Positions 1 to 29,182 of a DNA stretch of 29,182 bases are shown one piece after another (positions within the stretch are counted from its first letter, which is position 1; every line of letters begins with the position of its first letter). This DNA comes from a virus (Duplodnaviria > Caudoviricetes). The DNA lies in IMG/VR virus record IMGVR_UViG_3300048576_000406, positions 1 to 29,182 of that record. One strand, given 5' to 3'. Under the pieces are notes generated by a model. The model was not told the DNA's origin and made no database searches. It saw only the letters and a program-made list of their open reading frames with translations. The translations under genes and the position numbers were made by a program.

Positions 1-35
1 ACACCGTCAACCAGGCGCAGCCCAAGAGCGCCTGA
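1..35 (+). CDS. 3' end of a gene truncated by the window edge (...TVNQAQPKSA*)
   Basis: Open frame with GC-rich third positions ending TGA 33-35, followed by a terminator-like hairpin. Confidence 0.5.
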   Translation, partial: TVNQAQPKSA

Positions 36-50
36 GCCACTCCTCCGACC

Positions 51-82
51 TGGGGCGGTTCCGTCGAGCCGCCCCGATTTTT
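51..82 (+). terminator. Rho-independent terminator
   Basis: Stem GGGGCGGTT (52-60) / AGCCGCCCC (67-75) followed by TTTTT (78-82), just after the stop at 35. Confidence 0.65.
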
Positions 83-100
83 CACTGGAGCCGAAACCCG

Positions 101-379
101 ATGAATATACTCCTCCTCATCCTGAAGATCTTCCCTCTGGTCCTGGCGGCGGTTCAGGCCGTCGAGCAAGCGATTCCGCTGCCTGGCCAGGGAAACAAGA
201 AGCTGGAACTCGTGCTCGACGTGCTCAAGTCGGCCTACGACGGGAGCGCGGACCTCGCGAAGCAGTTCAGTTGGGACAAACTGGTCGCCGTGGTTGTGCC
301 GATGATTGCCAAGATCGTCGATCTGCACAATGCGCTGGGCCTCTTCCCGAAGTCGGCCTCCTCCGCGAGCAAAGCATGA
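101..379 (+). CDS. Small membrane protein, phage holin-like (92 aa)
   Basis: GGAG RBS at 87-90. Hydrophobic N-terminus, then AVQAVEQ...GQGNKKLELV, resembling the 'AV.aaEq...G.G..K' pattern of LL-H-type holins. ATGA overlap with the next gene. Confidence 0.6.
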   Translation: MNILLLILKIFPLVLAAVQAVEQAIPLPGQGNKKLELVLDVLKSAYDGSADLAKQFSWDKLVAVVVPMIAKIVDLHNALGLFPKSASSASKA

Positions 380-1632
380 CCGAACTGCAGGTGGTGCGCT
401 GGCCGGTCGACAGGCTGATCCCTTACGCCCGGAATGCACGCACGCATAGTGACGAACAGGTCGCCCAGATCGCGGCGTCGATCGCCGAGTTCGGGTGGAC
501 CAACCCCATACTTGCCGGGTCCGATGGGATCGTCATCGCCGGCCACGCCCGCCTGCAGGCAGCCCGCAAACTGGGCCTGACCGAGGTCCCGGTCATCGTC
601 CTCGATCACCTCAACGAAACACAGCGGCGCGCGCTCATTCTCGCAGACAACCGTCTTGCTCTGAACGCCGGTTGGGACGAAGAGATGCTCCGCGTCGAAC
701 TTACCGCGCTCGAGGAGGAGGGCTTCAACCTCGATGTGGTCGGGTTCACCGACGCCGAGTTGGAGGATCTGCTTCGCGACGCGGATACGGCGGCGCCCGG
801 CGGGACCGATGAAGACGCCGTGCCAGAGGCGCCGGAATCCGCCGTCACCGCTCCCGGAGATGTTTGGCTGTTAGGCGACCACCGACTGCTGTGCGGTGAC
901 TCCGTCCAGATAGATGCCGTGGAGAAGGTGCTGGCCGGCGGCCTGGCTGATATGGTCTTCACGGATCCTCCGTACAACGTGAACTACGGCGCGACCATGA
1001 AGGACAAACTGCGCGGCAAGAAACGCAAGATCGCCAACGACAATCTCGGCGATGGCTTTGAGCAGTTCCTCCGCGATATCTGCGCCAACCTGCTGGCCGT
1101 TACCAAGGGCGCGATCTACGTGTGCATGTCGTCCTCGGAACTCCACACGTTGCATCGGGCGTTTACCGAGAGCGGTGGCCACTGGTCCACGTTCGTCATC
1201 TGGGCGAAGAACACGTTTACGATGGGGCGTTCGGATTATCAACGCCAATACGAGCCGATCCTCTACGGCTGGAAGGAGGGCACGGATCACTTCTGGTGCG
1301 GGGCCCGCGACCAGGGCGATGTGTGGCTCGTCAAGAAGCCGGTTTCAAACGACCTCCATCCGACCATGAAGCCAGTCGAACTCGTGGAGCGCGCCGTCTG
1401 GAACAGCAGCAAGAGCCGGGACACAGTGCTCGATCCGTTCGGCGGTTCCGGCTCGACGCTGATCGCCTGCGAGCGGTCCGGTCGCCATGCACGGCTGATT
1501 GAACTGGAGCCCAAGTACTGCGACGTTATCGTCAGGCGCTTCCAGGAGTACGCCGGCAAGGCCGCTACGCTCGAAGCGGACGGTCGCCCGTTTGCGGACG
1601 TTGCCGCCGAACGGTTGGGAGTCGCCGCATGA
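376..1632 (+). CDS. ParB-like N-terminal domain fused to an N6/N4 DNA methyltransferase (beta class), orphan phage MTase
   Basis: ATG 376 overlaps the upstream TGA. N-terminal LIPYARNARTH..FGWTNPIL..IAGHARL..ADNR (ParB/Srx); catalytic DPPY precedes HPTMKP and the SAM-binding VLDPFGGSGS. Confidence 0.93.
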   Translation: MTELQVVRWPVDRLIPYARNARTHSDEQVAQIAASIAEFGWTNPILAGSDGIVIAGHARLQAARKLGLTEVPVIVLDHLNETQRRALILADNRLALNAGWDEEMLRVELTALEEEGFNLDVVGFTDAELEDLLRDADTAAPGGTDEDAVPEAPESAVTAPGDVWLLGDHRLLCGDSVQIDAVEKVLAGGLADMVFTDPPYNVNYGATMKDKLRGKKRKIANDNLGDGFEQFLRDICANLLAVTKGAIYVCMSSSELHTLHRAFTESGGHWSTFVIWAKNTFTMGRSDYQRQYEPILYGWKEGTDHFWCGARDQGDVWLVKKPVSNDLHPTMKPVELVERAVWNSSKSRDTVLDPFGGSGSTLIACERSGRHARLIELEPKYCDVIVRRFQEYAGKAATLEADGRPFADVAAERLGVAA

Positions 1633-1791
1633 ATCGAACGCTGCCACCGGGAGTTGGCGCAAATCGAAGCCGAACTCCGCGCGGGGAATCCCGACATCCA
1701 AGGCCTGTGCCTGGCTCTCTCGGATTGGTCAGCCGAGCTTCGCATCCTTAAGAACCTTCCATGGAAAACCACGTTCTACTTCAGGTCCTGA
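1633..1791 (+). pseudogene. Short coding-like frame without a clear start (IERCHRELAQIEAELRAGNPDIQGLCLALSDWSAELRILKNLPWKTTFYFRS*)
   Basis: Amphipathic helical, codon-biased frame that exactly fills the gap after the MTase stop. The coupled ATG at 1629 is in a different frame. Confidence 0.4.
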
Positions 1792-2024
1792 TCGCCGCTA
1801 TCGGACTGGTGTCCGGCTTGATCGGGGCGTACGTCAGCCTTCAGAACCGCGCCCTGCTGGCGGAGGTGCGTCGGGAACTGGCGGAGTTAGAGAACCGGAT
1901 CATCACCCGGATCAACGGCACCTATGTGCGCGCTGGCGAGTGTCATCTCCGTGAGGAGAACATGCACGCGCGGCTGGAAGCCTTGGTGGAAGAGATCCGG
2001 AACAGAAACGCCGCCGGATTGTGA
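1761..2024 (+). CDS. Small phage membrane protein (one N-terminal TM helix plus coiled coil; holin/lysis-accessory-like)
   Basis: VLIAAIGLVSGLIGAYVSL hydrophobic stretch followed by the heptad pattern LLAEVRRELAELENRI. Confidence 0.7.
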   Translation: MENHVLLQVLIAAIGLVSGLIGAYVSLQNRALLAEVRRELAELENRIITRINGTYVRAGECHLREENMHARLEALVEEIRNRNAAGL

Positions 2025-2034
2025 GCCGGCGGCG
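2001..2034 (-). terminator. Rho-independent terminator of the antisense DUF3489 operon
   Basis: Perfect 9-bp stem CGCCGCCGG (2009-2017) / CCGGCGGCG (2026-2034), followed on the minus strand by TTTCTGTT, 19 nt after the stop at 2053. Confidence 0.7.
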
Positions 2035-2052
2035 GTGGGAGGCGGGGCCTGT

Positions 2053-2613
2053 TTACTGGGCGACGCGGTAGGCCCGGTCACCGCTTTCGGATTTGAAGGA
2101 CTCGACGCTGATGCCCATCTTCTTAGAGAGGCTGCCGGAGATGAAGCCGCGGACGCTGTGCGCCTGCCAACCGGTGGCGGACATGATGTCGGCGAGAGTC
2201 GCGCCAGCCGGGCGCTTCAGCATGTCGATGACGATGGCCTTCTTGCTGCCCTCGCGCGCCCCTTTGGGCCCCGTGGCGTCGCCTTTCGGCTTGGCCTCCT
2301 TGGTCGCCTTGGCCTTCTTCGGCGCGGCAGGGGCCGCCTGTGGCGCGGGGGTGGGCGTCAGTGCTTGGACCGCCTTCCAGATACGGGCGGCCGCCGTCTT
2401 GCGGTCGGTGAACTTCTTGACCGGCTTGAGGTCGCCGAACGGCGGTGCGCCGGCGAAGCTGTTCCAGACCTCGACCAGGCGGTCGGTAGGCCAGGTGGCG
2501 GCGAGCTTGGCGAGCTCCTTCTCGCTCGTAAATCGGGCCTGCTCCGCTGGGATCGCGTCTCCGGCGGTGTAGGCGGTGATGGTGTTGTCGGTGTCGATGG
2601 CAAACGTCGTCAT
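2053..2613 (-). CDS. DUF3489 domain protein (winged-helix-like C-terminus), 186 aa
   Basis: AAAGGA RBS before ATG 2613. C-terminal REGSKKAIVIDMLKRPAGATLADIMSATGWQAHSVRGFISGSLSKKMG..RAYRV matches the DUF3489 signature; Ala/Lys/Pro-rich linker. Confidence 0.88.
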   Translation of the reverse strand: MTTFAIDTDNTITAYTAGDAIPAEQARFTSEKELAKLAATWPTDRLVEVWNSFAGAPPFGDLKPVKKFTDRKTAAARIWKAVQALTPTPAPQAAPAAPKKAKATKEAKPKGDATGPKGAREGSKKAIVIDMLKRPAGATLADIMSATGWQAHSVRGFISGSLSKKMGISVESFKSESGDRAYRVAQ

Positions 2614-2627
2614 GGTGGTGTTCCTTT

Positions 2628-2855
2628 CTATCGGTTCATGCCGGCGAGCTTGTCGTCGGCGGTTAGGTGCAGGTTCTTGAGATAGCCGCTGGCCAGGCGT
2701 GCCCAGCCAAACGGCGTCGAGATTTCGTGGCGCGCGGCGATGCGGCTCAACTTGAACCGGTGCGTCCCGTTGTCGAACTCCTTCTTGAGGTGGCCCCAGC
2801 GGTCGAGCTTCCAGCCGTTCCGCGTGGCCCAGGCGATCAGTTCGTCGCGGGTCAT
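2628..2855 (-). CDS. Hypothetical phage protein (75 aa)
   Basis: Compact ORF packed between two other minus-strand genes; protein-like composition (MTRDELIAWATRNGWKLDRWGH...). Confidence 0.75.
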   Translation of the reverse strand: MTRDELIAWATRNGWKLDRWGHLKKEFDNGTHRFKLSRIAARHEISTPFGWARLASGYLKNLHLTADDKLAGMNR

Positions 2856-2864
2856 GTTCAGTAC

Positions 2865-3104
2865 TCACAGCCCCTTGGCGTCGACCGCGCTGCGGTCTCC
2901 CAGGTCGGCCAACACGTAGGCGAGCTGCTCGGTGATCCGGCCGAGGTCGCCGGCGTACCCCCAATCGGCGGGCTCGGCTGCCTGGCGCTTTTGGTGGTCG
3001 GCTAGGCGGCTCGCGATGCGCTTCAGCAGGTCCTGGGCTTCGGTGTGCCGTTCGGCGTAGCAGCCTGCGGCGGTCTGCTTGGTGGTCTTGGTGGTGCGTT
3101 GCAT
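2865..3104 (-). CDS. Hypothetical helical phage protein (79 aa; alternative start 3113)
   Basis: First gene of the antisense operon, helical-hairpin pattern with DWGYAGDL turn; no SD, possibly leaderless. Confidence 0.72.
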   Translation of the reverse strand: MQRTTKTTKQTAAGCYAERHTEAQDLLKRIASRLADHQKRQAAEPADWGYAGDLGRITEQLAYVLADLGDRSAVDAKGL

Positions 3105-3110
3105 CGAACA

Positions 3111-3163
3111 CATGAATCGCTTCGGTGCGCCGGAATAGCAAGGGAATCTTCTAGAGAATCTTC
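3111..3163 (-). promoter_or_regulatory. Putative promoter/operator region of the antisense operon
   Basis: Minus-strand TTGCTA (-35-like, 3141-3136) followed 17 nt later by non-canonical GATTCATG. Direct repeat GAATCTTC at 3144-3151 and 3156-3163 in the divergent intergenic gap. Confidence 0.35.
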
Positions 3164-3189
3164 GAGGCGATTGTCAGGCGAAGAAGCCG

Positions 3190-3393
3190 ATGTACACGGA
3201 CCAGCAATTGCAGGCACTACGCGACGCTCTGGCCAACGGGGTGCGCCGCGTCCGGTTCGGTGATCGAGAGATCGAATACCGGACCGTCGAGGAGTTGAAG
3301 GAAGCCATCGCCGCTGCTGAGGCGGATGTGACCAAGAACAGCGGAACGCCGGTGATCCGCCAGATCCGGGTGCAGACACAGAAGGGCTTTTGA
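3190..3393 (+). CDS. Head-tail joining protein, lambda gpW-like
   Basis: 67 aa, YTDQQLQAL..A.A.GVRRVRFGDREIEYRTVEEL motif, immediately upstream of the portal. Confidence 0.88.
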   Translation: MYTDQQLQALRDALANGVRRVRFGDREIEYRTVEELKEAIAAAEADVTKNSGTPVIRQIRVQTQKGF

Positions 3394-3398
3394 CGACA

Positions 3399-4850
3399 GT
3401 GGGATTCTGGAATCGACTCCGGGCGGTGTTGCCCAAGTTCCGTTCTGCTTCCGATTACGAAGCTGCCGCGGCCACTCGGCGCACCACCGGCTGGGCACCC
3501 TCCACGGGCGACATCAACACGCTCGTGTTCCAGAGCGTCGATACGCTGCGATCGCGTTCGCGGGACATGGTGCGCCGGAATCCCTGGGCCACTAACGCAC
3601 TCGATGCGTTCATCGGGAACTGCATCGGCACCGGGATCAAGCCGCAGTCGCAGCATCCGGACGCCTACATCAAGGAACAGATCCAGGCGCTGTGGCTGAA
3701 GTGGACCGACGAGGCGGATGCCTCCGGCCTCACGGATTTCTATGGTCTTCAGGCTCTCGCTTGCAGGTCGGTGATGGAGGCCGGTGAGTGCCTGGTGCGG
3801 CTGCGGCCGCGCTTGCCCAAGGACGGGTTGTCGGTCCCGTTGCAACTCCAGGTTCTCGAAGCCGAGCATCTGCCGACCAACGAGACGCGGAAGTTAGAGA
3901 ACGGCAACTACGTCCGTGCCGGCATCGAGTTCAACGGGATCGGCAAGAGGGTAGCCTACCGGATCTATCGAGAGCATCCCGGTGACGCGCTGAACCCGAT
4001 GGCTTCCACCGAAATCGTGCGCGTGGCGGCCGACTCGGTGCTTCATCTATTCCGGCCACTCCGTCCGGGGCAACTGCGTGGGCAACCGTGGCTGACCCAG
4101 GTTCTCATCAAGCTCTACGAACTCGACCAATATGACGACGCCGAGTTGGTTCGTAAGAAGACGGCGGCGATGTTCGCGGGCTTCGTCACAAAGAATGCGC
4201 CGCAGGATTCGCTGCTCGGTGAAGCAAATCCGGATGCGACCGGCTCCGCACTGGCGGGCCTGGAACCCGGAACGCTTCAGGTATTGCTGCCTGGCGAGGA
4301 CGTGAAGTTCTCCTCGCCGGCAGATGTGGGTGCGACTTATGAAACTTTCATGCGCGTGCAGTTGCGCTCGATCGCGGCCGGCATGGGAATCACCTACGAG
4401 CAACTAACCGGTGATCTCACTGGCGTCAATTATTCCTCAATCCGGGCGGGCCTCCTGGAGTTCCGCCGGCGGTGTGAGCAGTTCCAGCACCAGGTGATCG
4501 TCTTCCAGATGTGCCGCCCGATCTGGAGGGCTTGGATCGACGCTGCGGTGTTGAGCGGCGCGCTGCCGAAGCCGCAGGATCTCGCGCTCTATTACGACGT
4601 GAAGTGGATTCCGCCCGGCTTTGCCTGGGTCGATCCGCTGAAAGACATCAAGGCCCAGATTATGGCGGTGCGGGCTGGCTTCAAGAGCCGCGCCGAGGTT
4701 GTCTCCGAACAGGGATACGACGTCGAAGGCACCGACAGCGAAATTGCTGCCGATAACGCTCGCGCCGATTCGCTCGGTAACAAGTATGACTCCGATCCAC
4801 GAAAGGAACCGAATGCACCCGCTACCTCATCTGGCGACGCGAATCTTTGA
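3399..4850 (+). CDS. Phage portal protein, lambda family (GTG 3399; alternative TTG 3390)
   Basis: LRSRSRDMVRRNPWA, LQLQVLEAEHL, RPGQLRG.PW, YEQLTGDLTGVNYSSIRAGLLE and WVDPLKD motifs. Confidence 0.95.
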   Translation: MGFWNRLRAVLPKFRSASDYEAAAATRRTTGWAPSTGDINTLVFQSVDTLRSRSRDMVRRNPWATNALDAFIGNCIGTGIKPQSQHPDAYIKEQIQALWLKWTDEADASGLTDFYGLQALACRSVMEAGECLVRLRPRLPKDGLSVPLQLQVLEAEHLPTNETRKLENGNYVRAGIEFNGIGKRVAYRIYREHPGDALNPMASTEIVRVAADSVLHLFRPLRPGQLRGQPWLTQVLIKLYELDQYDDAELVRKKTAAMFAGFVTKNAPQDSLLGEANPDATGSALAGLEPGTLQVLLPGEDVKFSSPADVGATYETFMRVQLRSIAAGMGITYEQLTGDLTGVNYSSIRAGLLEFRRRCEQFQHQVIVFQMCRPIWRAWIDAAVLSGALPKPQDLALYYDVKWIPPGFAWVDPLKDIKAQIMAVRAGFKSRAEVVSEQGYDVEGTDSEIAADNARADSLGNKYDSDPRKEPNAPATSSGDANL

Positions 4851-6021
4851 CACGCCGCTCCTGATTGCGCCGCAGAAGCTCGAGGTGATCCTGGCGGCGC
4901 TCGCACCGCGTCTGGGAATCGAGGCTCCACCCGTCTCCGCGGCCATTTCGGTCGAGAGAGCTTCCCGCAAGCCCTACGAGGTGACACCGGACGGCATCGC
5001 CATCATTCCGGTCGAAGGGACGCTGGTACACAAGACGCGCGGCATTGATGCACTCTCGGGACTGCGTTCCTACGTGGATATCCAGCAGGAGATCGAAGAT
5101 GCGGCGACGGATCCCACAATCAAAGGCATCCTGCTCGAAATCGATTCGCCTGGCGGCGAGGTGGCGGGAGCCTTCGATGTGGCCGACACCGTATACTCGG
5201 CGCGCGCCACAAAGCCATTGGTCGCCGTTGCTAACAACGACGCGTTCAGCGCCGCCTATCTGCTCGCCTCTGCCGCGCAGCGCATCTACGTGAGCCGGAC
5301 CTCGGGTGTCGGCAGCGTTGGCGTCATCGTGAGCCACCTCGACGTGAGTGGCAACGACGAGAAGATGGGCTACCACTACACCATCGTCAGCGCCGGCGCC
5401 CGCAAGGCCGACTTCAATCCGCACGCGCCACTCAGTGAAGAGGCAAAGAGCGTATTGGAGGGAGAAATCGCGCGCACGTACGGGTTGCTGGTGAACACAG
5501 TTGCCCGCAACCGGGGATTGCCGGAGGCAGCCGTGCGTGGTACCGAGGCCGGGCTCTTCTTCGGCAGTGACGCACTCAACGTGAAGTTTGCCGATCGCCT
5601 CGGCACGCGCCAGGATGCTCTGGCAGAGCTGCGGGCCGTGATCGCACCAGCAGGAGTCTCAATTCAAACCCAAGGGAGAAACAGTATGCACGAAGAACCG
5701 CTCGCGGCGGAGCCCCAGGCCTCTGCCGTCGATCTTGACGCCATCCGCGCGGAGGCACGAAGGCAGGGCTACACCGATGCGCGGGAAATCGTGGAACTCT
5801 GCGCGCTCGCCGGAATGCCCGCCCGGGCGGCCGCGCTTCTGGCGAGGGAGGCCAGTCCCGCCGATGCGCGGCAGCACCTCATGGAGGCGCGCGCCGCGGA
5901 GGACGCAACCGAGGTCCGCTCTCACGTCATGCCCGACACCGGGACCAGCGTGAAGGCGAATCCCGAGAACAATCCGGTCCTGAAGGCCGTCGAACGCCTC
6001 GCCGGGAAAGGAGTCAACTAA
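4813..6021 (+). CDS. S49-family prohead maturation protease (gpC-like) with C-terminal scaffold region
   Basis: AAAGGA RBS before ATG 4813; IDSPGGEVAG, AFSAAYLLASAA and GVGSVGV motifs; lies between portal and decoration genes. Confidence 0.93.
   Translation: MHPLPHLATRIFDTPLLIAPQKLEVILAALAPRLGIEAPPVSAAISVERASRKPYEVTPDGIAIIPVEGTLVHKTRGIDALSGLRSYVDIQQEIEDAATDPTIKGILLEIDSPGGEVAGAFDVADTVYSARATKPLVAVANNDAFSAAYLLASAAQRIYVSRTSGVGSVGVIVSHLDVSGNDEKMGYHYTIVSAGARKADFNPHAPLSEEAKSVLEGEIARTYGLLVNTVARNRGLPEAAVRGTEAGLFFGSDALNVKFADRLGTRQDALAELRAVIAPAGVSIQTQGRNSMHEEPLAAEPQASAVDLDAIRAEARRQGYTDAREIVELCALAGMPARAAALLAREASPADARQHLMEARAAEDATEVRSHVMPDTGTSVKANPENNPVLKAVERLAGKGVN
5686..6021 (+). CDS. Nested in-frame capsid scaffolding protein (Nu3-like)
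   Basis: AAGGGAG SD (5672-5678) before in-frame ATG 5686 in a locally A-rich patch inside the protease gene; same arrangement as lambda C/Nu3. Confidence 0.65.
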   Translation: MHEEPLAAEPQASAVDLDAIRAEARRQGYTDAREIVELCALAGMPARAAALLAREASPADARQHLMEARAAEDATEVRSHVMPDTGTSVKANPENNPVLKAVERLAGKGVN

Positions 6022-6022
6022 C

Positions 6023-6397
6023 ATGCCCGTGCAATCGGAACAGAACTATCTCGGCGACTGGCTCAAGTACGAAGACGAGAGCCTCTGCAGCCGCGATGAA
6101 GTGGTGGTCGTCTCCGGCCAGAACCTGGCCACCGGTACGGTGGTTGGCATCATCACCGCGAGCGGCAAGGTGACGCAGCTCGCGCCGGCCGCCAGCGACG
6201 GTTCGCAGAATGCCGCCGGCGTGCTGCTGCTGCCGGTGGATGCTTCCTCGGCCGACAAGGGCGGCGTCATGATTGCGCGCCACGCCATCTGCTCGGACAA
6301 GAAGCTGGTCTGGCCGGGCGGCATCACCACGCCCCAGAAGACCGCGGCCATCGGCCAACTGAAGACCCTGGGCATTCTCGTCCGGGAAGGAGCCTAA
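6023..6397 (+). CDS. Head decoration protein (gpD-like)
   Basis: AAAGGAG RBS; SRDEVVV.SGQNL..GTVVG.ITASGK..A.DGSQ.AAGVL pattern; precedes the capsid gene. Confidence 0.9.
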   Translation: MPVQSEQNYLGDWLKYEDESLCSRDEVVVVSGQNLATGTVVGIITASGKVTQLAPAASDGSQNAAGVLLLPVDASSADKGGVMIARHAICSDKKLVWPGGITTPQKTAAIGQLKTLGILVREGA

Positions 6398-6400
6398 CCC

Positions 6401-7408
6401 ATGATGCTGAACCCCTTTTCGACTGACGCCTTCAACATGACGGCGCTGACCGCCGCCATCAACAAGATCCCGAACACCTACGGGCGCCTGGAGCAGTTGA
6501 ACCTGATGACGCCGCAGGGCGTGCGGACCCGCACCATCATCATCGAGGAGATGAGCGGGGTGCTGAACCTGCTGCCCACTCAGCCCGTTGGTGCGCCTGG
6601 CACTGTCGGCTCCACCGGCAAGCGCAAGGTGCGGTCGTTCGTGATCCCGCACATCCCGCACGACGATGCTGTGCTGCCCGAAGAGGTCCAGGGCATCCGG
6701 GCGTTCGGGTCCGAGACGGAGACCGACGCTCTGGCAAATCTGCTGGCGCTGAAGCTGCAGAACATGCGCAACAAGCACGCCATCACGCTCGAGTACCTGC
6801 GAATGGGCGCACTCAAGGGCGTGATTCTCGACGCCGACGGCTCGACGCTCTACGACCTCTACAGCGAGTTCGGCATCACGGCCAAGACCGTGGCCTTCGC
6901 GCTGGGCACGGCCGGCACCGAAGTGCTGCTCAAGGTGCTAGAAGTGAAGCGCCATATTGAGGACAACCTCAAGGGCGAATTCATGACGGGCATTCTGTGC
7001 CTGTGCTCGCAGGGCTTCTACGACGCCTTCACCACGCACGCGAAGGTGAAAGAGGCCTTCCAGTACTACCAGCGCAACCAGCAACTCGGCAACGACTACC
7101 GCACGGGCTTTACCTTCGGCGGTGTGACGTTCGAGGAGTACCGCGGACAGGCGACGGACGCGTCCGGCAACGTGCGGAAGTTCATCGCCGACGACGAAGC
7201 ACACTTCTTCCCGCTCGGGACGGCCAACACCTTCCGGACGTTCTTCGCGCCGGCGGACTTCAACGAGACGGCGAACACGCTGGGCCTGCCGCTGTACGCC
7301 AAGCAGGAGCCGCGGAAGTTCGGACGCGGAACGGACCTGCACACGCAGCAGAATCCGTTGCCCATCTGCCTGCGGCCGGAAGTGCTGGTGAAGGGCACGA
7401 AGACCTAA
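6401..7408 (+). CDS. Major capsid protein, lambda gpE family
   Basis: AAGGAG RBS; LTAAINKIP, IPHIPHDDAVLPEEVQGIRAFG, TLEYLRMGALKG, FGGVTFEEY and NPLPICLRP motifs. Confidence 0.95.
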   Translation: MMLNPFSTDAFNMTALTAAINKIPNTYGRLEQLNLMTPQGVRTRTIIIEEMSGVLNLLPTQPVGAPGTVGSTGKRKVRSFVIPHIPHDDAVLPEEVQGIRAFGSETETDALANLLALKLQNMRNKHAITLEYLRMGALKGVILDADGSTLYDLYSEFGITAKTVAFALGTAGTEVLLKVLEVKRHIEDNLKGEFMTGILCLCSQGFYDAFTTHAKVKEAFQYYQRNQQLGNDYRTGFTFGGVTFEEYRGQATDASGNVRKFIADDEAHFFPLGTANTFRTFFAPADFNETANTLGLPLYAKQEPRKFGRGTDLHTQQNPLPICLRPEVLVKGTKT

Positions 7409-7410
7409 GC

Positions 7411-7716
7411 ATGAGCAGTTGGGAGTCGGCGGTAGGTGGACTGAACGCGGCCGTCGTGAATGCGTTCGGCCGCGACATCCTCTACCTGCCCGAGGCCGGA
7501 GGGCAGGCCTCGGTCCGCGCGGTGTTTCAGGCGGTACGGGAAGCCGAGGACGCCTCGCCGGGCGTCTATGCGGTGCTGTTTGTCCGGCTGGCGGACTTGG
7601 CTGCGGCGCCCGTTCGTGGCGACGAGGTAGAGATCAGCGGTGCCCGGTACAAGGTGTTCGACATCGAAGCGGACGCCGAGGGTGCCGCCGTGCTGAAGCT
7701 CCGACAGGTGAGTTGA
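7411..7716 (+). CDS. Head-tail connector/head closure protein (gpFII-like)
   Basis: 101 aa from ATG 7411 directly after the capsid gene; beta-rich with P.RGDEVEI.G.RY.V motif. Confidence 0.75.
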   Translation: MSSWESAVGGLNAAVVNAFGRDILYLPEAGGQASVRAVFQAVREAEDASPGVYAVLFVRLADLAAAPVRGDEVEISGARYKVFDIEADAEGAAVLKLRQVS

Positions 7717-8171
7717 TGCCCAGCGTCCGGGTCTACCAGAAGAAGCAACTCCGGCTCGATCTGCTCAACTTCCGCCAACAGCAGATGTACGAACTGGGCG
7801 GCACGGGTGTCACGGCGGTGAAGGCGCGACTGGGGGCAGCGCAGGGTCCCGGCGACAGCGCCGCCAAGCCACTCACCAAACGCTACGCGATCTTCAAGAC
7901 GCGGAAGGGTAAGGGCAATCGGCGCAACCTGACTTTCACCGGCGACCTGCTCCGCAACTTTCAGGTGCGCACGGTGAGCGAGAACCGAGCCAAAGCCAGC
8001 GTCTCGACGCGCAAGGACCGCATCAAGGCCTGGGCCAACCAGAAGCGGGAGGAGTGGATGGTGTTCTCGCCGAAGAACAAGGCCGTCGTCGTCGAGGCGG
8101 CGCGGAAGATGCTGGACGCGATGAAGCCGCGCCTGCTGGTGGAGAAAGTCCTCGGAGGCAAGCAGCGATGA
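7716..8171 (+). CDS. Tail completion / virion morphogenesis protein
   Basis: TGATG coupling; very basic with KPLTKRYA..K and RNLTFTGDLL (L..TG.L motif of neck/virion morphogenesis proteins). Confidence 0.7.
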   Translation: MPSVRVYQKKQLRLDLLNFRQQQMYELGGTGVTAVKARLGAAQGPGDSAAKPLTKRYAIFKTRKGKGNRRNLTFTGDLLRNFQVRTVSENRAKASVSTRKDRIKAWANQKREEWMVFSPKNKAVVVEAARKMLDAMKPRLLVEKVLGGKQR

Positions 8172-8641
8172 TCAACCCGGCGGATCTTGTGGATGGCCTG
8201 GTCGCGCTTCTGCGAGACATCCCGGAACTGGTGGCAGAGATGGGCGGCGATGAGCAGCGCATCTACGCGTACCACGACCAATATCCGAAGCGCGCAAGCC
8301 TCGCGAACGCGATCCACACGGCGCCTTCTCCGTCGATCATGGCGACTTGGCAAGGGACGACGCCGGGCACCTTTGGTGGCGTCGATGTCTGGAAGCATCA
8401 GGTGACCCTGTATCTGCGCGCACGGGAGACCTTCGATGGCGATCCGCCGACGGCGTACTACAGGCTGTTCCGACTGATCACCAAGGGAGTGCCAGCAACT
8501 TTGGGCGTGCCGATGGTGAATGCCACCGTGCACCCATCTTGCTACCCGATGGACCTGCCGCTCGTGCAGCGGCAAACCGATGCCGAGGGCCTCGACTACT
8601 TCGAAGTCCCGCTCACATTCACGGAGATGGGAGATGACTGA
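8168..8641 (+). CDS. Putative tail terminator protein
   Basis: ATGA coupling at 8168; 157 aa; syntenic position before the tail tube gene. Confidence 0.65.
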   Translation: MINPADLVDGLVALLRDIPELVAEMGGDEQRIYAYHDQYPKRASLANAIHTAPSPSIMATWQGTTPGTFGGVDVWKHQVTLYLRARETFDGDPPTAYYRLFRLITKGVPATLGVPMVNATVHPSCYPMDLPLVQRQTDAEGLDYFEVPLTFTEMGDD

Positions 8642-8816
8642 ACGCAACACGGTATGGCTGGTACCCCCGTTCGGGCAGGGTGAGCCGAGGGAAGTGGAGG
8701 CGACGCCCGAAAAACTCGGACCCCTCATGATCGCGGGCTGGAGCCAGTGCCAGCCACCGGAGAAGGAGAACCATGTCGACGACGAGACTCCAAGAAATTC
8801 AGATCTGCTTCGGTAA
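8634..8816 (+). CDS. Small hypothetical phage protein (60 aa)
   Basis: GGAG upstream of ATG 8634; fills the gap between the terminator and tail tube genes, overlapping both. Confidence 0.6.
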   Translation: MTERNTVWLVPPFGQGEPREVEATPEKLGPLMIAGWSQCQPPEKENHVDDETPRNSDLLR

Positions 8817-9816
8817 AGGCAAGCAGACCGACATTGCTACAGCTCAAACTGCCGCGAACATGTGGCAGTTGCGGAAGCTCAACGCCGCGCTGGCCAACCC
8901 GAAGCTCAACACCGAGAACGACGCCGAGGAGTACGGCAAGGGCCACGAGTTCCCGACCCAGACCTTCAAGACGTCCTGGGACGTGAGCGGCACTTTGGAG
9001 AAATACCTCAGTGCCGAGATCGCGGCATGGGCCATGGCGTTCGGGCTGGGCAAGGTGGTGAAGTCCGGCACGACGCCGAATTTCACCTACACGTGCACGC
9101 CGCTGTTCCCGGCGAACGGCGATGCAGCGGAGTTGCCGTATTTCTCCTTCGTCGAGCAGATCCGCCCGGGCGCGGGCGTTGTCCTCGATCGGATGGCGGT
9201 CGGCTGCGCGGTGGAGTCGTGGCAAGTCACCGTCGGCTCCGGTCCTGGCCGCGCCAATTCGAAGATCAACGTCGAGTTCGTCGGCTCCGGCAAGGTCATC
9301 GATTCGGCCACGGGCATCACCATGCCCGTGGCCACAGTAGAGAAACTGCTGCCATCTGCGTCCTTGACGCTGACGATCAACGGCGTCGACTACGTCACCA
9401 ACAAGAACATCGTCTCGCTCGAAACCGGCTGGAAGAACAACCTGCGCATGGACGCGGGCTTCTTCCCCGGATCGGGCTTCCAGGCTGTCGGTGACGGGTC
9501 TTCCGGCGCGATCCGCGGCCGCCTCGAGTTCGGCAATCGCCAGGGCAATCTCAAGTTCGTCGCCCGCTTCGAGAACGGCTCGACAGAGTACACGAAGCTG
9601 AAGGCCCAGACTACGGGCACGGCGGTCATCAGTCTCTCGTTCGACACGAACAACTCCCTGCAGATCACCTGGCAGAAGATCGCCCACGCCACTACGGAGC
9701 TCGCCGAAACGGACGGCATCCTCACGGTGGCCGTGGATTGCACGCCCCTCTACGACTCCACAAACGGCATTATCACCGCCGTGGCCAAGTGCAACGTGGA
9801 TCAAATCTGCCAGTAA
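8773..9816 (+). CDS. Major tail tube protein
   Basis: AAGGAG RBS; 347 aa, Thr/Gly-rich and beta-type; upstream of the chaperone and tape measure genes. Confidence 0.8.
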   Translation: MSTTRLQEIQICFGKGKQTDIATAQTAANMWQLRKLNAALANPKLNTENDAEEYGKGHEFPTQTFKTSWDVSGTLEKYLSAEIAAWAMAFGLGKVVKSGTTPNFTYTCTPLFPANGDAAELPYFSFVEQIRPGAGVVLDRMAVGCAVESWQVTVGSGPGRANSKINVEFVGSGKVIDSATGITMPVATVEKLLPSASLTLTINGVDYVTNKNIVSLETGWKNNLRMDAGFFPGSGFQAVGDGSSGAIRGRLEFGNRQGNLKFVARFENGSTEYTKLKAQTTGTAVISLSFDTNNSLQITWQKIAHATTELAETDGILTVAVDCTPLYDSTNGIITAVAKCNVDQICQ

Positions 9817-9827
9817 GGAACGACTTC

Positions 9828-10445
9828 ATGGAAACGACAATCCCTGTTTTCGACGCGGCCCGCCCGGTCGCCATCAACCTGCGCACCCCGGAAGGCCTCA
9901 AGACCATCCGGGTCCGCTTCCCGAGCGATGCGGAGTGGGCGGAGCGGCAGCGACGCCGGAAGGTGATCATCAAGCAACTCGGCCGCGGAGTCTCCGAGAC
10001 GACTGTCGCCAATGCGGAGGATGGCGATGCGGCGCTGCTGAGCAAGATCCGCGACGGTGAGGAACCGGTAGTCGATCCCTTCGAGGCTAGCCGGATCATC
10101 GACCAGTTGAGCCAGGCGGAAGTCGACGACGTGGTCCAGGCCGGAGATACGTTCCGTGTCTCCATCCGGGTGCTGGGCGGCGTCACCAGCCATATCCTGA
10201 AGATGCCTTCGGCGAAGGACATCTTCGAGTACCGCCGCAGCTTCGCCCGGATCCTCGACCTTCCGTTCAACCGCCAGGAACTCACCATCAACTTGGCCGC
10301 CGCAGGTGCGCTCTATAAGAGGTTGTCGCAGGGCGCGGAAGGCTACGCAGGCGAGGTGCCCGTCATCCACCAGGCCGTCGCGGTGAAGGCGGCGATCGAC
10401 GCGCTCGAGGCGGGCTTCCAGGACGACCGGGACCCAAACTTCTGA
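9828..10445 (+). CDS. Tail assembly chaperone (gpG-like)
   Basis: TAAGGA RBS before ATG 9828; between tail tube and tape measure; ends in a slippery heptamer. Confidence 0.8.
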   Translation: METTIPVFDAARPVAINLRTPEGLKTIRVRFPSDAEWAERQRRRKVIIKQLGRGVSETTVANAEDGDAALLSKIRDGEEPVVDPFEASRIIDQLSQAEVDDVVQAGDTFRVSIRVLGGVTSHILKMPSAKDIFEYRRSFARILDLPFNRQELTINLAAAGALYKRLSQGAEGYAGEVPVIHQAVAVKAAIDALEAGFQDDRDPNF

Positions 10446-10460
10446 CCGGCGGGTGGCCGG
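10433..10460 (+). promoter_or_regulatory. Programmed -1 ribosomal frameshift signal
   Basis: C CCA AAC (X XXY YYZ, 10433-10439) in the correct phase, followed 6 nt later by hairpin CCGGC-GGGTG-GCCGG (10446-10460). Confidence 0.75.
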
Positions 10461-10771
10461 AACAGCCCTCCCTCCGGTATCTGGTCCACTGGGCCCTCCG
10501 GCGCGACGAACTCTGCGATCCGGGGCTGTGCCCGGATGCGCCGGGCGGCGGTCGATGCGACCGCTGCCCTCTGGACCGCCTGGATGCCGCCCAGTCGTCC
10601 GAAGCCGGCTTGCTCATCCGCCGCGCCATCGACCTCCGGGCTGCCCTGAAGCTTGGTGTCCGGATCGGCCTTGACGACATCCGGGCTGACGAGTTCCTCG
10701 CCATGCTCGTCCTCGAAGAAGAACGCGACCGTTTAGACCGCGAACAGTTGAACAACCGTGGCCGACAGTAA
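10433..10771 (+). CDS. -1 frameshift extension of the tail chaperone (gpT-like part of gpGT), Cys-rich
   Basis: Start-less open frame PKLLTGGWPEQPSLRYLVHWALRRDELCDPGLCPDAPGGGRCDRCPLD...EEERDRLDREQLNNRGRQ* running from the slip site to TAA 10769-10771; missing from the ORF track. Confidence 0.8.
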   Translation, partial: PKLLTGGWPEQPSLRYLVHWALRRDELCDPGLCPDAPGGGRCDRCPLDRLDAAQSSEAGLLIRRAIDLRAALKLGVRIGLDDIRADEFLAMLVLEEERDRLDREQLNNRGRQ

Positions 10772-13700
10772 ACTCGAACTCGTTGTCGAAGTCGACGTCA
10801 ACAAGGCCAATGCGTCCATCAAGACCGTCAACTCCGGCCTGTCGAGCATCGAGCAGACGGCAGCGAAGGCCGCCCGTGGCGCGTCATCCAGCATCGACGG
10901 CATGACGGCCGCCATGGTCAAGGGCGCAACTGCGGGCAGTCTCCTCGCCGATGCCATCAAAAGCGCGGTCGCCTGGGCCAAGGAGTTCACGGTGGGCTCC
11001 GTCATGATGGCTGCCGAGAACGCCAAGGCAGAAGCGTCGCTGAAAGCGCTGGCAACCGCGCACGGAGTCGGTGCGGCGGCTGCCACGAGGCAGGTGGCGG
11101 CGATTGAAGAGATCGGCTTCGAGTTTACCGAGGCGGCTCATGCCGTGCAGCGCCTCATCGTCGCCGACATGGACCTGGCCAAGGCCGAGGGTCTGGCGAG
11201 ACTCGCGAAGAACGCAGCCGCGGTCCAGAACGTGTCCGGCGGCGAAGCGATGGATGCGATTGTCCTTTCCATCGAGTCCGGCGCGTCGCGCGGGCTCCGC
11301 ACGCTGGGGCTGTTCGTCGACTTCCAGAAAGAAGTCCTGATCCAGGAGCTCAAACTCGGCCGCGCGCTGACCGATGCCGAGGAGAAACAGGTTCGGTACA
11401 ACGCGGTGATGCGAGAGGGGGCGAAGATCCAGGGCGCCCATGCCGCCGCCTCTCAGACGGTGGAAGGGCAACTCGGAGCACTGCGCCGCGAGTTCAACAA
11501 CCTGCGGGAGGACATCGGAGCCAAGTTCCAGGATGATCTCCGGGCACTGATCGGGAACCTACGGGGCCTGGTGGGATGGCTGAAGGAGAACACCGACCTT
11601 CTCACCAAGTTCGGCGAGACCGCGTTGTGGGTCGCCGGTGTGCTCGCCACTTATGGCCTTGCTACCAAGATCATGGAACTGGCCAAGGCGATCGCGGCCC
11701 TCAACCTGGCCAGCCTCAACCCGTATGCGCTGCTCGCAGGCGGCGTGGTTGCGGCGGGCGCCATCGTCTACTCGGAGTGGAAGAACACCCAGGAGCAACT
11801 CAAGGCCCGCTACGACGAGATGGAGCGGCAAGCCCTCCGCGATGACCTCTTCAAGGGGAAGGTCAAAGTGGATGACCTGCGAAAGAAGGGCATGACCGAT
11901 GACCAGATCCGGGAGTTGATCTCCGGCAAGAAGCTGCTGCCCGGAGAGACCTTCGAGTTCGGTGGACCGAAGATCACCGTCAAAAGCTCGAACGAGCCGG
12001 ACCTCGAAGCCCTGAAGCGGGCGCAGGAGATCCGAAAACGGCAGGCGCAGGCAGAGCGCGACTCCATGGAAGCAGCGCTGGCAGCTGAGGCTCATGGTGT
12101 CACGGGGCCGGCGAAGATCCTGCTCGAAATGCGGAAGGAGATCTCGAAGTACACCTCCTTCGTCGATGACCGGGGCGCCACACATCAAATGCGTCTCACC
12201 GCAAAGACGCGCGAGAACCTTGAGCGGGAACTCCGCGCCAAGATTCGGCAGATGCAGAAGGAGGATATGGCCGACTACCTCAAGGAGCAGCAGGAGTCGT
12301 CCCAGCAGCGCCTCGCCTGGGAGTCGGACCTTTACCAGAAGCGCCTGGCCAACAACGAGGAGATCGCGCGGCGGAACCTCGATCATCTCGCCGACGTGTA
12401 CAGGTTTGAAGAGCAGCGCGCGGGCTACGGGCGCGATGCCCAATTGCGGTCCGTCGAGGCGCTGGACGCGCAGACGCTCCGGCAGAAGCTCTGGGTCGAG
12501 CAGCGCAAGATGGAGATCGAGGTCGCATACCTCCAGCGCGTAAACGACATCAAGCTGCGGCTGTTCGACCTCGAAACCACGCGTACGCTGATCGAGGAAG
12601 AGGCGAATCTGAAGCGGCTCGGCTACAAGGCGGATGAGGTTCGTGCCCGCATCGCCGAGGTGAGTCAGCAGCGCCAGGATCTGCGCGGCCAGCAACAGGA
12701 GTCCACGGACGCGGCGATTCAAGCGGCGCGGGAAAGCGCGGCGATCCGGCAGGGCCAACTCATCCGCGATGAGAACCGGCGCATCTTCGATTCCTTCAAG
12801 CGCCAGGCCGAGGGCGTTTTCGACGCTCTGCTCACGAAGTCGCAGTCCATCTGGTCCGCGATCGGCAACTCGCTCAAGACTGCTCTGCTGACGGCCATCA
12901 AGGATGTGGTGTCCTCGCGCGCGGCGGCGATGCTCATGCAGATGTTCACCGGGCAGAAGGTGACGTTCCAGCAGGGCGGGATGGGTGGTGGCGGAGTGCT
13001 CGGGAAACTGGGCGGGATCCTCGGCGTTGGTGCCGTGCCGGTATTCGCTGGCGGCGCGCCGGGCGGGACACCGTCGATCATTCCGTCGGTGTTCGGATCC
13101 CCCACTGGTGCCACCCCTCCCTTCGTTCCCTCGGCGGGTGGGGCGGCCGGAACGGGCGGCATCTTCTCGAAGGCGGGGTGGGCCGGGTTCCTGCCCGGTT
13201 TGAAATCGTTCTTCGGGATCGGTGGCAGCGTCCAGTTGGCGCCCGGCGTCGCCACCACCTGGGAGGCAGCCACGCTGGGCCAAAAGCTGTCGTCCATCGG
13301 CAAATCGAACGCCGCGCTGATGGCGGGCGCGATGCTCGCCTTCGACGGCCTTCGCCGCGGCGGATTCACGGGGATGGCCGAGACCACAGCGGGCGGCGCG
13401 ATGATCGGTTTCAAGTTCGGTGGACCTCTGGGAGCGGCAATCGGCGCGGCTGCGGGACTGGTCGCCGGTATCGTACGCCTCTTTATCAAAGGCGCCGAGG
13501 AGAAGGCCAAAGCGAAGATCAAGGCGCTGTATGGCGTCGACATCTCCGACAAGGGCGTGCTGAAGCAGATCGTCGACACCGCGAAATCGACCTTCGGCGG
13601 CAACCTCGACCTGGCCATCCGCTCGCCACAGATCCGCGACCTGATCCAGTTGTATGCGATGACCACCGGTCAGAAACCCACGGGCATGCCGGGGACCATG

Positions 13701-14015
13701 ACGCCACTGTCAATGGTGGAGACGGGCGGATCGCTATTCCAGTCGCCGTCGTACAGCAACGGCAGCCCGCTGCCGGGACTGAGCGGTCTGCCTTCGCTCG
13801 ACAAGATCGGCGGCGGCACGCCCTCGGCCGCGGGTCCCACGGTCATCAACATCACCGTGCCGGGGGCGAAGGAGTTCTTCGAGAAGGAAACCGTGCGCGT
13901 GGTGGTGGAGAATCCGCGCGCGGTCCAGTCTGCGGCGATGACGGCAACCAAAGCCAATGCCGGGAGGCGTGAGATGACGGGGCTGCAACTCAGTCCGGGA
14001 TTGATCGTGTCATGA
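10758..14015 (+). CDS. Tail tape measure protein (1085 aa)
   Basis: Long Ala-rich helical/coiled-coil protein with hydrophobic segments and a Gly-rich C-terminus; follows the frameshifted chaperones. Confidence 0.92.
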   Translation: MADSKLELVVEVDVNKANASIKTVNSGLSSIEQTAAKAARGASSSIDGMTAAMVKGATAGSLLADAIKSAVAWAKEFTVGSVMMAAENAKAEASLKALATAHGVGAAAATRQVAAIEEIGFEFTEAAHAVQRLIVADMDLAKAEGLARLAKNAAAVQNVSGGEAMDAIVLSIESGASRGLRTLGLFVDFQKEVLIQELKLGRALTDAEEKQVRYNAVMREGAKIQGAHAAASQTVEGQLGALRREFNNLREDIGAKFQDDLRALIGNLRGLVGWLKENTDLLTKFGETALWVAGVLATYGLATKIMELAKAIAALNLASLNPYALLAGGVVAAGAIVYSEWKNTQEQLKARYDEMERQALRDDLFKGKVKVDDLRKKGMTDDQIRELISGKKLLPGETFEFGGPKITVKSSNEPDLEALKRAQEIRKRQAQAERDSMEAALAAEAHGVTGPAKILLEMRKEISKYTSFVDDRGATHQMRLTAKTRENLERELRAKIRQMQKEDMADYLKEQQESSQQRLAWESDLYQKRLANNEEIARRNLDHLADVYRFEEQRAGYGRDAQLRSVEALDAQTLRQKLWVEQRKMEIEVAYLQRVNDIKLRLFDLETTRTLIEEEANLKRLGYKADEVRARIAEVSQQRQDLRGQQQESTDAAIQAARESAAIRQGQLIRDENRRIFDSFKRQAEGVFDALLTKSQSIWSAIGNSLKTALLTAIKDVVSSRAAAMLMQMFTGQKVTFQQGGMGGGGVLGKLGGILGVGAVPVFAGGAPGGTPSIIPSVFGSPTGATPPFVPSAGGAAGTGGIFSKAGWAGFLPGLKSFFGIGGSVQLAPGVATTWEAATLGQKLSSIGKSNAALMAGAMLAFDGLRRGGFTGMAETTAGGAMIGFKFGGPLGAAIGAAAGLVAGIVRLFIKGAEEKAKAKIKALYGVDISDKGVLKQIVDTAKSTFGGNLDLAIRSPQIRDLIQLYAMTTGQKPTGMPGTMTPLSMVETGGSLFQSPSYSNGSPLPGLSGLPSLDKIGGGTPSAAGPTVINITVPGAKEFFEKETVRVVVENPRAVQSAAMTATKANAGRREMTGLQLSPGLIVS

Positions 14016-14482
14016 CCCGCCAGGAACTGCTCGACAGACTCGCACGGGCGATTGCCGAGAACGAAGGCTTCTTCGTTACGGAAGCCCAAGCGAAGGCGCG
14101 CAAGATCCGGTTCCCCACGCGTGCCCAGATCAACGCCAATCCGGGGAACCTCCGCGCCTGGCGGGATGCAAAACGGCGGCCCTACCCTACGAGTGGCGGC
14201 TACGTGGACTTCGTCGCCTGGGCTTCAGAGCGTTTCCCTAGGGCTTCGCGCGAGGAGATGAGCCGCCGCGCGCTGGAGGAAGGCTGGCGGATTCTGCGCG
14301 TTCTCGTCGGCCAGTACATCGACGGGCGATACACCGCCGGCAAGCCGCCGACGGTGGAAGAGATGTTTCGTACCTACGCGCCGGCTTCCGACGGGAACGA
14401 TCCTGCGGGCTACGCACTTTTCGTGGCCAGAAAGATCGGCGTGCGGCCGGACCAGCGGCTGGTTGACCTGGTAACCGCGTGA
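14012..14482 (+). CDS. Putative lysozyme-fold virion protein / muramidase
   Basis: AIAENEG...NANPGNL...YAPASDGNDPAGYA resembles the NNPGN / YAP..END..Y pattern of phage lysozyme-like proteins; ATGA-coupled to the tape measure gene. Confidence 0.6.
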   Translation: MTRQELLDRLARAIAENEGFFVTEAQAKARKIRFPTRAQINANPGNLRAWRDAKRRPYPTSGGYVDFVAWASERFPRASREEMSRRALEEGWRILRVLVGQYIDGRYTAGKPPTVEEMFRTYAPASDGNDPAGYALFVARKIGVRPDQRLVDLVTA

Positions 14483-14883
14483 TGCCCGGCTCCGTTCAGA
14501 ATGCCGCGCCGCTGACGGTGATGCCGGCGAGCCTCTCGCGCTCCTTCGCACACGAGCGGACGTACCCCGTTGTCGAAAGCGAATACCGCAACGGTGAATC
14601 GCAACGGTCGGTCCAGGCCACAAACAGCCGCAAGCACTGGCGGCTGGCAAAGCGGCTCACGCCGGCCCAACTCGCGTCGCTCCGTGACTTCTACGACGCC
14701 CGCAAGGGCCCGACCGAGCCGTTCTACTTATACGACCCGTATGAAACGAGCCCCAAGTTCTCGTCCGACCCAACCGGCCAGGCGGTCGCAGGGCGCTACA
14801 CCGTTCGCTTCGCCGGCGAGTGGAATCAGTCGGTTGACCTCGGCCGCGCGGACGTCGACGTCGAACTGATCGAGCTGGCCTGA
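14482..14883 (+). CDS. Distal tail protein (gpM/DUF2460-like)
   Basis: EY.NGESQR, LRDFYDARKGPTEPFYLYDP and YTVRF motifs; TGATG coupling (GTG 14479 alternative). Confidence 0.78.
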   Translation: MPGSVQNAAPLTVMPASLSRSFAHERTYPVVESEYRNGESQRSVQATNSRKHWRLAKRLTPAQLASLRDFYDARKGPTEPFYLYDPYETSPKFSSDPTGQAVAGRYTVRFAGEWNQSVDLGRADVDVELIELA

Positions 14884-14899
14884 CCTCGGGGAGACCACG

Positions 14900-15283
14900 A
14901 TGGCATTTTCTGCATACCTCGACCAGAAGATTCTCGAAAAGGCGTTCCTCGGGCAGGACTTCCAGGTCGCCGAGCACTGGTGCAGCCTGCACACCGCCGA
15001 CCCGGGCAAGACCGGGCAGAGCGAGGCATCAGGAGGCCCCTACGCGCGGCTGTCTCTCGCGCAGTTCACGGCTGTCGACAGCGACGGTGCTGCAAAGCGG
15101 GTCCGCAACGCACCGGCGCTTTTCTTCCAGGTTCCCGCTGGGACGTACACCCACATCGGCATGTGGGATGCCACCGCTGGCGGAAACTTCCTCGGCGGAG
15201 GCGCGCTGTCGTCACCAGCCACCGTCAACGATGGCGACTTTGTCATTGTTCGCGAGAACGATCTTTCGATCCTCCAGGATTAG
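14900..15283 (+). CDS. Phage virion structural protein (fibre-associated)
   Basis: GGGGAG RBS; FSAYL..KIL, LHTADPG.TG..EASGG.YAR and THIG.WDA..GGNFL pattern common in phage tail-region proteins. Confidence 0.75.
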   Translation: MAFSAYLDQKILEKAFLGQDFQVAEHWCSLHTADPGKTGQSEASGGPYARLSLAQFTAVDSDGAAKRVRNAPALFFQVPAGTYTHIGMWDATAGGNFLGGGALSSPATVNDGDFVIVRENDLSILQD

Positions 15284-15292
15284 GAGCCGCAC

Positions 15293-15769
15293 GTGTCCAC
15301 GATCCGCACCCAGTTTGGTCCCGTCACCAACTTCGGCATCACCCTGAACGGCCTCGCCACGTCCGCCGCGCGCAGTTCCGCAAAGGTCGACAACCAGAAC
15401 AGCCGCTACATTGATGCGATCTGCCAGTTCAAGATCAAGCCGGCGTCGGGCTCTGCTGGCGACCGTTATGCCGTGTACTTCTTCGCCTGGGGCGCGGCGG
15501 ATGACGCGTCTCCGATCTTCCCGGCTGGCGTGACCGGCGTCGACGAGTCCGTGTCGGTGACGCTCGAAACGCTCTCCATTCGTCAAATCGGTTCGCTCTA
15601 CGTGGCGGGTGCCGGCACGCTGATCAGTCCGCCGTTTTCCGTCGCGCCGGCGTTCGGCAACGTGCTGCCGCCGGTTTGGGGCGTGCTGGTCATCAACCGT
15701 TGCGGGATGGCCCTCGACGTCTCCGACAATCTCGGCTTCTGGCGCGGTGTGGAGTTCGAGGTCGCCTGA
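15293..15769 (+). CDS. Hypothetical virion protein (158 aa, beta-rich)
   Basis: TAGGAG RBS and GTG start; coupled to the next gene by TGATG. Confidence 0.72.
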   Translation: MSTIRTQFGPVTNFGITLNGLATSAARSSAKVDNQNSRYIDAICQFKIKPASGSAGDRYAVYFFAWGAADDASPIFPAGVTGVDESVSVTLETLSIRQIGSLYVAGAGTLISPPFSVAPAFGNVLPPVWGVLVINRCGMALDVSDNLGFWRGVEFEVA

Positions 15770-16860
15770 TGCGTCATCTCCTGCTGAACGCCGAGCCCCA
15801 GACGTACTTCCCCAGCGACCGCTACGAGGCGATTCCCGATTTCGCATCACCACTTGCGGCAGGTCTGCATTCGCTCTGGCTGCCGAGCGGACTCGATCCT
15901 CGAAGTTCCGCGAATGCGTTCCACCTGAACGGCAAGCGCGACATTACAGGCGGCGAGTTTTCTGTCGGATACTTCCGCCGCCGCTTCCAGACGGGCTCCG
16001 CGCTTTCCGGTTTGACGGTTGCGCCAGGATCCGGCGGCAACGTTGGGACTCCGTTCGGCCATGCGTTCGCCTACAGCAATGAGCAGGCCGGCTTGTCAGT
16101 CGGAGGACTGGGCTACTGCCCGGTCTACAGCGGTGACGGGACCGGCAAGGTCCTCTCGATGTGCGTGTGGTTCCGGATTAATCGCGTCAGCGGCTCCGGG
16201 TACCCCACCATGATTGGCAACAGCTTCTCGACCACCTGGTGGTTGGGAGTTCGCACTTCGACCGGCGCGTACAAGGCCATCTTCCGCAACAATTCGGCGC
16301 CGTACGGATCGTTCGAGTGGGGCACCTACGGCGCGGATCTCCGAAAGGTCACATGTGTGGCGTTCACTCTGCCGTTCGACGCCAACAAAACGGCGAGTGT
16401 CTACCACAACGGCGTGTTGGCTGTTCAGGGAACGATTCCGAACGCGAGCGGTGTTGCCGGCAATGTCGATATCTACGCCCTCTCCTCGGCCACACCTGGC
16501 ATGTTTGTCGAGATCTTCGGCTTTGCCTGTTGGACGAGGGCGCTGTACCCGGAAGAGGCCCGTGAGCTCGCGACCGGACCCTGGATGCTCCTCGCCAAGC
16601 GGCATCGCTTCTGGTACGCGCCACTCATGGCGTATCGATCTGCGGCGGTCGCCGGAGGCTCGACTCTCGCAGCAGTGAACTTCCGCGGCACACCGCGGAG
16701 CGCCGTGATCGCGGGAACGGCGCGCATGGTGGCGTACCGCAGGCCGCCTGCCGCGCCGGAGCGCACCGTGTCGATCAGACCAGAGGGCCGTTCCATTTCT
16801 CCAGCAGCGGAATCGCGGTCCTTCTTTGTGCCGCACGAGAACCGGGGCATGGAAGCATGA
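15769..16860 (+). CDS. Putative lectin (LamG/concanavalin A-like) fibre or receptor-binding protein
   Basis: ATG 15769; SMCVWFR, SVYHNGV and WTRALYPEE resemble LamG-like motifs; C-terminal 9-residue E.R repeats. Confidence 0.65.
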   Translation: MRHLLLNAEPQTYFPSDRYEAIPDFASPLAAGLHSLWLPSGLDPRSSANAFHLNGKRDITGGEFSVGYFRRRFQTGSALSGLTVAPGSGGNVGTPFGHAFAYSNEQAGLSVGGLGYCPVYSGDGTGKVLSMCVWFRINRVSGSGYPTMIGNSFSTTWWLGVRTSTGAYKAIFRNNSAPYGSFEWGTYGADLRKVTCVAFTLPFDANKTASVYHNGVLAVQGTIPNASGVAGNVDIYALSSATPGMFVEIFGFACWTRALYPEEARELATGPWMLLAKRHRFWYAPLMAYRSAAVAGGSTLAAVNFRGTPRSAVIAGTARMVAYRRPPAAPERTVSIRPEGRSISPAAESRSFFVPHENRGMEA

Positions 16861-17120
16861 CCTTCACGAAGGATCCGAACGCGGTCCTCGACTACAGCAT
16901 CGACTGGACCCGCTGGCTTGCAGGGGACCAGATCGCGGCGAGCGAGTGGATCGTCGAATCCGGGCTCACCAAGATGGCCGACTCGAAGACCTCCACTTCG
17001 GCCACGGTCTGGCTCTCGGGTGGCACGGCGGGCCAGTCGTATATCGTCACCAACCGCATCACGACGGCGGCCGGACGGACCGAGGACCGCTCGTTCACCA
17101 TCCGGGTCGAGGAGCGTTGA
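16857..17120 (+). CDS. Small fibre-tail adaptor-like phage protein
   Basis: KDPNAVLDYSIDW..WL..D.I..S.W and VWLSGGT.G..Y.VTNRITT..GRT.DRS, a recognisable phage family pattern; ATGA coupling. Confidence 0.8.
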   Translation: MTFTKDPNAVLDYSIDWTRWLAGDQIAASEWIVESGLTKMADSKTSTSATVWLSGGTAGQSYIVTNRITTAAGRTEDRSFTIRVEER

Positions 17121-17123
17121 AGG

Positions 17124-20100
17124 ATGCCGGACTACATCGGCAACGTCGTCGTGCCGGACATCGTGCCGGCCGGCGTGTTCCCGCTCGTGCCGGACTTCCC
17201 GCACGGTCACTCCCGCGCGCGCGAGGTCGCAATCCATCAGTTCGGGTCGGGCAACGCCAAGGTCGAGCAGCGGTTCCTGCTCGGCACGGGCGCGCGGCGC
17301 TTCACCATCCGCAAGAACTGGCTGCGCGATGCCGATCGCATTGCATTGCGGAACTTCTGGGAGTCGAAGTACGGGCCCTACGGTGCCTTCACCTACAACG
17401 CGCCCAACGATGACGGCGGCGGTACCACGCCGGCCACCTGCCGCTTCACCAACGAGCCGTTGTCCTGGGAAATGGTCGCCGACTGGGCATGCTCGCTCGG
17501 CGTAACGCTGATCGAGGTTCCCACGACCTCGCCCTCCTACTCGCTCACACAGACCGTCAACCGCTTTCCGCCGTCCGCGCTCCAGACCGCGCTCCTCTCC
17601 CAGGTCCAGGAGATCATCCCGCTGGTCCGCATCCAGCCGCTCCAGTCCGGCTACCCGGCCATCCACGTTTCCGACCGGCGTTGCACCATCGGTGGGCAGC
17701 TCTACCAGGCACGCCTGTTGGAATTCGATGGCATCTCGCAGTCCATCGGCAATGAGTCGGACGAAGCGCAGTTCACCTTCGGCAACGCTGACCGCGCGAT
17801 GCGGGACCTGACCAACGACGTGGATCTGTTCCGGGCTGCACTGGAATTCTCGCTGTTCCACGTCGGCACCGGCACGAAACTCGATCTCTGGAAGGGCGAC
17901 ATCGTCAACTGGTCTTGCGATGCCGGGCCAGAGTTCAAGGTCACTGCGGCCGACGGCCTCTACGAACTGAACCTCCCATACCCGACCCGCAAGATCTCAC
18001 GCACCTGCTGGAAACCGTTCAGCTCGCAGGCCTGCCCGTACGCCAGCGCCGGCGCGCTCGACCTGGTCCACTTTCCGACCGCCGACGCCTCGAAGTGCGA
18101 CAAGGGCTACGAAACCGAAAACGGCTGTCTCGCGCACGGGATGAAGCGCTACTACGGAGGCATCCTCGCCGAGCCGCAGGGTGTGCGTATCAAGGACAAC
18201 TCCACCGGTGTTTGGGGCTTCGGCCGCTCCACGATTACGAGCGTCTCGCTGGTCGCTGACTCGATCTACGACCAGATCGTGCCCGAGATCTACACCGACA
18301 GCGAGATGCCGGTGAACTGCAAGGTCGCCGCCGGACGAGACGAGAGCGATTTCTACGAGGGTCTGGGCATTGTCGGCGAAGGGCCGCTCGGGTCATACAC
18401 GCCCGCTCACTATGAAGACCTCGACAACGACGGCACCGCCGAGACGTTCGTCGGCAGTACGCTCGACGGTCAGGCGCATCACGGATACCCGAACAACAAC
18501 TACGGTCTGCGCCAGTGCCTCGGCGCAGATCCCGCCGCACCAACCGACTTCTTCTCCCTCGACCAGTCCGGCAACACCACCGGCGGCGACTGGCGCAAGG
18601 TCTACTCCGGCAACTCCACCTACAAGGACAACTTCGCCGCCGGGACCGCGTTTATCGTGATCCGGCGCAGCGACGCCAAGGGGCTGCAACTGTCGAAGCC
18701 AGGCGATCACGCGATGGTCGCCAATGTCCAGGCAGGCATGAGCGGCTGGGTGTGGACCTCGCCCGGCGTCCGCGTCTACGGTCCGCCGCTCACCAATCCG
18801 GTCTGGGTCGCGATCAACATGCTGCTCCGGGCGCGCGGCCTGCGTTTGGGTTCCAACGCCACCACACAGCAACTGGACTTGGCCGAGTCACTGTTCGACG
18901 TGCAGACGGCCATCGATGCGGCAGCGATCTGCAATGACCAAGTCACCAAACTAGTCGGCACCGGCAGCGAGACGCAGTTCAAGTTCCGCGGCGTGCTCCA
19001 GGAAGAGAAGCCGCTCCGTGACTGGCTCCAGGAAGTCCTGATGAACTGCCTGGGCTACTACACGTTCGCTTTCGGCAAGCTCAAAATCGGCGTCCGGGAG
19101 AACTCGTCGGCGGTGGAGGCCTTCACGCAGGGCAACATCCTCTTCAACTCCTTGCAACTGGCTCCGCTGAAGCCGTCCTTCAACCACCTCACCGCCAACT
19201 TCGCCGACGAGGATTACCAGTTCATCAACAACTCCGTCAGCCTGTACGACATCGATCACGCAACGCTGATCGGTGGCGGCGCCGGTCCGCTGTTCCTCAA
19301 GTCGAACGTAAACCTGTCCGGGACCGCGTCCAAATCGCAGGCTGCGCGCGTTGTGAGCGTACGCCTTCGCGAGGAACTGGGCGGCACATCGGCGGCGGAA
19401 TGGAGGGCGGCGCGGCAGTTGTCGTTCCGGACCACCGTGCTCGCCCTCAACACCGAGCCCGGCATGGTTTGCTCCATGACCCATCCGGACATGCCCAACG
19501 GCTCCGGCGAGTTCCGCGTCACCTCCTGGCGGCTCAACAAGGACTATTCGATCGACATCCAGGGCCGCACCACGACGGACTCCATGTACGATCTGGTCGC
19601 CGGGCCGAAGCCTGCCGATGTCGTTGCTGCCCCGGTGCCTGAGGAGGTCCTGATCGACACCGGCGTGCCGGGGATCGTTCATGGAACACCCAAACTCCTG
19701 GACTACGGATCGTTCGCAGTCGATGATCTCGCGGTAGAGCCAGACGCCGCGGGCAACCTGAACATCACGGGCGCAACCGAGATCGCCATGGGCCTCTACT
19801 ACGTGGACGAACTCGCCACGGACCTGTGGGCCAGTCTCGACACCGCAATCGACAAGGACACCGATCCTGTGACCGTTTCCTGCACCGTGAACCCGGACAC
19901 GGCGCGCACCTTCCACGTCGGCGACTACATCGTCTTCAACAACGAGGCTGTTGACGCGGTCCACTCCGGCCGCCGGTCCTACGAGTGTGCACAGATCATC
20001 GGCCCGGGCGACATCGGCGACGTGGTCCCATCCGGATCCTTCCAGATCCAGCGGCGGCCTGTCGGCGACGCGCGCGAAGACTGGGCCTCGTTCGAGACGC

Positions 20101-20981
20101 TGCGATGCGCCCATCTGAAGGGGATCCGGTTCTACCAGCTCGACATGAAGATGTTCACCATGGCCGTGAAGAAGGGGTTTTTCCGTATGCCCGGCCTGCC
20201 CGCGCGCATCGAGGCGAAGCTCCCGTCGGCCTGCATCGTGGCCGCAGTCGTCGGAGTGGCGAATCACTTCGGCTACGGTCCATTTACCGTCTTTCCGCTC
20301 TCCCACCACAACGAGCCGTTCATGCCTGGCGAACGCACGTGCTCCGGCGGCGCATACACGTTCCAGATTCCGGGCGCCCTCGCGGCCCAGGACGAGGTGG
20401 CGATCCCGATGAAGGTTCACGATCCGGCCTCGCTCCGGTGCGTGTTCGCCTACGTGCAGCAGCCAACCACTGACGGGCAGTCCGCCTATGTCGTGAAGAT
20501 CAGCCAAGAGGGCGGCGCGACCTGGGAAGTGCTGGAGAAAATGGGCATCGCGCAGAAACTGCCGGACGGCTACAAGACCACCTACGATTACCTCGTCGAC
20601 GCCGGTTATGGTCCGCCAGAGACGCGCCGTCTGCCGTATGCCGATTACGGGCTGTTCAGCCTCAACGCCATCACGGGAAGCGGCTCAGTCCAGACCATTG
20701 CGACCGCGTCCTACGATGCCTCGACCACGGGGCTCGAGGTGGGCCGGTTCGTATTCCTGGAGTTCGGGACCGAGAACGAGGAGTGTGTCGAAGTCCTCGC
20801 GGTCGATCCAGAGGCGCAGACTTTCGATGCCGTGGTGACGAAGGACCACCCTGCCTGTTCGATCCGCCCCTGCATCTGGCCGACGCCGGTACTGCACGAA
20901 GGGAACGACCTTACCTTCGACATCAAGGTCGTGGCATCCCCCAATCCTGGCTCAGATCTGACCGTGGTGATCCAAACGTAG
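17124..20981 (+). CDS. Multidomain tail tip/hub protein (Dit-like + gpL-like + gpJ-like), 1285 aa
   Basis: GAGGAG RBS; N-terminal repeat of the Dit motif; Cys cluster RTCWKPF..CPY..KCDK..GC; gpJ-like TNPVW and FNHLTANF..EDYQF; C-terminal SDLTVVIQ. Confidence 0.82.
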   Translation: MPDYIGNVVVPDIVPAGVFPLVPDFPHGHSRAREVAIHQFGSGNAKVEQRFLLGTGARRFTIRKNWLRDADRIALRNFWESKYGPYGAFTYNAPNDDGGGTTPATCRFTNEPLSWEMVADWACSLGVTLIEVPTTSPSYSLTQTVNRFPPSALQTALLSQVQEIIPLVRIQPLQSGYPAIHVSDRRCTIGGQLYQARLLEFDGISQSIGNESDEAQFTFGNADRAMRDLTNDVDLFRAALEFSLFHVGTGTKLDLWKGDIVNWSCDAGPEFKVTAADGLYELNLPYPTRKISRTCWKPFSSQACPYASAGALDLVHFPTADASKCDKGYETENGCLAHGMKRYYGGILAEPQGVRIKDNSTGVWGFGRSTITSVSLVADSIYDQIVPEIYTDSEMPVNCKVAAGRDESDFYEGLGIVGEGPLGSYTPAHYEDLDNDGTAETFVGSTLDGQAHHGYPNNNYGLRQCLGADPAAPTDFFSLDQSGNTTGGDWRKVYSGNSTYKDNFAAGTAFIVIRRSDAKGLQLSKPGDHAMVANVQAGMSGWVWTSPGVRVYGPPLTNPVWVAINMLLRARGLRLGSNATTQQLDLAESLFDVQTAIDAAAICNDQVTKLVGTGSETQFKFRGVLQEEKPLRDWLQEVLMNCLGYYTFAFGKLKIGVRENSSAVEAFTQGNILFNSLQLAPLKPSFNHLTANFADEDYQFINNSVSLYDIDHATLIGGGAGPLFLKSNVNLSGTASKSQAARVVSVRLREELGGTSAAEWRAARQLSFRTTVLALNTEPGMVCSMTHPDMPNGSGEFRVTSWRLNKDYSIDIQGRTTTDSMYDLVAGPKPADVVAAPVPEEVLIDTGVPGIVHGTPKLLDYGSFAVDDLAVEPDAAGNLNITGATEIAMGLYYVDELATDLWASLDTAIDKDTDPVTVSCTVNPDTARTFHVGDYIVFNNEAVDAVHSGRRSYECAQIIGPGDIGDVVPSGSFQIQRRPVGDAREDWASFETLRCAHLKGIRFYQLDMKMFTMAVKKGFFRMPGLPARIEAKLPSACIVAAVVGVANHFGYGPFTVFPLSHHNEPFMPGERTCSGGAYTFQIPGALAAQDEVAIPMKVHDPASLRCVFAYVQQPTTDGQSAYVVKISQEGGATWEVLEKMGIAQKLPDGYKTTYDYLVDAGYGPPETRRLPYADYGLFSLNAITGSGSVQTIATASYDASTTGLEVGRFVFLEFGTENEECVEVLAVDPEAQTFDAVVTKDHPACSIRPCIWPTPVLHEGNDLTFDIKVVASPNPGSDLTVVIQT

Positions 20982-23900
20982 ATGCCCTCCGAACCGCTTC
21001 ACATGTTCGATCCCCGCAGGACTATTCAACTGCAGGGATTCTCCGGCCGCGCCGCCACCACCACGATCCACGACGCCACCGAGACGGGATTTCAGATCTC
21101 CGGCATCTTTCAAGCCGCCGAGGATTTCGCCAACGTCCAACTCTTCAGCGCGTACGACTACTACAACCACCTGCGCCTGAAGCCGCTGCCCGTGACGGAT
21201 CTCTCTGGCGTCACTCTGCAATTCGACATGCAGTTGCTGCCAGTGAACGGCGAGGAGGGAAACGTCCGGCCGGACTGCGTGAAGTACCCGTCGGTCGGCT
21301 GGGACAAGCTGACCATCACCACTGGCAACGGCGACATCTACGAGGTCCCGTTGATGGCGAACTGCTCGGTGCTCTCGGGCGGCTTCATGGCCGCCTCGTT
21401 TCAGGTCGCCCTCGAGGACAAGAAGGCCGAGGACCTGGATGCGCTCGTCGGTGGGATGACGCCAGCGCTCACCGACGCCGCCTACGTCTACTTTTTGGGC
21501 ACGCGATGGTCGTGCACGTCGGCCGAGGCCATCGCGTTCTGCAACCTCGAAACGCGCCTGCTGAACAACATCGGCGCAGTGGACGCGCCTTCGTGCGAGC
21601 AGGCTATCTGGTGGCAGGACGACCCCAACTTCTACCACTACCTGCTGGTCAACGGCGGCGGTGCTGGCATTCAAGAGGCGGGAGCCACGGATGCCGCCGA
21701 CATCGCGTCCCGCCTGGCGTCGATGGTCGGCATCTCCAGCTACCTCGTCGATTGCAGCGCCTCCGGCAACGTCATCACAGTGAGCCTTGAGGCCGGCGTG
21801 AATGGCCCGGTGCGGGTTTCGACCAACAGCGGTTCCGCGCCGGCGACGCTCACGCGCTTCGTGCCGGGCATCTACACGGCGCAAGTCTCTTCGGCGGCTG
21901 AGATCCGTGCAGGCGACTACGTCGGTGTCGACATCGGCACAGCGCACGATGAAGTCGTCAAGGTCATTTCTGCTGGCGGAGGCAGTTTCACGGCGTACTT
22001 TACCAAACCGCATTACGGCAAGCTCTACAACATCATCTGCCGTGTGCTCCCGCGCGCGCGCCACTTCGGCCGGACGCTCCGCGACCGCATTGTCGACCAC
22101 CCACTACCTGACTATGGCGAACAGCCCGCAAGCCTCGCTGTCGCCGGCTTCGGGACGACCAACACGTCGGCGAAGATCAACCTGGGGCTCTCCGGGCCGA
22201 TGGGCCAATGGGGGCGTGAGGCCAACGGCATCCCGGTGCGCCAGTCCGTGAACCCGGAGAACGCAATCGTGGTCCTTGCGGATGGTGTGACGTCGTCGGC
22301 CAGCATGGTCCAGGGCGCGCGCAACCTTCGGACTTACCGCTTCCAATTCCCGTTCGGCTCCTTGGCGGGATACAAAAACGGCGACCGGCAGTCGCTCGTG
22401 GCCGTTCCGGCGACCGACATCGTCAAGGTGCACCTGACCTTCGCTCCACGCTTTGAGGACGTGGAGTTTGGTCTGGCGAATGGCGGGGTGCTGGCGGAGG
22501 CAGTCGCCGCTTCGTCTGCGGGCACGGAGGAGGAATGGCGCCTCACCAACGCCGAGTCGATGTCCGGCGGCACGAAGTACTACGTCGGAAATGCGACCAC
22601 CGAGGAGCGCATCACCTGCCTCGCCAACTTCGGCTTGGTCATGCCGGATCCTGAAGTGCCAAGCACCTGGTATCACCGCATGTTGGTCCGCCGCGGAGAA
22701 GACTCCTCGGTCCCGCAGGCTTGGAACGTCGGAGCGCCCGTTCAGTGGATCTCGACGATCACGGGAACCCGTTCCGATGTGGAGTGGCAGGTCGCGATCT
22801 CGAACATCACGCTCTCCGGGCCCACGACGCTGAAGGTCGGTGGGCCGAACGAGAACGACCGCCCGGAGGAGGGCAAGGGTGCAACCTATGTCGGGTATTG
22901 GGAAGAGGCGTCCTATGTCGCAGGATGGTGGAGCGGCGGTCACGCGAGACGCTGCGCGCCGTCGTCGGCCACCGATCTCCGCCGAGTCACCGTTCGCTAT
23001 CAGCGCGACGCCGTCCACGATCTCTACGTCGGCACCTGGCTCGGCACGAGCGCAGGCAGGATCCAGGTCTCGATTGACGGCGGCGCACCGCAGGTCTTCG
23101 ATCTCTACTTGAACGACTACAACGGTCTCGCCGCGATGAAGAAGATCGGCTCAAACATCGCCGCTGGACCGCACGTCGTCGAGATAACGGCGCTGTTCGA
23201 CAAGAACCCGGCAAGCACCGGCTACTTCTTCTACTACGACTACCTTTGGCCCTTGGTCCCACAGGATGTGCCGGATGCTCCGGAGGTGTACGAGAACATC
23301 TCGCTCGCGATCGACTTCGACACGGACCATGGCTACAAGAAGCCGCCCGCCTGGCACGTCTGGCACCTCGATAGGCTTGGGTTCCGCGGCCACGCCGACG
23401 TCTACATGGGTGTCTTCTGGAACAACAAGCGGCGGCGCGTCGAAGCGACGTACCCGAACTGCGCCGTGAGCCTCGGCGCCTGGCAGCCGGATGAGCCTCT
23501 GTGGATCAACCTGTCGGGGACAACGCTCTATTTCTCGCCGGGCGCGGGGCTCAGCGAAGGCGACGTTGCCGGCCACCTTCGCGCGATGCTCAACGTGACC
23601 TTCCCCGGCGTTTGGTGCACGAGCTCGGCGGGCGGCATCAACATCCGCGCGCGCGCGCCGGGCTACACGTTCTCCATCTCAACGAGCGCGAACCTCTCCG
23701 TCGCTCATGGCACGCCGAGCCTTTCCACGCCGGGCGCCGAAGGCGACTGGGAGATGATCGACACTATCTCGCCGGTGATGACCCAGGGCGCGCGCAACTG
23801 GATTCGCGACCTGGCATCGCAACTCCACCAAGCGGGCATCCCAGCGAGCTTCGCCTTCTCTATGGAGTGCTACCGGCCTCCGACGGCGATGGCCGCGCGC

Positions 23901-24794
23901 TACTGGGACGGCGCGCCCGTGGATCTTCCCGTGCCCTCCACGCAGATGCACTTCGGCTCGCGCGTCCGGGCGTACCTGAAGCAGATGTACAAGGAGTGCG
24001 CCGATCAGCTCGCCGCCGCCGGGCTGCCGATCGTGCTTCAGTTCGGCGAGACGCAGTGGTGGTACTTCCCGAACGACTCCGGGATGCCCTTCTATGACGA
24101 CGGGACGAAGGCCGACTTCTTGGCCCGCTTCGGCCGCCCCATGCACCGCTTCCTCGCCAATACCGACAATCCCGCCAACGATCAGCTGACCGCCGACTTC
24201 CTGCGCGATCGCATCTGGGAGTACTGCTCCGAAGTCATCGACTATGTGCGCCGTTATCATCCGTCCGCCGTCTTCGAGTGCCTCTGGCCGCTCGACGCCA
24301 ATCAGGGCAAGTCCGCGCCGAACGCCGGCTTCCGCCGCCTGAACATGCACGTCAACCTGCCGGACCAGTGGAAGACCTCCAGCTACGGCGTGAAGTACTT
24401 CCGCGCGGAAGGCTTCGATTACGAAGTACGGCAGAAGAGCGCCGTCCTCATGAAGCAGACGATGCGCTTCCCGCAGGGGCTGGGTCGTCCGGGCGATGAG
24501 TGTATGTACCTGGCGGGGATCTTCGGTACGGCTGACCCGCCATATCTCCGGGCCTACTCGATGTGGAAGCAGACCGACATCGGTTCGCTGTGCTTCTGGG
24601 CTTTCGATCAGTTCTGCCTGAACAGCAGGCCGGTGCCGTTGACGGCGCTCACTGGGAGAGTGCCACAGAGCGCGATCTACCACAAGCCGCGGGCGGTGCG
24701 CGCGGAGCCCGTCGTAATCGCCGTGCCGTTCGCCCCGCCTGCAGACGGGGCCCTCAACCGCTTCCCCTGCAACCGCCGAGGACTCAATGGCTAA
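20982..24794 (+). CDS. Large virion protein with C-terminal glycoside-hydrolase-like TIM-barrel region, 1270 aa
   Basis: Aromatic-rich C-terminal half (DFDTDHGY, FSME, LQFGETQWWYF, MPFYDD) resembles TIM-barrel domains of GTA/siphophage tail proteins; preceded by a CBM-like segment (IQVSIDGG..GPHVVEI). Confidence 0.7.
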   Translation: MPSEPLHMFDPRRTIQLQGFSGRAATTTIHDATETGFQISGIFQAAEDFANVQLFSAYDYYNHLRLKPLPVTDLSGVTLQFDMQLLPVNGEEGNVRPDCVKYPSVGWDKLTITTGNGDIYEVPLMANCSVLSGGFMAASFQVALEDKKAEDLDALVGGMTPALTDAAYVYFLGTRWSCTSAEAIAFCNLETRLLNNIGAVDAPSCEQAIWWQDDPNFYHYLLVNGGGAGIQEAGATDAADIASRLASMVGISSYLVDCSASGNVITVSLEAGVNGPVRVSTNSGSAPATLTRFVPGIYTAQVSSAAEIRAGDYVGVDIGTAHDEVVKVISAGGGSFTAYFTKPHYGKLYNIICRVLPRARHFGRTLRDRIVDHPLPDYGEQPASLAVAGFGTTNTSAKINLGLSGPMGQWGREANGIPVRQSVNPENAIVVLADGVTSSASMVQGARNLRTYRFQFPFGSLAGYKNGDRQSLVAVPATDIVKVHLTFAPRFEDVEFGLANGGVLAEAVAASSAGTEEEWRLTNAESMSGGTKYYVGNATTEERITCLANFGLVMPDPEVPSTWYHRMLVRRGEDSSVPQAWNVGAPVQWISTITGTRSDVEWQVAISNITLSGPTTLKVGGPNENDRPEEGKGATYVGYWEEASYVAGWWSGGHARRCAPSSATDLRRVTVRYQRDAVHDLYVGTWLGTSAGRIQVSIDGGAPQVFDLYLNDYNGLAAMKKIGSNIAAGPHVVEITALFDKNPASTGYFFYYDYLWPLVPQDVPDAPEVYENISLAIDFDTDHGYKKPPAWHVWHLDRLGFRGHADVYMGVFWNNKRRRVEATYPNCAVSLGAWQPDEPLWINLSGTTLYFSPGAGLSEGDVAGHLRAMLNVTFPGVWCTSSAGGINIRARAPGYTFSISTSANLSVAHGTPSLSTPGAEGDWEMIDTISPVMTQGARNWIRDLASQLHQAGIPASFAFSMECYRPPTAMAARYWDGAPVDLPVPSTQMHFGSRVRAYLKQMYKECADQLAAAGLPIVLQFGETQWWYFPNDSGMPFYDDGTKADFLARFGRPMHRFLANTDNPANDQLTADFLRDRIWEYCSEVIDYVRRYHPSAVFECLWPLDANQGKSAPNAGFRRLNMHVNLPDQWKTSSYGVKYFRAEGFDYEVRQKSAVLMKQTMRFPQGLGRPGDECMYLAGIFGTADPPYLRAYSMWKQTDIGSLCFWAFDQFCLNSRPVPLTALTGRVPQSAIYHKPRAVRAEPVVIAVPFAPPADGALNRFPCNRRGLNG

Positions 24795-26655
24795 GTTTCC
24801 AACCGCGTTCGACGACGCATCGAGCCTGTTCGCCCCCGTCGATGCCTTCCAGTCGAAGCCGCTCGAGACCACGGCGACCAATGGCATCGGCGCGGGCGAC
24901 TCGACCATCAGCGTCGAATCCACGTCGGTGGGCTTCGCCGACACCTACGGCATCCTCTCAATCGACGACGAACTGATCGTCTATACGGCCAAGACCGCGA
25001 CCCAGTTCACCGGCTGCATCCGCGGCGCCTTCGGGACCGTTGCCGCCGTTCACCAGACCGGCTCCACGGTCCGGGCCAACATGGTCTCCGGCTTCTTGAC
25101 CGCGCTCCAGTCCGCGGTCCTCGCCATCGAGAACGAAATCGGCACGGCGGCCGCGCGCAACTACGTCCGCGCTGCCGGCGACCAGGTCCTGACCGGCAAC
25201 AAGACGTTTCAGGATGGCGCGCAGTTCGGAACCGGGGAGAAGTCCGGCACGGGCCTCGTCCGCCTACCCAACGCCGGCGCGGTGAAGTGGCGGAAGGCCG
25301 ACGACTCAGGTGACCTCGGGGTGGCTCTGAACACACAGAACCATCTCGCCATGGACGCTATCGTAGACTTCGCGCCCGGGCAGACCTTCGGGACGTTCTC
25401 CTACCCGGACGCCGGCTACGCGAGCAAGGGCATCGTGCAGGTCGATCCGGCCGGCGGCCTGGCCGTCGAGTCAGGTGTACTGTCGCTGCCTGCCTCCGGC
25501 GCCTCGCCGGGCACGTATCCGAAGGTCACGGTGGATGCGAAGGGACGCGTTACGGCGGGTGCCAGCCTCGTGGCGGCCGACCTTCCGGGCCACACCCACA
25601 CTGCCACCGACATCGTGAGCGGCGAACTGCCCCACAAAATCCAGCACAACGGCGCCGATGTTGGAACACGCCGTGCCCTCAACCTCATCGAAGGTTCGCG
25701 GGTGACACTCAGCGCGGCCGACGATCCGACCAACGACCGTGTCAGCGTCGTCGTGAACGCCGCACCGCCCGTCGCCGGCGAGATCACGAACGCCCTCGGC
25801 TATGTCCCGGCGGACTTGGCCGGCGACCACTTCACCGGCCCCATCGACTGCGGCCCGCACCAGACCATCGGCGGCCCGCTGGAGAACATGGCGAAGCACT
25901 CCGAGAACTTCGCCGCGGCGGCCTGGGACAAGAACGGCGGCTCATGCACGGTCACCGCGAACGCCATCATCGCCCCGGACGGCAACCAGACTGCCGATGT
26001 GATCACCGCCGTCTCCACGACGCCTGTCATTCAGCAGCAGGTTGCCGGCCTCGCCGACGGCGGCACCCACACCTTCTACGTCTGGGCCCGCGTCCCCTCC
26101 GGTATGCGCAAAGTCTCGCTGGCGATCGTCAACAACGCCTACGCCGTCTACCTGGCCGGGCCCACGCAGGTGACGCTGACGACCTCTTGGCAGCGATTCA
26201 AGATCACCGGCACCCTTGCGAACGGCCAGGCTGGCCTCTGGATCGTGGTCCGCCAATACGCCGGCAACGGCGACGATTGGACCACCGGCGATATCCACCT
26301 CTGGGGCGCCTGCCTACAACAGGGTGAGGATCCACAGGCCGCCTACGCCCGGACCTGGACTTCGCAGACCCCGCACATCGCCTCCGGGATCGCCGCCGGC
26401 CCAACCATCATGGCTGCGCCCGACTCCACCACCTCCCCCCTCAAGATCCACGGCCCCGGCTCCAACCTCTCCGACAGCATCCTCCTCGAACTCACCGCCA
26501 ACGGGGAACTTACCCTCGCGGGCGGCTCTGGCAGCGGCTACCGCTTTGCTGAACTAGTGAATGCCAGCAATCCTTCGGGATGGTCTGGCTTAATCAGAGT
26601 GAAAAACCCCGCCGGAACGACGGCGGGGTACATTCTGCTCTATTCCAACCCGTGA
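24787..26655 (+). CDS. Tail fibre protein (622 aa)
   Basis: GAGGA RBS; IDDELI.YT..RGAFGT.A..H N-terminus, GTYPKVTVDAKGRVTAG fibre repeat, C-terminal carbohydrate-binding-like domain (APDGNQTAD..LTTSWQRF..WGA). Confidence 0.8.
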   Translation: MAKFPTAFDDASSLFAPVDAFQSKPLETTATNGIGAGDSTISVESTSVGFADTYGILSIDDELIVYTAKTATQFTGCIRGAFGTVAAVHQTGSTVRANMVSGFLTALQSAVLAIENEIGTAAARNYVRAAGDQVLTGNKTFQDGAQFGTGEKSGTGLVRLPNAGAVKWRKADDSGDLGVALNTQNHLAMDAIVDFAPGQTFGTFSYPDAGYASKGIVQVDPAGGLAVESGVLSLPASGASPGTYPKVTVDAKGRVTAGASLVAADLPGHTHTATDIVSGELPHKIQHNGADVGTRRALNLIEGSRVTLSAADDPTNDRVSVVVNAAPPVAGEITNALGYVPADLAGDHFTGPIDCGPHQTIGGPLENMAKHSENFAAAAWDKNGGSCTVTANAIIAPDGNQTADVITAVSTTPVIQQQVAGLADGGTHTFYVWARVPSGMRKVSLAIVNNAYAVYLAGPTQVTLTTSWQRFKITGTLANGQAGLWIVVRQYAGNGDDWTTGDIHLWGACLQQGEDPQAAYARTWTSQTPHIASGIAAGPTIMAAPDSTTSPLKIHGPGSNLSDSILLELTANGELTLAGGSGSGYRFAELVNASNPSGWSGLIRVKNPAGTTAGYILLYSNP

Positions 26656-26676
26656 TGGACAGACACCGGATGGGGA

Positions 26677-26697
26677 TTCGGCCGACTGCGGTCCGAA
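26677..26697. terminator. Possible hairpin between the convergent tail fibre and tyrS genes
   Basis: TTCGG-CCG-actg-CGG-t-CCGAA imperfect inverted repeat; no clean U-tract. Confidence 0.3.
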
Positions 26698-26740
26698 CGT
26701 GTAGCTGTTCTTGTATTCCACCCGCCACACGAATTTCAGC

Positions 26741-28021
26741 TTATTGCCACTCGGCAAGATGCCATGTGCGCTTGCCTTTTCGGATCGCGGCGAACCTCCC
26801 ATGAACGAGCCGTTCAGTCGTGACCGTAGAGCTCGGACCGCAAGTCCCGCCATTCACGGTCACCGCTCCTGCATTGAGAAGTTCCCGAGCCTCTCTTTTG
26901 CTCTCGCACAGAGCCGTCTGACAAAGAAGCTCCACCACTCCGAGTGGCGCTTTCGCAAGCTCGCCCATCGACAGAACAGTTCGCGGAACGCCCGCGAGCG
27001 CTTCCATGAGCATGTTGCCGCGAAGCTCATCGAACCTGCCGTAGAACAGCGCCGCTGCAGCTTCCTCTACTTCGCGCATCTTCACTTCTCCGTGGATGAA
27101 ACTAGTCAGATGGCGCGCCAGCGCGCGCTGCGCTTCGCGGGCTCCCGGATTGGCAGCATGCTCCTGCTCGATTGCCAGGATTTGTGTCACGGACAGGAAT
27201 GTCAGGAACCGGAGCAGCTTTCCGACTTCTGCGTCGCCCACATTCAGGAAAAACTGGTAGAAGGCGTAAGCCGAGGTCAAGTCAGCTGAAAGCCAGACTG
27301 GTCCCGCTTCCGTCTTCCCGAATTTCGTGCCGTCCGCCTTGGTCACCAGCGGGCAGGTCAACCCGTATACTGTTGCGCGAGACGTCCGCCGCACCAGGTC
27401 CACACCTGAAAGAATATTGCTCCATTGGTCAGAACCGCCGAGTTGGACCGTGACGCCATGGGCCTTTTGGAGGTGCTGAAAATCGAGGGCTTGGAATACG
27501 CCATAGAAGAACTCGGTTAACGATAACCCTTGCTGCCGACTTAGCCGGTCTTTAACCGCATCCCGCTGAATCATTTCGTTCACAGAGAAGTGCTTGCCGG
27601 TATCACGAAGTGCCTGTATCAAAGTGACATTCGACAACCAATCGAGATTGTCCACGATGATTGCGTCATTCCTTTTGCCGTCGCCGAATCTCAGCAACCG
27701 CTCGAACAGCGCTCGCTGACGCGTCTTGTTCTTCTCGATGACCGCGAGGTCGAGTAGAGGCCTCTCGGAAGACTTGCCCGAAGGATCACCGATTTGGCCT
27801 GTGGCCCCGCCCAGAACGACAACGGGGGTGTGACCGGCCTGCTGGAAACGCGCTTGGATCAGAACCGGGACGAGATTACCCACCTGGAGCGAAGGACCGG
27901 TAGGATCATATCCGCAGTAGATCGCCCGCGGCATATCGAGGTGTTCTCGCAGACCCTCGATGTCAGTGGACTGGTAGACCAGACCGCGTTCGGTCAGTTC
28001 ATCAAGAATATTTCGCGACAT
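26741..28021 (-). CDS. tyrS: Tyrosine--tRNA ligase, bacterial type, divergent (426 aa from ATG 28021; TTG 28027 alternative)
   Basis: IYCGYDPTGPSLQVGN, GGATGQIGDPSGK, Y..FQALDF, QLGGSDQW, KFGKT and AFYQFF motifs plus a C-terminal S4 domain (SKREARELL..GAVTVNG..RKGK); GAAAGGA RBS. Confidence 0.96.
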   Translation of the reverse strand: MSRNILDELTERGLVYQSTDIEGLREHLDMPRAIYCGYDPTGPSLQVGNLVPVLIQARFQQAGHTPVVVLGGATGQIGDPSGKSSERPLLDLAVIEKNKTRQRALFERLLRFGDGKRNDAIIVDNLDWLSNVTLIQALRDTGKHFSVNEMIQRDAVKDRLSRQQGLSLTEFFYGVFQALDFQHLQKAHGVTVQLGGSDQWSNILSGVDLVRRTSRATVYGLTCPLVTKADGTKFGKTEAGPVWLSADLTSAYAFYQFFLNVGDAEVGKLLRFLTFLSVTQILAIEQEHAANPGAREAQRALARHLTSFIHGEVKMREVEEAAAALFYGRFDELRGNMLMEALAGVPRTVLSMGELAKAPLGVVELLCQTALCESKREARELLNAGAVTVNGGTCGPSSTVTTERLVHGRFAAIRKGKRTWHLAEWQ

Positions 28022-28048
28022 TTTCAAGTGCTTCCTTTCCCAAGAATT

Positions 28049-28135
28049 TGGTGGGCACGGAAGGATTCGAACCTTCGAAGGCATGATGCCGGCGGATTTA
28101 CAGTCCGCGCCGTTGTCCACTTCGGTTACGTGCCC
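28049..28135 (-). tRNA. tRNA-Tyr (anticodon GTA), 87 nt, CCA encoded
   Basis: GGGCACG/CGTGCCC acceptor stem + ACCA; D stem CCG/CGG; anticodon arm GCGGA-CTGTAAA-TCCGC (anticodon 28101-28099); long variable arm GGCA-TCA-TGCC; T arm GAAGG-TTCGAAT-CCTTC. Confidence 0.96.
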
Positions 28136-28146
28136 GAAAACTCCTA

Positions 28147-29151
28147 TCACGATCGAGTGGCGATTTTCGCGAGAGACTCGGCCTTCTGAAATACGTTGTC
28201 GCCTTTGAGCTGGCCGAAGTTATTCTCATAAGCATCCGTGATAAGGCTTACCCGGGATGCCAGACTTCGCACGGCTTTGGCAGAACGTCTTGCTTCCGAG
28301 ACTTGGCCCTCATACTCAAGGGTCGCGTTCGGCCCCGTCAGCATGAAACGATCTTCTGGCGCGGCGATTTCCGTATATGGCACAGCTTTGGGCCGATCGC
28401 CGCGTAGTGTGAAGCCGGGGCGCGTATAGATCCCGCCGAACTTGGTCTGCAACTGACGTGCACGCAAATCAGTGGCCGGCTCGTGGAAGCGTCCTTCATC
28501 CACGGAGGGCGTCGGCGATGTTGACCAACCCAGCTTCAGGCAGTTGTTCGAAGCCATGTAGGCGCTGTCGGCCATGCCCCGCAGCAAATACGGCGGCAGG
28601 CCGGGCTCCAGGTTCCGCTCCCAGCCCTGCGCGAGTGCGTGATATTCCTCGAACAAGGGCTGGCCGCTCAGCGTCGAAGCCAGGAACACGTGGCATCTGA
28701 CGCCGAAGTTGTTGAAGATCTTCTTCAGGTCGCGCATGAGTCGTTCAGCTCTGAGTTGAACATTGCATTCATCCCCCCCAGTCGTGAGAGCATGCGCGTC
28801 AGCGATCAGCAAGTCGGTTTCGCATCGGAGTTGGCGGCCAAGGACCGCCATCCCGAGGATCATCTCAAGCGCGTCGAACGGGAGTCCGTTGTCGGACATA
28901 CAGCCGAATCCCGCCCATACGCTTTTCCAGCGGTGAGGCGCTGTGATAGGAGGAACTTCGGCGTGAAAAATCGGTGAGGAACTCTGCAGTTCCCCAAAGA
29001 TCGGCTGGCCGAAGGAGTCCTCGACGAGGGGTTCCGAATACCAGTCCGGATCGGACGCAGGCGGGTTCGTTTCGTTGGGCTTGCCGGTCGTGCGCTCATC
29101 TTCGCGCTCTTCGACTGCGGCTGGATACGCAAGGTCTTTCGCGGAGTTCAT
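28147..29151 (-). CDS. Uncharacterised protein with class Ic aminoacyl-tRNA synthetase-like Rossmann core (no HIGH/KMSKS); start uncertain
   Basis: 334-aa ORF ending in tandem TGA TAG. Segments VWAGFG, LLIADAHA, YLLRGMADSAYM and LKLGWS are colinear with TyrRS/TrpRS core motifs. The acidic, Pro-rich N-terminal 70 aa look disordered. Confidence 0.75.
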   Translation of the reverse strand: MNSAKDLAYPAAVEEREDERTTGKPNETNPPASDPDWYSEPLVEDSFGQPIFGELQSSSPIFHAEVPPITAPHRWKSVWAGFGCMSDNGLPFDALEMILGMAVLGRQLRCETDLLIADAHALTTGGDECNVQLRAERLMRDLKKIFNNFGVRCHVFLASTLSGQPLFEEYHALAQGWERNLEPGLPPYLLRGMADSAYMASNNCLKLGWSTSPTPSVDEGRFHEPATDLRARQLQTKFGGIYTRPGFTLRGDRPKAVPYTEIAAPEDRFMLTGPNATLEYEGQVSEARRSAKAVRSLASRVSLITDAYENNFGQLKGDNVFQKAESLAKIATRS

Positions 29152-29182
29152 GGCCCGATGTTGAACCCTGTCGGATTCAGGG

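Follow-up and report, generated by a model that had tools for sequence, protein, structure and literature searches.

The distal end of the window, by which we mean the whole 29,182-nt stretch of phage DNA that was analysed, carries three minus-strand elements in the order ORF334, tRNA-Tyr(GUA) and tyrS. ORF334 belongs to a new, unannotated protein family which, on sequence comparison, is repeatedly linked to and fused with tyrosyl-tRNA synthetase (TyrRS). The reading that we prefer, with a probability of roughly 40%, is that of a mobile cargo module: TyrRS, helped by the tRNA where this is present, would supply Tyr-tRNA to a non-activating TyrRS paralogue, ORF334, which would divert the tyrosyl group. 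The logic of an aminoacyl-tRNA synthetase (aaRS) working with a consumer of aminoacyl-tRNA is known from LysX and the CDPSs; no TyrRS-like or TyrRS-paralogue family of the present kind was found in the open-access literature searched.

The cassette and its surroundings

ORF334, a TyrRS-fold paralogue identified by ORF calling, AF2 fold, hhalign and motif counts, occupies positions 28147..29151 on the minus strand and starts 31 nt from the end of the window. It is followed by the tRNA-Tyr gene (28049..28135, minus strand; found by ARAGORN and Rfam) and by tyrS (26741..28021, minus strand; 426 aa). The first-pass annotation had described these elements as packed into one unit, and coordinates and sequence agree with this: 11 nt separate the ORF334 stop from the 5' end of the tRNA, and 27 nt lie between the tRNA CCA and the ATG of tyrS. 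Gene positions also confirm that the unit is convergent with the gene for a tail fibre or spike (24787..26655, plus strand; 622 aa, with PHROG tail matches and a CBM_4_9-type C-terminal part). The two convergent stops are 85 nt apart (26656..26740), and this spacer marks the left edge of a variable slot.

The cassette had earlier been judged by eye to be AT-rich, and its GC content is indeed 0.56-0.59 compared to 0.62-0.68 for the phage genes, with GC3 also lower (0.65-0.69 compared to 0.70-0.90). Tyrosine codons in ORF334 are TAT in 8 of 9 instances, and the phage genes favour TAC; the composition of the cassette is foreign to the phage genes. A site scan detected a terminator-like hairpin on the minus strand (26606..26629; nine pairs, eight of them G-C, followed by TTTTT), located 112 nt past the tyrS stop and within the final codons of the tail-fibre gene. 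The scan returned seven such sites where 2.7 were expected, so that any single site is weakly supported. The 70-nt fold of the hairpin had an energy of -29.7 kcal/mol. In 17 relatives the values ranged from -13.4 to -26.4, and the hairpin of some of these is a five-pair version.

Homologues of the tail-fibre protein (at least 120 listed) were 74-90% identical, and all 11 that carry an organism name came from Acidobacteriota, which points to a host in this phylum. Homology to each of the 12 relatives compared (alignment A3) stops at the tail-fibre stop codon, and what follows differs from one relative to another. Defence-like genes are among the contents of the slot in relatives (E1-E2-JAB-patatin, a HipA-like kinase and HerA), some relatives carry host-looking genes downstream of it (P-type ATPase, QueC), and phage-type genes return past it in three (L092, L095 and L099). 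Six of 20 related viral records stop 3 nt past the tail-fibre stop, as if host DNA had been called there. The slot behind the tail-fibre gene is variable, and the cassette in it has its own composition and a terminator-like site, as would be expected of a moron; this supports the proposal that an accessory cassette sits in this place.

In sequencing runs searched by word content, the maximum share of words in any run was 0.20. X1-X4 gave only short, low-depth contigs; in X1 and X2, the pieces covering tyrS, both tRNA junctions and ORF334 were 97-98% alike, and those covering phage structural genes 85-91%. This contrast in identity is compatible with a mobile cassette and with host DNA alike, and counts for neither.

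The synthetase and its tRNA

The tyrS reading frame runs from an ATG at 28021 to a stop at 26741, and this ATG corresponds to the start in all 21 aligned homologues. Its product scored 354.5 bits against TIGR00234 (cut-off 113.8) and matched PF00579 (5.3e-68), phrog_9270 and, in a C-terminal S4-like tRNA-binding domain, PF22421 (8.1e-13) and PF01479 (2.2e-6); by these matches it is a complete canonical TyrRS of the bacterial type. The sequence at the HIGH position is QVGN and the KMSKS-type loop reads KFGKT. In an alignment of 22 TyrRSs (A2), the HIGH position is made up of Q/T, I/V/L and G-N in 20 sequences and of T-I-G-H in two, and the QVGN variant thus looks typical of its clade. We considered whether QVGN inactivates the enzyme and rejected this as improbable, since the first His is absent from all 22 aligned TyrRSs and 20 have [QT]-x-G-N. 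Residues K233, F234, G235 and K236 are invariant in this alignment, as are Y35, D79, Y173, Q177 and D180, which we take to be tyrosine-binding positions.

In a TyrRS tree, a 21-row clade (SH-aLRT 100) contained the window TyrRS together with eight linked and two fused TyrRSs, which separates the ORF334-linked enzymes from other TyrRSs in the sequences sampled. The earlier description of a divergent TyrRS thus stands as regards descent, but not as regards the make-up of the enzyme, which is canonical and full-length. Of the tyrS matches that name an organism, four are from Planctomycetota and seven from Myxococcota, with identities of 51-57%; the best 120 matches included no Acidobacteriota TyrRS and no match above 57% from any named genome. 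A Gemmataceae MAG is given as the source of one TyrRS in the 21-row clade. Because the tail-fibre kin are from Acidobacteriota and the nearest named TyrRSs from Planctomycetota and Myxococcota, we infer that tyrS is probably an accessory and not a housekeeping gene. On the same grounds, it is unlikely to be the sole tyrS of a genome and to lie in a conserved part of a chromosome.

The tRNA scored 51.2 bits against Rfam RF00005 (gathering score 29) and folds into a cloverleaf with a GUA anticodon, the pair G1-C72, A73 and a long variable arm; CCA is part of the gene. Bases 15-87 are 82% identical to E. coli tRNA-Tyr, and by these features the molecule is a canonical elongator-type bacterial tRNA-Tyr. 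No tRNA gene was found at the related phage locus L006, which makes the tRNA an optional part of the module. The tRNA was also considered as an att site, a candidate that was rejected because ORF334 and tyrS, which belong together as judged from fusions, lie on either side of it.

The ORF334 family

No match to ORF334 was found in Pfam, NCBIfam, PHROG or PADLOC (in the last case among six proteins submitted), nor with PF00579, TIGR00234 or PRK08560 at an E value of 0.1. An AF2 model built on 112 sequences had a pLDDT of 88.8, compared to 38.9 for a single-sequence model, with residues 1-40 disordered. Residues 41-334 of the model superposed on the Aeropyrum pernix TyrRS (2cya_A) with a Z score of 20.1 (rmsd 3.2, 256 residues aligned), followed by the Mimivirus TyrRS (Z 18.5) and TrpRSs (up to 16.7). 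Scores with CDPS chains were 8.1-11.9, the best of which (9.7-11.9) covered residues ~45-250. Every listed Foldseek match was a TyrRS or an engineered derivative, with an E value of about 1e-7 for the M. jannaschii enzyme. The model thus shows a full TyrRS fold, with a Rossmann catalytic domain and a helical C-terminal domain. Profile comparisons agreed with a TyrRS relationship for yeast TyrRS (E 4.6e-4) and for the bacterial TyrRS profile A2 (hhalign probability 89%, E 2.4e-6), and gave a weak match (probability 5.7) to the lone archaeal-type TyrRS half of a fusion protein, P0361. The label 'aaRS-like', given to ORF334 at first reading, is therefore upheld by fold, but not by family models, none of which match. 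Leads from ESM Atlas features to 'NurA', DIT1_PvcA and CDPS (0.91-0.93, a range prone to chance) received no support from the fold searches and were dropped.

In one profile alignment, D118, Y188 and D195 of ORF334 align to D79, Y173 and D180 of TyrRS. Of the 112 members of the family, 109 have D at the first of these positions, all have Y at the second and 107 have D at the third; 92 have F, Y or W at position 79. By the residue equivalences of this alignment, the family retains positions of the tyrosine pocket. The HIGH position, on the other hand, reads L-P91-F-D93 (P91 in 112/112 and D93 in 107/112), and a KMSKS-like motif, K-[MFIL]-[SG]-[KSA]-[ST], is present in 0/112 members, so both ATP signature motifs are lost throughout the aligned family. 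Eleven residues are invariant, and these look catalytic; E224, K206, R268, Y259 and W209 are found in all 112.

Neither ORF334 (no Pfam match at E 0.1) nor 21 unfused relatives (E 0.01) matched the CDPS model PF16715. At position 86, 50 of the 112 members have S and 37 have T; the equivalence of this position to the catalytic Ser of CDPSs is putative. ORF334 thus departs from what defines a CDPS, namely a match to the family model and a single Rossmann-type domain of ~220-290 aa that is closest to CDPSs.

Clustered at 50% identity, the family comprises 422 representatives; its members come from bacteria and from at least one Asgard archaeal MAG, and one cluster has a Promethearchaeota member. 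The first-pass annotation had proposed to test homologues for linkage to aaRS genes, and several observations support such linkage. For eight family proteins, the longest contig is identical in size to that of a listed TyrRS, an indirect match. At locus L006, the stop of an ORF334-like gene overlaps the ATG of a TyrRS gene; the TyrRS is 80% identical to that of the window, its ORF334 partner is 33% identical to ours, and the pair adjoins a second tail-fibre gene of a phage, diverged to 60-72% identity. Five proteins (P0274, P0329, P0354, P0361 and P0034) are fusions of TyrRS and ORF334-like parts, and these span both domain orders (P0354 being reversed) and bacterial- as well as archaeal-type TyrRS (the latter in P0361). 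The TyrRS clade described above adds to this. A PDB sequence search with the fused forms P0366 and P0372 gave no match.

What recurs beside ORF334 homologues is TyrRS and not the tRNA, which is missing at L006, the sole related locus read. The suggested co-variation of the amino acid was not borne out, the partner being always specific for tyrosine, and the triad is not a conserved unit: besides the two-gene arrangement of L006, 0/19 Myxococcota family members had a TyrRS within 1.5 kb, and each of five genomes checked had one distant tyrS. These Myxococcota members adjoin genes for a sulfotransferase, YkuD (L,D-transpeptidase) and MFS proteins; a neighbour at L006 encodes a CHAP protein, and in one family member the fusion partner is a GNAT Acetyltransf_6 domain rather than TyrRS. 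No TyrRS partner was seen among the matches listed for P0009 (23.9-kb contig) and P0010 (32.7-kb contig), and further unfused representatives had a TyrRS match in 0/10 and 0/3 cases. The flanks fetched for 79 other metagenomic and for 71 viral TyrRS loci contained no match to the family HMM. One genome from each of 185,579 species yielded no close relative of ORF334 and three distant matches only, and no relative was found by scans of metagenome contigs with alignment A1 or of viral contigs with the alignments A1 and A5 (the latter of type B) and with P0002 and P0010.

A possible route for the tyrosyl group

We suggest that the cassette is accessory cargo, likely in the variable slot of an Acidobacteriota phage. 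The intact TyrRS, here with its canonical tRNA-Tyr, would produce Tyr-tRNATyr, and the two together may make the supply independent of the host. ORF334, which retains the C-terminal domain that serves as anticodon reader in archaeal TyrRS, could bind Tyr-tRNATyr and transfer or otherwise consume the tyrosyl group, away from translation. The acceptor may be a cell-envelope or small-molecule target, as weakly hinted by neighbours that act on peptidoglycan, with CHAP at L006 and L,D-transpeptidase, sulfotransferase and MFS genes in Myxococcota. In a temperate phage, modification of such a target would amount to lysogenic conversion or exclusion. A bolder form of this proposal, which we regard as rather doubtful, is that the family is a second independent TyrRS-derived, aminoacyl-tRNA-dependent lineage after the CDPSs: a tRNA-Tyr-specific tyrosyl transferase bearing an anticodon domain, co-evolving or fusing with its own TyrRS, moved by temperate phages with a private tRNA-Tyr, and tyrosylating an envelope or small-molecule target in the lysogen. 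The family thus poses a testable biochemical problem, the non-ribosomal fate of Tyr-tRNATyr, and adds to the cargo repertoire of phages a compact, self-sufficient unit of synthetase, tRNA and predicted consumer. Should the paralogue be an enzyme, it would link translation to metabolism or cell-surface modification by a new route; should it be a decoy or regulator, it would give phages a new means of acting on Tyr decoding, which known defences already target.

The decoy role belongs to an unlikely alternative, in which the cassette is a counter-defence kit whose tRNA-Tyr and TyrRS keep Tyr codons readable under a defence that destroys tRNA-Tyr, with ORF334 as decoy or shield. tRNA-Tyr is reported to be a defence target: Retron-Eco7 PtuAB degrades it, with rescue of the phage by tRNA-Tyr of the T5 family (PMC11555353, PMC12673091), and Septu cuts its variable loop (PMC13096335). 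The elongator-type tRNA and the defence-like genes in the slot of relatives are in keeping with such a kit. However, the pair occurs without the tRNA in the phage locus L006, fusions are found in proteins of cellular origin, including one with archaeal-type TyrRS, and the family has a Promethearchaeota member. Eleven catalytic-looking invariant residues exceed the needs of a decoy, and convergence on late genes with a terminator-like site of its own is the layout usual for cargo that would be expressed in lysogeny.

We consider it improbable that ORF334 is a catalytically dead TyrRS paralogue acting as a sensor of tyrosine or tRNA-Tyr and as a regulator or partner of the adjacent TyrRS, in the manner of HisZ and HisG. 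Loss of both ATP motifs with retention of the tyrosine pocket, and tight linkage to and fusion with TyrRS, would suit such a regulator, but the five residues found in all 112 members suggest chemistry beyond binding. The Myxococcota members, distant from tyrS, and the GNAT fusion without TyrRS also argue against it. A predicted complex of TyrRS with ORF334 residues 40-334 scored 0.00, which speaks neither for nor against a contact.

About as improbable is a reading in which the tail-fibre stop marks the end of the prophage and the cassette is host chromosome, either the tyrS locus or an attR-adjacent island. The abrupt end of homology at this codon, the viral records that end 3 nt beyond it, the fall in GC and GC3 at the same point, the P-type ATPase and QueC genes of some relatives and the Gemmataceae label all fit host flank. 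Against this stand the mismatch between Acidobacteriota tail fibres and the sources of the TyrRS matches, the scarcity of ORF334 relatives among the species genomes, and the return of phage-type genes after the slot. L006 is, moreover, a mosaic, with the same pair at a diverged tail-fibre gene and a partner only 33% identical, and a chromosomal cassette would still be an accessory second tyrS. A toxin-antidote or abortive infection system, in which ORF334 sequesters tRNA-Tyr or deacylates Tyr-tRNA, an effect buffered until infection by the additional TyrRS and tRNA, would be in line with the defence-rich slot, the two-gene core of L006 with its overlapping codons and an ATP-independent TyrRS fold that could still bind Tyr-tRNA, but is very improbable given the lack of a PADLOC match, the fusion of 'toxin' to 'antidote' in both orders, unusual for such pairs, and the Myxococcota members without a dedicated partner.

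Among systems already described, the LysX protein of Mycobacterium tuberculosis, in which LysRS and a lysyl-phosphatidylglycerol synthase are joined, resembles the proposed tyrosyl-diverting module, and in particular the five fusions, in coupling a dedicated aaRS to a non-translational consumer of aminoacyl-tRNA. Its consumer has, however, an MprF-type transferase fold, whereas ORF334 has a predicted TyrRS fold, concerns Tyr, is encoded by a separate gene and is phage-borne with a tRNA. CDPSs (9j61, 6ztu, 2x9q and 6y4b) are likewise derived from class Ic aaRSs, have lost HIGH and KMSKS, accept aminoacyl-tRNA through the amino-acid pocket and have the Rossmann core in common with ORF334. In contrast to them, ORF334 is far nearer to true TyrRS, keeps the C-terminal domain and has no Pfam CDPS match; we know of no CDPS genes that travel with TyrRS. 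HisZ, a HisRS paralogue that serves as regulatory subunit of ATP phosphoribosyltransferase, is similar to the proposed ORF334 in keeping the amino-acid site without aminoacylation, but its partner is HisG and not the parent synthetase, and the ORF334 family has many invariant polar residues.

To our knowledge, the anti-retron and anti-Septu phages have neither a TyrRS nor a paralogue of it beside their tRNA-Tyr. Like the present phage, they are reported to encode a canonical tRNA-Tyr (PMC11555353, PMC13096335); in the present module the tRNA is the dispensable part, as seen from L006. Among the 71 viral TyrRS loci mentioned above, none had an ORF334-family gene in the fetched flanks.

VlmL, MupM and AgnB2, named in the first-pass annotation, are additional aaRSs encoded within clusters for biosynthesis or resistance. 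Comparable to them is a tyrS-like gene in the tyramine cluster of Enterococcus (PMC3656215), and all of these share with the window tyrS the presence of an extra synthetase gene beyond the housekeeping locus. None is known to have a motif-less paralogue of itself as partner or to lie in a phage cargo slot. Finally, the jumbo phages GAP32 and CBB also encode a bacterial-type TyrRS (phrog_9270), which is only 36-37% identical to that of the present phage, itself not a jumbo phage.

Organisation of the cassette and the phage module

The 29,182-base window corresponds to an entire IMG/VR virus record, which is linear and ~50% complete according to CheckV. The phage module occupies bases 1-26655 of the plus strand and opens with an open-ended ORF for a ParB-like nuclease/DNA methyltransferase (1-1632, +; phrog_498 at 1.2e-162, phrog_15396). 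Between this ORF and the portal gene at 3390, no gene for a terminase large subunit could be recognised. Further products of the module are a head protease, the major head protein, tail proteins, a pair of proteins of ~1,270-1,285 aa, and a tail-fibre or spike protein of 622 aa (24787-26655, +). Residues 926-1184 of the 1,270-aa protein (20982-24794) match PF23845, the 'non-contractile tail sheath protein TIM barrel' domain.

On the minus strand, ORF334 (28147-29151), a tRNA-Tyr(GUA) gene (28049-28135; Rfam, 51.2 bits) and tyrS (ATG at 28021 to 26741, the same ATG being the start in all aligned homologues) are separated by 11 and 27 nt, respectively, and the sequence, tRNA and ORF calls reproduced the arrangement described in the first-pass annotation. 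Its impression that the cassette is more AT-rich than the phage genes was borne out, with a GC content of 0.56-0.59 as compared to 0.62-0.68, and a GC3 of 0.65-0.69 as compared to 0.70-0.90. Tyrosine is encoded by TAT at 8 of the 9 positions in ORF334, and TAC is favoured by the phage genes. A strong minus-strand terminator-like hairpin (26629-26606, followed by T5) lies 112 nt past the tyrS stop, within the 3'-terminal codons of the tail-fibre gene; any version in relatives forms 5 pairs at most. Since seven such sites were found against 2.7 expected, this single site may be considered weak evidence for a signal.

The tyrS product, with catalytic, SYY C-terminal and S4 domains and a score of 354.5 bits against TIGR00234 (cut-off 113.8), is a complete bacterial-type TyrRS. 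Its HIGH motif reads QVGN, and the first His of this motif was absent from all 22 aligned TyrRSs ([QT]-x-G-N in 20, T-I-G-H in 2). The KFGKT loop and the positions which we take to bind tyrosine were invariant across the same 22 proteins, and the sequence gave no sign that the enzyme is disabled or re-specified. The tRNA, 82% identical to E. coli tRNA-Tyr, is a canonical bacterial tRNA-Tyr.

Family and predicted fold of ORF334

ORF334 had no match in Pfam, NCBIfam, PHROGs or PADLOC. A word-based search recovered only 16 relatives; their profile, run in a full HMMER scan, raised this to 422 cluster representatives at E <= 0.001, of which 308 remained at 1e-10. An AlphaFold model based on a 112-member alignment had a pLDDT of 88.8 and a pTM of 0.83, with disorder limited to residues 1-40. 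Its best fold match was the TyrRS of A. pernix (Z 20.1, rmsd 3.2, 256 residues aligned; model residues 41-334), followed by Mimivirus TyrRS (Z 18.5) and TrpRSs (Z up to 16.7). CDPSs reached only Z 8.1-11.9, the best-scoring ones covering roughly residues 45-250. Among the matches listed by Foldseek, all were TyrRSs or engineered TyrRS derivatives. The model has the fold of archaeal/eukaryal-type TyrRSs, including the C-terminal domain.

The family profile matched yeast TyrRS at E 4.6e-4 and aligned with the bacterial TyrRS profile in hhalign (89%, E 2.4e-6). In this alignment D118, Y188 and D195 of the family fell on D79, Y173 and D180 of TyrRS, which are presumably tyrosine contacts, and these residues were conserved in 109, 112 and 107 of the 112 members, respectively. 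Position 79, aligned to TyrRS Y35, was aromatic in 92/112. The HIGH position reads L-P91-F-D93 in ORF334, with P91 present in every member, and no KMSKS-like motif was found in any of the 112. Eleven residues were invariant (G81, G83, P91, Y188, K206, W209, E224, G246, P258, Y259 and R268). Since the residues of the tyrosine pocket are kept and HIGH and KMSKS are gone, ORF334 has the look of a protein still able to hold the tyrosyl group, and possibly tRNA-Tyr, and we infer that it cannot activate tyrosine with ATP.

Linkage to TyrRS and proposed function

Linkage was measured indirectly, by asking whether a family protein and a TyrRS had an identical size of longest contig; the TyrRS side was formed by the best 120 TyrRSs, and many contigs were too short for both genes. 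Eight family members shared the exact size with a TyrRS closely related to the window's (identity between the two TyrRSs in brackets): P0002 with P0018 at 22353 bases (83%), P0004 with P0020 at 4632 (79%), P0007 with P0021 at 3449 (77%), P0006 with P0024 at 5154 (68%), P0015 with P0027 at 39438 (58%), P0259 with P0019 at 87929 (80%), P0257 with P0028 at 5464 (57%), and P0260 with P0035 at 21689 (53%). These represent 5/15 non-window proteins of the word-based search and 3/6 further unfused proteins; in two other sets of unfused proteins, 0/10 and 0/3 matched the best 120 TyrRSs. Direct linkage was seen in L006, a 5.3-kb metagenome contig in which the stop codon of an ORF334-like gene overlaps the ATG of a downstream tyrS encoding a protein identical to P0019.

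Five fusions of the paralogue with an aaRS were found (P0274, P0034, P0329, P0354 and P0361), and the aaRS part was TyrRS (NCBIfam) in all. The paralogue precedes TyrRS in P0274 and P0034 and follows it in P0354, and the TyrRS of P0361 is archaeal-type. The first-pass annotation had proposed to test whether both a tRNA and an aaRS recur beside homologues of ORF334. The TyrRS pairs and fusions uphold the aaRS part; the tRNA part did not hold in L006, where none was found. We therefore regard the pair as the conserved core, and the tRNA as an addition in the window's subtype. Another member, P0333, is fused to an N-terminal GNAT Acetyltransf_6 domain and not to TyrRS. P0372 showed a weak SH3_3 match, and the long extensions of P0366 and P0364 had no match in Pfam or the PDB.

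A tree of 121 TyrRS rows, built by a quick method with SH-aLRT as the only support, placed the window's enzyme in a 21-row clade (support 100) together with the 8 linked, 2 fused and 10 other TyrRSs. No partner was seen for these ten, and several of them come from contigs 1.8-5.2 kb in size. The long branches of P0329 and P0354 fell far outside this clade, indicating that the association of TyrRS and paralogue arose more than once. When the family HMM was run on the flanks fetched for 79 further metagenomic TyrRS loci, 71 viral TyrRS loci and 20 tail-fibre loci, it detected no member.

Linkage to TyrRS is not universal. Family members were present in 19 of 401 Myxococcota genomes, one in each (the unpublished G197, locus L114, among them), and none of the 19 had a TyrRS within 1.5 kb; the five genomes checked each had a single tyrS, located elsewhere. 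In this branch (L106-L124, L003, L004) tyrS is far off, and the neighbours are genes for a sulfotransferase, APS kinase, L,D-transpeptidase (YkuD) and MFS transporter, a setting that suggests a product derived from tyrosine and either sulfated or linked to the envelope. As to the acceptor, neighbours that act on peptidoglycan or in sulfation give no more than a hint.

The reading we favour, at a probability of about 0.4, is that TyrRS supplies Tyr-tRNATyr to a non-translational TyrRS-fold paralogue. TyrRS, with the tRNA where present, would make Tyr-tRNATyr independently of the host; the paralogue would bind its tyrosyl end, perhaps with the C-terminal domain on the anticodon, and use the tyrosyl group outside translation. 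Like LysX, in which an aaRS is fused to the enzyme that consumes its aa-tRNA, the module would couple these two activities, and the TyrRS-derived, motif-less, aa-tRNA-using CDPSs follow the logic proposed for ORF334. ORF334 belongs to a new family: the four family libraries have no model for it, a search of the open-access literature yielded no TyrRS-like family of its kind, and we rate the module as known logic in a new form. That the cassette rescues Tyr decoding from tRNA-Tyr-cleaving defences is unlikely. It is quite doubtful that ORF334 is a HisZ-like pseudo-enzyme, and a toxin-antidote module is very improbable.

Phage cargo or host flank

At least 120 tail-fibre homologues showed 74-90% identity; nearly all measured 621-623 aa, and their contigs ranged in size up to complete genomes. 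Among the matches listed, all 11 with an organism name were from Acidobacteriota (Bryobacteraceae, Paludibaculum fermentans). The unusual conservation and spread of this protein suggest either that a prophage lineage is very common in Acidobacteriota or that the element has been domesticated there. Among the best 120 TyrRSs, the named matches comprised four from Planctomycetota and seven from Myxococcota, with identities of 51-57% and none named closer, and a scan of one genome each for 185,579 species gave three ORF334 relatives only, all distant. The cassette tyrS is therefore unlikely to be the host's housekeeping copy.

Homology between the window and 20 related viral records stops at the tail-fibre stop codon. 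The sequence behind it differs in 12/12 records that continue, a P-type ATPase being among the occupants, and neither tRNA nor TyrRS was found there. Phage replication-type genes directly follow the tail-fibre gene in L095, a low-GC two-gene insert separates it from another Ig-domain fibre gene in L092, and a further structural-type gene follows it in L099, so this slot can be internal to the phage. In L006 the tail-fibre gene is diverged (identity of 60-72%); the TyrRS retains 80% identity to that of the window, but the ORF334-like protein just 33%. Between its tail-fibre gene and the pair lie a 117-aa ORF (3017-3370), whose start overlaps the tail-fibre stop (ATGA), and, behind tyrS and in its orientation, the gene for a 251-aa CHAP-domain protein (2202-2957) whose N-terminus looks hydrophobic by eye. 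Such a mosaic is typical of phage cargo. The cassette is probably cargo within the phage. Against this, six of the 20 related records (L087, L089, L091, L094, L096 and L097) end 3 nt past the tail-fibre stop, which is hardly chance and probably reflects provirus trimming at a gene boundary, and the window itself ends 31 nt upstream of ORF334; we consider a host flank or adjacent island unlikely. Whether cargo or flank, the module is accessory.

Other occupants of the slot were also observed. In L093 the gene immediately after the tail-fibre gene (9956-13987, -) encodes a single 1,343-aa protein with Prok-E2_A, ThiF (E1), Prok-JAB and patatin domains, which looks like a fused ubiquitin-like conjugation/phospholipase defence gene. 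Across five other loci (L098, L101, L102, L103 and L105) the slot genes comprise those for an SDH-type ClpP-like protease, a HipA-like kinase, QueC, a Zn-ribbon/TPR protein accompanied by an amidohydrolase and a HerA-like protein, and an integrase.
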